Source of the DNA: Candidatus Latescibacterota bacterium
GTDB lineage: Bacteria; Latescibacterota; UBA2968; GCA-2709665
DNA length: 64,000 bases
Assembly (NCBI GenBank): GCA_965237675.1
Contig: OZ250150.1
Coordinates: 32,001 to 96,000 of the forward strand
Direction of reading: 5' to 3'
In this document: positions 1 to 64,000 of the stretch, one piece after another
Position numbering within the stretch: the stretch's first letter is position 1
How the letters are laid out: each line of letters opens with the position of its first letter
Translations under genes and position numbers: made by a program
Notes under the pieces: generated by a model
Seen by the model: the letters and a program-made list of their open reading frames with translations, nothing else
Told to the model about the DNA's origin: nothing
Database searches by the model: none

Positions 1-2
1 TC

Positions 3-737
3 AACTTCCGTCCGGACGGCACCCACGCCGGCGCGACTCTCGATCATATTCTCGCTGCGCGCGACAGGTATCCGCACCGGTTCATCGCCGGCTACTGCCC
101 GTGTCCCTACGAGGGCCATGCCGCCGATCTCTTTGAAACCGCCTGGCGGATGCACGGCGTAAGGGTCTGCGGCGAATGGAGCTATCGCCTCCTGCTCGAC
201 GACCCTCGCAGCATCCAGCTGTTCCGCCGCGCCGGTGAACTCGGCGCTCCCGTGGTGCTCCACATGGATGCGCCTTACCTGCCGGACAAAAAGGGCGTCC
301 CGACGTATCAGGAAAGATGGTACGGAGGCGACATCCGGAACCTGGAACGCGCGCTGGAGGCATGTCCGGACACCGTCTTTATCGGCCACGCCCCCGGCTT
401 CTGGCGATACATCAGCGGCGACGCGGCGACCTCGCCGGAATCCTATCCGCCGGGCCCGGTCGCCCCCGGCGGCAAACTCCATGTTCTGTTTGACAGCTAT
501 CCCAACCTCTACGCGGACCTCTCTTCCGGATCCGGCCTGAACGCCCTTCGCCGCGACCCGGAGCACGCCCGCGACTTCCTCCTCCATCGCGCAGATCGTC
601 TGCTTTACGGCCGCGACGGCAAGGGCAACGATCTCCAGGAATTCCTGCCCGCTCTGGACCTGCCCACGGACGTCCTGGAAAGGATCTATTACAAGAACGC
701 CGCAACACTGGTGCCCACGGACTCCCTTCACAATTAA
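3..737 (+). CDS. Amidohydrolase family protein (Amidohydro_2-like), 5'-truncated by window edge
   Basis: The frame of ORF 150..737 is open back to position 3 (NFRPDGTH...RYPHRFIAGYCP). Motifs: PVVLH, FIGHAPG, PNLYADLS, DRLLYGRD, ERIYYKNA. Confidence 0.85.
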   Translation, partial: NFRPDGTHAGATLDHILAARDRYPHRFIAGYCPCPYEGHAADLFETAWRMHGVRVCGEWSYRLLLDDPRSIQLFRRAGELGAPVVLHMDAPYLPDKKGVPTYQERWYGGDIRNLERALEACPDTVFIGHAPGFWRYISGDAATSPESYPPGPVAPGGKLHVLFDSYPNLYADLSSGSGLNALRRDPEHARDFLLHRADRLLYGRDGKGNDLQEFLPALDLPTDVLERIYYKNAATLVPTDSLHN

Positions 738-772
738 AAAGGCCGCCCGTTGGTTTGGGCGGCCTTTCTTTC
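738..772. terminator. Probable bidirectional intrinsic terminator
   Basis: Stem aaaggccgccc (738-748) / gggcggccttt (757-767) with an A-run before and a T-rich run after, between convergent genes. Confidence 0.8.
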
Positions 773-844
773 CAGTGTCCTTGTACCTGTCGCCGGGTAT
801 CCCCAGGTGAAGGTGTACAGGCGGCACCCTGCCGCGCCGCACGC

Positions 845-1765
845 TCACGTCCAGGCCGCGCGTCCGCTGACGTCCAGATCCAGCCGGTTTCCACGTTCGG
901 GCAATGACACCCGGGCCCGGTAGGTTTTGGCGATCTCCGCTGCCGTTGCGGGAACCCATCCGCAGCCCTGCCGTTCACAGATTTCCCGCGCGGACGAAAC
1001 CACCCCCAGCAATGTCTCCCGCCGAAAATCCCGCGCATCGCCGTAGTCAAAAATATTGTGCGTCAGTGCCTTCAGAACCTTCACCGGAATCTCGTTTCCC
1101 GCCTCAACCTGCCGTTTGACATTCTTGTGAATGGTATACCAGTGATTCTTAGCGTCCACCAATTCAATGCGCAGATCCTGCGGGTGCGCCCCGCCCCACA
1201 TCCGCGACTCGACGTCCACCGTCGGCGGTATATCCACGAAATCCACGTCGCCCGCCAGGGACCGATTATACCGGTGCGGGTAGTGGATATCCAGCGGCGA
1301 ACCGCCCCACACGCAAGCGCATTGCGGCAGATTCCGTGTTGGCATCGACACGGTGCCGTGCGTGAAACCAAGTGCCTCCAGCGCGGGAAACGTATGGTCG
1401 TTGGCCGAGAAATAACCGGGCGTGAATACGGCCGGCGGCCGTCCCATGGCATCGGCGAACAGATCCACGCCTTCCTTCAGAATTGCCACCTGTTCCTCGA
1501 ACCCGTACACGCCCAGGAACTCTTCGTACCCCTGTTCCGCCGGATGGACATGCAAGCCCACCTCGTGGCCTTGAGCTTCGAGTTCGCGGTACGCTCCTGC
1601 GTGCACCCTCATGTCCGACGGGATCACCACAAACGTCCCCCTCACGCCGGTCTCTGAAAAGATATCTCCCAGTCCCCGAATCGACCGCTCGCCCAGCGCG
1701 GGGTCGTTAATCGTGCGTTGCGTGGATTCGCAATCGATCTGAACGTTGAAGAAAATTTCCGTCAC
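845..1765 (-). CDS. Polysaccharide deacetylase (CE4/NodB-like) family protein
   Basis: VQIDCE, GVRGTFVV, GHEVGLHVHP, FTPGYFS motifs; GTG start after GGAG. Confidence 0.75.
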   Translation of the reverse strand: MTEIFFNVQIDCESTQRTINDPALGERSIRGLGDIFSETGVRGTFVVIPSDMRVHAGAYRELEAQGHEVGLHVHPAEQGYEEFLGVYGFEEQVAILKEGVDLFADAMGRPPAVFTPGYFSANDHTFPALEALGFTHGTVSMPTRNLPQCACVWGGSPLDIHYPHRYNRSLAGDVDFVDIPPTVDVESRMWGGAHPQDLRIELVDAKNHWYTIHKNVKRQVEAGNEIPVKVLKALTHNIFDYGDARDFRRETLLGVVSSAREICERQGCGWVPATAAEIAKTYRARVSLPERGNRLDLDVSGRAAWT

Positions 1766-1805
1766 GGCTCTCCGACTCCTTGTCTATGGATGGCTTCCTC
1801 GAAAA

Positions 1806-3542
1806 TCACCCGACCCCCGCTCGTCCCTCGAACGCGGCAACTTCCTGGTATTCGCGTTCGACTGAATCGCCCACATTACGAAATACGGAAAGGCGCAGCG
1901 GCGCAGACGTCCTGCCTGCCAGCGTACTCCGTAGCGCGCTCCCTTCCACCGAGACTTCCTCCAGCCATACGCCGTCTTTTCCCTTCAGATAATGGCCAAT
2001 CTCGTCGTGGCTCGCATAGACCTTCTCAAACCCGTCCGTCAACGCATCGGTTCGACCCAGAATCCGGTCCCATTCGTCCATGGTAACGGCGTCGAACTTC
2101 TGCTCGTGGGTCACGATCTCCGCGTAGAATCCGGCGCGCAACCCGTGGCGAATCTGCAGGGCGGCGTTTCCCGCCGCCTTTTCGACATCGGTCCTTTCAT
2201 TCTCGCGCAAATAGGGGGTGCATCCCGTCAGAAAATCCTCCTGGTGACGGGCCAGCATGGCCGCAAACGCGAAAAAGTCGTGATCGTCCGGCAGATAATC
2301 GTAATAGCACGTCTGCAACCCGTACGGCCAGAACCCATCCTGCATGCACATATCGGCTTTGTGCAGCCCCGTCTGCAGGGCCGGGCAGAAAAACCGGTGG
2401 CCTCGCGCCTTCAGAAAGGGCAGCGCCCTCACTCCGTACTCCCCCCAGTGGAATCGCAGCGTCGCACCCGGATATGTCCCTACCCGCTTCCAGAACGCGT
2501 CCGCAAAGGCGAAGTTCGACTCCAGTTCTTCATGCGAGCACTCACCCTTTCCGAAATTGTAGATCAGCAGTTGATAATAATCCAGCGCGTGGCTGTTGTA
2601 GTGAATTTCCCCGCTCTGAATTCCGGCCCTGATTTTGGGAAACAGCCGTTCCGGTACGTTCCTGATAAACAGGGAGGGCATCGGTTTGTACCCATAGCGA
2701 CTCGCGATTTCGGCAAACGCGAAATCGTGCCGTCCCTCGCAATCGTCCCAGGACATCGTTACGAACGGAGGAATCATATTGGCGGCGAACGGCTTGCGGG
2801 CCGTCCACGTGATCGACCGCCAGAACAGATCGTCCAATCCGCGGGCATGCCCGAAGAACGCGTTCCGCCATACCCGGGAATTCAACGTGAACTGCACCGC
2901 CCGACCCGCTCCCCATTCCGTAGCGAACACCAGGGGATAGTTGCGCGGTTCGAACGCGCTCCACGGCGCCAGGTGCCGGATATAGATCAACTGCTCCTTT
3001 CCCAGTATCCCGTCGGCCAGCGTCATAACCGAATCGCCCCACTTTTCGGCGGCAATTGCCGTCACCATCCGGTCGAACGTGTGTAATTCACCAGGGGATT
3101 GCAGTTGGTTGATATAGTGCTTCCCATCCCCAATCCGCACCGTATCGGTAGCGTACGGATGCGGGTTGATCCGGTCGAACCCGAAAATCTCCAGTAGGGG
3201 ACCCTTATATGCCCTAAGGTCGTAGTCAAAATTGACCAGCCCTGCGCCGTTGTGAACCGCATTGGAAATCAGACCTGTCTCCGCGTCACTCAGACACGCG
3301 CCCAGCCCGTTCTGCGCCAGAACGATACCCGCGCACCGGCTCAAGGCTTCCGGCGTCGGCCGTTCCTCGGCCAGATCCAGCAACCGATAGGGCAACCCGA
3401 AATGCGCCAGCGCCACCAGAACCGTCTGGTCCACAATCATCCGTTCCCAGTACGGCCCCCCGCTGTCGATAACCACGAGCAATGCGCCGTTACCGGAAGT
3501 GGTACGCCGATCCCGCTGCACCCGTCCGTTGCCTGTAACCAT
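1806..3542 (-). CDS. Hypothetical protein: N-terminal GATase-like domain plus C-terminal deacetylase-like barrel
   Basis: 578-aa ORF with GGAGG RBS. FVTMSWDD, NSHA, RFHWGE and THEQ resemble NodB/Agd3-type catalytic motifs (inference). Confidence 0.55.
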   Translation of the reverse strand: MVTGNGRVQRDRRTTSGNGALLVVIDSGGPYWERMIVDQTVLVALAHFGLPYRLLDLAEERPTPEALSRCAGIVLAQNGLGACLSDAETGLISNAVHNGAGLVNFDYDLRAYKGPLLEIFGFDRINPHPYATDTVRIGDGKHYINQLQSPGELHTFDRMVTAIAAEKWGDSVMTLADGILGKEQLIYIRHLAPWSAFEPRNYPLVFATEWGAGRAVQFTLNSRVWRNAFFGHARGLDDLFWRSITWTARKPFAANMIPPFVTMSWDDCEGRHDFAFAEIASRYGYKPMPSLFIRNVPERLFPKIRAGIQSGEIHYNSHALDYYQLLIYNFGKGECSHEELESNFAFADAFWKRVGTYPGATLRFHWGEYGVRALPFLKARGHRFFCPALQTGLHKADMCMQDGFWPYGLQTCYYDYLPDDHDFFAFAAMLARHQEDFLTGCTPYLRENERTDVEKAAGNAALQIRHGLRAGFYAEIVTHEQKFDAVTMDEWDRILGRTDALTDGFEKVYASHDEIGHYLKGKDGVWLEEVSVEGSALRSTLAGRTSAPLRLSVFRNVGDSVEREYQEVAAFEGRAGVG

Positions 3543-3800
3543 TGTTGTCTCCTCCGTATTGGATCAATTGTTGCCGATAAAGTGTCTTGTTTCCGTAAAG
3601 ACAATGCTCATCCTGGATCAGGACAATATCAATTTCCCTTTTTCTATCCCGTCTATATATTAGACAAAACCGGAAGAGAATATACCAGGGTAGTATTCTG
3701 GAGAACGTACAGCAGATAAACGAATCCCGGCTAATTGACCTATCCGACCTGGCGTCGTGTCAATCCACGACCTCCTTCCCATTCCGAAAGGAGCAGAACT

Positions 3801-5102
3801 ATGTCATTCCAATTGCGAGAAGACCAGGCTTTTTCCACTTTCACAGTCAATGACGCCCAAGGCGAGTCGACAAAAGGCGACAGATCAACCAATAGCGGGA
3901 CGTCATGCGGAAATGCTTTGAAATGGGACCGGCTCCTTTACTCCCTCTTCGTGCCTTTGCTGATGTCTGCTGCATCGCTTTTCGGGCTGACGCGGCCTGC
4001 TGCGGCCGACGGTGTGGATTCCGTGGGGGCGCATCTCGGTTTTCTCTCTGAGAAGCCGAAGTCTCTGCCTTTGGACCTGCCGGTACTGCCCACGAGTCGC
4101 GGCGACGGGACAACGTCCTACACCGTCTCCGCCCCATACAGCGCCACGGGCGTCACGCTGGTCCTTTATAGCGTGCGTCGGTCGAAAGTCAAGGTGAAAC
4201 GGCGTAAGACGTCGGACGGCAAGAAGCTTGACCACAATGCCTGGTCTGGCAGGAAGCGTTCAAAGCGGTGGACCATTCTGTCGTTCGATGGACTCGGACC
4301 GGGGGAAAACGCGATTAAGTTCGAGGTGGAGCAGGGACGGAGAAAAGAGAAGACGAAAGTAAACTACGACGTTTCGGTTGCGCGAGCAACAACACCCGGA
4401 AGCGATGCCGGACTGACTGCGTTGGCGCTTTCCAAGACCAGTCTCACGCCCTCATTTGCGCCGGAAACGAAGACCTACCAGGCAGCGGTTCCCTACGCGA
4501 CAACCGGTGTAAAGTTAAACGTCGGGAGGAAGGAACCGGCAACGACGGTCCGGATACGGGGAACAGCGGCGGACGGATCCTCCCTGTTGGTGGACAGGAT
4601 GGACGTTTCCGGCCTGACCGTGGGCCGGAATACCCTGGAGATCGCAGCCACTGCCGAAGATGGAAAGGCGACGGAGCGATACAACATCACGCTGACCCGA
4701 ATTGCGCCGAGCCGGGATACGAAACTCACGGGCATGGCGCTGGCGGAGGGCAGGGCCGGCTTTTTAGGGGTGTCGTCGGAAAACTCGATACTGCGGCCGG
4801 CCTTTAACCGCAGCACGAGTTCGTACGAGGCGGCCGTCTCGGGGGCTGCGACGACCGTCACGATAACCATTTCCAACCCGAGCAATATGACTCACACCCA
4901 GAGCGGAACGACCGCAGACGGCACGCCTCTGGTGGTTCGGAACACCGGGATCAGCCTCACGATGGATGGCACGACCCGCAAGTCGGTGACATTCGATGGG
5001 CTGCAGGTCGGCAAGAACAGGATAGAGATCCGGGTAACGGCGGAGGATGGGGAGACGACCGGCACTTATGAAGTGACGGTGACGCGTGAGGCAGGACCGT
5101 AA
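3801..5102 (+). CDS. Exported cadherin-like beta-sandwich repeat protein
   Basis: AAAGGAG RBS before ATG 3801; hydrophobic segment ending AAA-D; repeated units LTPSFAPETKTY...VGRNTLEIAATAEDG and LRPAFNRSTSSY...VGKNRIEIRVTAEDG. Confidence 0.8.
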   Translation: MSFQLREDQAFSTFTVNDAQGESTKGDRSTNSGTSCGNALKWDRLLYSLFVPLLMSAASLFGLTRPAAADGVDSVGAHLGFLSEKPKSLPLDLPVLPTSRGDGTTSYTVSAPYSATGVTLVLYSVRRSKVKVKRRKTSDGKKLDHNAWSGRKRSKRWTILSFDGLGPGENAIKFEVEQGRRKEKTKVNYDVSVARATTPGSDAGLTALALSKTSLTPSFAPETKTYQAAVPYATTGVKLNVGRKEPATTVRIRGTAADGSSLLVDRMDVSGLTVGRNTLEIAATAEDGKATERYNITLTRIAPSRDTKLTGMALAEGRAGFLGVSSENSILRPAFNRSTSSYEAAVSGAATTVTITISNPSNMTHTQSGTTADGTPLVVRNTGISLTMDGTTRKSVTFDGLQVGKNRIEIRVTAEDGETTGTYEVTVTREAGP

Positions 5103-5123
5103 TCCGGCAGGGGCGCCTCCGTC

Positions 5124-5165
5124 AACGATCACGTCAGACAGGTACGCTCGTGAGTCACGCGCCAT
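5124..5165 (-). pseudogene. Truncated HEPN/DUF86 (HepT-like) toxin remnant
   Basis: ATG overlaps the 3' end of the MNT gene; MARDSRAYLSDVI matches the typical DUF86 N-terminus, then similarity stops after ~14 codons. Confidence 0.55.
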
Positions 5166-5463
5166 ACAGCAACTCCTTCGTCCGCTCAATATCGCGTGCG
5201 ATATAGCGGTTCTTTACTGCTCCTGCAACGACCAGATCCACCTGCTCCCCGAGTATGGCTCTCAGGTCATCCAGCAGACCGAAGTAGGCATCGACTCGAG
5301 CATAGGCTTCCATGGGGCCAAGTTCGACAAGGAGGTCCACGTCGCTCTGACCGTGATGGAAGTCTTCGCGCAGAGCCGATCCAAAGGCATCAAGCCGAGT
5401 TGCGCCATGGCGTTTGCAGGCTTTCGCGATCGCGTCGAGCTTGCTTTCGAGCATCTCTTTCAT
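5155..5463 (-). CDS. Minimal nucleotidyltransferase (MntA-like antitoxin)
   Basis: AFGSALREDF...SDVDLLVE and VDLV...KNRY motifs; GAGGTG RBS before ATG 5463. Confidence 0.85.
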   Translation of the reverse strand: MKEMLESKLDAIAKACKRHGATRLDAFGSALREDFHHGQSDVDLLVELGPMEAYARVDAYFGLLDDLRAILGEQVDLVVAGAVKNRYIARDIERTKELLYGA

Positions 5464-5482
5464 CGGCACCTCAATTACAATC

Positions 5483-5544
5483 CGATACTTGAACCCCAAG
5501 AGCCGACCCATCACGGCACGCTGGTGGGTAACATCAGGCCAATT
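5483..5544 (-). pseudogene. 62-bp relic of a hicB-hicA junction
   Basis: 48/62 identical, ungapped, to 6655-6716. Reads IGLMLPTSVP*/MGRLLGFKYR versus IDLLVPVSVP*/MGRLSGFKYR. Confidence 0.75.
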
Positions 5545-5562
5545 TCGGCGGGTTCGGTACGC

Positions 5563-5955
5563 TTACTTCAATGTATCTACATTCCCATCATCAAGTATCC
5601 TGGCATCCGCTGTCAACAATTGACAATTGTGTACTCTTGCAGTGGCAACAATAATCTGATCTGCTGGATCTTTGTGGAACTCAACAGGCAATCGCGTTGA
5701 CTCAATTGCAATTTGCGGGGTCAGATCGAGAAACCGAATTCCCGGATATGTGAGCGCATGATCCATCCACGCATCAACTGGACAAGGTAAGACGAGCCGC
5801 TTGTACTCAACTAATTTGGCAACTTCCCAACATGAAATCGCACTCACACCGAGACCTTGAGACTCATATTGATCCAGCCACGCCACTTGCAATGTGGTGA
5901 GGCGAGCGTCTCCGTGAACCCACCAGATCCAGATGTGCGTATCAAGCACAATCAT
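5563..5955 (-). CDS. vapC: PIN-domain VapC toxin
   Basis: MIVLDTHIWIW...SAISCWEVA...HKDPADQIIVATA...LLTAD; ATGA overlap with the upstream small gene. Confidence 0.9.
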   Translation of the reverse strand: MIVLDTHIWIWWVHGDARLTTLQVAWLDQYESQGLGVSAISCWEVAKLVEYKRLVLPCPVDAWMDHALTYPGIRFLDLTPQIAIESTRLPVEFHKDPADQIIVATARVHNCQLLTADARILDDGNVDTLK

Positions 5956-6167
5956 TGCAATACGCTCCAATCTCCATCCGCAACCGGTTCCGCCGGATCG
6001 AGATATTTTATCGGTGTGCCGCGCAGTGGATAACGGTCTTTCTCGTTGCATTTCGACGAGCAATGAGAAACAGTGACTACAACCGCATCTCCTACCTGGA
6101 AAGGCAAATCCTCTATAACAACCGTTCTGTCCTGGCCTACAACCGTTTCAACGCGATGGGCGTTCAT
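5952..6167 (-). CDS. Probable VapB-type antitoxin
   Basis: 71 aa with GGAGG RBS, coupled to vapC; LPFQVGDAVVVTV and YPLRGTPIKYLDPAEPV. Confidence 0.7.
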   Translation of the reverse strand: MNAHRVETVVGQDRTVVIEDLPFQVGDAVVVTVSHCSSKCNEKDRYPLRGTPIKYLDPAEPVADGDWSVLQ

Positions 6168-6455
6168 TTCGCTTGCCTCCAGATGTTGATGTCAGTACCG
6201 GTCCAACGAAAAAGTCTGGTTGTCCGCAAGAACGTACCCTTATATCGCGTTTCCTCGTTGGATAATTCTCTTTTTACCATATCTGAGTGTGGCCACACAG
6301 GCAGGTCAATTTAACGAGATGCCCTTGCCTGCCTGCGCCGGCAACGACTCGGTAGACAGGCCGAAGATCTTAGCAAGGATCCGTTCTTGAGACGAATAGG
6401 CCACGGAACTGATACGTCCGTCCCGGGTGTAAAGGCTCTCAGGTCCTTGCAGGCA

Positions 6456-6683
6456 TTAGCGAGCACCAAGGAATTCGTTGACGTCGATTCTTGCTTCTTG
6501 AAGTATGGCGCGAAGCGTTCCTTCCGCCATATCTTTGACGTGTCGAGGTACGGTCACTTTGCGACCAGTCCGAGTATGACGCCAGACTTCGTGACTGCCT
6601 GGTCCCGGACGGTCGAACGCATAACCGAAGAATCGAAGTCGCTGAACAACGTCTCGGTATTTAAACCCGGAGAGCCGCCCCAT
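6456..6683 (-). CDS. hicA: HicA toxin (mRNA interferase)
   Basis: GSHEVW...VTVPRH...GTLRAILQEA; TGATG coupling to hicB. Confidence 0.9.
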   Translation of the reverse strand: MGRLSGFKYRDVVQRLRFFGYAFDRPGPGSHEVWRHTRTGRKVTVPRHVKDMAEGTLRAILQEARIDVNEFLGAR

Positions 6684-6934
6684 CACGGTACGCTGACAGG
6701 TACCAGCAGATCAATTGAAGCGTTGCCCTCCGGAAGCGTCGCCAGTGCACGAGGGAGCGGGTCGCCGTGTTCAATGCACGACTCTGCGATTCTCCGTACG
6801 AGACCTTGTGCAATCTCGGCGGTCTCGGAGACGCTGCGTCCTTCCGCGACCAGCCCGGGCACGTCCGGACTCGTGGCCAAATAACCACCTTCGTCCAATG
6901 GCTCGATACGTAGCCGGATTGCTGATTCGTTCAT
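6683..6934 (-). CDS. hicB: HicB antitoxin (short form)
   Basis: EGGYLATSPDVPGLVAEGRSVSE motif; upstream of hicA. Confidence 0.9.
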   Translation of the reverse strand: MNESAIRLRIEPLDEGGYLATSPDVPGLVAEGRSVSETAEIAQGLVRRIAESCIEHGDPLPRALATLPEGNASIDLLVPVSVP

Positions 6935-6979
6935 CAGATTGGTCTCCCTTTCGATTGAGCTGCCTGTGGCTTGACGTTA

Positions 6980-7194
6980 ACCTCAATTCGAAAAAAGACA
7001 ACAGTCAAATTGGCCACAAAAAGCACAAAAGGCACAGAAAGTACCGGTGCAAAACGGGGTATTGAGGTCGTCCGGAAGGACATTTTTCCGTTCACGTCCA
7101 GTGACTTGGTGTATCCTGGTAATCCGCCGTCTAATCGCCTTTATTAACTAGCACATATTCGAATTAACGTCCACGAAAACTTACGAATCAAGGT
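6980..7194. mobile_element. MITE copy A (internally deleted relative to copy B)
   Basis: Ends acctcaattcg / cgaatcaaggt form an imperfect TIR flanked by TA on both sides; colinear with 62851-63218 except for a ~150-bp internal gap. Confidence 0.7.
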
Positions 7195-7196
7195 TA

Positions 7197-7465
7197 ATTT
7201 CGACCTGCATCCCCCGCCCGGATCAGCATGTTAATCAGCTTATCCACACTGTAACGACCAATCTCCCCCTTCATCATATTGCTGATGCGTGGTTGGGACT
7301 CGCCGAAAAATGCAGCGGTTTGCTGTTGGGTCCACCCTTTGAACTTAATGGACTTTCTCAGGTCGAGCATCAAATCAGCGCGGACTCTTAAGCTCGCCGC
7401 TTCTCTCGCCGATCAAAACCGATATCCTCGAATACGTTCTGGCGGTCCGGAACCACATCCAAAGT
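7197..7465 (-). pseudogene. Frameshifted XRE/HigA-like (HTH_37-type) antitoxin gene
   Basis: Manual translation: NVFEDIGFDRR [shift] EAASLRVRADLMLDLRKSIKFKGWTQQQTAAFFGESQPRISNMMKGEIGRYSVDKLINMLIRAG [shift] MQVEI, ending at the MITE. Not in the ORF track; start position approximate. Confidence 0.75.
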
Positions 7466-7573
7466 GTTGTCCTTTGTTTCAACAACGGCGTTGCATAGAG
7501 CAACGCCGCCTGCATCTCTCGGGGTGGCCCCCCTCGCGCCTTTGTGCCTTTTTTCGTGATGAGGTCGTTCGGG

Positions 7574-8716
7574 TCAGATCTTGATCTCCCACAGATACCC
7601 GCTGCGGTAGGGGCTATCGTTCTCCCCGGCGTAAATTGTCCCATCCGGGGTCACGGCCACGTCGTGGACCTGCCAGCAGTGGGCGTCCCCGTCGGACACC
7701 GGTCCCAGTAAATCCCATGACTCCGTATCGGCGTCGAATCGAATCACCTCACACTGTCCATCTCTTCCGGTCACGCCATAGGCGGCCCCGTCGGGACCGG
7801 GCTGCAGGGTTGTGAGCCTGCTGCGCCGGTCCGCAACAGGCGTACCCAGGTACGTGCCCATCCCGGTCTCCGTATCGATCCGGTAGATCGATCCGTTGGC
7901 GCCGCTGGCGAATATACGTCCTTCTCCCAGGTTGAAAATGCCTTCCACCCTCTCAAATCCGTAGGTGCCGTCCGGCTTTGGAAGGCCCGCATCGAAATAC
8001 TGGATCCTGTCCGTTTCAGGGTTGAACTTGCACAGCCGGTTGCGGTCCACCCCCGCGAAATTCTGCCACGCCCGCGTCACGCTCCAGCCGCACCAGACGC
8101 ATCCGTCGTCGTCCAGTTCGACGTTTTCACCCTGGGCCATTTCCATTCCGCTGCTGATCGGCCCCAGGTCGTCGGAACGCCCGTCAGCGAGGTTGAACCG
8201 GAACATCCGCTCCGGCGTAAACGTCATCCCGTAGATCACGCCGCGTTCCTGGTCCAGGCAGATGGACTGGATGTACATATGGGGCATGGGAACCCCGATC
8301 TTCTGGAGTTCGCCTGTCGCCGGATCGTATTTTACTATCGCTCCGCCGGGCGCCTCCCAGTACCGATCGATATCGTGCAGGAGCGCGATTGCCCCGTACA
8401 GGCACCCGTCTTTCTCCCACCTGACCAGCGACCTGTGGAACTTGGCGTCGAACGGATCGGCGACCTTTCCGTACCCCAGATCCACGAACTCGCCGTTCGC
8501 GCGATCGTAGGCGCGGAATATGTCGGCATTGAAGGAAGTAATCCCCAGGTAAACACGGTCATCATCCGCATTGTGATACACGCTGTCCATGCTGATCCAG
8601 CCCTCGCGCCAGGCCGAATCGGCCCTGAAATCGTCGTATTCCCAGCGATCCTCGACCTCCTCGTCCCATTGGCCGCCGTAGTTCACATCCTGTAACCTGT
8701 GCGCCTTGACCTGCAT
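7574..8716 (-). CDS. Beta-propeller protein, function unknown
   Basis: AAAGGAG RBS; repeated blade-like units (KYDPATG, RFNLADG, KFNPETD, RIDTETG, RFDADTE; VTPDGTIYAG). Confidence 0.7.
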   Translation of the reverse strand: MQVKAHRLQDVNYGGQWDEEVEDRWEYDDFRADSAWREGWISMDSVYHNADDDRVYLGITSFNADIFRAYDRANGEFVDLGYGKVADPFDAKFHRSLVRWEKDGCLYGAIALLHDIDRYWEAPGGAIVKYDPATGELQKIGVPMPHMYIQSICLDQERGVIYGMTFTPERMFRFNLADGRSDDLGPISSGMEMAQGENVELDDDGCVWCGWSVTRAWQNFAGVDRNRLCKFNPETDRIQYFDAGLPKPDGTYGFERVEGIFNLGEGRIFASGANGSIYRIDTETGMGTYLGTPVADRRSRLTTLQPGPDGAAYGVTGRDGQCEVIRFDADTESWDLLGPVSDGDAHCWQVHDVAVTPDGTIYAGENDSPYRSGYLWEIKI

Positions 8717-8791
8717 CTGGTTCTCCTTTCATGTTCAAGGTAGCGTTTCAACAACATCCTTCCGCTTAACCTTTGCCTTTACACCTCAATG

Positions 8792-8812
8792 GGGAGGGCG
8801 AGACGCCCTCCC
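8792..8812. repeat. Intergenic GC hairpin
   Basis: gggagggcg-aga-cgccctccc, perfect 9-bp stem between co-oriented genes. Confidence 0.5.
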
Positions 8813-8851
8813 TCACGGAACGAACGACATCCCGCCGCCTGATTGTCGGCC

Positions 8852-10096
8852 TCATACGGCCTCGCTGATCTTGTTCAGCGCCCTGAAGAATTCGTCAAAT
8901 ACCTCCACGATGGATGCTGCAATCTCGTGCTCTTTACCCACTTCCCACTTATCCGGCGTCAACCGGGCGAACGCCTTTGTGCCCTCGATCTCCGCCGGGG
9001 ACAGCGGATCTCCCTTCAGTTCTTCCAGGATCGTCACAGGATCCTCAACCGTCTCACCGGTCTTGATCTTCCAGAACGTGCGGAAGGGCATTCGGAAGAA
9101 GCTGTTGCCGATCCGACCCAGTTCGTTCTGAATCAGCCAGGTGGTATCGAAATGGGCAGGCGCGTGACCGTAGAAGTGGAGGCGGCCCTTCATCAGGCGT
9201 GAGAACTTGGCATTGTCGAAAATCACCAGCGCCGGGTCCACCGGCACTTCCTGAAGCGCGGCTTTCCAGGCACCCATATCGGTCCCGGCAGCCTCGGGGA
9301 TCAGCGTCACCGCATCCCTCAACCGTTCCAATATCACCCCCAGCGCTTCCTCAAGCACATCCTCCAGCTGCGACAGGCGGGGCTCTTCGTACCACATCGG
9401 AATCTCGTAATGCGCGTGCAGAATCTCTCTGATCCGATCCCAGCAACGCAACCCGGGGAAATGCCGCTCGGCGATCTCGTAGGCATCCAGCTTCCCGCAG
9501 ATATTCCGCTTTTCCAGTATGCAGACGGCCGAGTGAACCGGCGGATTGAAATAATGCATAACACGGCTGTGAAGGGCGTACTTGTTTTCGTGAACCCCCA
9601 GGTTGATCGCGGGATCGATCGTCCGGTTGTAGCGCCCGTAATACAGGCAGAACTTTTTCAGATGAAAGTACTCGTCCTTTTCATCCCACGGCCTCCGGGC
9701 GAGGCGGTCCAGGGCCGCGCCGAGACTTTTGTGGTCTTCGGTGAGATAGTACGTCCACTGGTTGTATTCCGGATAGTAGTTCCGCTCCGACATCAGTTCC
9801 GACCAGGTCAGATTTACCCCCGGAAGGTGCTCGAAGTTCCGCGCCCAGCATGGGTATTGCTCACAGAGACTCAGGTGCGTCTCCCCCATCAACGTGGACA
9901 ATTGGCACCAGTCGTCCACCGTCATACTGTCGTTTACGATGAAGCGGGTGTCGAAATCGCTCATACCCGGCAGCAGGTCCCGGAACATCCACTTGCCCGC
10001 GATCGCCTCGATCTTGTCGCAGTGGTAACGGCACGCTTCGTAGTACGTCCGGATATAATCCGCAAAGTCATTCTCCGGCCTGGGTGCGAACTTCAT
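8852..10096 (-). CDS. Hypothetical protein with Pol-beta-type nucleotidyltransferase-like N-terminus
   Basis: GAGGAGG RBS before ATG 10096; AGKWMFRDLLPGMSDFDTRFIV resembles hG[SG]...SDhD; remainder helical. Confidence 0.5.
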   Translation of the reverse strand: MKFAPRPENDFADYIRTYYEACRYHCDKIEAIAGKWMFRDLLPGMSDFDTRFIVNDSMTVDDWCQLSTLMGETHLSLCEQYPCWARNFEHLPGVNLTWSELMSERNYYPEYNQWTYYLTEDHKSLGAALDRLARRPWDEKDEYFHLKKFCLYYGRYNRTIDPAINLGVHENKYALHSRVMHYFNPPVHSAVCILEKRNICGKLDAYEIAERHFPGLRCWDRIREILHAHYEIPMWYEEPRLSQLEDVLEEALGVILERLRDAVTLIPEAAGTDMGAWKAALQEVPVDPALVIFDNAKFSRLMKGRLHFYGHAPAHFDTTWLIQNELGRIGNSFFRMPFRTFWKIKTGETVEDPVTILEELKGDPLSPAEIEGTKAFARLTPDKWEVGKEHEIAASIVEVFDEFFRALNKISEAV

Positions 10097-10113
10097 CGCT
10101 CCTCCTCTTACTT

Positions 10114-11181
10114 TCAATCGGCATAGTAGTTCAGTACCGCTCCGGGCACGTTCCGATTGAGTACGCCGCAGGAAAACAGATATTGACTCAAATACTGCGC
10201 GGGAACACCGAAATACGCCTTCTCCCCGGTACTCAGGCTTTCCCGTTCTCTGAACCCGCCCGCCTGCTCGTCGAACATACCCGCCGTCCAGTCCAGGTGG
10301 GCTTGAAACTCGGATGTGTCCACGTACTCCCGGGACCCGTTGTAGTGGTCATACACGGCCATAATCCCCGCCATGGAGGTTCGCGCACGGACATCGGCGT
10401 ACCGATGTCCGTTCTCGGTATAGTAGGCCTCGATCGCCTTGAAATACCTCCGGTTGCCCTCGATGGAAGATTGTATCCGATCCGCGTACCGGGTTCCGCA
10501 GGTCTCAAAGAGCACCCACATCATATCCAGATCCAGCGTTGGATGGGGAACCGTCTGCAGATCGACCCCCTTGCTCACCTCGAAGCCCGCCTTCCAGAAT
10601 CCCCCCTCGGCATTCCAGATCTGCCCGCCCACCACGTACTCCGTCGCGGGGCCGACAAGGGCCCTTGCGTCCGCCCGCTCTTCGCCCCAGAGGTGGAGTG
10701 CATAGAGCGGATACGGATCGTGCCCGCTCAGTTTGGATGCGTTCGACTCGTCCCGAAACCCGCTTTGGGGGGTGAACACACCAACCATATAGTCCAGGCA
10801 CCGCTCCGCCATCGCCCGATGCGCCCGCCCATCCGCCAGTTCGCCAAAGATCTTCACCACCGCGGCCACGACGCCGGTCGCAAAGACAAACCTGCTGTCT
10901 CCCATGCAAAGGAGCGGCAACGCGCCATCCGGCAACTGGCACCGCCCGAACAGAGCGAGGCGTCGATCCAGGCACCCGAGGTATCGCTTGAACAACGTCG
11001 GATTCTTCCTGGCTATAAAGGCGGCCTGAAGAACCGTGAACATCCCCTTTGCGTCGTAAATCTCATTGTAGCCCGCCCGCGAGCCGGGGGGCCGGAAGTC
11101 TCCCCGCGCCGCCTGGTGCGCAACCAGGAAATCCGCCGCCGCCATGATCAGTCGGTGATATTTAAACGCGGCAAATCGCAC
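10114..11181 (-). CDS. Hypothetical protein, probable (alpha/alpha)-barrel
   Basis: 355 aa in the operon; helices punctuated by QLPDGAL, QSGFRD, EGGFW, AGGFRE repeats. Confidence 0.5.
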   Translation of the reverse strand: MRFAAFKYHRLIMAAADFLVAHQAARGDFRPPGSRAGYNEIYDAKGMFTVLQAAFIARKNPTLFKRYLGCLDRRLALFGRCQLPDGALPLLCMGDSRFVFATGVVAAVVKIFGELADGRAHRAMAERCLDYMVGVFTPQSGFRDESNASKLSGHDPYPLYALHLWGEERADARALVGPATEYVVGGQIWNAEGGFWKAGFEVSKGVDLQTVPHPTLDLDMMWVLFETCGTRYADRIQSSIEGNRRYFKAIEAYYTENGHRYADVRARTSMAGIMAVYDHYNGSREYVDTSEFQAHLDWTAGMFDEQAGGFRERESLSTGEKAYFGVPAQYLSQYLFSCGVLNRNVPGAVLNYYAD

Positions 11182-11202
11182 TTCACACGCCCACGTGCCA
11201 AG

Positions 11203-11246
11203 TCCCTTAGCCGGGGCCCACCTCGCGTGTGGCCCCGGCTAAGGGA
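11203..11246. repeat. Perfect 16-bp intra-operon inverted repeat
   Basis: tcccttagccggggcc (11203-11218) / ggccccggctaaggga (11231-11246); no U-tract. Confidence 0.7.
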
Positions 11247-11250
11247 GGTT

Positions 11251-13065
11251 TCAGGCCAGCATTGCCAGTTCCGCTTCCTGGTGACGAGCCAGGGATATCA
11301 CAACCGCCGAACACCGGCGCCCCTCGACTTCAAGCGTCGTCAGGGACTGCTCGCGGCCGTCCAGAAGCACGCGCGTGACCTCCCCGGGACCCTCGGCAAT
11401 CATCGTCAACCCTTCGATCGGCTCAACGGCCCTGAGCCTGGCAACCGTCCGTTCCGGGCCGGAACTCAGAAGTTTAACCTGCAACGCGTCTCGCGCCTGT
11501 ACGAAGCGGGACCAGTCCTGAAGGCTGCCTGTTTCGATGCCCATCGCCGCCAGCGATGCGTACACGATATTGGCCGCCTCGAATGTGCGGCGCGGATCGC
11601 CCTTGGGCCGGATCAGATAACACGGGTGGAACGTCCCGATATGAGGCACGTGCCAGCGATCGCGGGACTCCACGACCCACCGTACCGCCGCCTCCGCGTA
11701 CTCCACCTGGCTGAGCCCCAGCGTGCCGACGCCAGGCTCGGTAATGCTCTGCGAATCGTCGAACGTGCAGGGCTGTAGAAACAGGTCCAGCAGCCCCGCC
11801 TCCGGGTCGAAATAACGCATGGGCATGGCCGATGCAAGCGAAAACGGCCCGAAGTCGTACCGGTTCATCCGCGGATCGTGCCCGCAGAAATGGAACGGCA
11901 TCCGCCAGCCGTGGTCCACCAGAATCGACGCGGTCCGGGCGCCCGTCCACTGGCAACCGTGGATCACGATGTCGGTCACCGCGAGTCCCACTTCGTCGGT
12001 AAACCGCCTCGCCTGGGCTTCCATCTCCTCGCGGATGCGTTCGTGCGCCCCGTCGTCCAGTTCTTTCAGCCGGCGGTTGTAGGTGAGCGGGAAGATATCC
12101 ACTTCGATCGACATGAAATGGCCCCGCTCCTGCCACTCGCGGATCAGTTTCCCCTCGTACCGGCTCACCGGCGCTCGAAAGAAATTGTGCTTGTGCCCGT
12201 ACTGCTCCGCCAGTTCCATTCCCACCGGAGCGCCCTCCTCCCCGCACCCGTCCGACTTGAAAAACACCGCCACGCGCCGGGCCTCGGGCATGTGCCAGAC
12301 GCGCGGTACAATCCCGCCGTCGTGCAGGTGCAGCAGCAACTCCCGAAACAGATCCTGGTGAATGTCGGCCAACGGGTGTTGCCGCGAATGCCGCTCGGCG
12401 ATCCCGATCAACCCGAAGATATGCCTCGGACCTCGCAGCGGCAGCATCTGCACCTGCTGCTCCAGCGCCCATGTGCCGTGCCTCAGCCGCAGGACCGCAC
12501 CCACGACGTCGTAGGCCAACACACACGCCCTGCCCCGATTTATGCGCATTCGGACAATGGCAGGGCCGCAGCGCTTGCCCAGAGCGTCGATCAGGGCGGC
12601 CAGTTCCTCACCATTGCACACGATAGCGCGCCCGGTGTCCTGCGGACAGTAAAGAGGCTCCGGCGGTTGCGTCAGTCCGGAGGCCGGATGAACGACAATC
12701 CGTCCGTCCGTAACCACCTCGGGCTCATCTTCGGGAGGCCCGCTCGCCGCCGCCTTGTTTGGATCCACTTTTTGGGTCGACTCAACAACCCGACGCTCCG
12801 CCCCCAGCCTGGCCGCCAGGTCCCCGCCCGGCATCACCGCAAGCAACCGCCCGCCGTCTCGCAGGTAGTCGATAAGGATTCCGGCCGCGCGTCTTCCAAA
12901 CGCCCCCCGAAGCGTCAGCACCACGGCCGCATCCTTCAGGCGAGAGGGTGTCACCTCGTTCTGTGTGAGGACCTCGAAATGAAACAGACCTTCAGCCTTG
13001 AGGATCTCCGGCGCGAAATCGTGCTCGAGGTTGTCATCCGGCTTGACGACAAGGATCGATTTCAT
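11251..13065 (-). CDS. Hypothetical protein: GATase-like domain plus deacetylase-like domain
   Basis: 604 aa; YLRDGGRLL, FFKSDG, IHGCQW, TFHP; architecture parallels 1806..3542. Confidence 0.5.
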   Translation of the reverse strand: MKSILVVKPDDNLEHDFAPEILKAEGLFHFEVLTQNEVTPSRLKDAAVVLTLRGAFGRRAAGILIDYLRDGGRLLAVMPGGDLAARLGAERRVVESTQKVDPNKAAASGPPEDEPEVVTDGRIVVHPASGLTQPPEPLYCPQDTGRAIVCNGEELAALIDALGKRCGPAIVRMRINRGRACVLAYDVVGAVLRLRHGTWALEQQVQMLPLRGPRHIFGLIGIAERHSRQHPLADIHQDLFRELLLHLHDGGIVPRVWHMPEARRVAVFFKSDGCGEEGAPVGMELAEQYGHKHNFFRAPVSRYEGKLIREWQERGHFMSIEVDIFPLTYNRRLKELDDGAHERIREEMEAQARRFTDEVGLAVTDIVIHGCQWTGARTASILVDHGWRMPFHFCGHDPRMNRYDFGPFSLASAMPMRYFDPEAGLLDLFLQPCTFDDSQSITEPGVGTLGLSQVEYAEAAVRWVVESRDRWHVPHIGTFHPCYLIRPKGDPRRTFEAANIVYASLAAMGIETGSLQDWSRFVQARDALQVKLLSSGPERTVARLRAVEPIEGLTMIAEGPGEVTRVLLDGREQSLTTLEVEGRRCSAVVISLARHQEAELAMLA

Positions 13066-13186
13066 GGGCTCTTTCCGGTACGTGGAGGCGAAACGGATAT
13101 CGGTTCAGTTCCTGGCAGATTGGAAGTGTCTTCGATTCTTCCCGATCCGACTCGAACAAGACTTAGGAATAAGACAAATAGCGTCC

Positions 13187-14182
13187 TCAAGCCAGCGCAA
13201 CCTCCCGATTCTCCGCCGCGGATTGGTAGATCGCATCCAGAAGCGCATTGGTCTTCGCCGCCTCGGCAAGTGGGCAGACCGGCTGGCGGCCCTCACGTAC
13301 CGCCGCAACGAAATCCTGGACGACGGGCCCGTGTACGTTGTCGGCGGGCGTCAGATCCAGCGTATCGACCTGCCGGCCAACCGTTTTGACCACCTCCCCG
13401 GAATCGTAAGGATGCCAGTATACCTTGGCCTCGGTCCCCACAATCTCAAACTCGTGCCGCCAGGTTTTCGAACTCCAGCTGAACGACGCGGTGACCAACG
13501 CCCCGTCCTCCAGCTTCATTACAATGCTGGCACAGTCCTCCACATCCCACTTCTGCACCAGGTTTTCGCACCTGGCGTACACCGACACCGGCATTCCCAG
13601 CAGCCCGATCATCACGTCGAACATGTGCGTGCCCATATCACTGATGGGGCCGCCTCCGGACCTCTCCCGGAAAACCCGCCAGCGTTTCGGATCATCCGCC
13701 GCAGGGCTGAACCAGGAGAAATAGACCATGCGCACAAGGACGATCTGGCCGAATTCGCCATTCCCAATCATTTCCTGAGCCTGGAGATAGGCGGGAAAAA
13801 GCCGCCGGAAATAGGAACATCCGGCCAGCCTGTCGCTTCGCCGGGCGGCGGTTATGGCGCGCGTACATTCCTGGCCGGTCACGCCCAGGGGCTTTTCCAC
13901 CAGAACATGCTTATCCGCTTCCAGGGCCTGGACCGCATGTTGCACGTGCAACCACACGGGCGTTGCGACGTACACTGCATTCGCGGACGTTTTCTCCAGT
14001 GCCTCATCCAGATCGGAGAAAACCTCGGTCAGGTGGTATTCAGTCGCCAGCGCCCGTGCATTCTCCTCGACCATGTCGCAGACCGCCACCAATTCCGAAT
14101 CCGTGGCGCCTGCCAGGGCCGCGGCCACCCGCTTTCGGGCGATATCACCGGCGCCGACAAGGAGCCATTTCACGTTTTCCAT
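13187..14182 (-). CDS. Gfo/Idh/MocA oxidoreductase
   Basis: VGAGDIA, ATPVWLH, HVLVEKP, GGGPISDMGTH. Confidence 0.92.
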   Translation of the reverse strand: MENVKWLLVGAGDIARKRVAAALAGATDSELVAVCDMVEENARALATEYHLTEVFSDLDEALEKTSANAVYVATPVWLHVQHAVQALEADKHVLVEKPLGVTGQECTRAITAARRSDRLAGCSYFRRLFPAYLQAQEMIGNGEFGQIVLVRMVYFSWFSPAADDPKRWRVFRERSGGGPISDMGTHMFDVMIGLLGMPVSVYARCENLVQKWDVEDCASIVMKLEDGALVTASFSWSSKTWRHEFEIVGTEAKVYWHPYDSGEVVKTVGRQVDTLDLTPADNVHGPVVQDFVAAVREGRQPVCPLAEAAKTNALLDAIYQSAAENREVALA

Positions 14183-14270
14183 TTTCCCTCCTGAGCGTCA
14201 ATTCAAGGCGCCCCGGAAATCCCCTTACCGCCACGCGGGCCCCCCGTTGCGTTCTGTTTGGATCTTCCCG

Positions 14271-15449
14271 CTAGCGCAGTTCCGATATTGTCTGCTTGAT
14301 CGCCCATGCGATATAGGCCAGATCCTCTTCGGTCGTCCCCGGGAACACCGGCGTACTCACGACCTGTTCGCATGCCCTGGCGGCGATCGGACAGCCTTCA
14401 CCGTTATACCCCAGTTCCTGAAGGGCATCCCAGGACCACAGAGGCGGGTAGTGCTTTGCCGTGGCCACCCGGTATCGATCCTTCAGGTGAGCGACGAACG
14501 CTCCCGTGGCGAACCCCACCGCATCGGTGTCCAGCCGAATTACGTGCAGGTGGCTCCCGTGATCGGGGCCGTGACCGGCGGGGAGGATGACCTCTTCCAC
14601 GTCGGCCAGCAGCGTATTGAGCCTGAGCATCCGTTTCCGTCGATCCTGAATCACGCGGTCTATTTTGGCCAACTGCGTGAGTCCAACCGCATATTGGGGT
14701 TTGGTCATCCTGTAGTTGAACCCAACCCGCACCACCCGTGTCCCCTTTCCTCCATATACGTATCCGAATGTCTTCAACTGCCGGACCTGCTCCGCGAATT
14801 CCTCGTCATCCGTTGTCACGGCACCCCCCTCGCCGAGACACGTCATGTTCTTGTTGCTCTGAAAACTGTAACACGAGGCCTTTCCCCGGCCGCCAACCGG
14901 GTTGCCCCGGTACCTGGTGCCCACGGCATGCGCCGCATCGTAAATCACCGGCACGCCCGTTTCCACCGAAATCCGGTCGAATGCGTCCACGTCGCACGCA
15001 AGACCTGCGAAGTGCACCGGAATGATCGCACGGGTGCGCTCCGTGATTTTTTCTCTTGCCTTCTGTGGGTCCAGATTCAGACTCACCGGATCGATATCGG
15101 CAAGAACGACCCTGGCGCCCCTGGCAATCGCGGTCCCGGCCGTACAGACAAAGGTGAGAGGGGTCGTGATCACCTCGTCGCCCTCACCGATGCCCAGCCC
15201 CATCATGCAGCAGTCCAGCCCCGTACCGCAGGAATTGACGGCAATCGCTTTTCGGGCGCCCTCGTGCGCGGCGAACGCATTCTGAAAATCGTTCTCTTCG
15301 GGAAGCGGGAAAAACGTCCCGTCCTCCTCAGCGATATCCGCGAGAAGCCGGTTGACCGCCTCGACGTCGTCCTGCTCGTAAACCCCTCCCATCGACCCGA
15401 AGGGCACCTCTCGAATTTCCATAGATTCGGGCGCAGGAACCCCCTGCAA
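14271..15449 (-). CDS. DegT/DnrJ/EryC1/StrS PLP-dependent sugar aminotransferase
   Basis: AVNSCG, GDEVITTPLTF, IIPVHFAG, YDAAHA, SFQSNKNMTCLGEGG, GFNYRM; start is TTG 15449 or ATG 15422. Confidence 0.92.
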   Translation of the reverse strand: MQGVPAPESMEIREVPFGSMGGVYEQDDVEAVNRLLADIAEEDGTFFPLPEENDFQNAFAAHEGARKAIAVNSCGTGLDCCMMGLGIGEGDEVITTPLTFVCTAGTAIARGARVVLADIDPVSLNLDPQKAREKITERTRAIIPVHFAGLACDVDAFDRISVETGVPVIYDAAHAVGTRYRGNPVGGRGKASCYSFQSNKNMTCLGEGGAVTTDDEEFAEQVRQLKTFGYVYGGKGTRVVRVGFNYRMTKPQYAVGLTQLAKIDRVIQDRRKRMLRLNTLLADVEEVILPAGHGPDHGSHLHVIRLDTDAVGFATGAFVAHLKDRYRVATAKHYPPLWSWDALQELGYNGEGCPIAARACEQVVSTPVFPGTTEEDLAYIAWAIKQTISELR

Positions 15450-15618
15450 GCGGAAGAATAATGCGCCCTACCTCCTTTCTGAATCGTCAAAATCGCACAG
15501 ATTTCCCCGTGCTTCAGCGGCGACAATCCGCGTTCTTCAAGTTAATATCCGGTCACCTCGTGTCAAGCGCAAAGACGCCTGACGACCGCTTCAGAAAGGG
15601 GCACATCTATCACGACAA

Positions 15619-17598
15619 TCAATACCACTTGTGGACGACGTGCCCCCGATTCGGAAACCAGATCGCGTCCACCAGCATCCCCGCCATCACGGCGATGATG
15701 TACCCGACCAGCATGCCCAGGAAAAAGGGCATCGACCGCCGGTAGAACGCCACCCCGCCTGCCCTGAGCATGATCAGCTTCGCCAGCCACGCCACGAGGA
15801 GCGTGGATCCCATGCGCCGCGCCGCCGGGAGGCCGGACAGCGCAAACCCGATCGGGTGAACCGGCCACCTGGCGAACCGGTAGCGCATCAGATTCACAAT
15901 GACCATCGTTCCGGCGCCGATCAGCAGAAACCAGTAGTCAATCGCCTCCATGCTCGCCGGGTTCAGTATCTCGTTTACGGTCATCCCGTACTGCCATTCG
16001 CCTTCGTAGATAATCAGCCAGTTGGGTTGAAAATTGTACGCGCCCATATTGTATCCCAACCAGATCGTGTACAGCGTGGAACTGACCACCCCGACTACAA
16101 ACGCCGCAAACACCCCCCAGAAAAGACGGTGTTTGTCCCTTCCGACAAAATCGCCCAGGCGATTGATCTGCGCGACCAGCGGCATGATAAAGCTCCTCGG
16201 GTGGCTGATTGTGAATGACAGCAGGCCGAAGGTTGCGCGCGTGGAGGCATTCAGGGTCTTTGCGCCACCCACCAGCGCACCCGAAAGTTCCCAGGCGGAA
16301 GCGGGCGGCTGGATATAGATGATTCCCGAATCGGCCACAACCTTGGCCACGAAGAGATAGGCAATGAACATAGTGGGAATCAGCAGCGCGACCATCCGGG
16401 GCTCCACCCCCACCCGCCCGAGAAATGCCGCGATGTATACGCAACTGGCCAGAAGGCCGATCAGCGCGGCGCGGTAGGAGAGCAACTCCCGCCCTTCGTC
16501 CACGGAGGACCGATCCGGGTGAAGCGCCTTTTGCAGGACCTGTTGAAGGTGCCGCCGGGAGATCCAGAGCCACCAGAGGACAAGAGATACGAAGGCTCCG
16601 GCCGTCTGCCACTTGTAGGTCGTTGTGGTATAGGGGCCGGCGCCGTAGTGGGGGGACGTGGCGGAGATCCCGATGCGATTCAACGCGCCCGCTTCGATCA
16701 TGTACACGAAATCGAAGAACCAGATGCTGAAGAGCACATCGAGGCTGGCGAAATAGGAAAAGCAGATGACTGGCGTGCTCAGAAAGATGAAAAAGGGCGG
16801 ATATTCCTTGGGAAGGAGATCCCAGATAAAGCGTCCGGTTGCCGTGGGAAAGCTGGGGACCATCGGGTAGAACCAGGCGATCATATTCCACCAGAAGACA
16901 ATTGACGTCAACGCGAATCCCGCCCAGAACACCTTGCCCTTCATAAACTCCGGCAGCCACCTCCTCCCGGTCCCCGCCCGCGATGTCATTTCCAGAACCG
17001 GAGCCAGCGCCGGATACACCAGTTTTTCATGGTCGGCCCACTGGCGGTGCAGGAGAACCGAGATACAGATACACGCGAAGCCCAGAACAAAAACAAAAGA
17101 GAGCCACCAGATCAGCGGAAGGCCCCAGACATCCCATGGGACGGATGTCCGACCCGGCAGCCCCTCGTAGAACCAGGACATTGCCCCGTTATCGTTCGTG
17201 GGGATCAGCCACCCTGGCAGGTGCGGATGGAGATACTCCGCCCAACGGTTCTCCGGCGTCGCGAAATAATACGGGGACGCCATCATACCCACCAGGTACC
17301 CGCTGACCCCGTAATTGGGCCCGATGGCGCTGATGACCCCCATGCTGAAAACCGTGATCCATTCCGATGGCGCCAATACGAAGGCAGCCCCGAACCTCCG
17401 GGCAAGCGCAGCACAGGCCAGAATCGATACCAGGCACAGCAGCAGCACGCCCATGGGAATCTGGGCGATCATCATGTACGACCCTTTCTGGATGTAGCGG
17501 GCCGTACAGGCCAGCAGGCTCATGGCCATCGCGATACACAATCCGATCACGATCGACCGAAGCGTCACCCGCGCTTCTGCCTGTGTCTTGTCGCTCAC
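15619..17598 (-). CDS. DUF6785/DUF6784 polytopic membrane protein (putative transporter), copy 1
   Basis: Many hydrophobic segments; PYYFATPENRW, RQWADHEKLVYP, WPVHPIGF, PFFLGMLVG motifs. Confidence 0.75.
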   Translation of the reverse strand: MSDKTQAEARVTLRSIVIGLCIAMAMSLLACTARYIQKGSYMMIAQIPMGVLLLCLVSILACAALARRFGAAFVLAPSEWITVFSMGVISAIGPNYGVSGYLVGMMASPYYFATPENRWAEYLHPHLPGWLIPTNDNGAMSWFYEGLPGRTSVPWDVWGLPLIWWLSFVFVLGFACICISVLLHRQWADHEKLVYPALAPVLEMTSRAGTGRRWLPEFMKGKVFWAGFALTSIVFWWNMIAWFYPMVPSFPTATGRFIWDLLPKEYPPFFIFLSTPVICFSYFASLDVLFSIWFFDFVYMIEAGALNRIGISATSPHYGAGPYTTTTYKWQTAGAFVSLVLWWLWISRRHLQQVLQKALHPDRSSVDEGRELLSYRAALIGLLASCVYIAAFLGRVGVEPRMVALLIPTMFIAYLFVAKVVADSGIIYIQPPASAWELSGALVGGAKTLNASTRATFGLLSFTISHPRSFIMPLVAQINRLGDFVGRDKHRLFWGVFAAFVVGVVSSTLYTIWLGYNMGAYNFQPNWLIIYEGEWQYGMTVNEILNPASMEAIDYWFLLIGAGTMVIVNLMRYRFARWPVHPIGFALSGLPAARRMGSTLLVAWLAKLIMLRAGGVAFYRRSMPFFLGMLVGYIIAVMAGMLVDAIWFPNRGHVVHKWY

Positions 17599-17642
17599 GA
17601 TTCACCACTCACAAACGTCCTTCGCGGGCTGTCCGGGCCCTA

Positions 17643-18974
17643 TCAGTCAGCAGACACGGACGCGAACGGATTGATCCAGACAACGGCCCGGGTCCCCCAG
17701 TCGGTGGACATCACATCGTCGTAACCGTCACCGTCGAGGTCCGCCACACGGACGATATTCGGCCAGTTGAGGCCCGCGCCGTCACCGAGGCGGGTCGCCT
17801 CCCACAGGGTTCCGTCTCCCCTTACGTTCCGGAAGACGTAGACCCCCTCCCCACCGTCGGAAGGCGCCACGATATCCAACCGCCCGTCCCGGTCCACGTC
17901 GCCGATGTCGAAGGAATAGGCGTGCCCCAGACCACCCGCGATTTCATGAAATTTCCATTCCCTCCCGGGCCCCAGCCGTTCTCGCCAGGCCAAATACCCG
18001 TTTCTCAGACTGGTCTCGACACAATCGAGGTCGCCATCCGCGTCCAGGTCCGCGAATCGCACGTGGACCTGGGAAACGGGTTTGTCGGAATAGCGGGCGA
18101 CCCATAGACGTACCGAATCGGGCGATTCCACGCGGATGGAATCGCGCTTCCATTCAGTCCCCTTGCCATCGGCATTGATCAGCAGGAACGGCCTGGACGC
18201 ATGCTCGGAGGCGCACACGAGATCCATATCTCCGTCCCGGTCCACGTCCCCTGCGTCCACGCCGATCAGGGGAGGCAGATCGACGCGAATCTGCACTTCC
18301 TCCCACGAAGGCGATGCGTGGGCTTTTTGCCGAAACCACCCCACTTTGTCGCCTGATTCCGATATAGAGGTGACCACGATATCGTCGAGATTGTCTCCGT
18401 CGATATCCGCAACGACGGCCCTTACCGGAAGCTCCAGCACTTTCGACCGGAGGATGTGCTTTTCCCATTTTCCGTCGGAAGTCTCGTAAAGAACCGTCTC
18501 GCCCGACAGATAGCAGGGGACCACAACGGCCGTTCTGCCACTGGCGGTGCGACGGAGAACAACGGCGTCCTTCGGCGTGACCTGCCGGTCGTCCAGCAGA
18601 TGGGTACGAAAGACCAGTCCTGCGTCCGGCCCTGCGGCTACGTTCTCCAGCCAGTAGACCATGCCGTATTCCCCATCCTCACCCACGATCTTTTCCCCGC
18701 CCGACTGAAAGACGACCACGAGGTCCAGGTCGGCATCCCCGTCGAAATCGGCCGCGTGGATTCCGTAGGAATTGGTCCCGGAAAGCGTTCCGCTTTCGGC
18801 CTCTCGAAGGTCGATAACCCGCCACCTCGCGGCCGCATCGGCGTCCAATCCCCGGATGTTGGGACTGAGTGCCAATATTTCTGCAGGAACCTGGGCGGCG
18901 GCGGGTTTGGCGGCGGCGAAGGCAAGGGCCGCGACCATTCCCACGAAAAATGCCCGGAAATCGAAGTACGACAT
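17643..18974 (-). CDS. Secreted FG-GAP/VCBS repeat beta-propeller protein
   Basis: Signal peptide (AAA-Q); repeated ADFDGDADLD, ADIDGDNLDD, GDVDRDGDMD, ADLDGDGYDD. Confidence 0.85.
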   Translation of the reverse strand: MSYFDFRAFFVGMVAALAFAAAKPAAAQVPAEILALSPNIRGLDADAAARWRVIDLREAESGTLSGTNSYGIHAADFDGDADLDLVVVFQSGGEKIVGEDGEYGMVYWLENVAAGPDAGLVFRTHLLDDRQVTPKDAVVLRRTASGRTAVVVPCYLSGETVLYETSDGKWEKHILRSKVLELPVRAVVADIDGDNLDDIVVTSISESGDKVGWFRQKAHASPSWEEVQIRVDLPPLIGVDAGDVDRDGDMDLVCASEHASRPFLLINADGKGTEWKRDSIRVESPDSVRLWVARYSDKPVSQVHVRFADLDADGDLDCVETSLRNGYLAWRERLGPGREWKFHEIAGGLGHAYSFDIGDVDRDGRLDIVAPSDGGEGVYVFRNVRGDGTLWEATRLGDGAGLNWPNIVRVADLDGDGYDDVMSTDWGTRAVVWINPFASVSAD

Positions 18975-20194
18975 CACCGCCTCCCGGGCATCTTTGTCTT
19001 GTGGATGCGCCCGCCGATCCCGCCCAGATCCGCCGGCATCTGTCCGGAGGGCCGATCCGCGCCCGGTCGGAAGTCAGGAACCGTCACGACCCTGCTGCAT
19101 TCCGCGATCGAATCCACGGCCAGCACCGCCGGGGCCATCGAATCCATCACTCTGTAAACGTCGAACGCGAGTGTCTTGCCTCCCAGGATCGCGTCCCGAA
19201 AATGCATGTGCACATAGTAGTCGGCATCGCCGTGGCCGCTGTCCCGCGCCTCCGGGGGCGCGTCGGTCCGACGGTACTGCCAGTCGACTTCCATCCAATC
19301 GTTCATCTGTGTGTCCGCCAGCCACAATTTCGGCTTCTCTTTTCCGGACCGACGCCATTCAACGCTTCCCTTCGTCCCGATCATCTGCCACCAGTGGTGG
19401 TCTCCGCTCGGCCTGGGCTGGTTGAACCCGTTCAGCATCCGGATCAGCGTATCTTTCTCCGTCTTCATCAGCGCCACCTGGATATCGGCGTTGAGCATTT
19501 CCGGCGTCGTATAGCTCGGTGAGTTGGTGCTCATTGCCGTCACCTCGATCACGCGGTCGTCGAGGATCTTCAACAGGATGCTCAGGTCGTACGAAGCCGA
19601 GATAATGTAGGGCAAATATTGCGGGCTTGCGGGTTCGGCCTCCGGGTGGTCGGGGAGCGCCTCAACCGGATACTGCTTGCCCGTGTTGAAATCCTGAAAC
19701 CACTGATGGGTGCCGTAGTAACCCAGATACTGACCCTCGGCGTAAGTGATCCTTCCCAGCATCCCGTCGTCCACCAGTGTCTTCCAACCGTCCACGAACC
19801 CCCAGAACCGCGTCTGCTCCGCCAGGCTGTAGACCAGCCCTGTACGCTCCACGTTCGTTACGATACGCCAGCACTCCTCCATCGTATAGGCCGCCGGCAC
19901 CTCGCTGTTGACGTGCTTACCTGCCTCCAGCGCCTCGGCGGCCATGGTTCCCTGCTCCAGTTGCCTCACCACCAGCCCCACCGCGTCCATGCCCTCGTAC
20001 GCCAGAAAATCGTAATAGTTACCGAATACCCTCACGTCTTCCCGATAGGCGATCTCGGCCAGGGCCCGCTCCCGCAGCGGCTCGATCCAGTCGTAGATCG
20101 CCGTAATCCGGTAGCCCGGTACTTTCTGCAGCAACCGGATCCAGTGCAGCCCGCGGTGGCCCAGTCCGGCAACGCCAATTCTGATCTCATCCAT
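18974..20194 (-). CDS. Gfo/Idh/MocA oxidoreductase, GH109-like
   Basis: GVAGLGHRG, GKHVNSEVPAAYTMEECW, YAEGQY, SGHGDAD; GGAGG RBS before ATG 20194. Confidence 0.85.
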   Translation of the reverse strand: MDEIRIGVAGLGHRGLHWIRLLQKVPGYRITAIYDWIEPLRERALAEIAYREDVRVFGNYYDFLAYEGMDAVGLVVRQLEQGTMAAEALEAGKHVNSEVPAAYTMEECWRIVTNVERTGLVYSLAEQTRFWGFVDGWKTLVDDGMLGRITYAEGQYLGYYGTHQWFQDFNTGKQYPVEALPDHPEAEPASPQYLPYIISASYDLSILLKILDDRVIEVTAMSTNSPSYTTPEMLNADIQVALMKTEKDTLIRMLNGFNQPRPSGDHHWWQMIGTKGSVEWRRSGKEKPKLWLADTQMNDWMEVDWQYRRTDAPPEARDSGHGDADYYVHMHFRDAILGGKTLAFDVYRVMDSMAPAVLAVDSIAECSRVVTVPDFRPGADRPSGQMPADLGGIGGRIHKTKMPGRR

Positions 20195-20362
20195 GGATTC
20201 CTCCAATTGTTTTGAGGTTACCGCCTGTTCAAGTGTGCAAATTTCGAAAGACTACAGACAGGCGCCGCTTCCATCATCAGATATCGCGGGAGCAAGGCGA
20301 ATTCGTCTCCAGCCTCCCTCCAGTTGGCCCTCTGGTTGCAATGGCCGTCGCCGCTTTTTTCG

Positions 20363-21280
20363 TCACACCGGAAAGCGCTCGCAGCCCAGCGCTTGCGCCA
20401 TTGCCCGGATGTGCGACGGGCCCGCGCCGCAGCAGGCGCCGATGAAGTTGATTCCCTCCGCCTTCGCCTTCAGGGCATATCCCGCCATCTCGCTGCCCGA
20501 CACGATCATTGACTCACGGATCACCGAATTGTTGGGGCCGGCATTGCGATAACCCTGTGGCTGATACGCGATGGGGATATCCACGGCCTGCCGCATCGCC
20601 AGAACGCCCGGCCACAGGGTCATTGAATCGCCAGCGCAAACCAGGCCGACGATATCCGCGCCCTCGTCCGCCAGGACCTTCGCGCACTCGGCTGGCGTGG
20701 CGCCGTCCTGCGTGCGGCTGCTCGAACCCATCAGCACCATCGCGGGAACGTGTGTTTTCTTACATCGCGACAGGCACAGCCGGGCTTCGTCCAGCCGCGC
20801 AAACGTTTCCGGCACCAGAAGCCCGGCGCCCGCGTCCACCATCCAGGAAATGTGCTCGTCCCACTCCGCGCATGCCCGCTCGCGCGCCCGTGCATTGTCG
20901 GGCCTGAAAATGTACGGCCCCGTCCACGAGCCCGCAGCCGTCTGGTTCAGGCACCCGGCGACCAGGGCTTCGCCGCCGGAAGCCTCCAGGGCCAGCCGGA
21001 TTGCCGTGCGGGAAATCTCCTCCAATCGGGCCGCCTGCCCGCTGGGCCCGTCGCCCGGTTTATAACGGCGTTCGAGTTGCGACCGGCTGGTCCACCAGGT
21101 CTGCGCCTGAAGTACATGGGATCCGGCCCTGAAGAAATCCTGGTGGATCTGACGCAGCGCATCCGGATCTTCCAGAATCATAGCGGGTGTATCGTACCCC
21201 CGCCACCTCGCCTCGATAATCATCCCCCCGTCGCTGAGAACAACGCCCTCCTGCAGCATCTTCAATATGTCCCTGCCCAT
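20363..21280 (-). CDS. Homocysteine S-methyltransferase family (BHMT-like), HMT-1
   Basis: VLSDGG, HQDFFRAGS, PETF, ADIVGLVC, FIGACCG; AGGAGG RBS. Confidence 0.88.
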   Translation of the reverse strand: MGRDILKMLQEGVVLSDGGMIIEARWRGYDTPAMILEDPDALRQIHQDFFRAGSHVLQAQTWWTSRSQLERRYKPGDGPSGQAARLEEISRTAIRLALEASGGEALVAGCLNQTAAGSWTGPYIFRPDNARARERACAEWDEHISWMVDAGAGLLVPETFARLDEARLCLSRCKKTHVPAMVLMGSSSRTQDGATPAECAKVLADEGADIVGLVCAGDSMTLWPGVLAMRQAVDIPIAYQPQGYRNAGPNNSVIRESMIVSGSEMAGYALKAKAEGINFIGACCGAGPSHIRAMAQALGCERFPV

Positions 21281-21744
21281 CCTGATCCTCCTGTGCAAGA
21301 ATCACCCGCGAGTTCCGATCTATCTCCCGGCGCTAACGATGTGTTCCCGTCTTCTTCCTCCTGCCGCCATTTACGCTCCGCGCGGCAACATTCCTCTTTA
21401 ACCTCTATTATACACATATCCCTCTCAATTTTAGGAAATTATATATTCCACACCCTTGTCTTTGCGGTAAAATTCCAATACCCACTTCGGCACTGTCCCA
21501 CATAAGCCCCCAAAAATAAGGGGATTACGGCGAAAAAAATGACACCATAATCCCCTGAAATCAAGCGTCTGATTGAAAGCTGTCCATACTCAAATTTTAG
21601 ACCCTCGATCTTTTCTGCCAAATTGGAAACAGTCTCGCAATTCCGTTAAATATTGATGATGCAGAAATCGACAAGCCCAGGTGGGGGTTTTGGGAGAAAT
21701 GGTTGCATTCGTTTTTTCCTTTCTTCTTTGAGACAGTCGAGGGG

Positions 21745-23163
21745 CTACTCTTTCGGCCAGCCATCGGGTATTTCGTCGGCAGCGAGGGCGGCCTGGATGG
21801 CGACAGCGGCATTGCTCGTAACCCACCCGCTCCAAAGGTCGGCTTTGGAGCGCAACCACCAGAGAGCTGCGTCATTCACGCCGGCCTCGGGGTTATCACG
21901 TTGCCAAATGGCGACTTCCTTGTAGAGATTGATATCGAGGCCCCATGCCCGCAACATCGCTACAACGTCCGCGGCCCTGGTCGGCAGACTGGAATGCACC
22001 GAAATCAGGATCGTTGCATCTTCGTAGGCGCAAGCCATGTTCGCAGCCCAGCACTCGTCACTGTATGCGGGCTCCTCGAGCCGTACCAGGTCCAGGAGCA
22101 AGGCCGGGTCATTGGCGCCCCACTGGTAGCCGAGCCATGGCTCGCGTTTTTCGTAGGCACTGTACAGGTCGGCGTCCAGAGCATCGGCATCATCGGGGGT
22201 GACGATATGTACGTGGTCAGATAGGCCGTAGCCATTGACCTGGGCGACATTGATCTTCGCGCAAGCCCAGCCGCTAACGCAGGACATCAGACGCGCTTTG
22301 CCTCCGGTCTCCGCGGTCGCAAACAGGTTCTTGAAGCGGTCGTCTTTGAGATCATCTACGCTGTCCAGATCAGGATATTGCTCCTGGAGATACGCGGGAA
22401 TGACAAACGCTGACTGCCAGTCCTTGCCCAAACTTGGGCCCACGAGAATCACTTCCCCGGCGGCTTGAGCTTCTATCCAATCTTCTTCCTGGTTGGGTAG
22501 CCAGATCTCCATAGTCACGTGGGTATCACCTCTGCGCAGTCTTTCAAACAGGGGCAGCGAGGCGCCTGAGATCACGGCGGTAGGATAGCCGTAGCCCTTC
22601 TCCACGATATACTGGGCGATACGGTTCTGCACCTGGGCACTGGACCAGTCCAGGTCGCTGAAAACGATGGACTCTTTAGGCTCTACCTCGACAATATTCT
22701 CCAGCGCGGATAAGCCTGTCACGCGAGCCTTCCCACCAATGGGCAAATTCAGCAACACCTTGTAACCTGCGTTAATCGGAATGCTCGACCATAAACCGAT
22801 CTGAACCTCATCCTTCCGAGCACGCGCCTGATAATAACCCGTCAGATTGTCCCCTGAAAGTTTCAGTTCTGCCTGACCATTCTCATCGGTTAAAACCGAC
22901 GCGCCTGCGAACTCCGTGTAATCTGCTGCCCGTCCGGAAATAGACCGCGCGAATTCCAAGGCTGCACCGGTCACTGGGGTGCCATCCTGCGATAGAGTGA
23001 ACGTCACCACCGCATGTAAGGCACCTTGTTGCAAGGCCAATTTACTCAGTGGCTGTCCGACCTCACCGTTTGTCTCTGTCTCCTGCAACTGCGTCAGGCG
23101 CTCGCCTCCACAACTCCACGTCACGCATATGGCAAGCGCGATCACAACCATACGTATCGACAT
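21745..23163 (-). CDS. Lipoprotein: Ig-like N-domain fused to glycine betaine-binding (ProX/OpuAC) domain
   Basis: Lipobox-like TWS-C; DLDWSSAQVQN, MEIWLP, CVSGWAC, WLGYQWG motifs; GGGAGG RBS before ATG 23163. Confidence 0.8.
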   Translation of the reverse strand: MSIRMVVIALAICVTWSCGGERLTQLQETETNGEVGQPLSKLALQQGALHAVVTFTLSQDGTPVTGAALEFARSISGRAADYTEFAGASVLTDENGQAELKLSGDNLTGYYQARARKDEVQIGLWSSIPINAGYKVLLNLPIGGKARVTGLSALENIVEVEPKESIVFSDLDWSSAQVQNRIAQYIVEKGYGYPTAVISGASLPLFERLRRGDTHVTMEIWLPNQEEDWIEAQAAGEVILVGPSLGKDWQSAFVIPAYLQEQYPDLDSVDDLKDDRFKNLFATAETGGKARLMSCVSGWACAKINVAQVNGYGLSDHVHIVTPDDADALDADLYSAYEKREPWLGYQWGANDPALLLDLVRLEEPAYSDECWAANMACAYEDATILISVHSSLPTRAADVVAMLRAWGLDINLYKEVAIWQRDNPEAGVNDAALWWLRSKADLWSGWVTSNAAVAIQAALAADEIPDGWPKE

Positions 23164-23311
23164 ATCAACCTCCCTTGCACGACATTCTACCCTGTTTTTC
23201 TTGCGATCATCAAAGTACACGACGATATATAAAATAACCTATTTCTGTTTGTCAAGATGAATTACACGCCGAAGTCCTGACAAAATGTACCTTGATTAAT
23301 CAGGCCAGGCG

Positions 23312-24247
23312 TTATCTCGGCCGGAGTTCGATGTGTTTCCGTTCGCAGTCCAGCGCCTGGGCCATCGAGCGAAGGAGTCGTACCACAACCCCGTCCGACC
23401 CGCCCAGAAAGCGAATATCGTGCGCAATCGCCTTCAACGCGTACTGTCCCAGTTCCATCCCGTAGACGTGCATGGCCTCCCGCATCCCCTTCCAGTGTGG
23501 CCGGCATGTCCGATACCCATTCGGCAGAAAGGCGATCGGCGTGTCCACCGCGTTTCGCATTTCCAGCACAACCGGCCACAGGTCTTCCGGCTCCCGCATG
23601 CCGCCCCCGCCCACGACGTCTGCGCCGTCGCCGGCCAGGACACGTGCGCACTCGGCCGGCGCGACACCATCGGCGGTGACGTCATCCTCTTGAAGCAGGG
23701 GATTGTTCAACCGCCCCTCCGGCAATGCGATGTCCACCGAAACCACCACCGGCAGCACGCTCCTCTTGCTGCACGCCAGCGCCAGGCGTGCCTCGTCTAG
23801 CCGCCCGAACGACTCACAGACAAGCAGGTCCACACCCGCGTCGGCCAATATCTCGACCTGTTCCTCCCACTCCGCCCGGGCGCGGTCCGCAGATCCCGCG
23901 TCATCGCCCTGAAAGGCCCCCGTGGAGGACAGTGTCCCCGCCACCAGCGCCTCCCCGCGCGCCGCGCCCTTCGCCAGCGCCACGGCTCTCCGGTTCAACG
24001 CGTCGACATGGTCGACCCCACCCGCTTTCCCCCGCTCGCCAAGCCCGGTTCGGGTACACTGACCCGCCAGGGCTCTGATCACGCCGGCGCCTGCCCGGAA
24101 AAAATCCTGGTGGACCAGCCGCACCGCGTCTGGGAAGTCCTCCAGCACCCAGGGCGCTGAATATCCCCGCAGCCTCAGTTCCTCCGCGTTTCCACCGTCT
24201 CCCAGTACGAACCCATCTTCAAGGGATTTCAAAACGGACTCAGGCAT
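23312..24247 (-). CDS. Homocysteine S-methyltransferase-like protein lacking Zn-binding cysteines, HMT-2
   Basis: VLGDGG, HQDFFRAGA and CESF are retained; ADVVGGGGM and FLGGSDG replace G-x-x-C and G-x-CC. Confidence 0.8.
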   Translation of the reverse strand: MPESVLKSLEDGFVLGDGGNAEELRLRGYSAPWVLEDFPDAVRLVHQDFFRAGAGVIRALAGQCTRTGLGERGKAGGVDHVDALNRRAVALAKGAARGEALVAGTLSSTGAFQGDDAGSADRARAEWEEQVEILADAGVDLLVCESFGRLDEARLALACSKRSVLPVVVSVDIALPEGRLNNPLLQEDDVTADGVAPAECARVLAGDGADVVGGGGMREPEDLWPVVLEMRNAVDTPIAFLPNGYRTCRPHWKGMREAMHVYGMELGQYALKAIAHDIRFLGGSDGVVVRLLRSMAQALDCERKHIELRPR

Positions 24248-24419
24248 AATACCGCTCCTCTCCTTTAATCATCTCACAACAGACGACACAGGGGGCCAAA
24301 TTGCAGTCCCGAAAAGCGGACAACCCACACAAGAACTGCTCTCCTGCAGAAGACAGGCCTTACCGCATCAATCACCTTTCCTTTTCATCTTCCCCACCCT
24401 TAACGTCCCCTATTCCCTT

Positions 24420-24452
24420 GCCCTTTTTCTTGCTTCGCCCAAGAAAAAGGGC
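24420..24452. repeat. REP-like hairpin
   Basis: gccctttttcttg-cttcgcc-caagaaaaagggc, perfect 13-bp stem. Confidence 0.7.
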
Positions 24453-24733
24453 GAAAAAGAAGGGCGCCGCTCAAACGCCGCGGGGCTGCTTTTCCGCGAA
24501 CCGCCTCAATAGAGTAGACACGCTCTGCTGCCCTTCGTCACCTTCAGCCGTATCATAACGCTGGCAGTGGATGGATTAGCGCGGAAAAGCCCCCATGCCA
24601 CCACCGGCCGGTCGTGAGTTTTCGAGGTATGGATCCCGGTCTGGATTTGCGTTTGTGCCGGCTCTTGTTGAACGCTGGCTGCTTTTTCTTTGTGTCTTCG
24701 TGTCTCCGTGTTAGGCCGGTTTTCCTGGTTATC

Positions 24734-24769
24734 CTCCCCCTTTCCTTTAGGAGAGGGGGCCGGGGGGAG
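24734..24769. repeat. 36-bp REP-like dispersed repeat, copy 1
   Basis: ctccccctttcctttaggagagggggccggggggag, identical to 56375-56410. Confidence 0.85.
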
Positions 24770-24786
24770 GGGTGCTCGACGGGACA

Positions 24787-26790
24787 TCAATGCCAGCTGT
24801 GTACCCTGTGTCCCGAATGCGGGAACCAGATGGCGTCCACGACCGTACCCGCGATCACCGCCAGGATGTATCCCGTCAGGATCCCGATAAAAAATGGCAG
24901 CGATCGCCGGTAGAATGCCACGCCGCCGATCCTGAGCATCAGAAATTTGATCAGCCACGCGACCAGAAGCGTAAGGCTTTCCAGTCTGGCGAATATCGTA
25001 CCCGAAAGCGCGAAACCGACCGGGTGCAAACGCCATCTGGGCAACCGGTACCGCATCAGATTCAAGGCCGTCATCACAACGATTCCGGCGAGAAACAGCC
25101 AGTATTCCACCGCCAGGATCGGCCTGGGGTTGCGCAGCGCGTCCACCGCCATGCCGTAGTTCCACTCTCCCTCGTGAAGAATCAACCAGTTCGGTTGAAA
25201 ATTATAACCTCCCATCGTGTAGGCCAGCCAGATGGTGTGGAGGGTCGAAACCACCGTGCCCAGGATGAACGCCCCAAAAATTCCCCAGAAAAGGCGCCGC
25301 TTGCCTTCGGGAACGAAATCGCCCAGGCGGTTCACCTGGGCAATCACCGGCAGCGCGAAACTCCTGGGATGGTTGACCGTAAACGGCAGGAGACTGGAGG
25401 CTGCGTTCGTGGAAGGACCCAGCCTGTGCGCCCCACCCACCGCGAACACCGCGTAGTCCCAGGCAACCGCCGGCGGATCGACGTAAACCAGCCCCGAATC
25501 GGCGACCACCTTGGCCACGCCCAGGTACGTGATAAACATCGCCGGCGTCAATACCGCGATCATCCCGGGCTCGATCCCGATCTGCGCAAGCCAGGTCACG
25601 ATGTACACACAGGAGACGACCAGCCCGATGACGGCCGCGCGATAGGAAATCCACTCCCGGCTGTCATCCGGGCCGGAACCACCCGGGCGAAGCGCCTTTC
25701 GAAAAACCTGGCGCAGGTGCCCCCTGGAAATCCAGAGCCACCAGATGACCAGTGCCGCGAAGGCCCCGGCCGTCTGAAACTTGTAGCTCGTCACGTTGTA
25801 TGGTCCGGAGCCATAGTGGGGTGACGTGGCAACCACGCCCAGTCGATTCAGAAGACCGGCTTCGAACATATAAAGAATGTCGAAGAACCAGATGCTGAAA
25901 AGCACCTCCAGGCTGGCGAAATAAGAAAAGCAAATGACAAAAACGCTCAGGTAGATGCAGAACGGGGGATATTGTTTGGGCAGGAGATCCCACACATAGT
26001 TCATGCGTGTGTTCATCACCTTCGGAAAGGCCGGGTAGAACCAGTGCACCATATTCAACCAGAAGACCCCCGACGTCAGACCGAATCCCGCCCAGAACGC
26101 TTTGCCTTTCATAAACTCCGGCAGGACTCTCGCGCCGGACCCGCTTCGGTTCGCCATCTCCAGGACCGGTGTCAGGGCGGGATAGACCAGCTTTTCGTGA
26201 TCTGCCCACTGCCGATGCAGAATGACCGACACGCAGACACAGGCGAACGCGAGGACAGCGATAAAGCTGAACCACCATATCAGCGGCGCCCACCAATCAT
26301 GCCAGGGAATGGACATCCCTTTCGGGAGCCCTTCGAAAAACATGGTGATGGACTTTCGTTCGTCCGTTGAGATCAGCCACGCGGGAAGATGCGGGTGCAG
26401 GAATTCCGACCATCGGTTCTCGGGGGTGGCGAAATAGTATGGAGCCACCATCTGGCTGACGAGATACCCGCTGATACCGTAAGTGGGGCCCATGGCGCTT
26501 ATCAGGCCCATGCTGAAAATCGTGATCCATTCCGCCGGTGCAAACACGAATCGCGAACCGAACCATCGGGCAAGCGCGGCGCAAACCAGAATCGACAGCA
26601 GAAAGAGCAGCAGGTCGCCCATCGGGATCAGGCTGATGGCCATGTACGACCCATGCTGGACATACCGCATCGTATTGGCGAGCAGGTTGACGGCTACCGA
26701 CAACCCGAGCCCGAATACGACCGCGCGGGTCGTTACGCCCGGACTCGCGGGCCGCTGGTTCCGCGGTTCTGCCGTGCCGCCGTTGGCCAT
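24787..26790 (-). CDS. DUF6785/DUF6784 polytopic membrane protein, copy 2
   Basis: Full-length paralogue of 15619..17598 with the same motifs. Confidence 0.75.
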   Translation of the reverse strand: MANGGTAEPRNQRPASPGVTTRAVVFGLGLSVAVNLLANTMRYVQHGSYMAISLIPMGDLLLFLLSILVCAALARWFGSRFVFAPAEWITIFSMGLISAMGPTYGISGYLVSQMVAPYYFATPENRWSEFLHPHLPAWLISTDERKSITMFFEGLPKGMSIPWHDWWAPLIWWFSFIAVLAFACVCVSVILHRQWADHEKLVYPALTPVLEMANRSGSGARVLPEFMKGKAFWAGFGLTSGVFWLNMVHWFYPAFPKVMNTRMNYVWDLLPKQYPPFCIYLSVFVICFSYFASLEVLFSIWFFDILYMFEAGLLNRLGVVATSPHYGSGPYNVTSYKFQTAGAFAALVIWWLWISRGHLRQVFRKALRPGGSGPDDSREWISYRAAVIGLVVSCVYIVTWLAQIGIEPGMIAVLTPAMFITYLGVAKVVADSGLVYVDPPAVAWDYAVFAVGGAHRLGPSTNAASSLLPFTVNHPRSFALPVIAQVNRLGDFVPEGKRRLFWGIFGAFILGTVVSTLHTIWLAYTMGGYNFQPNWLILHEGEWNYGMAVDALRNPRPILAVEYWLFLAGIVVMTALNLMRYRLPRWRLHPVGFALSGTIFARLESLTLLVAWLIKFLMLRIGGVAFYRRSLPFFIGILTGYILAVIAGTVVDAIWFPHSGHRVHSWH

Positions 26791-26811
26791 GGGTCTCCCG
26801 TCCGGTTACGC

Positions 26812-28002
26812 TCAGCGCAAGCCCACGCCGCCCAGGTCCTCGGGAACCTGCCCCGCAGCGCGGTCCCGGTTCGGACGAAAGTCTGGAACCCGCATCAGCC
26901 GGCTCCCCTCCTGGATCGAATCAATCGCCCGTACCGCCGCGGCAACCGTATCCATCGCCCGATATACGTCAAAGGCCAGCGGTTTCCCCTCGAGGACCGC
27001 GTCACGAAAATGCATGTGCACGTAGGAGTCCGCGTCGCCGTGACCGCTTCCCCTCGCCTCTTGCGGCGCATCAGTGCGTTCAAAACGCCAGTCCACCTCC
27101 GTCCAGTCGTTCATCTCTGCGTCCGCGAACCAGACTTTCGGCATCTCGCGGCTCGAACGCCGCCACTCCAGGCTACCCTTTGTGCCAATCATCTGCCACC
27201 AGTGGTGATCTCCATGCGGGCGCGGCTGTGTATGACCATCCAACATGCGAATCAACGTATCCTTTTCGGTCTTCATCAGCGCAACCTGCACGTCGGGCTT
27301 TCCGATCTGCGGATGCGCGTAGCTTGGCCTTTTTGTGCTCATCGCCGTTACTTCCGTCACACGGTCGTCCAGGATCTTCAAAAGGATGCTCAGGTCGTAC
27401 GAGGCGGCAATAATGGGCGGGGTGTCGTGGGGAAACGTCGGCCTGGCCTCGGGATGGTCGGACAACTCCTCGATGGAATACTGTTTCCCCGTGCTGTAGT
27501 CCTGGAAAAATTGGTGTGTGCCGTAATACCCGACGTATTGACCCTCGGCGTAGGTGATCTTGCCCAACCTGCCGTCGTCTACAAGGCGCTTCCATCCATC
27601 CACGAACCCCCAGAAACGCGTCTGCTCGGCGAGGCCGTAGACCAACCCCGTACGCTCCACGTTGGTTACGATGCGCCAGCACTCCGCCATCGTGTACGCG
27701 CCCGGCACCTCGCTGTTCACGTGCTTGCCCGCCTCCAGCGCCTCCGCTGCCATGCGCCCCACCTCGCGCTGCCTCACCACAAGACCCACCGCGTCCATCT
27801 GATCGTATGCCAGGAAATCCTCGTAGTTGCCGAACGCCGCCACGTCGTCCCGATAGGAGATTTCAGCAAGTGCCCGCTCCTGTAGCGGTTCGATCCAATC
27901 GTAGACCGCCGTGATCCGGTAGCCGGGAATTTTCTGCAGCAGCCTTATCCAGTGCAGCCCCCGGCCGCCCAGGCCTGCGATCCCGATGCGAATTTCGTCC
28001 AT
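26812..28002 (-). CDS. Gfo/Idh/MocA oxidoreductase, GH109-like; close paralogue of 18974..20194
   Basis: MDEIRIGIAGLGGRG, SEVPGAYTMAECW, SGHGDAD; GGAGG RBS. Confidence 0.85.
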   Translation of the reverse strand: MDEIRIGIAGLGGRGLHWIRLLQKIPGYRITAVYDWIEPLQERALAEISYRDDVAAFGNYEDFLAYDQMDAVGLVVRQREVGRMAAEALEAGKHVNSEVPGAYTMAECWRIVTNVERTGLVYGLAEQTRFWGFVDGWKRLVDDGRLGKITYAEGQYVGYYGTHQFFQDYSTGKQYSIEELSDHPEARPTFPHDTPPIIAASYDLSILLKILDDRVTEVTAMSTKRPSYAHPQIGKPDVQVALMKTEKDTLIRMLDGHTQPRPHGDHHWWQMIGTKGSLEWRRSSREMPKVWFADAEMNDWTEVDWRFERTDAPQEARGSGHGDADSYVHMHFRDAVLEGKPLAFDVYRAMDTVAAAVRAIDSIQEGSRLMRVPDFRPNRDRAAGQVPEDLGGVGLR

Positions 28003-28032
28003 GTCCGTCCCTCCAGAGCCGATTTTCAAACT

Positions 28033-28743
28033 TTAATCAAATTGAAAACGGATGTAGATAAACATCCGCACCTCAACCACCTCGCGATTCTGGTACCCGG
28101 GGAGATACCGGAAACCCGTCAGGGCGTCCAGCGATGCTTTGTGAAACTGCTCGTGCCCCTTGAGCACCACGCCATCTTTGACCCGGCCGTCCTTTCCCAC
28201 GGTAAATTCCATCAGGACGACACCCTCCAGGCCGGCCCGCCGCGCCTCTTCCGGATACGCCGGATCCACCTTTTTGAGGAGTTTGGGCTTCCGCTCCACG
28301 AACCGAGCCGGGTATACCTCCTCCCCATCCACTTCCTCGTCCCTAACGGGAGCCGTGACAAGAGCGTCCGAGGGCGTAGAAAGGCGTATGGACACTGCGT
28401 CGAAGTCGAGTTCGGCGGTGACGGCAACGGTCATCTCTTCGGGTAGCAGGTCGCGGCTTTCCGTTTCGAGGGGCACGGTCGGGCGTACGGGTGGCGGAAG
28501 CCTCACGCCATGTCGGGTCTCCGGTACCTGGGTAACCTGGATGAGAATCGGATATTTCGCTGAGGCTGGCGTGCGGAGCCTGAAGGCTGGGAAAGTAAAG
28601 GCACCGGCCGCGTGGAGGGCGAGCGAAATCCCGACGCACAGGGGGAGGACCTTCCGATACTGCGCCTTCAAGTCCGCTTCGGGACGACTGGTGCGGATGA
28701 TGTTTCCGGTTATCCAGGGTCTGGGAGGCAGCTGTTGTGGCAT
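28033..28743 (-). CDS. tonB: Energy transducer TonB
   Basis: N-terminal TM with SLALH, Pro-rich linker, PAYPEEARRAGLEGVVLMEFTVGKDGRV; GGAGG RBS before ATG 28743. Confidence 0.88.
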   Translation of the reverse strand: MPQQLPPRPWITGNIIRTSRPEADLKAQYRKVLPLCVGISLALHAAGAFTFPAFRLRTPASAKYPILIQVTQVPETRHGVRLPPPVRPTVPLETESRDLLPEEMTVAVTAELDFDAVSIRLSTPSDALVTAPVRDEEVDGEEVYPARFVERKPKLLKKVDPAYPEEARRAGLEGVVLMEFTVGKDGRVKDGVVLKGHEQFHKASLDALTGFRYLPGYQNREVVEVRMFIYIRFQFD

Positions 28744-28852
28744 TGGTACCCTCCACGCTGCCTGCACGGCCGGCGTACATGCGTTCAACGTGCGTTTGCA
28801 GGGTACGGCGATCCGTCGACGAGCCACATGCGACGACTCGGAGAAACCCGGC

Positions 28853-29728
28853 TCAGACCGCGTCGGGCGCGCGTCCCAATGCCCGCGCCATCGCCCTGAT
28901 GGTGTTCGGCCCCGCCCCGCAGCAGGCGCCGATGAGATTGATCCCTTCGGCCTTCGCCTTTACCGCACTATCGGCCATCACGTCCAGCGGAACGCGTGTA
29001 TCCTTTCCGCCAGATCCAAAACCATTGGGCTGCCAGCCAACGGGCACGTCCACGGCCTCACGCATCTCCACTGCGAGATTCAACATCCCTTCGGGCGTTC
29101 CGTTGCATACCAGACCCACAACGTCGGCCCCCTCCCCGGCCAGAACGCGAGCGCACTCCGCCGCCGTGGCGCCGTCCTGCGTCGCGCGGCCCATGCCCAT
29201 GAATACCATAGTCGGAACACTCGTCTTCTTGCAACACTCCAGGCACACCAGCACCTCGTCAAGACGGTGAAAGGTCTCCGGAATCAGGAAATCCGCACCC
29301 GCCTCCACAAGAATGGCGATCTGTTCGTCCCACTCCGCCTTTGCCCTGTCCCTCGAGGACGGGTCTTCCGGATCGAAAATCGGATCGCCCTCCCATGACC
29401 CGGTCCTGGTGGATACCAGGCATCCCCCCACAGGCGCCTCGCCGTTGGATGCCTCCTTTGCCAGTTGCACACCCACCCGGTTCACTTCGTCCAGCTTCTG
29501 GCTCCAACCAAAACTCCGATCCAACTGGGACCGGGAGGTAAACCACGTCACTGCTTCGAGCACCTGCGATCCGGCATTGAAGAAATCTCTGTGGATCTGC
29601 CGGATGGCGTCCGGATCCTCCACAATCGCCCTGGGGGTGTCGTACCCACGCCACCGTGCTTCCAGGATCATGCCGCCGTCGCTCAAAACAACGCCATCGT
29701 TCAGCATCTTCATTACATCATTCGGCAT
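28853..29728 (-). CDS. Homocysteine S-methyltransferase family, HMT-3
   Basis: VLSDGG, PETF, ADVVGLVC, LIGACCG. Confidence 0.88.
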   Translation of the reverse strand: MPNDVMKMLNDGVVLSDGGMILEARWRGYDTPRAIVEDPDAIRQIHRDFFNAGSQVLEAVTWFTSRSQLDRSFGWSQKLDEVNRVGVQLAKEASNGEAPVGGCLVSTRTGSWEGDPIFDPEDPSSRDRAKAEWDEQIAILVEAGADFLIPETFHRLDEVLVCLECCKKTSVPTMVFMGMGRATQDGATAAECARVLAGEGADVVGLVCNGTPEGMLNLAVEMREAVDVPVGWQPNGFGSGGKDTRVPLDVMADSAVKAKAEGINLIGACCGAGPNTIRAMARALGRAPDAV

Positions 29729-29808
29729 CGTGGCGCTCTCCTTCCGAAGGGTGGAGACGATCGTACCGAAAATCCCGCCTTCCGCCCGGTCTTAGAGATC
29801 CTGTCTGT

Positions 29809-32571
29809 CTATTCGAATGGCTCCCTCACCCAGAACAGGCCTTCCTTGGTCGCCTGCTGCCCGCCGTTCAGGTCCTTCACCGTCATCCGGACCCTGCGAC
29901 GCCCCGGGGCGGCCTCCCCGATGTCCAGCGCCACGTAGTCAGAAACCGACGCCTCAGTGCCGGTCTGTTCGTACCGTACCGTTACGGCCGATTCCGACCG
30001 ACCCAGAACCCTCGTCTTCACGCGTGAAAGGCTGGTCCCGGATTCGTCGGTGCTGTAAACCTCGTAGGCCACCTCGTAGCGCGTGGCCCCGAACTCGTCC
30101 TGCGAGAGGTTGTAGATTTCGAAAAAGACAAACACGTGCTGCCCGGCGTTGAATACATGCGAGGGCAACGGTGTGATATTCCATCTCCCGCGGACGAACC
30201 TGGGGTCAGACCCGGGCATTGCCCCGACCACCTGCCGGGCGACGAACAGATCGCTCAGCTTCAGCCGTTCCCCTGAGTAGTCTTCCACGGACAACTTCTG
30301 TGAATACGCCTGTAAACGGTTTGTGTTGTGGCGCTGCACCTGCACGGCCAGTTCGTAGTCCCCCGGCAGAATTTCCAGGAGATCCACCCGGTCCAGCAGG
30401 GCCCGGTCCCGCCGCCGCCCGGAGACCGGTACCTCCAGATCCTGCTGTAAGGACAACACCTTTGTGTACCTCCCGTCCATCAGCGCCACCTTCCGATTGA
30501 CCAGTACGTTGGCGTCCGTATCCCCGGGCATGGCGACGTGCTCGATGGGAATGCCCACGTTTACCTGGACCTCGGTACCGGCCTTCTTTCCGCGGAACGT
30601 GACCACGTCGTAGCTGAAGTCGAGCGGCTCGAAACCCGTCAGGCTAAAGCGCTCTGGTTCCTCCCTCGCCACCGACGCAACCCGGGTTGAAGGGGCGAGT
30701 TCCGTGAGCCGCTGCATCAGGCGCAGGTAGGCCATCTGTCCCACATGGGGATCTCTATCCAGGTTCTTGAGATCCTGGCTGTTCACGCCGGGTACCGGCG
30801 CATAATCGTACATGCCTGAGTTCTGTTCATCCGTGAACGCCACCTCCAGACCCTTTCCCACGCCCGCATACACCCAGACCTCCCAGGGCACGGACGCCCA
30901 ATTGTGCCCCGTCGTGACCGGCTTCCATCCGCTCAGGCCAATGGCGAATTCCGGATCCAGATCAATACCCGCCTGGATGGGAGATTCTTCCAGATCCACC
31001 AGTTCCCGGGGCGCTGCAGCGGGATTTCCCGCGGCGGCCTGTCCCGGCGGCAATACGGCCAGGTTGAGTTCTTCGATCGCCGCCATCTGCATGTCGCGCC
31101 GGAGGTCTTCGCTGGGCTCCAGAAAAAAACCCAGATCCGTGCGGATTGGGAAAACGGGCCCCACATAGCTGATGCCCACCCCCTGGGCGCCATAAAGCTG
31201 GTAGGCCATATTGTCCTGTACGCTTTCGACTGCGGGAGGCACGTTTGGATTCGGCTCCAGCGAAGAGGACCGGTAGTCCGGTTCGCCGTACCGGATGTAC
31301 ACCTCCCCGCGGCGGTCCCAGGGCCACTTCAGCTCTCCATACTTCGTTCGGGCGTGCCACACCCGCCGGTGGTGCTCGGCGCGACGCATCGCGCCGCGTG
31401 AGGCCTTGAACGGGTCGTGGCGGAGCCAGAAGCGCTGCAGAAACACGGCCCGCCTGTCAGGGGGGGTTGCGCGATACGCTTCGATTTCGTGCGGCAGACC
31501 CACCAATGACACATCCCGGTAGAGTGCCTGTTCTTCCGGATTCAGGCTTTCGATGTAGATCTTGAACGCCCGGAGCGCGCCTTCGTAGTTGCCTCGCGCC
31601 ATCAGCGCCTGCGCCAGCAGCGGCAGCGCGAGGTCATTTGTCATGAGTGAGGTGAGGGTCTCGACCTCTTTGAATTTCTCTTTTTTCAGCAATTCACGTG
31701 CAAAGGCCAACGCCGCCGTCTGTTCCGCCGGCTTCAGTTCCAGGTATTTCTCAAAGTAGACCATCGCGGCCTGCAGGTTGCCCTCCTCGTGATGCGACTC
31801 GGCCAGCAGCAGGTGGGCCGGTGCAATCCGGGAGTCGTATTGAAGCGCCCTGTCCGCGGCCTGCCTCGCCCCGGGGCGCCCGGTTTCCTGGTAGACGCGG
31901 GCAAGGAAATAGTGCGCCTGCGCATAGGTGGAGTCGGCCCGCAGCGCCGCCTCCAGATGGGGTAAGGCGCCCGCAACGTCTCCCTCCAGTTCGAGGGCCA
32001 CCCTGCCCAGACCACAATGCGCCGCGGCCAGCCCGGGATCGAATTCAACCGCGCGTACAAATGCGGCCCGGGCGCTGTCCGCCGCACCTGCTTTCAGGTG
32101 CGCCCGGCCGACCTGCTCGAGTGCCCGGGGCATATAGGTGTACGTCCAGGTATACGTGGAGTCGGCTCGCAGCGCCGCTTCCAGATGCGGCAGCGCCCCG
32201 GCCGCGTCGCCCTCCAGTTCGAGGGCCACCCTGCCCAGGCCGCAATGCGCCGTGGCCAGTTTCGGGTCGAATCCGACCGCACGTTGAAACGCCGAGCGCG
32301 CGTCGCGCGCCCACCCCACCCGCAGATAGAGCATACCGGCCCGGTTCAGCAGGAATCCGGCATGGTCCGAATGGTCGACCAGTGCGCTCTCCAACGCCTT
32401 CGCCGCCGCCACCACCGTCGGCACGTCCCGGGCCTTCAGGCCTCGTGCGTACACGGCATCCAATTCGGACAGGGGCTTCCCGGCAGCCCCTGCTGTATCC
32501 GGCCAGGGGCCGGCGACGATCAGCGCGCCGCCCAATAGAAGGCGCACAAGCAGCCGCTCTGGGTGCTTCAT
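29809..32571 (-). CDS. TPR plus GWxTD-domain protein
   Basis: Signal peptide, TPRs, FWLRHDP...EHHRRV...WDRRGEVYIRYGEPD, WEVWVY, C-terminal Ig-like domains. Confidence 0.8.
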   Translation of the reverse strand: MKHPERLLVRLLLGGALIVAGPWPDTAGAAGKPLSELDAVYARGLKARDVPTVVAAAKALESALVDHSDHAGFLLNRAGMLYLRVGWARDARSAFQRAVGFDPKLATAHCGLGRVALELEGDAAGALPHLEAALRADSTYTWTYTYMPRALEQVGRAHLKAGAADSARAAFVRAVEFDPGLAAAHCGLGRVALELEGDVAGALPHLEAALRADSTYAQAHYFLARVYQETGRPGARQAADRALQYDSRIAPAHLLLAESHHEEGNLQAAMVYFEKYLELKPAEQTAALAFARELLKKEKFKEVETLTSLMTNDLALPLLAQALMARGNYEGALRAFKIYIESLNPEEQALYRDVSLVGLPHEIEAYRATPPDRRAVFLQRFWLRHDPFKASRGAMRRAEHHRRVWHARTKYGELKWPWDRRGEVYIRYGEPDYRSSSLEPNPNVPPAVESVQDNMAYQLYGAQGVGISYVGPVFPIRTDLGFFLEPSEDLRRDMQMAAIEELNLAVLPPGQAAAGNPAAAPRELVDLEESPIQAGIDLDPEFAIGLSGWKPVTTGHNWASVPWEVWVYAGVGKGLEVAFTDEQNSGMYDYAPVPGVNSQDLKNLDRDPHVGQMAYLRLMQRLTELAPSTRVASVAREEPERFSLTGFEPLDFSYDVVTFRGKKAGTEVQVNVGIPIEHVAMPGDTDANVLVNRKVALMDGRYTKVLSLQQDLEVPVSGRRRDRALLDRVDLLEILPGDYELAVQVQRHNTNRLQAYSQKLSVEDYSGERLKLSDLFVARQVVGAMPGSDPRFVRGRWNITPLPSHVFNAGQHVFVFFEIYNLSQDEFGATRYEVAYEVYSTDESGTSLSRVKTRVLGRSESAVTVRYEQTGTEASVSDYVALDIGEAAPGRRRVRMTVKDLNGGQQATKEGLFWVREPFE

Positions 32572-32661
32572 TTGCCCTCATATCCTTCCGTAAACAGATA
32601 GGCGGCCCTGTCGCTCTCAGAAGCCGCCTAACGGGTTCCATCCAATTGCGCTTCCACGAAA

Positions 32662-33636
32662 TCAGAACGATCCTGTCACCGAGAACCGCAGGGTCGTACC
32701 GTTGTCGGGAAATTTGTCGAACTTGACGAAGGCGAAGTCCGCCTGCACGTGGTGTATGCCCCGCTGCAGCCGTACCCCCGCCCCGGCTGTAAAGTCCTGA
32801 GCGTCGTACCCCAGCTTGTACCCGGCCCGAAGCGCAACGATGTTCCGCAACCAGAGTTCGGCACCCGCGTGCACCCGCCGCTCGACGCTCACGCTGTAGA
32901 GTGCTTCGAGCGCTCCGGTGAGCGAGACGTCCTCGCCGCGTTCTCCGTACACCTCCGCAGCCGTGGCCAGGCTGAAGAAGACGGGCATCTTGCCCTTGAT
33001 GGCCTCGTTGGTCAGGAGCACAAGGTCCTTTCCGAAGTTGCGCAACGACATGCCGATACGCAGGCTTCGGAAGCCAGTATGGTAGAAGGTCCCGACCGCC
33101 AGGTCGAAAACGCGGTAGTCGTAGCCCCTGTCGAGCTTTTCCTCGATCACCCGCGCCTGAAACCCCACGGAGAAACGCTCTGTAAACTGCTTGGCATAGA
33201 GTCCGCCCAAGGCCCAGCTTCCGGTGTCCAGAATCCGGCCCGTTCCCTCGGGATCGAATATGGTCGTCTCCTCGATATCGCCGGTGTTGAACGCAACCAG
33301 ACTCAGTGCCAGGGCGCCGTAATCGGTATTGACCCCTACCGCTACGGAGTTCAATTGGGAATCCAGGAGCCACTTCGTGTTGGTGAAGGCGAATTGAAAC
33401 CGGTTGCGCGCCATGGCCGTGAGCCCGGCCGGATTCCAGAACGCTGCATTGATGTCGTCTGCCACGGCCACGTAGGCGTCTCCCATCCCGGCGGCGCGTG
33501 CGCTTTGGGAGATCTCCAGGAAGGCGGCGTAGGTCTCGCCCACCGGGGTCTGGTTCGAGATTTCGGCCAACGCCGGGACGCCGAGAACGAGGACGCCGAA
33601 GAGCGCCGTAAATCCGATCTTATAAATGCGCCTCAT
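32662..33636 (-). CDS. PorV/PorQ (UPF0164) family outer-membrane beta-barrel
   Basis: FLEISQSARAAGMGDAYVAVADDINAAFWNPAGL; C-terminal Phe. Confidence 0.88.
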   Translation of the reverse strand: MRRIYKIGFTALFGVLVLGVPALAEISNQTPVGETYAAFLEISQSARAAGMGDAYVAVADDINAAFWNPAGLTAMARNRFQFAFTNTKWLLDSQLNSVAVGVNTDYGALALSLVAFNTGDIEETTIFDPEGTGRILDTGSWALGGLYAKQFTERFSVGFQARVIEEKLDRGYDYRVFDLAVGTFYHTGFRSLRIGMSLRNFGKDLVLLTNEAIKGKMPVFFSLATAAEVYGERGEDVSLTGALEALYSVSVERRVHAGAELWLRNIVALRAGYKLGYDAQDFTAGAGVRLQRGIHHVQADFAFVKFDKFPDNGTTLRFSVTGSF

Positions 33637-33646
33637 GGCGACCTCC

Positions 33647-36175
33647 TTAACGAATGATGACCAGCTTGGCGCCCTTCACCTGGCCCTCGGTCCCCGGCAA
33701 CAGGGACTCGACGGTGACAAAGTAGACGCCGAAGGTCAACTGCGTGATATGCGTTCTGTTGAACTGGAAGAAGGCTGCCTCACCCTCTGTCTGCGAATCG
33801 TGGTCCACCTCGCCCACCAGGTCGCCGGCCACGGAGAAGATCCTGATCTTCGCCTTCCTCGGAACGTTCAGGATGCGGATCTTGGTTGAGCCCTCGTAGG
33901 TGTGCGGCGCCAACGGGATGAAGGGATTCGGCACAATGAGGATGTCCTTTTCCAGTCGGTCCGCGCTTGCCGTGGGCACCTGCACCGGGCTGTCGGGCGC
34001 CGACCCCGAGGGGGGCAGATAGTAGGTGGAAACGTCTCCGATGCCCGACTCGTAGGCCCGGACGCCACCTTCCACCGTGGCGCCGGTTACGCGGCTGACG
34101 AATCCGGTGTTGCCGCTGCCCTGGTAGGAACGCACGGCGTAGTAGTACTGAAATCCGGCGAGCGATTCCGTATCCTCATACGCGTAGTCCTGCGCGCCTG
34201 TAGCCGACACGTCCTCGATGAGCTTCCAGATACCTGGCTGCGTCTCGGACTGGTACACCCGGTAACCCGCGACGTCGGACTGGCCGGTATCCGGATTGAT
34301 CGACTTCTCGGGATCGCCGCTCCAGGTGATGAGGTTTCGCGCGTTCTCCGAGGAAGTCACCATAGCGTCCACGTCGGGAGGCTGATTGGGCAGGTCGTAA
34401 CCCAGCGCGTAGGCCTCCTTGGCCTTATTCAGGTGATTGAGCAGGTTGGTGAACGCGGCCCCGTTTTCTTCCTTCTTGAGTTCGCTGCTGTCTCCCGACT
34501 TCTGGAAAGCCCGGAAATTCTCCGTAACGGGAGCCGCCGCGACGTAGGCGAACACGAACTTCACCTTCTGGCCAGGCGCCAGATCGTAGGGGCCGTAGGT
34601 TTCCATCGGGGTGTAGGCCGCGGCGATCCCATGCCGCCCCTCCCACTCCCACGTGGGGATCGGCATATATGGCATGGGGCCTACCGGGACGTCCGGAACC
34701 GGCAGCAGCGGCACGCCCAGGTTGGGGTTGCCAGACCCCCGGCTCGGACGCTCCAGAAGCGGCTGGTCGAAATACGACGGTTCCGGCGTACTGACGAGCA
34801 TCTGGTAAAGCGTTTCATGGTTCATCTCGTTCGGGTTCGGCTCGTCCGTAAGGAACCCGACGGCATCCGACGCACTGGACGGATATCGGTACAGAAAATG
34901 GAAGAAATTGTACGCGAATGGCTGTTCCGCCACCTTCGGCGCCTCGTAGACCTCAGGATCGCCCACGAACCCGTCCGTGGGATCCACGTCGATCGGGGCC
35001 TTGCCGATCCAGGCGGGGGACGTCAGGTCCCCAACTCCGATCAGGCTCGGGAAGGTGCACTGGGCGCACCTGTGTTCGGATCGATAGGGGTCTCCGATAT
35101 CGTCGGCCAGCGGCCCGGTAAGGCAGAAATTGTTCCAGTCGTACTGGTAGGTGAGCCTCAGACCTCGGGCAGAGGCCGGACCGTCGTAATTCGGTGCTTC
35201 GGTATACTTGATCTTGTCGTCCTGGGAATTGTCCAGGGGTCCGAAATTGCTGCTGCAACCGTCTCCCGTGCCGTAGTCGGAATAATAAGCCCTGTAGCTC
35301 GTCCGGGAGACGCCCGGGGAAGACGTCATGAAGCGGTGGTGGAACGAAAAATAGACGTTCGTGAGATTGTGCCCGCCGCCGGGAAGGTCGGCCGCCCGGT
35401 CGCCGTCGGTATCGCCGGTATTTTCGAACACCCACTCGGTGATCACGAAATCGTCGTAGTCCGGGTGGTTCCACGCAAAGGCCGCTTTTTCTCCGGTGAT
35501 GCCCAGCCCGGTGGTCCACTTGCTCAGAACAATGTCTTCCGGATAGTTGTCAGTGGAAACGTCGTTGTACTGGCCGATGCGGTAGTTCAGAATTTCCCTG
35601 GGTTCCAGCGCATCCAGTTCGACCCCGGTACCGGGCCACCAGTTGGCCATCGAACGCCCCGAATTAGGGCTGACCACGTCGTTGCCCAGCCCCGCGTACC
35701 GGCCCTTGAAGTCCACGCCGGGATCCACCGCCATCGCCACCACGTCTTCGCTTTCCTCCATCGCCGCGATGAGGGGATCGGCCCAACTCACCTCGGCCTG
35801 GCCGTTCACCTTCGTGGCGATCCACCACCCATGGCCGCGGCCGTTGTGCGACGTGAGGTCGACGTGCATGCTCCCGGCGCTGCGCTGATCCCCATAATAG
35901 GAGGAAAAGTCGTTCGTTCCGCCTCCTCCCCAACTGATCAGCGCGAACCCGGGATAGGCCAGATCCAGGTAGAGGCCGGCATAGTTCCCTTCCACCGGCC
36001 GAGCCCCTTCGGCGCCCGTGCTTAGAAAGCTGTGCCAGAGGGTGCCGCGCGCGAGGTGCCGGGGCGTCAGCGATTCACCGGCCGCGTTGGTGAAGGTCGC
36101 GCGCTGACCCTCGGCCGGAATCCAGAACACGCCTGCGATCAGGAGCGCGCCTGTGAACGAGTATATGCGTCTCAT
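33647..36175 (-). CDS. Secreted protein with FnIII-like domain and T9SS type-A-like C-terminal domain
   Basis: Signal peptide; GYRVYQS...YEDT...YYYAVRSY; IVPNPF...IRIFSVAGDLV...GVYFV...KLVIIR. Confidence 0.75.
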   Translation of the reverse strand: MRRIYSFTGALLIAGVFWIPAEGQRATFTNAAGESLTPRHLARGTLWHSFLSTGAEGARPVEGNYAGLYLDLAYPGFALISWGGGGTNDFSSYYGDQRSAGSMHVDLTSHNGRGHGWWIATKVNGQAEVSWADPLIAAMEESEDVVAMAVDPGVDFKGRYAGLGNDVVSPNSGRSMANWWPGTGVELDALEPREILNYRIGQYNDVSTDNYPEDIVLSKWTTGLGITGEKAAFAWNHPDYDDFVITEWVFENTGDTDGDRAADLPGGGHNLTNVYFSFHHRFMTSSPGVSRTSYRAYYSDYGTGDGCSSNFGPLDNSQDDKIKYTEAPNYDGPASARGLRLTYQYDWNNFCLTGPLADDIGDPYRSEHRCAQCTFPSLIGVGDLTSPAWIGKAPIDVDPTDGFVGDPEVYEAPKVAEQPFAYNFFHFLYRYPSSASDAVGFLTDEPNPNEMNHETLYQMLVSTPEPSYFDQPLLERPSRGSGNPNLGVPLLPVPDVPVGPMPYMPIPTWEWEGRHGIAAAYTPMETYGPYDLAPGQKVKFVFAYVAAAPVTENFRAFQKSGDSSELKKEENGAAFTNLLNHLNKAKEAYALGYDLPNQPPDVDAMVTSSENARNLITWSGDPEKSINPDTGQSDVAGYRVYQSETQPGIWKLIEDVSATGAQDYAYEDTESLAGFQYYYAVRSYQGSGNTGFVSRVTGATVEGGVRAYESGIGDVSTYYLPPSGSAPDSPVQVPTASADRLEKDILIVPNPFIPLAPHTYEGSTKIRILNVPRKAKIRIFSVAGDLVGEVDHDSQTEGEAAFFQFNRTHITQLTFGVYFVTVESLLPGTEGQVKGAKLVIIR

Positions 36176-36236
36176 TGAATTTCTCCCCGCCAGTTTGTGC
36201 CGTGGCGGCCGCGCCGCCACGGCATCGTAGCCATCT

Positions 36237-39200
36237 CTAGAAGCCGATCCGCAACCCCATGTTCACGTACCGCGGCGTGCCGCCTCGTCTGAAGTTCGAG
36301 TCGCCGTACTTCAGATAGTTGGTGTCGTTCGGCGTGGGCTTCTTCAAACCCCATCGGACGTAATTGGAGCCGGAGGAGGGGTCATAGAAGGTGTTGAAGA
36401 GGTTGAATACCTCCACGTACATCGTGGGGGTGGTTGTACCAATCCGGAACGACTTCTGGAAGTTCAGGTCCGTCCGAACGAAAACCGGCCGGTTCCGCGC
36501 CGTCTGCACGCTCGTTCCCGGCAGGGTGATCTGGAACTGCTGGCCGTTGTCCAGCCGCCAGACAACGTTGGCCTGGATGCCGCCCAGGACCTTGGCGCCG
36601 CCAACGTCTCCGCCCGGCCCCCAGTCCATCGGCGTGGACCAGAGGAACTGGAACGAGGCATTGGTCGTGGGCGGCTGCCCGCGGAATGCGTCCACCTGGC
36701 GCCAGACGTCCGCGAACCAGAGGTTCTGCATGTCCTGCTTCTCGGATTCGCTGAGGCCGGGATATTCATACCAGGGACGTATCGCATCGATCCGGTTTGT
36801 TCCCCACGCCCCGACGAACGTCGTCCCCTCTTGTCGCTTTTTCCGGAGCACTTCGTTCGCCCTGTGGCCGATCGTCCGGATTTCGTCGTCGGTCAGACGA
36901 ACAATTTCGTCATTCGCATCGACCGTGAAGTATTTCGAACTGGCGATGTAGTTGGAGTCGGGGTACGTCCAGACCTGAAGCTGGGATCCACCCGACCAGT
37001 TGAAGAGCGCCCAACTCACGTCCAGCCCCACCCGGAAGGAGAAATTATGAGAAAAGGCCTTGGTAAACCCCATCTCGATTCCCTTGGTTTCGAGGCGGGC
37101 GTTCGGACCCCGGTGGCCCACGTAGGTAAGTGTCTGCACGGGGTCCTGGAAGCGGTGCACCCCGCCCGAACCTACCCGCTCGGTCCGTCGGTAGTAGGTG
37201 GACAGTTCCATGACGAAATCGCTGATGAAATTCCACTCGCCGGTGACCTCGAACTCGGCGGTATTCGGCAGTCCTCCCGGATCCTGGTAACCGCCGTCCA
37301 GTCGCCACTGCCCGCCACCGATCCAGTTCAGATCGAACCATACGTCGTCCAGTTCGGGGTGGTTCTCTGCGTCGGACGTCGCCCAGGGCTCCAGCCACAG
37401 GAGAGAAAAGTGCGGCGGCTTGTAGTACACGCCGTAGGAGTATCGCACGGTGGACCGGTCCGTGATCGGGTGGGACAGGCCGATCCGCGGCGACAGGCTG
37501 GTCATCGGCCGGGTTTGCGCCAGCGGCACCCGACCGGTACGCCAGGCCTTATAGGTTCTCCACCCCGGCAATGCCTTCATAAAGCCGGACAACGTCCGCT
37601 CGGGCCCGCCCCAGAAACTGTCGAAACGCAGGCCTGCGTGCACCACCAGGCCCTGGAACTCCAGCTTCTCGTCAACGTACGCCGCCAGCCGGTTCACCGT
37701 GTATCGCTTGCCGGGCTCGCTGTTCCCTGCCATGATCTTGATCGTGGCGTTGGTCGCGCTGGACCGGTTGTAGTCCCAGTTGAGGTTGTTCATGTTCTGA
37801 AAGACAAAACCGGCCTTGAACAGATTCCGCCGGGTGAGTTGCCCGGTGAAGTCGTAGCGGAAGTTGTACCGGCGGTTGTCTTCCACCACGATGCGCCGGC
37901 GGTCCCGGTCTAAATTGAACTGACCCAGTTTGTCCCGTCGCCAGGACGTTGTGGTGGAAGGTACGTCATCGCCCGGATCGGTCTTGGTACCATAGAAACC
38001 CACCTGGAATTCGTGGAACATTCTGGGATTGATACTCTGCGTGCCCGTCACATAGAAAATCCGGTTGACCCGGTTCTGCTGGTAACCCGTCGTGCCGTTG
38101 ATCAGGAAGAGGTTGCCCCCGACCGACCGGTTGGCGTCGCCGAAGAACGTCGGCTCGTTGGATTGGTTGAACCCTACTTTGACTTTGAGGTTGGGCGACG
38201 GGGTGAAGCTGATTTTTCCGAAGATGCTGTGTTGGCGCAGCCCCGTCAGCGTAGGCGCGGGCAGATTCTGTTTGGCGCGGCTGGTTTTCCCGCTCACCAC
38301 AAAGGTGGCGTTTTCGCCCAACGGCCCGGTGACCCATCCCTCCACGAGGTGACCGACTGAACTCTCGTAGTCCTGCTTGACATGGATCAACTGTCCGGTG
38401 TCAGGATCTTTCTCGTTCACCCATTCAGAATTATTCCACTGCAACTTGTCGCGCCAGTACCCGTTCGCCCCGCCTCGCTGCCCCGGCGTGGCGTCGTAAA
38501 CGTTGGATCCGCGGTGCCGCTTCCCGGGCATTTCCACCCGGAGGTCGACGCCGCCACGGTAGATCCGCGTGCCCTCCCTGCTGATGATGTTCACCACACC
38601 CGCGGGCGACGAGGCCTGCGAGGCGTCGGCCCCGCCTCTGACCAGCCCCATCTCCCCGACGGCCGTCACCGGCAGATTGTTGTACTGCCGGGGGGCCGTC
38701 TGCTGCGACGTGTCCAGGTTCATCAATTCAATGCCATCGAAGGTCCAGGTCTGCGCCGCGCGCATCGAATAATAGCTCATATGACGGATGCGCACGCCGT
38801 TGCCCGGGCTGTCGTTCACATTCGTTCCCACGGCGTACTGCAGGTGCTCCTTGACTCCCCTGATAATCGGGACCTGTGCAATTTCCTGCGAGGAGATCTT
38901 CGTCTCGCTGGAGGTCCGGTCCACCTCCACCAGGGGTCGCTCGGCCCTCACCACAATCTCGGCGGCCTCGAGCGCCGATTCCCGGAGCGTGAAATCGGAC
39001 ACGGTGGTCAGGCCCGCCGCCACCCGTGCCCGCTCCCGGACGACCGTCGCGTATCCAACCATCGATGCCTTCAGGGTATATAACCCGGGCTCGACGCCGA
39101 TAATGATGTAATACCCCTCGTTGTCGGACGTCGCTCCGAAGCGCGTCCCTTCGACCACCACGTTGGCTCCCGGCAAGGCACCGCCGTCCGCGTCGGTCAC

Positions 39201-39299
39201 CTGTCCGGTAATCTTTCCGTAGAAGGTCTGGGACCGCGCCGGCCCGACCAGCAGGCTTAGCACCGCGATTGTGCCCAAAACCACTAATTCACGCCTCAT
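36237..39299 (-). CDS. TonB-dependent receptor with carboxypeptidase-like N-domain
   Basis: GKITGQVTD...LPGANVVVEG, GVVNIIS, HAGLRFD, SPRIGLSHPI, VFNLFN, PRYVNMGLRIGF; AAGGAG RBS. Confidence 0.9.
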   Translation of the reverse strand: MRRELVVLGTIAVLSLLVGPARSQTFYGKITGQVTDADGGALPGANVVVEGTRFGATSDNEGYYIIIGVEPGLYTLKASMVGYATVVRERARVAAGLTTVSDFTLRESALEAAEIVVRAERPLVEVDRTSSETKISSQEIAQVPIIRGVKEHLQYAVGTNVNDSPGNGVRIRHMSYYSMRAAQTWTFDGIELMNLDTSQQTAPRQYNNLPVTAVGEMGLVRGGADASQASSPAGVVNIISREGTRIYRGGVDLRVEMPGKRHRGSNVYDATPGQRGGANGYWRDKLQWNNSEWVNEKDPDTGQLIHVKQDYESSVGHLVEGWVTGPLGENATFVVSGKTSRAKQNLPAPTLTGLRQHSIFGKISFTPSPNLKVKVGFNQSNEPTFFGDANRSVGGNLFLINGTTGYQQNRVNRIFYVTGTQSINPRMFHEFQVGFYGTKTDPGDDVPSTTTSWRRDKLGQFNLDRDRRRIVVEDNRRYNFRYDFTGQLTRRNLFKAGFVFQNMNNLNWDYNRSSATNATIKIMAGNSEPGKRYTVNRLAAYVDEKLEFQGLVVHAGLRFDSFWGGPERTLSGFMKALPGWRTYKAWRTGRVPLAQTRPMTSLSPRIGLSHPITDRSTVRYSYGVYYKPPHFSLLWLEPWATSDAENHPELDDVWFDLNWIGGGQWRLDGGYQDPGGLPNTAEFEVTGEWNFISDFVMELSTYYRRTERVGSGGVHRFQDPVQTLTYVGHRGPNARLETKGIEMGFTKAFSHNFSFRVGLDVSWALFNWSGGSQLQVWTYPDSNYIASSKYFTVDANDEIVRLTDDEIRTIGHRANEVLRKKRQEGTTFVGAWGTNRIDAIRPWYEYPGLSESEKQDMQNLWFADVWRQVDAFRGQPPTTNASFQFLWSTPMDWGPGGDVGGAKVLGGIQANVVWRLDNGQQFQITLPGTSVQTARNRPVFVRTDLNFQKSFRIGTTTPTMYVEVFNLFNTFYDPSSGSNYVRWGLKKPTPNDTNYLKYGDSNFRRGGTPRYVNMGLRIGF

Positions 39300-39485
39300 A
39301 CGCCAACTCCTTTGCTGAAGAACCCATCGTCCATCCGGCCGATCAACGCCCGAAGCCGGGCATTGCCAGCGTCGGATATGCGAATGGAACGCTCAGTTTA
39401 ATTTAAGTTCTAACCGCCCCAATCCCTCGATCTGTGGTCCTATCCATAGGCAGTCCTCCACGTCGGCAAACGGGTCTGAGTTAAT

Positions 39486-40181
39486 TCATGCTCCCGCTCC
39501 AAAATCCCCGGCGAATTGAATAAAGTCCTCGAAATTGACCGCTCCATCACCGTTCAGGTCGAAAATCGGATTGAAATCGGCATCGCCCTGGCTCCTGCCG
39601 AATGCCGCCGCGAAGTTTGAGAAGTCCGCCAAGTCGACCTTCCCGTCTTCGTTGAAGTCCGACCGGTGGCGCGGCTCAGTGCCAGCGCCCCCGGGTGACT
39701 GCACAGGAACGCTGCTGAAAAGCCCCGGATTGCTGAGCGACAACCGCCGGCCCGGCGCAGGATCGCCAGGAAGCCAGTTGCCCGCCGGATCGCCAAGTTC
39801 GTTTCCGTTCGTGAATCCGTCCCGGTCCGAGTCTAGCTTCGCCAGGCTTGGCCCCCACATTACGTTTCCGGAATATCCGGCCTCGGACAGAAACCTCTTC
39901 TTTATCGTAACGCCGAAGGCATTAAGCGGACCGCCCCCGCCCGTGTAGGTGTGACAGCTGGCACAGATGGCGTCCCCTTCGTTAGCGGCTTCATGCGTCG
40001 TCTCGGAAAGCGGAATATCGAGCCGGGTCGTTGTTCTGCCCCGGTCGACGTGGCAGGTGCGGCATTGCGCGGCGCTGGCGTTGGGAACCTGAAAGACCCG
40101 TTTCGGCCGCGCCTCGCCCTCCCTGCCCCAACCAGCCGCGAAAACGATGAGAAAAATAAACGATCCGGCCCGTGTGTTCAT
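39486..40181 (-). CDS. Exported di-CxxCH protein with temptin-like motif and dockerin-like EF-hand pair
   Basis: CRTCH, CASCH, GGGPLNAFG...LDSDRDGFTNGNELGDP, DFNEDGKVD and DLNGDGAVNFEDF. Confidence 0.7.
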   Translation of the reverse strand: MNTRAGSFIFLIVFAAGWGREGEARPKRVFQVPNASAAQCRTCHVDRGRTTTRLDIPLSETTHEAANEGDAICASCHTYTGGGGPLNAFGVTIKKRFLSEAGYSGNVMWGPSLAKLDSDRDGFTNGNELGDPAGNWLPGDPAPGRRLSLSNPGLFSSVPVQSPGGAGTEPRHRSDFNEDGKVDLADFSNFAAAFGRSQGDADFNPIFDLNGDGAVNFEDFIQFAGDFGAGA

Positions 40182-40919
40182 TTATCGCATGAAATACTTG
40201 ATTCCGACCATGAGGTTGAAACTGAAAATCGGAAACGTCTTCTTCAGGTCCCAGTCCTCGTAGGGCCTGAGTTCGCCCATCGATACGTTCCACCGGATCC
40301 GAAAATCCACCAGGAATCGATCGGACGTGCGGCGGTAGAAGCCCAACCCGGTGTTGATCGACAGCGCCACGTCTTCGTCAACCGTGGTCTCCTCCATGTT
40401 CTGTGAATCCGTCCGGATCTGCTCACCCACCTGTCCGGGCCAGATCAGGCCCGACACCTCGTGGGTATACTTGAGAAAGCCGATACCGGCCGCGATGTAG
40501 GGAACACTGCGGCCGACCTCGTCCGGCTGGAACGTCCGGAGACCGTTGACCACGATGCCTCCGATCCACATACTGGCCTCGGCGCCCGGGCTCTTTACCG
40601 AGGAACCGTTTGCCGCGCCCAGGCCGTTGTGCCAGGTGAACGATCGGCCGGACAATCCGGCGTCAGCAAGAGGCGAGTACGTCACTTCGACTTCCGTCAT
40701 CGTTCTGTCGGATACCTTATACGTCAACTGCCCGACGAACGCCGGCGAGATATTGTACCAGCCCTTGAGCGGCCCCGCCGGGCGCAGCATCGACCCGTGG
40801 ACGCCGAGCGCATAGCGCAACTCCTGCGCATGCGAGACGGACGTCGGGCCGAGTCCGAACAGAATAAACACGCCCAGGACCGATCCAAGCGCCAATCTGA
40901 GAATGCCGGTTGCTCTCAT
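40182..40919 (-). CDS. Outer-membrane beta-barrel protein (OmpA/OmpW-like)
   Basis: Signal peptide (SHA-Q), PYIAAGIGF, NTGLGF, terminal VGIKYF; GGAGG RBS before ATG 40919. Confidence 0.75.
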   Translation of the reverse strand: MRATGILRLALGSVLGVFILFGLGPTSVSHAQELRYALGVHGSMLRPAGPLKGWYNISPAFVGQLTYKVSDRTMTEVEVTYSPLADAGLSGRSFTWHNGLGAANGSSVKSPGAEASMWIGGIVVNGLRTFQPDEVGRSVPYIAAGIGFLKYTHEVSGLIWPGQVGEQIRTDSQNMEETTVDEDVALSINTGLGFYRRTSDRFLVDFRIRWNVSMGELRPYEDWDLKKTFPIFSFNLMVGIKYFMR

Positions 40920-41052
40920 AACAGCGGACCTCCTTTTCCGACTGCGGCCATGTGATGACCCGTCTGATGCGTCGTCACGACAGATCCTGTAACCGATAAA
41001 CCCCTTCAGGATTCCTTGCGGAACATCCCGAAAGTATTCTATTATTTCAGTG

Positions 41053-41081
41053 AATATAAGATCAGTTAAAGCAAGAAGCAA
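41053..41081 (-). promoter_or_regulatory. Putative sigma70 promoter of the outer-membrane operon
   Basis: TTGCTT-17 nt-TATATT on the minus strand in an AT-rich divergent gap. Confidence 0.5.
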
Positions 41082-41235
41082 ACAAAAAATCGACCGATCA
41101 TGGAGTTTATCGTCGTGGGCTGACAGACCTCGAAGGTTGGCTGTTTTTTTGTTGCGTCGTTTCGGAGTCCGGAAGTATCTTTCGCGAGGATCCAGACAGG
41201 CCCGATGTCATGAATCGCAGGAAAGGACGGATCTG

Positions 41236-42963
41236 ATGGAATGGCACGGCGGCCGCATCCGGAGGACGCCTTTTTTCGCGGCGGTTTTCTGCGCCGCCAC
41301 ACTGTGCTTCGACCTTACCCGTGCGGCAACACCAATACCGTCCGCCGCGCGGGAGGCGCTCGATGCCGGCCTGGCCCATGCCGGCGCGGGCCGGCTGCAT
41401 GAGGCTTTGAAGGAAATGGCTCGGGCCGCGGAACTGGCGCCGGAATCGTCGCAGGTGTGGCACAACTTCGGCATCCTTACCGCGCAGATGGGCCGGCTCG
41501 ACGACGCGGCCCGGATGCTGGAACGCGCCGCACGTCTGGAACCGGAATACCGGCACACCCACGTCGTGCTGGGGGCCGTCTACCAGCGGAACGGACAACT
41601 GGCCTATGCGGAACGGGCGTATCGGCGTGCCGTGGATCTGGCCCCCGGCCTGCCCGACGCGCACCGGGCGCTCGGCCTTCTCGCGGTGGCCCGAAACGAC
41701 CTCGCAGCGGCGGCGGCGGCGTTCAAGCGGGCGGTCGACCTGGCGCCCGGCAGCGCTGAGCTCCGTTACCGCCTCGGCGCTGTTGAACTGAAGAGGGGCG
41801 ACGTGAAGGCTGGCGTCGCCGCCTTGAAACGGGCGGTATCGCTGGACCCCGGCCTTCTGCCGGCCTGGCTGGAACTGGCCGCCTGCTACAAACGCGAGCG
41901 CTATCTGGACCTGGCGCTGGAGGCATACGCCCGCGCCGCGGCCGTGGACCCCGGTTCCACGACCGCCTGGCAGGGACTGGGAGACGTGGAAGCCGCTCGG
42001 GGCAACTCATCGCGGGCCGCCGACGCGTTCCGGAGGGCCGAGCGGGCTGACGCTTCGAACGTGGACGCGCCCTTTCTGCTGGGCCGGGCGCTGCTCCTTC
42101 TCGGACGGGCGAAGGAGGCCGTCCCCGCGTTCGGCCGGGCAATCCGGCTGGCGCCGGACTTCGCCGACGCGCGTTCCGCTCTTGCGGAGGCCTACACCGC
42201 CCTGGGGGAAGATCGGAAGGCCGCAGACGCCTACCGGGAGGCCGTTCGATATTCGCCGGCGCACGCAGGCGCCCATTTCGGACTTGGCGAGGTCCTGCTC
42301 AGGCTGGGCGACCTGCCCGATGCCGAGACAGCATTCCGCCGGGCAATCGCGCTCGATGCGGATCACGCCAGGGCCCGCTACGGCCTGGGGCGGACCTGCC
42401 TGCTTCAGGGACGGACGGATGAAGGACGACAGGAATTGAAACAATTCGAGCGGTTGTCCAGAGAAGGGCACAAGCTGGATGTTCTGGAGCGGGCGGTACT
42501 GCGCCACCCCGAAAACCCCAAACTTCACGATCGCCTCGGGCGGGTCTACGCTGCGCGGGGGCGCGCCAGAGAAGCCGCGGCCGCGTTTGGCAGAGCCGTC
42601 GGGAGGGACAGCACGTTCACAGGCGCGTACGTGCGGCTGGCCATGGCGGCCGCGGAAATCGGCGACCTGGCAACCGCCGAGCGGGCGCTGAAGCTGGCGG
42701 TGCGGCTCTCGCCGTCGCCACGGCGCTTTCTGGCGCTCGGCGCGGTCCACGAACGCCAGCGGCGTTGGCTGGAGGCCGCAGCCGCGTTCGAGCAGGCGAC
42801 ACGGAGGGACCCAGGCCTGGTGGCGGCACACCGGTCGCTGGCCGCGCTGTATGAACGCGCCGGACGGATCGATGCGGCCCGGCATGCCCTGAAGCGCGTT
42901 CTGGCGCTCGACCCGGCAGACGAAGAAGCCCGTGGGGCCCTCAACCGCCTCGGCGAGAAATGA
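41236..42963 (+). CDS. Tetratricopeptide repeat protein
   Basis: Many consecutive 34-aa TPR units; signal-like N-terminus; AAAGGA upstream of ATG 41236. Confidence 0.88.
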   Translation: MEWHGGRIRRTPFFAAVFCAATLCFDLTRAATPIPSAAREALDAGLAHAGAGRLHEALKEMARAAELAPESSQVWHNFGILTAQMGRLDDAARMLERAARLEPEYRHTHVVLGAVYQRNGQLAYAERAYRRAVDLAPGLPDAHRALGLLAVARNDLAAAAAAFKRAVDLAPGSAELRYRLGAVELKRGDVKAGVAALKRAVSLDPGLLPAWLELAACYKRERYLDLALEAYARAAAVDPGSTTAWQGLGDVEAARGNSSRAADAFRRAERADASNVDAPFLLGRALLLLGRAKEAVPAFGRAIRLAPDFADARSALAEAYTALGEDRKAADAYREAVRYSPAHAGAHFGLGEVLLRLGDLPDAETAFRRAIALDADHARARYGLGRTCLLQGRTDEGRQELKQFERLSREGHKLDVLERAVLRHPENPKLHDRLGRVYAARGRAREAAAAFGRAVGRDSTFTGAYVRLAMAAAEIGDLATAERALKLAVRLSPSPRRFLALGAVHERQRRWLEAAAAFEQATRRDPGLVAAHRSLAALYERAGRIDAARHALKRVLALDPADEEARGALNRLGEK

Positions 42964-43011
42964 TCGACGGGGCGGACCGCGACCTGCGTCTGACCTCGAC
43001 GACCGATCGTG

Positions 43012-44295
43012 TCAATCGTCCTTCGGCGCCGGTGTCAACCGCCCGTAATACACCTCGTTGCTGTTCTGCTGGGACGCCCCGGTCCAATAACAGTCCACAA
43101 AGGGCGACCGGGTGCCTCCGGCGCGCGTCATGTTCGTAAAGAAGTGCCACAGCCGCGACGGCATCTCGAGCCGTACGGGTTCGCTGACCCGGTCCCATCG
43201 ACCGGCCTCTCCCGCTGCGTACCAGACCCCCTCCGCGTCGCCTCTGCCCCCCCGCGTCAGGAAATAGTGAAAACGGCCGTCCGGACCCTGGTAGACCCGG
43301 CCACCGTTGTAGTTGCCCATGCAATAGTGTCTGAAAGGTCCGCCCGGACCCCCGACTGCGTGATAGAGCAGGCTGTTTCCCGCGTCCTGGCCCCTCCCCG
43401 CCCAGACCGTTGTGGACGGCTCACGGTTTTCATAGTACGTCAGGTGCACCCGCCCCCGCATGTCCATCATCAGACCCTGATGGTCGGTTGTCCCCCTCGC
43501 GCGCCCGTCGAACGTATCGGACACGTCGCTGATCACCGTCATTCGCCAGTCTTCCGGGGTTCCGAACACATCCGGACAGTAGTAATAGTAGGCCTTCAGA
43601 ACGGGGTAGATGCCGCGGGGGGTCTCTACGGACCTGATAGCGCCGGTCTCCCGGTCCTTCAGCTTCACCGTCTGATTGGGAAACTGTTCGCCTTTCAGGA
43701 AATAATCGTCGCTGGAAATCGCGTGCGCCTCGGAGCCGTTGAGGATTACGAAATTGTATCCTCGGTTCCTCTCGTGCTGTACGCTTCCGGTGGTCATCGG
43801 ACGATAGGCGTTATCCGGATCCAGCACGTACCAGGTCATGGTTGCCAGCCCGCCAGCGACAAGGATCCGATCGGCGGCGTCGATCGACGCGCCGAAGCGG
43901 CTGTCGGCCGAGGCGTATTCCTGAATTGTGAACCTTTCAACTTGGCCGGGCGGGTCGAATGTGGCGTGGTAACTGCCGCTTTCGCCCGCAATCACGTGCA
44001 GCCTCCCGGCGCTGTCCACAAGCAGGTTGCCATTCTGCGGCACCGGAGGCAACGGGTCGCTGGCTTCCCACCTCCCGGCGCCCGTACGTCGGAACACCAC
44101 CAGTGTCATATCATCCCGCCAACTGAGCGCGTAGACCTCCTCCCCGGCGCGGACGATATTGGATTGGTTATACCCCCAGCAACTCGCGCCGCTGCCGCCA
44201 GTTTGCTGGCACCCTGCCGTATCCGTTATCATCTCGACCTCGAAACCCACTCTCGCGGGCGGCCCGTACGTCACCTGGACCCGTTCCGGTTTCAT
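43012..44295 (-). CDS. Hypothetical beta-propeller (BNR/sialidase-like) protein
   Basis: DSAGRLHV, DMRGRVHL, GPDGRFHY blade repeats; coupled to the amidohydrolase gene. Confidence 0.55.
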   Translation of the reverse strand: MKPERVQVTYGPPARVGFEVEMITDTAGCQQTGGSGASCWGYNQSNIVRAGEEVYALSWRDDMTLVVFRRTGAGRWEASDPLPPVPQNGNLLVDSAGRLHVIAGESGSYHATFDPPGQVERFTIQEYASADSRFGASIDAADRILVAGGLATMTWYVLDPDNAYRPMTTGSVQHERNRGYNFVILNGSEAHAISSDDYFLKGEQFPNQTVKLKDRETGAIRSVETPRGIYPVLKAYYYYCPDVFGTPEDWRMTVISDVSDTFDGRARGTTDHQGLMMDMRGRVHLTYYENREPSTTVWAGRGQDAGNSLLYHAVGGPGGPFRHYCMGNYNGGRVYQGPDGRFHYFLTRGGRGDAEGVWYAAGEAGRWDRVSEPVRLEMPSRLWHFFTNMTRAGGTRSPFVDCYWTGASQQNSNEVYYGRLTPAPKDD

Positions 44296-45863
44296 CCGAT
44301 TCCTCCTTTCGTCGAATTCCCGGCCCTGCGGTAGATCCGCGACGGATTCTCCCAGAGAATCTTGCGCTTGAGTTCGTCGCTGATATCCGCATAGAGCACC
44401 CGGCCGAGCTGGTACGGAAAATCCATAATGGGGAAGTCCGATCCGTACAATATCCGGTCCGGGGGCATCCGCTCAACCAGCCGCGCGAAACCGCCCCGAA
44501 GAACGGTTGAGCCGGTGGTGTCGTAGTAAAGATTGGAAAACTCCCCGGCGATTTCCAGATAGGGTTCGTGGGCTTCCGGCGGGCTCGCGGCAAAATGGGC
44601 TGCTATATAAGTCAGGTGCGGCATTTCCGCCAGCAACCCCCGGAGCATGTCGGGGGGCAGCACGCCGTGGGTCAGGATCGGCAGGCGCCGCTCGTTTGCA
44701 ACCTCGAACGCGGGGCGGTATTTCGGCGAATCGGGAGGCGTATTGTGAAGCTGGCAGTGGAACTTGATGCCCACGACGCCGGGCTCGTCGAAAAGACGGT
44801 CGAAGGACCCGATGTTGTTCGCGTATTTGCCGGGTGCATAGCCGGCGTACGCGAAGAGACGGCCGGGGTATTCCGCGGTCGCCTCGATCGCCCGGGCATT
44901 CCCCGAGTCCGGGTCGTTTTCGATTGCGCGGATATCGCTGATGACAAAGCGTTCCACGCCCACCTCATCCATACGCCGGACCGTGTCCCCCGCATTGTAA
45001 ACCGGGTAGGGAATCTTGTACCACGGTCCCAGGTGTCCGTGGATGTCCCACACCCGCATCCCGTCCGCCGCGACCGGCCATTCGCGGTCCGTCGCTTCCC
45101 GGGGGGCCTCGAGGCGCAGCAGCCGCCGCGCGTTGTTCCCCGCGATCGCCGCGCGCTGCCCGCCCGTCAGCCTGCTTCCCGCGACCGTCGCAATCGGCCC
45201 GCCCGCGTCGTACGCCGGCATGCCGCTTCCGAACAAGATCCGCCCGCTTCCAAATCGTTCACAGATTTCCTCGAGGCAGTTTGCGCTCTGGATATAAGAG
45301 GTCTCGAGGTAGAGATTCGGAAACTCATCCCAGAGATGATACATCACTCTGGGGGCGTCTCCACCCTCCCTAAGCAGGATCACGGGCAGGCGGGGGTACG
45401 CCTCGCACAGATCGAATATTTCGTCCCAGGGAGACATGTCGGACCAGTGGCGCCTTTCCAGATCCAGAATCAGAGGAATCGCGGCCTCCGCCAGCGCCGC
45501 CAGTAAGGGGCCCAGGATACGGCGGCTCACCGGAAAGAGATGCTGCCCTGGCAGCAGCCGGGCGGCGCGGACGCCGTGCTCCCGCATCTGGCGGACGATT
45601 TCATCCGGAGCGGGCAACTCGGGGGTACCCGGCGGCAGCAGCAGCCAGCAGGGATGCAGCCGGTCGCGGTGGCCGCCGAGTTGCTCGAACAGCCGCCAGT
45701 TTCCCTCCCGTGGATGACCGTACCGGGCATGGCTGGAGTATACGAGCGCCTCGGCGATCTGCAGCCGATCCAATTCCCGAAGCAGATCGTCGGCATTCCG
45801 GAATTGGGGTTCGGCGGCGTCGGACGCGGGCCCGAGCATCACATTGATGTCCAGCAGGTCCAT
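44292..45863 (-). CDS. Tandem two-domain amidohydrolase (Amidohydro_2 x2)
   Basis: Two RILFGS/RILYGSDFP modules; the second has DIHGH, GIKFH, ILTH, AAHF. Confidence 0.85.
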   Translation of the reverse strand: MDLLDINVMLGPASDAAEPQFRNADDLLRELDRLQIAEALVYSSHARYGHPREGNWRLFEQLGGHRDRLHPCWLLLPPGTPELPAPDEIVRQMREHGVRAARLLPGQHLFPVSRRILGPLLAALAEAAIPLILDLERRHWSDMSPWDEIFDLCEAYPRLPVILLREGGDAPRVMYHLWDEFPNLYLETSYIQSANCLEEICERFGSGRILFGSGMPAYDAGGPIATVAGSRLTGGQRAAIAGNNARRLLRLEAPREATDREWPVAADGMRVWDIHGHLGPWYKIPYPVYNAGDTVRRMDEVGVERFVISDIRAIENDPDSGNARAIEATAEYPGRLFAYAGYAPGKYANNIGSFDRLFDEPGVVGIKFHCQLHNTPPDSPKYRPAFEVANERRLPILTHGVLPPDMLRGLLAEMPHLTYIAAHFAASPPEAHEPYLEIAGEFSNLYYDTTGSTVLRGGFARLVERMPPDRILYGSDFPIMDFPYQLGRVLYADISDELKRKILWENPSRIYRRAGNSTKGGIG

Positions 45864-45914
45864 TTTCCTCTCCGATCGGTTACTGCAATGCTGATGGCGC
45901 GCCGCGGCAGAAGG

Positions 45915-46868
<954 letters not shown>

Positions 46869-46920
46869 ACCTGCCTCGGTAGATACGTCCTGGTTGAACG
46901 TTGGAAACTGCGAAAAGGAG

Positions 46921-46949
46921 TTGAAACCCGAAAAGGCGCGACGTATATT
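46921..46949 (+). promoter_or_regulatory. Putative sigma70 promoter
   Basis: TTGAAA (46921-26), 17-nt spacer, TATATT (46944-49). Confidence 0.6.
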
Positions 46950-46955
46950 AGATTT

Positions 46956-47201
46956 CCGCTCTTACAAAGCGACCCCCTTCGTGTGCCGCGGGGTGCGCGG
47001 GCATTCGGTCCTCAAAATGACGCGCGCACGCGCATGGGCAGGGTCGCAGGCCCAGGAGGTCTTGTCCTCCATCGACCGGAACATCGCGCCGAAAAGTAGC
47101 GCCGGACCTCCGCAAGTGCAAGCGCAATCACGGCGCAGGTCCAAAGGGACTCGCGACAGGCGCCGACCCCGCGGGAGAAGATTCGGGGGGACCCGCACCA
47201 A
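46956..47201 (+). ncRNA. Candidate structured leader or sRNA (unassigned)
   Basis: Follows the promoter; several complementary pairs: 46986-94/47166-74, 46969-75/47041-47, 47055-59/47066-70, 47104-09/47137-42. Confidence 0.3.
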
Positions 47202-47226
47202 TCACTGATACGGAAAGGACGATCCC

Positions 47227-49554
47227 ATGGCCGTAGAAATCACGCTGGCAAATGAAATCCGGGTTCCACGGAGCGGGGAGTGGCTGTGCAGAGGCATACC
47301 GTTTCCACAGGGGATCCTGGCGGATCCGGGGAACCTGATCCTGAAGGACCAGACGGGCCGGGTGCTGCCGCTGGGGACCGAACCGATGGCCCGTTGGCCC
47401 GATGGGACGGTGAAATGGGCGCTGCTGCAGTTCCCGGTAGACTTCGACCGTAACGGAAGGAAGGCCTATTCGCTGAACTGGATGGACGAAAAGCCGGAGC
47501 CTGTACCAGGTCCCCGGATCGCGCTGACGAAGACCGCGGCCGGATTGGAGGTGGACAACGGCGTCCTGCGCTTTGTCCTGCCCGGCTCGGGACAAGCGTT
47601 CCTGGCCGGGTGCGGCAGGGGAAGCGTGGAGGGCATCCGGTCGGTCACCGCCCAGATCGAGGACGAACAGGGCGTCACATTCGTCAGCCACCTCGAGGGA
47701 GAACCCCGAGTCGAACGATTCACCGAAAAAATGCTGGTGGTGAGCAGGCGCGGGGTCCATCGGGACGCGGCCGGCCGCAAGCTGTTTTCACTTGTCTTTC
47801 GGGTCACAGTATTCGCCGGTGCGGATGACCTGGAGGTGGAGTACCAATTTATCCACGATGAGCCCTATCGGGAGGTCCCGGAACGGCTGAAACGAGCCCA
47901 CGGCATTGGCACGCCCAGCGTGGACCTGGAAAGTCCCAGGCTGCAACAACTGCGGGCCGTTCGTTTGATTGTTGCACACGCCATAAACGGGGCTGACGAG
48001 TATGCGACCTGTCCCTTCGCCACGGTGGGGAACCGGGGTCTGATCACTTCGGTGCAACCGATTCGGGGCCTGCTGACCGAAGCCCCCCGGACGGCCCTGT
48101 ACGACGCCATGATCGACGCCGAGGTAGACGACGGCGAGACACAGGTTGGCCGGTCGCACGGATGGATTTCAGCGGGGAACGGCAGAGGCGGGGTCGCCGC
48201 ATCGGTCCGGAAGTTCGTCCAGCAGTGGCCCAAGGGCTTTTCCGCGGACGCCGGCAGTATCGTCCTGGACCTCTGGCCCGAGGCGGCGGGGCCGCTGGCG
48301 ATTTTCCAGGGACAGGCCAAGTCGCATCAGGTCAAGCTGAGGGCGTACGCCAGCAGCGCGGCCGAGGCGCGGCTTCCGGACTGGCATTTTGCGTATCAAT
48401 TTCCCGTAGTTTTCTCTTCTCCGGACTGGTTTATCGATTCCGGCGCGTTAGGGCCCGTGTTCCGCTATCAGCCCGGAAAATACATGGGTATCGAGCAGAA
48501 GTTCCGCCTGGAGTTCGAGCAGTTTCTGGGATACGACAGGCGACTGGGCATGATGGACTACGGGGACTACGAGCAACTGATGAGCGCATCCTGGGGTCGT
48601 GTGGATTTTATGGCCAACTGCGAGCACGATTTCGGCCAGACCGTGTACCTCCAGTTCGTGCGCACCGGAAGTTACCTCTATCTCGACGCTTTCGAAGCCG
48701 CCGTCCGCCATGTCATGGACCTGGACATTATCCACTTCGACGATCACTTCGACGAACTGGGCGGATGGACCGCCCACGGCGCCTACCACGTTGGGGCGGA
48801 CGGGAAGCCCAATTGCCACCTCTCGCACATGTGGGCCGAGGGCTTTCTCTCGTACTACTATTATTCCGGATATACGCCGGCGCTGGAATCCGCGCGCGGC
48901 GTGGCGGATCTGATCTGCAGAAAAGTGGCGGCGGGCGACGGGCGGCGGGGCGCGCGGGACCGGGGGTGGCCATTAATCGCGCTGTGCAGCGTCTATCGGG
49001 CCACCGGGGAAAGGCGGTACGCAGAGGCCGCGGAGAGGATTGCGGCTTCTTTTTCAGAGGGACCGGATCCGCTGGAACCCAACGGCGGCTGCAGCGGCGG
49101 ATGGGGCCCGATCCCGTACCAGCAGGCGGTTATGGGCAGCATTGCCGCGACCGGGCTGGCGTATCATTTTCAGACCTTCGGGAATTCCCTCAGCAGGGAC
49201 TCGTTCCTGAAATTGTGCGACTTTCTGGCAAGCGAAGACGTCCGCACGCCGGAAGGGCTCTACCTGTCCATGCCCGGCAACGAAACGCCGATGAGTTACA
49301 TTGGTTTCTCCGCACTCCGGGAGAGCATCGGCTTTGCGTGGGAAATCACCGGCGACGAAAAGTACGTTCACGCCGGCCTGCGGGATATCGAAATGAACAT
49401 GATCTCCAACTTCCCATCCGTAGGCCATTTCGACAAGACGAGATTCGGCTACGAGGTCATCCGGGCCACCGGCGATTCCATCAGCGTCATCTGGCGGGAC
49501 CTGCTTCGATTTTTCGATTACGCGGACCGGGCGGGGCTGCTGCGGGACTTCTGA
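47227..49554 (+). CDS. PcRGLX/YetA-like (exo-rhamnogalacturonan lyase-like) protein
   Basis: GIPFPQG...ARWPDGTVKW N-domain, GMMDYGD, ANCEHD, HVMDLD, SHMWAEG, RDRGW; GAAAGGA RBS. Confidence 0.7.
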   Translation: MAVEITLANEIRVPRSGEWLCRGIPFPQGILADPGNLILKDQTGRVLPLGTEPMARWPDGTVKWALLQFPVDFDRNGRKAYSLNWMDEKPEPVPGPRIALTKTAAGLEVDNGVLRFVLPGSGQAFLAGCGRGSVEGIRSVTAQIEDEQGVTFVSHLEGEPRVERFTEKMLVVSRRGVHRDAAGRKLFSLVFRVTVFAGADDLEVEYQFIHDEPYREVPERLKRAHGIGTPSVDLESPRLQQLRAVRLIVAHAINGADEYATCPFATVGNRGLITSVQPIRGLLTEAPRTALYDAMIDAEVDDGETQVGRSHGWISAGNGRGGVAASVRKFVQQWPKGFSADAGSIVLDLWPEAAGPLAIFQGQAKSHQVKLRAYASSAAEARLPDWHFAYQFPVVFSSPDWFIDSGALGPVFRYQPGKYMGIEQKFRLEFEQFLGYDRRLGMMDYGDYEQLMSASWGRVDFMANCEHDFGQTVYLQFVRTGSYLYLDAFEAAVRHVMDLDIIHFDDHFDELGGWTAHGAYHVGADGKPNCHLSHMWAEGFLSYYYYSGYTPALESARGVADLICRKVAAGDGRRGARDRGWPLIALCSVYRATGERRYAEAAERIAASFSEGPDPLEPNGGCSGGWGPIPYQQAVMGSIAATGLAYHFQTFGNSLSRDSFLKLCDFLASEDVRTPEGLYLSMPGNETPMSYIGFSALRESIGFAWEITGDEKYVHAGLRDIEMNMISNFPSVGHFDKTRFGYEVIRATGDSISVIWRDLLRFFDYADRAGLLRDF

Positions 49555-49571
49555 CTTCACGGGACCCGTCC

Positions 49572-50528
49572 TCACACTTCAATGTGCCAGCAGAAGACGG
49601 TATGATCGTCCGACAACCGGGTCATTTCGGGGTCCTCCTCCCGGCACAGGTCCGTCGCACGGGGACAGCGCGGATGGAAGCGGCATCCCGACGGCGGGCG
49701 GGTCATGTCAGGAGGCTGCCCGGGGATGGTATCCAGGCGCCCGCGGACCATCTTCGCGTTTTCCAGTAACCCGATGGAGTACGGGTGCCGCGGGGCATTC
49801 AGGAAGACGCGCGTGGGCGCAATCTCGGCCACTTTTCCCGCGTACATCACAACGATCCGGTCGCTGAACTCCACGGCCAGACCGAAATCGTGCGTAATCA
49901 GCAAGGTAGACATCCCGTACGCAGCTTTCATCCGGTTCATCAGATCCATGATCTGCGCCTGCGTCGTGACGTCAAGCGCAGTCGTGGGTTCGTCTGCGAT
50001 CATCAGCTTCGGTTCGCAGCTCAAGGCTATCGCAATCATCACCCGCTGCTTCATCCCTCCCGACAGCTCGAAAGGGTAGCTCCGGTAGCGCAGCGACGGC
50101 GCGGGAATACCCACCTCTTCCAGCAACGACACCGCACGATCATAAGACCGCTTCCGGTCGGCGCGCCTGTGCCACAGAACGGGTTCCGCGATCTGTGGAC
50201 CGCTGCGCATTGTGGGGTTGAGGGAAGTCTGGGGGTTCTGAAAAACAAACCCGATGTCGTTGCCGCGAACTCCCTGAAGCGCCTTTTCGTCCAGTTCGAG
50301 CAGATTCCGCCCTTGAAAGAACACCTGCCCGCCCTCGATCTTGCCGCGCCCCCCAATCAGCCTGACAACGGACAGCATGCTCACGCTCTTGCCACTGCCG
50401 CTTTCCCCCACAATTCCCACGCTCTCCCGCTCCTGTACTGTATAGGTGATCCCGTCCACCGCCCTTACCACCCCGTCGCGGCGGTAGAAATAGGTCTTCA
50501 GGTTGCGGATATCCAGGAGAGTGGACAT
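49572..50528 (-). CDS. Peptide ABC transporter ATP-binding protein (OppD/DppD-like)
   Basis: GESGSGKS, LSGGMKQR, IADEPTTALDVT, CRFHPRCP. Confidence 0.93.
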   Translation of the reverse strand: MSTLLDIRNLKTYFYRRDGVVRAVDGITYTVQERESVGIVGESGSGKSVSMLSVVRLIGGRGKIEGGQVFFQGRNLLELDEKALQGVRGNDIGFVFQNPQTSLNPTMRSGPQIAEPVLWHRRADRKRSYDRAVSLLEEVGIPAPSLRYRSYPFELSGGMKQRVMIAIALSCEPKLMIADEPTTALDVTTQAQIMDLMNRMKAAYGMSTLLITHDFGLAVEFSDRIVVMYAGKVAEIAPTRVFLNAPRHPYSIGLLENAKMVRGRLDTIPGQPPDMTRPPSGCRFHPRCPRATDLCREEDPEMTRLSDDHTVFCWHIEV

Positions 50529-50553
50529 GGGCTCGCCTCACAGGCCGACGGAT

Positions 50554-51456
50554 TTACTCCTTGGGATTGAACGCGTCGTTCAGCCCGTCGCCCAGATACG
50601 TAAATGACAGAAGCGCAAGCGCAAACGTGGCGGCCGGCCAGGTGAGCTGGTAGGGGAAAGCCCTGAAATTCAGGCTTCCGACCTGGATCAGTAACCCCCA
50701 ACTCGGCCGGGGAGGCATCACCCCCAATCCGAGCAGGCTCAGCGCCGACTCGGTCATCATCATGCCGGGAACCATAAACGCGATCGCGACAATCAGCGGG
50801 CCGAACGAATTCGGCAGAATGTATCGCCGGATCACGTATTGATGGGTTGCCCCGAGTGCCCGTGCCGACTCCACGTATTCGAGGTTTTTAATGGACAACA
50901 CCTGGGCGCGCATAAGCCGGGCGAACCCCACCCAGCCGGTGGCGGCGATGGCGATGAAAATCGTAACGATTCCCCTGCCAAGGACCGACACCAGGATGAT
51001 GCTGAATAGAAACCCGGGGAACGCGTACATCACATCCGTAAACCGCATCAGCGCATTGTCCACAACGCCCCCCGCGTAGCCGGCGACAGCGCCGATCAGA
51101 CCCCCGATCGCTATCGAAATCACAGTGGCGCCGAAAGCGACGGCCAAGGCCGTCTGGAGGCTGAAGATCAGGCGGCTGAAAATATCCCGCCCCACCTCGT
51201 CGGTCCCCGCGATGTGCTGCCAGGATGGCGGCTGGTACGCGTTGTCCAGTTCGATCCGGTTATACCCGTACGGAGCAACGTACCCTGCAAAGGCCGCAAT
51301 CAGAATCATCACAATCACAAAACCCAGGCTAAGCAGGGCCAGACGATTCGAAGCGAATCGTTGCCAAACGACGCCCCAATAGGATATCCGCGCCGGTTGG
51401 CGCGTCGATTCCTCCTCATTGGAATGTACAGACCCGGCAGGGTTCAGGACAGCCAC
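50554..51456 (-). CDS. Peptide ABC transporter permease (OppC-like)
   Basis: GTDEVGRDIFSR, EYVESARALGA, ILPNS. Confidence 0.92.
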   Translation of the reverse strand: MAVLNPAGSVHSNEEESTRQPARISYWGVVWQRFASNRLALLSLGFVIVMILIAAFAGYVAPYGYNRIELDNAYQPPSWQHIAGTDEVGRDIFSRLIFSLQTALAVAFGATVISIAIGGLIGAVAGYAGGVVDNALMRFTDVMYAFPGFLFSIILVSVLGRGIVTIFIAIAATGWVGFARLMRAQVLSIKNLEYVESARALGATHQYVIRRYILPNSFGPLIVAIAFMVPGMMMTESALSLLGLGVMPPRPSWGLLIQVGSLNFRAFPYQLTWPAATFALALLSFTYLGDGLNDAFNPKE

Positions 51457-51478
51457 GTGATATCTCCCTTCGATAACG

Positions 51479-52456
51479 TCATGTTGTGTCCTGCCGGTAA
51501 CTCGCCCGAATGCGCGGATCGATCAGCGCGTACCCAATATCCACCATCAGGTTCATCAGCATGATCAAAAATCCGAAAAAGAGCGTCGATGTGATGATCA
51601 TCGGATAATCCCGGGTTCCTGCGGCGGCCACGAACAGCTTGCCCAGGCCGGGGATATTGAAGATTTCTTCAATAAACGCGGTGCTCACCATCAGATTGGC
51701 GAACTGCGGACCGGTAATTGTCAGCAGGGGGATCAGCGAATTCCGCAATGCATGCCGAAACACCGCCTTGTTTCGGTTTCCCCCTTTGGAGAACACCGTT
51801 CGCACGTAGTCTTCTCCGAGTTCCTTGATCAGGCTCACCCGAACGTACCGGGCGATGCCCGCAACGGGCTGAAAGACCATCGCCATCACAGGAAGCACGG
51901 CGTACTCCCACGTCCCCCATCCGGACGTCGGAAACAACTGAAGCACGACGGCGAAGAAGACGATCACCAGCAGGGCGATGACGTAGGACGGAATGCAGAT
52001 GCCCAGCATGGAAATGAACATGGTCGCACGGTCGATCCACGTATTTCGGTACAGCGCAGCGCCAATGCCCATGGGAATGCCGAGTACAAGGGCCAGAAGC
52101 ATCGGCGCGAAGGCCAGGACGAATGTCCTCGGAAAAGCCCGCGTCATCATCTCCTGGATCGTGGTATCCGGGTAGCGGAACGACGGTCCGAAATCCAGGG
52201 CGGCCGCGTTTCGCAGATAGATCAGAATCTGCTTCCAGACGGGTGTATTCTCGCCGTAGCGCTCCTCCCACAGCATGAGCGTCTGGCTCTTCTCTTCGAA
52301 CAGACTCAGCCGGCTGCCCGTTACCTGCTGGTTCATCAGCCGTTCGATATTGAAGAAATCGCCGGGCGCGGCGTGCATCAGGTAGAACGTGATGACGAGA
52401 ATCGCGATCAGACTGACCACGATTTGACCGATACGGCGAAAAACGAATTTAACCAT
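51479..52456 (-). CDS. Peptide ABC transporter permease (OppB-like)
   Basis: APGD, DFGPSF, HALRNSLIP, IDPRIR; GGAGAG RBS before ATG 52456. Confidence 0.92.
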   Translation of the reverse strand: MVKFVFRRIGQIVVSLIAILVITFYLMHAAPGDFFNIERLMNQQVTGSRLSLFEEKSQTLMLWEERYGENTPVWKQILIYLRNAAALDFGPSFRYPDTTIQEMMTRAFPRTFVLAFAPMLLALVLGIPMGIGAALYRNTWIDRATMFISMLGICIPSYVIALLVIVFFAVVLQLFPTSGWGTWEYAVLPVMAMVFQPVAGIARYVRVSLIKELGEDYVRTVFSKGGNRNKAVFRHALRNSLIPLLTITGPQFANLMVSTAFIEEIFNIPGLGKLFVAAAGTRDYPMIITSTLFFGFLIMLMNLMVDIGYALIDPRIRASYRQDTT

Positions 52457-52482
52457 AACGACTCTCCGGCCCGGAGGCGCAC

Positions 52483-54468
52483 TCAGTTGACGCCGGACCG
52501 CCGCGCTGTTTTCGGTGCGTTGTCGTCTTCGATGCTGATCCACTTCAGGTACATGGGATTGGCCCACCAGTAAGCGCAGAATTTCAGCCCCGTTACGTAG
52601 GGCTTGACCAGCGCCGTGGCATTGGCGACATGGAGCGGGAAATCCCAGCTGAATGCCTGCACCAGACGGTGCACTTCGCGGTTGATCTCAGCCTGCCGGG
52701 AAGGGTCACGCGCGTGGTGTGCTTCCTGGCGCATCTCCTCCAGACGCCAGCGCAGCTGGCTGGTGTGCGACCACTGAAAATAGTATTGCCTGACCTGGAG
52801 GAGCGTGACATTGAGGGCCTTCCAACACCACTCCAGATCCGCATCCGGTTCGTGCGCCGTCCGCAGGATCCGGTCTGCCGTTTGCTGCCAACCGATCATC
52901 GCCTCCTCCGCCTGCCGCCGCAGGTGCGGGCCGTGTCTGCCGTTTGATAAAAGCGACATCACCGAGTCGGCATACGCTCCGATCCGCTGGTGGAGTTGCT
53001 TGAAACCGGCGACATTCGTTTCCGGTTCGAGATGGCTCATACCCGATCGGATCTGCAGTATTCGTCGTTGCCCCTCCCACCATGCGCCGTAGACTTCGGG
53101 ATCGTCCGTCCATTGGACGTTTTCGATCCATTGCGTACCGTAGATCGGATTGGGCCAGGGCGCTCCGGACGCCGCAAAGCACATCCCCGCATACCCGGAC
53201 GGGTTCAGGGAAACCCGCTTGTCGGCGTACACCCCAAGTTCCTGGTTGTCGATCTTGAACCGGATGCCCAGATTCTCCTCCAGCATCGCGGCGATCACCA
53301 CGAACTCGGAAACCATTTCCGGGGCCAGGTAAGACGGAATCAGAATCACCGATTCGGGAATGCCCTTTCCCCCCGGATAACCCGCCTCGGACAGCAGCCG
53401 CCGCGCTTCCTCCAGGTTGAAACCCATCCCCAACTCCGGATCCCAATCCGGCATTGCCGGCGTGGAGAGCATATTCATCGGTGTCTCACGCCCGAGAAAG
53501 ATCGCCTCCACAATCCGGCGCTTGTCGAATCCGATGGCAATCGCCCGGCGCACCCGGGGGTCCCAGTAGACCGGATTTTCCGAAAACAGAAATCTTACAT
53601 AAGAAAGCCCGCTCGTCGGCGTCCGGACCAGTTCGCCACTCAACGCCGGATGTTGTCTGGCGTAGTAGATGTCCGCGATCGATTGCAGGAGCGCGAAATC
53701 GATCTCGCCGCTCTGGTAGCCTTCCAGCGGCCTGCCCGCGAATCGGCTGAATACCCGCTCGAGATTGCCCCGCGGCAGGTTGTACGTCGAATTCGGCTCC
53801 AGGATCACGTGCGAATTGAGTTCCCACTCCACGATCCTGTAGGGCCCGTTTCCCTGGTAATTAGGCAACTTGTGCCACGCTTCCCCGTGCTTTTCCAGAG
53901 ACCCCCGGTGGATCGGAAACATGCTCCCGGTGACCATCGTGTTCAGAAAGGCTGGGTACGGCCTCGCCAGACGGAACCGCAGCGTGTAGTCGTCCAGCAC
54001 ATCCACACCCACCTCATCCTCCCGGGCCGCGCCGTTCCTGAAGTCCATGGCCTTTACCACATACTGTAGCGGTGTGTCCCAGATCCACTTGCTCTCGCGC
54101 CCCGGTTCCATCTGATAGATGAACGCGGCCCTGTAGTCCCGTGCGGTCACGGTCGTGCCGTCGTACCAGCGATTATCCTGTCGAAGGACGAACGTGTAAG
54201 AAAGCCTGTCTTCGGAGACCTCCCAGCGCTCGGCCTGCGCCGGAATCAGTCCTCCATCCGGCCCCAGTTGAACCAGGCCCTCTTTCGTGCCCAGCGTGAT
54301 CTGCGCGTACATCCCCCCCGTGTACAGATAGCTGTTCAACGTGCTCAGAGGCGGCCCGATGTATCGGATCTCTTTCGGGCGCCCGGCATTCGCCGATGTA
54401 CCGGAAAGCGCCACGACGAGCATCCCACTCAGGACAGCGGTTCGCCAGCCCGTGCTCCCAAGATTCAT
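52483..54468 (-). CDS. Peptide ABC transporter substrate-binding protein (family 5, OppA-like) with C-terminal insertion
   Basis: AERWEVSED...YTFVLR...W.DG..VTA.D, GNGPY, DPRVRRAI, ARRLLSEAGYP; ATGA overlap with the upstream gene. Confidence 0.88.
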   Translation of the reverse strand: MNLGSTGWRTAVLSGMLVVALSGTSANAGRPKEIRYIGPPLSTLNSYLYTGGMYAQITLGTKEGLVQLGPDGGLIPAQAERWEVSEDRLSYTFVLRQDNRWYDGTTVTARDYRAAFIYQMEPGRESKWIWDTPLQYVVKAMDFRNGAAREDEVGVDVLDDYTLRFRLARPYPAFLNTMVTGSMFPIHRGSLEKHGEAWHKLPNYQGNGPYRIVEWELNSHVILEPNSTYNLPRGNLERVFSRFAGRPLEGYQSGEIDFALLQSIADIYYARQHPALSGELVRTPTSGLSYVRFLFSENPVYWDPRVRRAIAIGFDKRRIVEAIFLGRETPMNMLSTPAMPDWDPELGMGFNLEEARRLLSEAGYPGGKGIPESVILIPSYLAPEMVSEFVVIAAMLEENLGIRFKIDNQELGVYADKRVSLNPSGYAGMCFAASGAPWPNPIYGTQWIENVQWTDDPEVYGAWWEGQRRILQIRSGMSHLEPETNVAGFKQLHQRIGAYADSVMSLLSNGRHGPHLRRQAEEAMIGWQQTADRILRTAHEPDADLEWCWKALNVTLLQVRQYYFQWSHTSQLRWRLEEMRQEAHHARDPSRQAEINREVHRLVQAFSWDFPLHVANATALVKPYVTGLKFCAYWWANPMYLKWISIEDDNAPKTARRSGVN

Positions 54469-56186
54469 CGACCGGACTCTCCTTCCCTTACGATGATCTC
54501 CCGATCCACCGCAGAGCTCCCGATTCGATCCACCGTGCCACCGGGCCATCGAATCGTGACGGAATCGACCGTTGTGGACCGTCCGAGCCCGAAATGGAGA
54601 CGGAAGTCGTTCTGGGACAGGTAGCTTGATCCACTCTGAACCTCCCTGACCTGCTGCCTGCCGCCGGTCCATACCGTCACGCGCGCACCGATGCCGATGC
54701 GGTTGGACAGACGCGCGACTCCTCCTGATTCCTGCGAATGCTCCCGAGCGGCTCCGACCAGCTTCACCCTCAGCCAGCGGTTCCGGTTGCCAACCTCGTT
54801 TCTCAGGAGCCGCGCCGCGCCGTTCACCGTGAGAACGAACACATCCACGTCGCCGTCGTTGTCGTAATCTCCAAAGGCGGCGCCCCTGCCGGCGACCGGC
54901 GCGGACAGATCGTCTTCCGCTTCCCGCGTCACGTCGTCGAACCGCCCGCCTCCCGCGTTTCGGAACAGGATGGCGGGTTGTCGGTAAACACTTCCCACGC
55001 GGTCTGCATTGTCCAGTACGTGGCCGTGTACCATCAGAACGTCGGACCAGCCGTCGTTGTCGTAGTCCAGAAAGCCGGCGCCCCAGCCCACGTGGGGAAT
55101 CGTAGGGGTCCGGATCCCGGATATCGATGAAATATCAGTAAAGAGCCCGCCTCCCTCGTTGCGGAACAGCCCGCCGCCCTCCAGCCGGAAATTGGTCACC
55201 GCCAGGTCCATGCGGCCGTCCCGGTTGAAATCGCCGAAATCCGCGCCCATACTGGACTGCAGGTCTCCTGCTCCGCTGTAGGCCACCCCCGACAGAAGAC
55301 CCCGTTCCACGAAGCTGCCGTCGCCTCGATTCAGATAGAGAAAGTTGGGTGTCATATCGTTCGCGACGAAGATATCCACGTTCCCGTCGCCGTCGGCGTC
55401 GCCGCACGCCATCCCCATCCCCTTGCCGTCGGGATTGAAAACGCCGGATCGGTCCGTTACGTCCGTGAACGTACCGTCCCCGTTGTTGCGATAAAGGCGA
55501 TCGGGTACGCCTTTGAAGTTGTCGGGATGGGGATAGAACCGGGCGCCTTCGGACAGATTCGCTGCGTGCGATGCGTAGGGCCTCAACCCGGTCTCCGAGG
55601 AGGAGATGGAATAGGCAACGTAGTTGGCCACGTAAAGGTCCAGGAATCCATCCGCGTCGTAATCCAGGAAGGCGCATCCCACGCTCCATGTGGAATCGCC
55701 GGAGACCCCGGCCGTGCGGGCAACGTCCCTGAACGTCCCGTCGCCATTGTTGTGAAACAGGCTGTTCGGCCCGTAACACGTCACGTAGAGATCGACGTAC
55801 GAGTCGTTGTCAACGTCCCCTGCGCAAATGCCCATACCGTAGGCCGTCTCCCCGACGCCCGCGACCCGGGTCACGTCCGAAAAAGCGCCCCCGCCCGCAT
55901 TTCGATACAGCCGGTTGCGCGGGCGCGGTCCCGAATAGCCGGGTAACGTTCCTCCATTGACGGCGAATACGTCCAGCCGGCCGTCGTTGTTATAGTCGAG
56001 AAAGGCGACCCCGGACCCCATCGTCTCCACGAAATACTTCCGGCCGGTCCCCCCGTGGACGTGGCGGAAGTCAATGCCTGACGACGCCGTAACGTCAACG
56101 AAGCGCGGTGAATCCGCGTACAGCGCCCCCCCCCGAAGGACCAGGAGAAGCAATATCCCGCAGACTGCGTAATTCGAATGGACCAT
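54465..56186 (-). CDS. CRTAC1/ASPIC-UnbV family FG-GAP protein
   Basis: FVDVT...ETMGSG, multiple DYDNDG repeats, IGARV...GSSYLSQ...HFGLG...WPGG. Confidence 0.9.
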   Translation of the reverse strand: MVHSNYAVCGILLLLVLRGGALYADSPRFVDVTASSGIDFRHVHGGTGRKYFVETMGSGVAFLDYNNDGRLDVFAVNGGTLPGYSGPRPRNRLYRNAGGGAFSDVTRVAGVGETAYGMGICAGDVDNDSYVDLYVTCYGPNSLFHNNGDGTFRDVARTAGVSGDSTWSVGCAFLDYDADGFLDLYVANYVAYSISSSETGLRPYASHAANLSEGARFYPHPDNFKGVPDRLYRNNGDGTFTDVTDRSGVFNPDGKGMGMACGDADGDGNVDIFVANDMTPNFLYLNRGDGSFVERGLLSGVAYSGAGDLQSSMGADFGDFNRDGRMDLAVTNFRLEGGGLFRNEGGGLFTDISSISGIRTPTIPHVGWGAGFLDYDNDGWSDVLMVHGHVLDNADRVGSVYRQPAILFRNAGGGRFDDVTREAEDDLSAPVAGRGAAFGDYDNDGDVDVFVLTVNGAARLLRNEVGNRNRWLRVKLVGAAREHSQESGGVARLSNRIGIGARVTVWTGGRQQVREVQSGSSYLSQNDFRLHFGLGRSTTVDSVTIRWPGGTVDRIGSSAVDREIIVREGESGR

Positions 56187-56235
56187 ACGGAAGGACTGTT
56201 GAAATTAACCAGTGGGGCCGCTCGGCGCGGGGCCG

Positions 56236-56414
56236 GACCTACCCCCTAACCCCCTTCCTGAAGGAAGGGGGAACCGGGGCTGTTCGGTGGCTTGTGCTTG
56301 AGAAGGAGCGGAGATGACGTTCTCCCGTAAATGAGAGTTAAAATGGGAATGCGTCAACGCATCGCTTCGCTTGTCTCCCCCTTTCCTTTAGGAGAGGGGG
56401 CCGGGGGGAGAGGT
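56236..56414. repeat. Inverted pair of REP-like elements, including copy 2 of the 36-bp repeat
   Basis: acctaccccctaacccccttcctgaaggaaggggg faces ctccccctttcctttaggagagggggccggggggagaggt (56375-56410 identical to 24734-24769). Confidence 0.75.
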
Positions 56415-56452
56415 CTCCTCGCGGTCGCCAACCGATTATGCTTTTGATTCTG

Positions 56453-56483
56453 GCTGACAACTGACGGCTGAGAGCTGATCGCT
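56453..56483. repeat. Heptamer tandem repeat (GCTGAnn)x4
   Basis: gctgaca actgacg gctgaga gctgatc gct. Confidence 0.6.
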
Positions 56484-56503
56484 TTTCTTGCGTCTTCCCG
56501 CCT

Positions 56504-57772
56504 CTACGGAAACCGGGGAACCCGAATCCGCTCGCCACGGGCAGCAGCCTGTTCGCCGCAAATTGCCGCAGCGCACGAACGCGCGGCCTGGACTGCGTCG
56601 ATGAGTGGGCGGCGGTCGTTGACGATCGCGTCGAAGAAATCCAGCATCATGTCGAACTCCGCGCCCTGGTGACCGGGTCCCGACCCCGTTACAAGGGGCA
56701 GTTCCATCCAGCCATCTCCCGATTCCACGGTATTGAGAAACCGGTGGGGCAGATGCACGTATCCGGACCCGGTCTCGTTTCGCCGCTCGCCCTCGTAACA
56801 CCCCAACGTCCCGTAGAGGGCGAGATAATTCAGGTGCGGGCGGCGGAATCCGTAACTCTGCAGCGCTTTGATTGTCACGCCGCTCTCGCTCCTCATCAGC
56901 GCCACCACGCTGTCGCAGCCCTCTCCGGCATTCGCACCGAAACCGTCCTCCGGCCTGCCTCCCGTGAAACTCGTGCCCCGCATCCCAAACGCCTCAACCT
57001 CGACGATCTGTTCGTCACCCAGCAGCCAGCGGGACGTATCGAACGTCGTATGCACCGCCGCGTTCAGAGGCGGCTCGATTCCCCCTACACATCCCCGGTC
57101 GGCCGGCATGCCCACCTCGCGCTCACGGTTCACCCAGAACCGCTTCCGCCACCGGTAGTCGCAGTTGTACTCCGCCTCCACGTACTGGATCTTGCCGAAC
57201 TCCTCTTCCATGCATAATTGCTTGAGGGACTCGTACCGGTTGTACCACCGCAACTGATTGCCCATCTGCACCTTCAGACCGGTCTGCTCGCTTAAATCGA
57301 CGATCGCCCTGCATTCCTCCAGTGAAACGGCAACGGGCATTTCCACAAAGACGTGCTTGCCTGCCTGCAGCGCCTGGATCGCGTGCTCTCCATGCCTGTC
57401 CGTGCCCGTTTCCACGACAACCACCCGGACCTCGTCGTCCTTTAGCATTTCTTCGAAATCCACGTACGACTTCGGGATGTCCTGTTCTTCAGCGACGTAT
57501 TCCGCCAGGTCCGCGACTTCGTCGCATACCGCCACCGTTCGACTCTGGTCCATCAGGTTGCACAAGCTCGCCATGAACCGGCCTCGTCCCAGGCCGACCA
57601 CCCCCACGTTCAAGACACCGGTGCCCCTGTCGGGCCCGGCAACCCGCATGGGCGGTCTCTCCTGGCGGCCCATCCAATCCAGGTATCGCTCCATCTTGAC
57701 GTGGCGCGCCTTTTCCGTATACCATTCTCGGGACAGGAATCTCTCGAAAAGGTCCCGCCTGTTCGCGTCCAT
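56504..57772 (-). CDS. Gfo/Idh/MocA oxidoreductase with N-terminal extension
   Basis: VGVVGLGRG, GKHVFVEMP, YVEAEY, GHQG; GGAG RBS before ATG 57772. Confidence 0.85.
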   Translation of the reverse strand: MDANRRDLFERFLSREWYTEKARHVKMERYLDWMGRQERPPMRVAGPDRGTGVLNVGVVGLGRGRFMASLCNLMDQSRTVAVCDEVADLAEYVAEEQDIPKSYVDFEEMLKDDEVRVVVVETGTDRHGEHAIQALQAGKHVFVEMPVAVSLEECRAIVDLSEQTGLKVQMGNQLRWYNRYESLKQLCMEEEFGKIQYVEAEYNCDYRWRKRFWVNREREVGMPADRGCVGGIEPPLNAAVHTTFDTSRWLLGDEQIVEVEAFGMRGTSFTGGRPEDGFGANAGEGCDSVVALMRSESGVTIKALQSYGFRRPHLNYLALYGTLGCYEGERRNETGSGYVHLPHRFLNTVESGDGWMELPLVTGSGPGHQGAEFDMMLDFFDAIVNDRRPLIDAVQAARSCAAAICGEQAAARGERIRVPRFP

Positions 57773-57816
57773 TCCGGACTCCTTTACTCGCACAGATTCA
57801 GATCCGCGCCCCCGTC

Positions 57817-58947
57817 TCAGCGGGTATTCAGGAGGGTATGAATCGCTCGCTTGAACACGTGGATCGCGCGTTTGGCGGCTCCATAGGGACCCGCGGAGGA
57901 AACGTTGATCTCATAAAATACGCTTGGGATGCCGAATCTTCGGGCCATCTGATAGCACAGGGTATCCTCCCGATGCACGTTGGCTCTGCCGTGCGTGGAC
58001 ATGCCATCGGTTTCCAGGCGCATCGTATCGCACAGGGCCTGATAGAGGCGCGCGCGATCGGGATCCTGGAAGACCGGATCGACCACCTCATACCATCCGT
58101 CGTAAGGGTATTCGCCATTGTCGCGCCAGCCCACGAATGCATGGATATTCATCCAAAGCGCAGGTTGTTCTTCGACGAGTTTGTTCCAGAGCAGGCGGCT
58201 CTCGTGGGCTTCGGGGGTCTCCGCTTCGGGTTCGTCGCCAAATGCCCGGTACATGTCCAACCCTTCCGCGTTGAACGCGTTTCTGCCCATCATGTTGCCA
58301 TCGGGATTGACCACCGGAACGACCTCAACCTGTACGCGCTCTCGAAGATCAACCGCATCCGGCACTAAGGAAGTGATGAAATCCGCAATACCCAGCATAC
58401 CCCAGGTGCCGGAAAACTCCACAGCGTGTTGACCGGCCACGCAGAGGATCCTGGGTTTGCCCGGCGCGCCGGCCCGGATGCCGGGGATGTCCCGCCCCTG
58501 GACCGACGTACCGACTGTGAGGGGCTCACAACGGTCCCCGCGTTCATCCGACAGACGCCGGAGGACCTCTCTGGTGTCGCTGTAGGTCGCCGGCCAGGCG
58601 TTTGTTACCCGAACGGTTTCGTTTCTCCTCAGGTTCAGGCGGACCAACAGGGGTTCTTCCGAATTCCGTACCTGGGAGCGGTCAAGCGCCTTGAAACGGC
58701 CCGCACCCGGGGGTCCCACCCAAACTGTTGCGGGCAAACTGGCGACAAACCCCTTCGGTCCGAAATCGGGGTCGGGCCACACTTCGACCGTCAGTACCGA
58801 AGGAGGCCCGTCATTCCGGACGTCGAAGCAAAAGTAGTAACTGTAAGAGGCCTTGTCTCCGATGACTTCGAGCCGAAACCGGTCGATCGCGATCTGTCGG
58901 ATATTCTTCGCGTTTCCACATTCGAAATCAGCGGCAATCAATATCAT
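57817..58947 (-). CDS. M14 zinc carboxypeptidase family protein
   Basis: ADFECGN, GTSVQGRDI, AGQHAVE (HxxE), PVVNPDG, MNIH. Confidence 0.85.
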   Translation of the reverse strand: MILIAADFECGNAKNIRQIAIDRFRLEVIGDKASYSYYFCFDVRNDGPPSVLTVEVWPDPDFGPKGFVASLPATVWVGPPGAGRFKALDRSQVRNSEEPLLVRLNLRRNETVRVTNAWPATYSDTREVLRRLSDERGDRCEPLTVGTSVQGRDIPGIRAGAPGKPRILCVAGQHAVEFSGTWGMLGIADFITSLVPDAVDLRERVQVEVVPVVNPDGNMMGRNAFNAEGLDMYRAFGDEPEAETPEAHESRLLWNKLVEEQPALWMNIHAFVGWRDNGEYPYDGWYEVVDPVFQDPDRARLYQALCDTMRLETDGMSTHGRANVHREDTLCYQMARRFGIPSVFYEINVSSAGPYGAAKRAIHVFKRAIHTLLNTR

Positions 58948-58999
58948 CGCAATGCTCTCCAGGGACGGGCCTCGACGAGAAGCTCTCTTATCGTTTACT

Positions 59000-60130
59000 T
59001 CATTGATAGTAACCGGTCCCCAATGGCGGCCGGGCGTACGCCACCTCGATCCGACAGGGTACCCCCGTACGGCTCATCGAATTCACGCCCCGGCAGGCCA
59101 GCGACTGAACCCCCTCCCGCATCGGCCAGTCGAAATGCGCCTCACACCGATGCCAAACCCCATCATCGATGCGAATTTCATAGTGGTCGAAAAACGGCAT
59201 ACAGTGTGACAGCGTTACCGCCAGCCTGGGCACGCCTGTGTTCCACACCGGCTGCGTGGACACGCGTACCAGATTCACGGTCCAGTACACGTCCGACAGG
59301 TTGGAGGTCCACTGAACACGGCCAACGGGTCTGAAATTACTCACGAATGTCGGCAGGCACCTGCGGTCCACCCATTCCCAGGTCAGGCGATCCGTCAATA
59401 CCCGGATCCGGGCATAATAGTCCATCACCCTGTTTCGCATGAACCTAGCGAACAACTGGCGGTTGACCTCCTCGTCATAATCTCTCCGGCAGGTGGGATC
59501 GCGGAGTGCGAGCCGGACATGCCTGGCGTCCGGAACGAGGAATTCCGGCTGATCCTGCACCATTTCAACCGCATCTGCGGCGCCGCTCAGCCACGCCTCC
59601 CGGATTTCCAGCGCGTTCAGCGGCGTACCTTCTCGTTCGTAGTGGACGTTGACGTCCGGATCCATCATCACCCACTTCCGGTGTTCATTGGACCAGACCT
59701 CGGCAACCGCGTGTCCCACGTTCCACATAGCGTAGTCCCGGGGCGCCTCGCAATCTTCGACACCAATTCCTACCCGCCGCGCAGGCCAGCCCAGCGCGGT
59801 TGCCGAATCCACAAAGACCCGGGCGTAGGAACCGCAGAAGAATCGTTCCCCCCTGCGCACGGCCTCCAGAATGCCCAGGCCGTCGTCGACTTCCGGGCGG
59901 TTGTACCAGAGCCCGTGGTCCCACTGTTCGCGGACCCATCGTTTCAGGGCCAGAAACCCCTCGAATTCCGTTTCGCAGCCCGAGACGACGCCTTCCAGCC
60001 CGTACTTCTCCCTGAGGCGCGCGATTCTCGGCGCATGCGGGTCCCCGTACTCGTGGCAGGTATGATCCCCGGTGAAGTCCGGGACGTCAAAAGAGACGAC
60101 ACGGAACTCACCAGGACATCTCTGGCTCAT
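59000..60130 (-). CDS. Transglutaminase-like domain protein
   Basis: Cys-His-Asp triad: FFCGSYA, GHAVAEVW, WVMMDP. Confidence 0.8.
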   Translation of the reverse strand: MSQRCPGEFRVVSFDVPDFTGDHTCHEYGDPHAPRIARLREKYGLEGVVSGCETEFEGFLALKRWVREQWDHGLWYNRPEVDDGLGILEAVRRGERFFCGSYARVFVDSATALGWPARRVGIGVEDCEAPRDYAMWNVGHAVAEVWSNEHRKWVMMDPDVNVHYEREGTPLNALEIREAWLSGAADAVEMVQDQPEFLVPDARHVRLALRDPTCRRDYDEEVNRQLFARFMRNRVMDYYARIRVLTDRLTWEWVDRRCLPTFVSNFRPVGRVQWTSNLSDVYWTVNLVRVSTQPVWNTGVPRLAVTLSHCMPFFDHYEIRIDDGVWHRCEAHFDWPMREGVQSLACRGVNSMSRTGVPCRIEVAYARPPLGTGYYQ

Positions 60131-60146
60131 GAGATCCTCCCGCGAG

Positions 60147-61061
60147 TCACCCGGTTCGCACCGGCTTCCCCAGCGCCTCCGCCATCGCGCGGATGTGGGA
60201 CGGCCCGGCGCCGCAGCAGCACCCCACGAAGTTGATCCCTTCCGCCCTCGCCTTCAGCGCGAACGCCGCCATATCGTCGGGCGTGACGCCATTGCGATGC
60301 CGGCGGACGGCATAGCCGCCGTTTTCGGTATCCTCCATCTGCCTGAATCCCTTCGGCTGGCAGGCGATCGGTACATCCACCGCTTCCCGCATCTCGAGCG
60401 CCGTCGGCAGCATCTGTTCCGGGTCCCCGATACAGACGGTCCCCACGATGTCCGCGCCGTCGTCCACGAGGGCGCGGGCGCACTCCGCCGCGGTGGCGCC
60501 GTCCCGTGTCGCCTTATTGCTGCCGATGCCCACGAGCGCCATCGTCGGCAGGCCGGTTTTCTTACAGCTTTCCACGCACAGCCGCATCTCGTCCAGACGG
60601 GAGAACGTCTCCGGGATCAGGAAGTCGGCGCCGGCGTCGACGAGAATTGCGATCTGTTCTTCCCATTCGGCCTGCGCGCGTGCGCCCGACGAAGGATCCT
60701 CCGGATTGTAAACCTGGTCTCCCAGACGGGAACCGGTCATCGTGGATACGAGACAGCCGCCTACCGGCGTCTCCCAGTCCGATCCCTCCTTGGCCGCCCG
60801 AATCCCGGTCCTGTTGATTTCGTCCACGCGGCCTCCCCATCCGTATTTCTCCTCCAGCTGAGCGCCCGAGGTAAACCACGTCAGCGCCTGGAGCACCTCG
60901 GCACCCGAATTGTAGAAGTCCCGGTGGATCTGCTGAAGCACATCCGGGTGGGAGCCGATGATGCCGGGCACATCGTAACCTCTCCAGTTCGCCTCCAGGT
61001 ACATCCCACCGTCACCGAGGACGATTCCCTCTTTGAGCATTTCCATTAGATTCCCGGCCAT
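60147..61061 (-). CDS. Homocysteine S-methyltransferase family, HMT-4
   Basis: VLGDGG, PETF, ADIVGTVC, FVGCCCG. Confidence 0.88.
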   Translation of the reverse strand: MAGNLMEMLKEGIVLGDGGMYLEANWRGYDVPGIIGSHPDVLQQIHRDFYNSGAEVLQALTWFTSGAQLEEKYGWGGRVDEINRTGIRAAKEGSDWETPVGGCLVSTMTGSRLGDQVYNPEDPSSGARAQAEWEEQIAILVDAGADFLIPETFSRLDEMRLCVESCKKTGLPTMALVGIGSNKATRDGATAAECARALVDDGADIVGTVCIGDPEQMLPTALEMREAVDVPIACQPKGFRQMEDTENGGYAVRRHRNGVTPDDMAAFALKARAEGINFVGCCCGAGPSHIRAMAEALGKPVRTG

Positions 61062-61123
61062 ATCTCAATTCTCCTCTCTACAGTAGTTGAATTGCCCCAC
61101 CCTCAAACGACCCCTATTCCCTT

Positions 61124-61923
61124 GATGTAGGGAGAGGTGAGACGGTAGACGGTAGAAGAAATCCTTGCCTGGTATGTTATTCCTCCTTGCCTCCGGCACG
61201 AGAAGAAACCTCACAGGGCAGGCAATCTCTCCCGGCTTACGTCTTCCTGCCTTTACAGAAGTTGATACGGCCCGGGCTTATCCGGCATTGCCGTCGGTTT
61301 TCCGATCGCCTCGGCCATCGCGATGTGGGGAGAGGTGAGACGGTAGACGGTAGAAGAAATCCTTGCCTGGTATGTTATTCCTCCTTGCCTCCGGCACGAG
61401 AAGAAACCTCACAGGGCAGGCAATCTCTCCCGGCTTACGTCTTCCTGCCTTTACAGAAGTTGATACGGCCCGGGCTTATCCGGCATTGCCGTCGGTTTTC
61501 CGATCGCCTCGGCCATCGCGATGTGGGGAGAGGTGAGACGGTAGACGGTAGAAGAAATCCTTGCCTGGTATGTTATTCCTCCTTGCCTCCGGCACGAGAA
61601 GAAACCTCACAGGGCAGGCAATCTCTCCCGGCTCCCGGCTTACGTCCCGCCGTTAGAGAAGTTGAAACGGACCCGGCTGATCAGGCATTGCCGTCGGTTT
61701 TCCGATCGCCTCGGCCATCGCGATGTGGGGAGAGGTGAGACGGTAGACGGTAGAAGAAATCCTTGCCTGGTATGTTATTCCTCCTTGCCTCCGGCACGAG
61801 AAGAAACCTCACAGGGCAGGCAATCTCTCCCGTCTCCCGGCTTACGTCCCGCCTTTACAGAAGTTGATACGGACCCGGCTGATCCGGCATCGCCGTCGGT
61901 TTCCCGATCGCCTCGGCCATCGC
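61124..61923. repeat. Tandem array of four 198-202-bp units, each ending in a copy of the HMT-5 3' end
   Basis: Units start at 61124, 61322, 61520 and 61722; 69-bp gene-end segments at 61253-61321, 61451-61519, 61653-61721 and 61855-61923 (the real gene end). Confidence 0.95.
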
Positions 61924-62790
61924 CCGGATGTGGTACGGCAGGGCCCCGCAGCAGGCCCCGATGAAATCGACGCCCATGTCCCATGCATCCCTCGCGTAGT
62001 CGGCCATCTCACGCCGGGGCTGGTGCCGGAGTTCGAAGTGGACGCTTGAGCCCGAGGCGATCTCCCGCGTATACTCCGCGCCGTTTTCCAGCACGTACGC
62101 CAGGGGTTGCGCGCAGATCGGGACTGAAACGGCGCGCATCATCTTTTGGACGATATCCCGGTACATGTACCAGGGACGACCACAATTCACGCCCACCACG
62201 TCGGCGCCATGATCCACGAGCCGTTTCGCGGCCTCGTCCGGCAGATACCGGTCGGCGGTATACTCTCCCGATTTGTACTCAAGCGTCACCACGGCGGGCA
62301 CACCGGCGCTCTTTATGTAGGGCAACCCCAGCGAAGCCTCCTCGACGGAATAAAACGTCTCTACGATGAACAGGTCCACCCCCGCCGCGATCTGCTGTCC
62401 CACCCGCCGCTCGAAAAACGCCTGCGCCTCGCGCCTTTCCTTAACGGTAATTGGCGATCGCCTCTGGTACTTTCCGATACCGACGGGGCTGAGCGTACCC
62501 GCCACAAACCGGTCCGGGCCGGCAGCCTGCCTCGCAAGCTCGACGGCCGTACGGTGGAGTTCCTCATCCCGATCCATCTTGCCCACGCCCCAGGCCATGG
62601 CCTGCAGCACTTCGGCACCGGCAAGCGCGAACTCCCGGTGCAATTCGAGCAGACCCTCAGGGTGATCCAGTACGGCCCAGGGGACGCCTTTTGCGAAACT
62701 GCCCAGACATCGCCGCTCAAGCTCCAGGTAGTACCCACCGTCGCCAAGCACCGGCCCGTCCTTCAGGCGATCCAGAAAACCCGATGTCAT
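61855..62790 (-). CDS. Betaine-homocysteine methyltransferase-like protein, HMT-5
   Basis: GFLDRLKDGPVLGDGG...LHREFALAGAEVLQA, VETF, VGVNC, FIGACCG; AGGAGG RBS. Confidence 0.88.
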   Translation of the reverse strand: MTSGFLDRLKDGPVLGDGGYYLELERRCLGSFAKGVPWAVLDHPEGLLELHREFALAGAEVLQAMAWGVGKMDRDEELHRTAVELARQAAGPDRFVAGTLSPVGIGKYQRRSPITVKERREAQAFFERRVGQQIAAGVDLFIVETFYSVEEASLGLPYIKSAGVPAVVTLEYKSGEYTADRYLPDEAAKRLVDHGADVVGVNCGRPWYMYRDIVQKMMRAVSVPICAQPLAYVLENGAEYTREIASGSSVHFELRHQPRREMADYARDAWDMGVDFIGACCGALPYHIRAMAEAIGKPTAMPDQPGPYQLL

Positions 62791-62850
62791 TGCAATACCT
62801 CCTGTTGGGATTGTCAGACGCTGTCGACAGCCTCCATCAGAAAACGGTTA

Positions 62851-63218
62851 GCCTCAATTCGAAAAAAGATAACTGTTAAATTGGCCACAAAAAGCACAAA
62901 AGGCACAGAACGTATCGGTGCGAAACGGCGTGTGTCGTAACGTCGTGATCCTGCAGTTATTTCGTTGTCTCTCGGCCATACGCCCTGTAACAGATTAGCT
63001 GTTTTTGTGCCTTTTGTGGCAATTTGCCTTAATTCAAAAGATACAGCAAGGCGACACTGCGGAAAAAACTTCAGAATCGGGGCGTTGAGGTCGTCCAAAT
63101 GGACGTTTTCTCAGTTCACGTCCAGTGACCTTAAACATCTTGGAACGCCGACGTCAAATCGCCTTTGTTCTTCTGTGTAAATTCGATTTAAGGTCCCCAA
63201 AAAACGACGAATCAAGGT
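62851..63218. mobile_element. MITE copy B (longer form)
   Basis: TA-gcctcaattcg ... cgaatcaaggt-CA ends; internal inverted repeat ~62878-62903/63002-63025; homologous to 6980-7194. Confidence 0.7.
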
Positions 63219-63344
63219 CAGACGTGGAACGGAACGAAAAAACAGAGCGCCAAAAACATCCGGGTTCGGGTGGGGTCCTCTACCGTCTTACGTCTACCGT
63301 GTCACCGACTTCGTTCAACGTGTCGATTTTCATAACTTACAGTG

Positions 63345-64000
63345 TCAAGGGCGAACTGACTGAATTGGGAAATCGCCAGCTTTTCTCTTCTCGGAGGGCC
63401 GGAAATCCGGAACATCCAGACACGCGCTTCCCTGCTCCACAGACTGAACGGCCACAATGGCCGGCGCCGTCAGTTCCGCCGACCTGTATACGTTCAAGGG
63501 TGGATCCGAATCATTCAGGATCGCGTCCAGAAAAGACGAAAGCGCGAAATAGTCCATATTTCCATGCCCGCTTCCCCGGGCTTCCTCGGGAAGCTCGTCC
63601 GGAGAATAGGTCCATTCCATCGCCCGCATACCCTCTTCTCCGGAACTCTCCAGCCACATCTTCGGCGTATCCACGCCCCGAGATCCGCCGTAGATCTCCG
63701 CGGATCGGGCGGTCTCCACCTTCCCTGTGGTCCCCTCCAGGTGCCACCAGTGGTGATCGCGGGGTGTCGTTGCGTACGTAAAACCGGCTGCCATCCGGAC
63801 AATCGTGTCCTTTTCCGTGTGCATCAACGCCACCTGGATATCCGACGCGGGAATCCCCTCGTAATAGTAGCTTTTGGGCCGCGTCCCCATGCATGTCACC
63901 CGCGTCACCCGGTCCTCCAGAACCGACAGGATGGGACCCAGGTCGGTTGCCATGTAGAGAATCGGGTGGGGATACCAGTTCCACATTCTGCTCTTTACGG
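63345..64000 (-). CDS. Gfo/Idh/MocA oxidoreductase (GH109-like paralogue), 5'-truncated by window edge
   Basis: DIQVALMHTEKDT, DHHWW, GSGHGNMD and VPDFRP shared with 18974.. and 26812..; frame is open to the window end. Confidence 0.85.
   Translation of the reverse strand, partial: VKSRMWNWYPHPILYMATDLGPILSVLEDRVTRVTCMGTRPKSYYYEGIPASDIQVALMHTEKDTIVRMAAGFTYATTPRDHHWWHLEGTTGKVETARSAEIYGGSRGVDTPKMWLESSGEEGMRAMEWTYSPDELPEEARGSGHGNMDYFALSSFLDAILNDSDPPLNVYRSAELTAPAIVAVQSVEQGSACLDVPDFRPSEKRKAGDFPIQSVRP

Follow-up and report, generated by a model that had tools for sequence, protein, structure and literature searches.

A tandem array in a Latescibacterota genome that joins a palindromic heptamer-armed element to copies of a methyltransferase gene end, probably formed by duplication and unequal crossover

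Integrative elements that target the 3' ends of tRNA and tmRNA genes carry a replacement end, and the displaced 3' copies stay downstream of the restored gene; these elements are kilobases in size, encode an integrase and possess an identical core at both junctions, and their tandem insertions give rise to several copies. The locus described here is similar in that several copies of a gene 3' end are located downstream of the intact gene, but the repeated unit is 200 bp long and encodes nothing, and at the gene the core word is shifted out of register. Intervening sequences of 23S rRNA genes that contain an S23p/PF05635 ORF and are enclosed by inverted repeats are reportedly regarded as selfish. 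The genome analyzed here likewise encompasses a small four-helix-bundle gene between inverted repeats; in contrast to the intervening sequences, however, this PF05635 gene lies between protein-coding genes, and the array element is gene-free.

The closest known structures are ordered tandem clusters of REPINs. In the published description of such clusters in Pseudomonas fluorescens SBW25, the largest one consists of four elements over 700 bp (Bertels and Rainey 2011, PMC3116915). So far as that description extends, the likeness lies in the ordered tandem arrangement with flanking sequence included, in this case, four units over 800 bp; the same trait is found in a second cluster of the same genome (C1:5531461-5531759). 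The differences are that the flank taken up in the present array consists of 69 coding nt, stop codon included, that the arms are heptamer runs whereas a REPIN, as characterized in the cluster description, is built from a 16-25-nt REP word, that no element-flanked RAYT gene was found here, and that the host belongs to the phylum Latescibacterota. The intergenic heptamer repeats of Xanthomonas and Nostoc, in the features reported for them that are relevant here, are G-rich runs of 7-nt units, variable in number, that are enriched between co-directional genes and at distances of up to 50 bp from stop codons (Rehm et al. 2015, PMC4692102); compared with those features, the heptamers of the present locus are of the GAGACGG type and are arranged as two inverted arms on either side of the conserved core sequence of a ~135-bp element. 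Finally, among the microhomology amplifications described in Escherichia coli, one junction shows a 3-bp deletion (Slack et al. 2006, PMC1428787). The short direct repeat at the joint and the proposed homologous expansion between units, as presented in the pertinent part of that report, have their counterparts here in the word CCACATC, which is 3 nt out of register with the joints, and in the unequal crossover proposed below; the E. coli amplicons presented there, however, are kilobases long and laboratory-selected, whereas the one described below is 200 bp, natural and hairpin-centered.

Within the window, i.e. the whole 64,000-nucleotide stretch of DNA that was analyzed, Tandem Repeats Finder detects a repeat at 61124-61923 (period 198, 4.0 copies, 96% matches) that, on the minus strand, resolves into four head-to-tail units of 202, 202, 198 and 198 bp. 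We denote these units u1 to u4 (starting on the minus strand at 61923, 61721, 61519 and 61321; Table 1); they correspond to units 4, 3, 2 and 1 of an earlier note on this DNA, which had been made from the letters alone. Each unit consists of the last 22 codons and the stop codon of a homocysteine S-methyltransferase gene, denoted HMT-5, followed by a variable stretch and a ~105-bp near-identical block, and contains no plausible gene. The live gene (PF02574 at 124.6 bits, residues 15-295; 14 orthologs with 87-97% amino acid identity) contributes its own last 69 nt, 61855-61923, as the first tail of the array. The block together with the linker is a single copy of a ~135-bp palindromic element, the arms of which consist of tandem ~7-nt units of the GAGACGG type in inverted orientation; this inverted heptamer pattern gives 11 matches in the window at up to 3 mismatches, compared to 0.21 expected. 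Element copy 1 (nhmmer E 5.9e-41) starts within the TAA stop of the methyltransferase gene, and the left arm of the copy in u3 is one heptamer shorter. The flank at 61091-61123 is common to the relatives L007, L013, L016 and L019, and the 12-nt repeat TCAACTACTGTA next to it marks the boundary of the whole inserted region, being present once in relatives with an empty site. The array has three identical novel joints, ...CCCCACATC/GCGATGG, where the gene reads CCACATC-CGG-GCGATGG. Accordingly, the gene word CCACATC (GATGTGG on the other strand) lies beyond the copied part, 3 nt (CGG) out of register with the array joints, and GATGT(G/A)G forms the first bases of all units (61124, 61322, 61520 and 61722); a 7-mer match at most 5 nt either side of a breakpoint has a chance of about 7e-4.

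Table 1. Coordinates of the array, its flanks and the PF05635 gene.
Feature	Position	Strand	Remarks
Live homocysteine S-methyltransferase-family gene (HMT-5), 311 aa	61855..62790	-	ORF
CCACATC (codons Y-H-I)	61927..61933	-	Inside the gene; 7-nt direct repeat of the element-terminal word
Element copy 1 (u1)	61722..61854	-	Left heptamer arm, core, right heptamer arm with terminal CCCCACATC
Unit u2	61520..61721	-	Dead tail 61653-61721, then element copy 61520-61652
Unit u3	61322..61519	-	Dead tail 61451-61519, then element copy 61322-61450
Unit u4	61124..61321	-	Dead tail 61253-61321, then element copy 61124-61252
Old right flank of original insertion	61091..61123	-	ACATC/AAGGGAATAGGGG...GGGGCAAT
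12-nt direct repeat TCAACTACTGTA	61079..61090	-	Copies the last four codons of the gene
Downstream paralogous S-methyltransferase gene	60147..61078	-	Own ribosome-binding site 61069-61078
PF05635 gene	L006 1994..2353		Between GGTAAGAGGTGAGAAGGAAGACGTAAGAGG and CCTCTCCCGTCTAACGTCTTCCGTCTAAC

Because the genome, judged from its relatives, is metagenome-assembled, we considered whether the assembler could have strung together strain variants of a single unit. We searched public k=31 contig sets for junction support; the count of four units itself comes from the assembly, in which the contig is 5.6 Mb long. Unit junctions are spanned by a 153-bp contig from run X1 (61403-61555), a 163-bp contig from X2 (61205-61367) and a 228-bp contig from X3 (61259-61486, 0 mismatches); such tail-to-block bridges are impossible with single units. 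In X2, moreover, the word depth of the block unitig is 210 versus 52 in the flanks (about 4 times) and that of the u3/u4-type part is about 2.3 times the flanks, contig depth not being a copy number. The variable part of u2 (61576-61758) is covered by no contig of the four runs compared, which does not imply that u2 is absent, and the assembly may itself derive from X1 or X2, so that these two are not independent of it. Taken together, these data make an assembly artifact very improbable. The X3 contig is unusual in that its 228 bp (198 + 30) represent an identical u3-type unit closed on itself, that is, a 198-bp k-mer cycle; this run has no contig at least 99% identical to the array flanks, for which its dominant relative shows an identity of about 92%. 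In X3 to X6, the shares (0.33-0.38) are equal to the share of words in the cycle, 0.335, and those of X7 to X17 are 0.24-0.27. The single RNA contig (X18) covers 60600-60998 only and, lying outside the array, speaks neither for nor against its transcription.

The ~135-bp element belongs to a dispersed, extragenic, hairpin-forming family with many copies per genome. The search for the block that the earlier note had proposed yields six other full copies in the same Latescibacterota genome, and every one of the 14 genus members searched has a match, as do 20 of the 41 genomes searched overall, the own genome included; the proposal that the block is a small non-autonomous element is thus upheld, ~135 bp being too short for autonomy. 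Tandem palindromic elements without a gene piece are frequent in this genome: the cluster at C1:5531461-5531759 consists of 2.1 copies of 142 bp from the family of the array at 100% identity, and arrays of other families comprise 187 bp x 2.2, 71 bp x 5, 102 bp x 5.8 and 187 bp x 2.5.

A role in transcripts would be an alternative reason for the retention of the array. Under this rather improbable scenario, the four stacked hairpins between co-directional methyltransferase genes would protect the 3' end of the upstream message or uncouple the downstream gene, and the tails would be passengers. REP-type elements behind stop codons affect mRNA fate, and the position of the element within a stop codon, its long, imperfect predicted hairpin (RNA -52.7 kcal/mol for copy 1), and the ribosome-binding site retained by the downstream gene are all compatible with such a role; in addition, the gap between the two genes is only about 15-31 bp in 4 of the 14 relatives, suggesting that they were once coupled. 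However, the z-scores of the fold are modest (-1.85 for RNA, -1.26 for DNA), and covariation across 34 family copies is nil (covariation term -0.13, compensatory change in one of 17 predicted pairs), in part because the heptamer arms are shifted against one another in the alignment. The promoter and terminator scan produced nothing within the array, intrinsic-terminator-like sites included, no Rfam family was matched in 60000-64000 at E up to 1, and at the orthologous site relatives get by with no element at all, with one, with two, or with elements that are unrelated.

Indeed, the intergenic spot behind HMT-5 is remodeled in most of the 14 orthologous loci, none of which contains the 69-bp tail copies or the array unit. 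The suggestion in the earlier note that this gene end is a spot of integration therefore stands insofar as the site is a hot spot for elements, whereas repeated integration of the unit finds no support. L016 and L019 each have two elements in tandem with a 12-nt copy of the gene end between them, the product of a second duplication whose borders are different. The neighboring elements in L016 are identical over the ~139-nt core and right arm but differ in the left arms, and the corresponding pair in L019 has unlike cores, so that homogenization confined to the core and right arm does occur in this family. The orthologous element has diverged between species; hence, strong constraint does not explain the identity of the blocks in the array. 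The word at the array joints is missing in the related genomes and metagenome contigs and gives no match in JGI metagenome contigs, among which a degenerate tail pattern retrieves one L009-type contig with no array; in species-representative genomes, it has five matches, all in unrelated Streptomyces, Acidocella or Steroidobacteraceae, that we take as chance.

The variation among the units is uneven. Of the 202 alignment columns, 19 are variable; 18 of these are among the first 97 (binomial p 2e-5), and the remaining one, at 61129, is the sole difference in the last 105 and also the only one between u3 and u4. The tails vary at eight coding positions (21, 33, 39, 43, 48, 51, 56 and 66), six of which are synonymous third positions (p about 0.004-0.005). 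Before the stop codon, the live gene (u1) reads ...DQPGPYQLL, u2 reads ...DQPGPFQLL, with two silent changes in addition to Y to F, and u3 and u4 read ...DKPGPYQLL, with Q to K accompanied by silent changes in u3. The anatomy reported in the earlier note is therefore confirmed by Tandem Repeats Finder, the unit alignment and the junction-bridging contigs: this applies to the four ~200-bp units, the 69-bp gene-end copies with their stop codon (22 codons and TAA) and translations, the prevalence of silent variation next to a nearly invariant block, the inverted heptamer runs, and the GATGT(G/A)G word at the unit starts and in the gene, where it is 3 nt off.

Five of the eight variant tail states are present in ortholog tails (p 0.003; p 0.07 when conditioned on third positions), and the exact K and F tails terminate none of the 14 orthologs; the earlier suggestion that the tails come from other alleles finds some support in individual states but none in these complete ends. 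To polarize the changes, we used the unit tree ((u1,u2),(u3,u4)) with L007 and L008 as outgroups. The changes in the lineage of the live gene (21, 33 and 48) are all silent, those private to relics (39, 43, 56 and 66) fall on codon positions 3, 1, 2 and 3, and all five private changes of u2 are in the tail and linker, with none in the block. With six of the eight changes silent and five states shared with orthologs, the tail copies resemble live-gene states more than junk that has drifted. By a rough calculation, the live-lineage changes exceed the neutral expectation (p about 0.02-0.09, varying with the polarization of 21 and 51), and an in-situ clock model for the tails, which we also considered, is disfavored with the same approximate p of about 0.02-0.09. 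Comparison with the relatives identifies HMT-5 as a mosaic, with L007 and L008 nearest over most of its length, a segment from ~470 to 610 that matches L009 at all listed variable sites, and a segment at ~612-700 that is unlike every relative compared. The genome yielded no paralogous donor of the tail variants: beyond the array, matches are limited to chance words 14-18 nt long.

Variant gene 3' ends directly downstream of a gene could bring to mind a store of silent cassettes, like those of pilS or vls, from which gene conversion would vary the C-terminus of the protein, or the target of a diversity-generating retroelement, especially as the genome encodes a homolog of the four-helix-bundle family, which is kin to the accessory protein of such retroelements. 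We find this scarcely credible, given that six of the eight differences are silent, that the only two residue changes are conservative, and that the changes sit in the tail of a cytoplasmic enzyme, outside the Pfam domain. Furthermore, the substitutions are of many types (G/A, G/A, G/T, C/A, G/C, T/G, A/T and G/C), rather than adenine-specific as with a diversity-generating retroelement.

The array was probably founded by a duplication at CCACATC and expanded by crossover, the tails being relics of the live mosaic gene. The starting state would be a ~135-bp palindromic, heptamer-armed element directly behind the methyltransferase stop, as seen in several related species. Slipped or template-switched replication between two CCACATC words, one in the gene, 72 nt before the stop, and the other at the element end, would then have duplicated the intervening segment, with 3 nt lost at the joint; the word in the gene is the likely founding microhomology. 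Unequal crossover among the resulting ~200-bp repeats could have brought the number of copies to four, and a crossover within the identical first 20 nt of the tails could carry the present sequence of the live tail over into the array. The three additional tails would be untranslated relics with few random hits; the differences between relics and the live gene would be mostly silent because the live gene kept changing under purifying selection, probably by allelic recombination, given its mosaic make-up from the alleles of relatives. The identical core and right arm in all units would reflect recent amplification, conversion between neighboring copies, or both. Thus, ordinary duplication, unequal crossover, allelic recombination and gene conversion jointly explain the pattern, and the array would be a by-product of repeat instability that preserves older gene-end states. 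The earlier note had read it as a record of displaced gene ends; what survives of this reading is the preservation of the older states, not a special store.

This explanation through duplication and crossover has its difficulties. Because the joint is 3 nt off the microhomology, a second event or an imprecise switch has to be assumed, and the sharp boundary between the variable part (tail and left arm) and the invariant part (core and right arm) is explained only post hoc. A young array with allelic imports and an older array with block conversion cannot be separated on the present evidence. The confinement of the private changes of u2 to positions outside the block and the nil covariation of the hairpin are further observations that count against it.

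The X3 cycle also counts against duplication and crossover, being predicted either by a mobile or circular unit or by a low-abundance strain with an expanded array. Under the first of these options, the 198-202-bp module is a mobile, non-autonomous unit that re-inserts as a circle or single strand 3' of CACATC, a scenario that we consider unlikely. The proposition, equally unlikely, that each insertion adds a tail from another allele, possibly with a helper encoded elsewhere, such as the four-helix-bundle gene, is compatible with the allele-like tail variants. CACATC ends every unit, so that any insertion would restore the sequence that it targets, the site is a hot spot in several species and is delimited by a 12-nt gene-end repeat, and in X3 the closed cycle equals u3 despite the about 92% identical flanks of the dominant relative. 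Against such mobility, the genome has no second site, the 69-nt tails matching the array only; the unit is present at none of the relatives' 14 loci; the joint word is absent from the genome and metagenome collections, save the five chance matches; and the exact K and F tails have no terminal counterpart among the orthologs. Besides, CGG is kept at the gene-proximal position and lost distally, whereas insertion at the CACATC of the gene itself predicts the opposite. The claim in the earlier note that the element brings a replacement 3' end therefore finds no support here, the unit being confined to this locus and the joint word being found in no related genome or metagenome contig.

With respect to a helper, the search for genes flanked by the same heptamers, proposed in the earlier note, had a mixed outcome. 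The only PF05635 four-helix-bundle gene in the genome has arms of the array's heptamer type on both sides, is followed by two internally deleted tandem copies, and shares with the array element, by eye, the left-arm word GGAAGACGTAAG, which would suit a mobile unit. By contrast, none of the three Y1_Tnp (PF01797) homologs, i.e. the candidates for a RAYT link, has a heptamer cluster within 3 kb. In all five PF05635 loci viewed in relatives, ~7-nt runs of other sequence flank both sides (by eye). Across the genus, the PF05635 gene is present in 12 of 14 genomes and the elements in all 14, related genomes not being independent samples; the two do not co-vary cleanly, given that G005 and G012 have elements without a PF05635 match whereas G020 has 14 PF05635 matches without an element match. 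A speculative idea, and an improbable one, is that foldback elements with heptamer arms form an actively mobile class, for which the PF05635 protein may act as a helper, with the 198-bp module cycling freely as a circle or rolling tandem and re-entering behind CACATC. If this were true, the array would stack former gene ends in datable order and so document how alleles were replaced over time in a sponge symbiont.

Overall, the array looks like ordinary repeat amplification with an unusual by-product. Its significance is that repeat amplification around a hairpin element can engulf a stretch of a gene and keep earlier forms of the gene end beside the live copy. The tail copies thus offer a short time series, internal to the genome, in which recombination and conversion can be followed in a sponge-associated bacterium that is uncultured. 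Latescibacterota thereby join the lineages with heptamer-armed palindromic elements, and the tie between the arms of the array and those around the PF05635 gene in the same genome provides a lead on an unexplained class of repeats. Should the closed 198-bp cycle, which comes from the sample of another host, prove to be free or mobile, the interest of this locus would rise sharply.

The tandem array behind the homocysteine S-methyltransferase-family gene HMT-5 (the live gene hereafter) spans positions 61124-61923, with a period of 198, 4.0 copies and 96% matches (Tandem Repeats Finder), and comprises four units, denoted u1 to u4 in minus-strand order. Each unit starts with 69 nt that are identical, or nearly so, to the final 22 codons and the TAA of the gene, u1 being the true gene end; on the plus strand, every unit begins with GATGT(G/A)G, a word that also occurs within the gene (61927-61933). 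These tails vary at 8 coding positions, 6 of which are silent third positions, against a computed silent share of 0.24-0.26 if single bases of the tail changed at random (p about 0.004-0.005), and 18 of the 19 variable alignment columns fall within the first 97 (p 2e-5), the remaining 105 containing only one difference, at 61129. The array as observed is correct and statistically non-trivial: the earlier note described it accurately in every detail, including the units, the tails with their translations, which we obtained in the same form, the six silent changes out of eight and the junction word.

Support for the array from public sequencing runs comes from k=31 contig sets, not reads, and the contigs break at the block (the near-invariant ~105-bp part of the unit), as expected of a repeat. 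A 153-bp contig from run X1 (61403-61555) spans the u3/u2 joint, a 163-bp contig from run X2 (61205-61367) spans the u4/u3 joint, and run X3, from a different host organism and a different study, yields a 228-bp contig identical to 61259-61486. Bridged tail-to-block joints of this kind are impossible with a single unit and therefore imply more than one; either X1 or X2 is possibly the source sample of the assembly. The word depths in X2 are 210-212 for the block unitigs, 52 for both flanks and 121 for the u3/u4-type part, which, contig depth not being a copy number, we take only as consistent with four units. No contig was placed on the variable part of u2, and for this unit the assembly is the sole source.

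The window corresponds to C1:32001-96000 of the genome (5.6 Mb in three contigs, 58% G+C), which encodes 12 PF02574 matches, 5 of them in the window; the match at C1:841564-842397 contains a single in-frame TGA. No NCBIfam equivalog scored above its cut-off for the protein encoded by the live gene. The array is intergenic and separates this gene from a downstream paralogue.

Coordinates of the genes, repeats and arrays (window positions unless contig C1 is named)
Feature	Position	Strand	Remarks
Homocysteine S-methyltransferase-family gene	61855..62790	-	311 aa; PF02574, 124.6 bits, residues 15-295
Paralogous downstream S-methyltransferase gene	60147..61061	-	ORF and PF02574-family paralogue
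PF02574 matches within the window	20387-21235, 23354-24205, 28877-29683, 60171-60971, 61906-62748		
Array units u1, u2, u3, u4	starts 61923, 61721, 61519, 61321	-	coding strand; lengths 202, 202, 198, 198 nt
Full family copies outside the array	C1:2681782-2681919; C1:2334736-2334873; C1:964583-964720; C1:2596916-2597044		
Full family copies, two in tandem	C1:5531453-5531720		
High-identity intergenic tandem arrays	C1:1569979-1571128, 1582219-1582924, 1488383-1488991, 1859633-1860167, 586808-587211		hairpin-bearing units, periods 71-229 bp
A+T-rich inverted repeat (GGCCACAAAAAGCACAAAAGGCACAGAAC ... CTGTTTTTGTGCCTTTTGTGGCAAT)	62883-63026		upstream of the methyltransferase gene
Lone heptamer run of array-arm type (CTACCGTCTTACGTCTACCGTGTCACC)	63270-63302		opposite strand, between two genes

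A genome search with a profile built from four copies identified the block, together with what had been called a linker, as one member of a dispersed repeat family, the linker being the left arm of the element. The element is an imperfect palindrome in which a core of conserved sequence separates a left heptamer arm (consensus ~GGCGGGAAGACGTAAGCCGGGAGACGGGAGAG) from a right arm made up of complementary heptamers; in the array, the element starts within the stop codon of the gene (TAAAGGCGGG). The search for the block elsewhere in the genome, which the earlier note had proposed, recovered, besides the four in the array, full copies at further C1 sites along with many arm fragments; judged from the ORF listing, none of these other full copies lies beside a methyltransferase gene. 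The unit sequence is matched in all 14 searched genomes of the same genus, with up to ~200 first-look candidates per genome, and in 20 of the 41 genomes overall, own genome included. The predicted fold is a single long hairpin (RNA -52.7 kcal/mol, z -1.85; DNA z -1.26), to which compensatory change lends no support, no covariation being found across an alignment of 34 copies; Rfam has no match to the element. Compared with fuller copies, such as that in locus L029, the left arm lacks AAG in units u1 and u2 and is shorter by one heptamer in u3 and u4, so both arm types derive from a common fuller form and neither from the other. The words of the A+T-rich inverted repeat near the gene recur in a tandem array of 187 bp x 2.5 (G000:C1:3051748-3052214) and thus constitute a second small palindromic repeat family.

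The heptamer arms of the element recall the intergenic heptamer repeats of Xanthomonas and Nostoc (PMC4692102) and the inverted repeats surrounding S23p genes (PMC4990558). A four-helix-bundle gene enclosed by heptamer arms, as the earlier note had suggested looking for, does exist: the single PF05635 (23S_rRNA_IVP) match in the genome (C1:1368011-1368325, 123.5 bits), located between two unrelated ORFs, has GGTAAGAGGTGAGAAGGAAGACGTAAGAGG as its left and CCTCTCCCGTCTAACGTCTTCCGTCTAAC as its right arm. Behind it come two tandem copies with internal deletions, which retain the start region and the last codons, and then a 49-bp x 3.4 right-arm repeat (C1:1368011-1369130; positions 1900-3130 of the fetched locus L006). 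By eye, the word GGAAGACGTAAG is common to the left arm of this gene and the family consensus, and all five PF05635 loci viewed in relatives have ~7-nt repeat runs on both sides, with other unit sequences. PF05635 is matched in 26 of the 41 genomes and in 12 of the 14 in the genus, and one genome, G020, has 14 matches with the element family absent. The association between PF05635 and the element is thus suggestive rather than clean; the related genomes are non-independent. The genome has three Y1-transposase homologues, all of them more than 3 kb from the nearest heptamer cluster. The array behaves like the ordered tandem REPIN clusters reported in PMC3116915, but the element differs from REPINs in the RAYT feature.

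Among 14 orthologous loci compared (87-97% amino acid identity), none has a second tail copy in the spacer; the second anchor match in each lies at least about 950 nt downstream, at the C-terminus of the next paralogue. The spacer behind the orthologous gene is highly variable: it is short (~15-31 nt, with a ribosome-binding site directly after the stop) in L008, L010, L014 and L018, holds one or two elements of the array's family in L007, L013, L016 and L019, holds a different palindromic element in L009, L015, L017 and L020, and is rearranged in L011 and L012. In the filled sites, the insert is flanked by a 12-nt direct repeat, TCAACTNCTGTA, that corresponds to the last four codons of the gene and has its second copy in the window at 61079-61090. 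Two tandem elements are present in L016 and L019, with ...CCCACATCAGGGGAAT|TCAACTACTGTAAA... between them, a short counterpart of the 69 nt in the window. The right end ...CTCACCTCT(A/C)CCCACATCA(A/G)GGG is common to L007, L013, L016, L019 and the window, indicating that CACATC is an old part of the end of this sub-family and was not made by the array. The different palindromic element (GGGCGCCCACAAGGGACGTCCCTACA ... TGTAGGGGCGTCCCTTGTGGGCGCCC), which has CAGC-type heptamer arms in some loci, also occupies the same site in L038. In L011 and L012, the place of the paralogous methyltransferase is taken by a gene homologous to the transglutaminase-like gene of the window; its start is intact in L011 and remnants are found in L012, so that gene order differs.

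The gene contains ...TACCACATC-CGG-GCGATGG..., the joints all ...CCCCACATC-GCGATGG..., and the distance between the two CCACATC words is 205 nt; a 7-mer match of this kind within 5 nt on either side of a breakpoint has a chance probability of about 7e-4. Palindromes favour slippage between flanking direct repeats. The array probably originated by a slipped or template-switched duplication between the CCACATC words, with loss of CGG, and then expanded through unequal crossover between ~200-bp repeats. Amplification junctions in E. coli include one joint with a 3-bp deletion (PMC1428787). The genome has many tandem arrays built of small palindromic elements, including one of the array's own family (142 bp x 2.1, 100% identity) and others of 187 x 2.2, 71 x 5, 102 x 5.8, 229 x 2.7 and 187 x 2.5; in the array at C1:1569979, the differences are concentrated in one hairpin, outside which the units are identical. 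The array in the window is therefore one of many, peculiar for having one border inside a gene. In the 187-bp array, the differences are confined to one hairpin, the remainder of the unit being identical.

Orthologous elements differ clearly among species, so the identity of the block within the array does not result from constraint. Of the 8 variable tail states, 5 are present in orthologue tails (p 0.003, falling to 0.07 when conditioned on third positions) and 4 in L007, L008 or L009 (p 7e-4). The exact K and F tails (of u3/u4 and of u2, respectively), which the earlier note had proposed to compare with the gene ends of orthologues, terminate the gene in none of the 14. Shared states and arm type group the units as ((u1,u2),(u3,u4)). 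With L007 and L008 as outgroups, the changes on the live-gene lineage are at tail positions 33 and 48, with 21 added on the evidence of the unit tree; they are all silent and exceed the neutral expectation at p about 0.02-0.09 by a rough calculation; the changes private to the relics are at 39, 56 and 66 in u2 and 43 in u3/u4 (codon positions 3, 2, 3 and 1, respectively). This pattern is the one to be expected of relics beside a selected gene.

The live tail is nearest to that of L009 (2 differences), whereas over its full length the gene is closest to L007 (94.1% nucleotide identity); at ~470-610 the gene equals L009 at every listed variable site, and at ~612-700 it is unlike all compared relatives. 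Given this mosaic, allelic recombination is a plausible source of the live-tail changes, and because the donors have other spacers, imported tracts would need to end near the stop codon or the left arm. If two tails crossed over within their identical first 20 nt, the live tail of that time would be copied into the array, and recurrent import and unequal exchange would yield the observed unit order. Alternatively, or in addition, conversion may keep the block uniform: the neighbouring elements in L016 are identical over ~139 nt of core and right arm from GGGAGAGATT, differ in their left arms (substitutions and a 52-nt insert) and have the same left limit of identity as in the window. In L019, the two orthologous elements are not identical in the core.

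The array tails are allele-like relics of the gene end. This part of the earlier interpretation holds, as do the views of the block as a non-autonomous dispersed element and of the site as a hot spot; for the delivery of replacement gene ends by the element, we found no evidence. A site-specific integrative element was rejected by the features tested; a silent-cassette or retroelement system was rejected as well, since most of the changes are silent and they are not specific to adenine. In a limited search of the literature on REP, REPIN and S23p, tandem element arrays holding copies of gene 3' ends were not found.

The length of the 228-bp contig from X3 is one period plus k-1, and the contig begins and ends with the same 30 nt, as is characteristic of a closed cycle in a k=31 graph. 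A cycle of u3-type units alone makes up 0.335 of the sampled words, compared with shares of 0.33-0.38 in runs X3-X6. X3 is dominated by a relative of the L009 type, with 42 differences over 554 nt of flank; the other X3 contigs are all less than 99% like the window, contig sets showing presence and not absence. The closed cycle does not fit the amplification account. A low-abundance strain with an expanded array, the weak flank links of which were dropped by the contig builder, would explain it. A unit (tail plus element) that is itself free or mobile would likewise account for the cycle; we consider this quite improbable, and unit mobility, if true, would make the array a much more interesting case.
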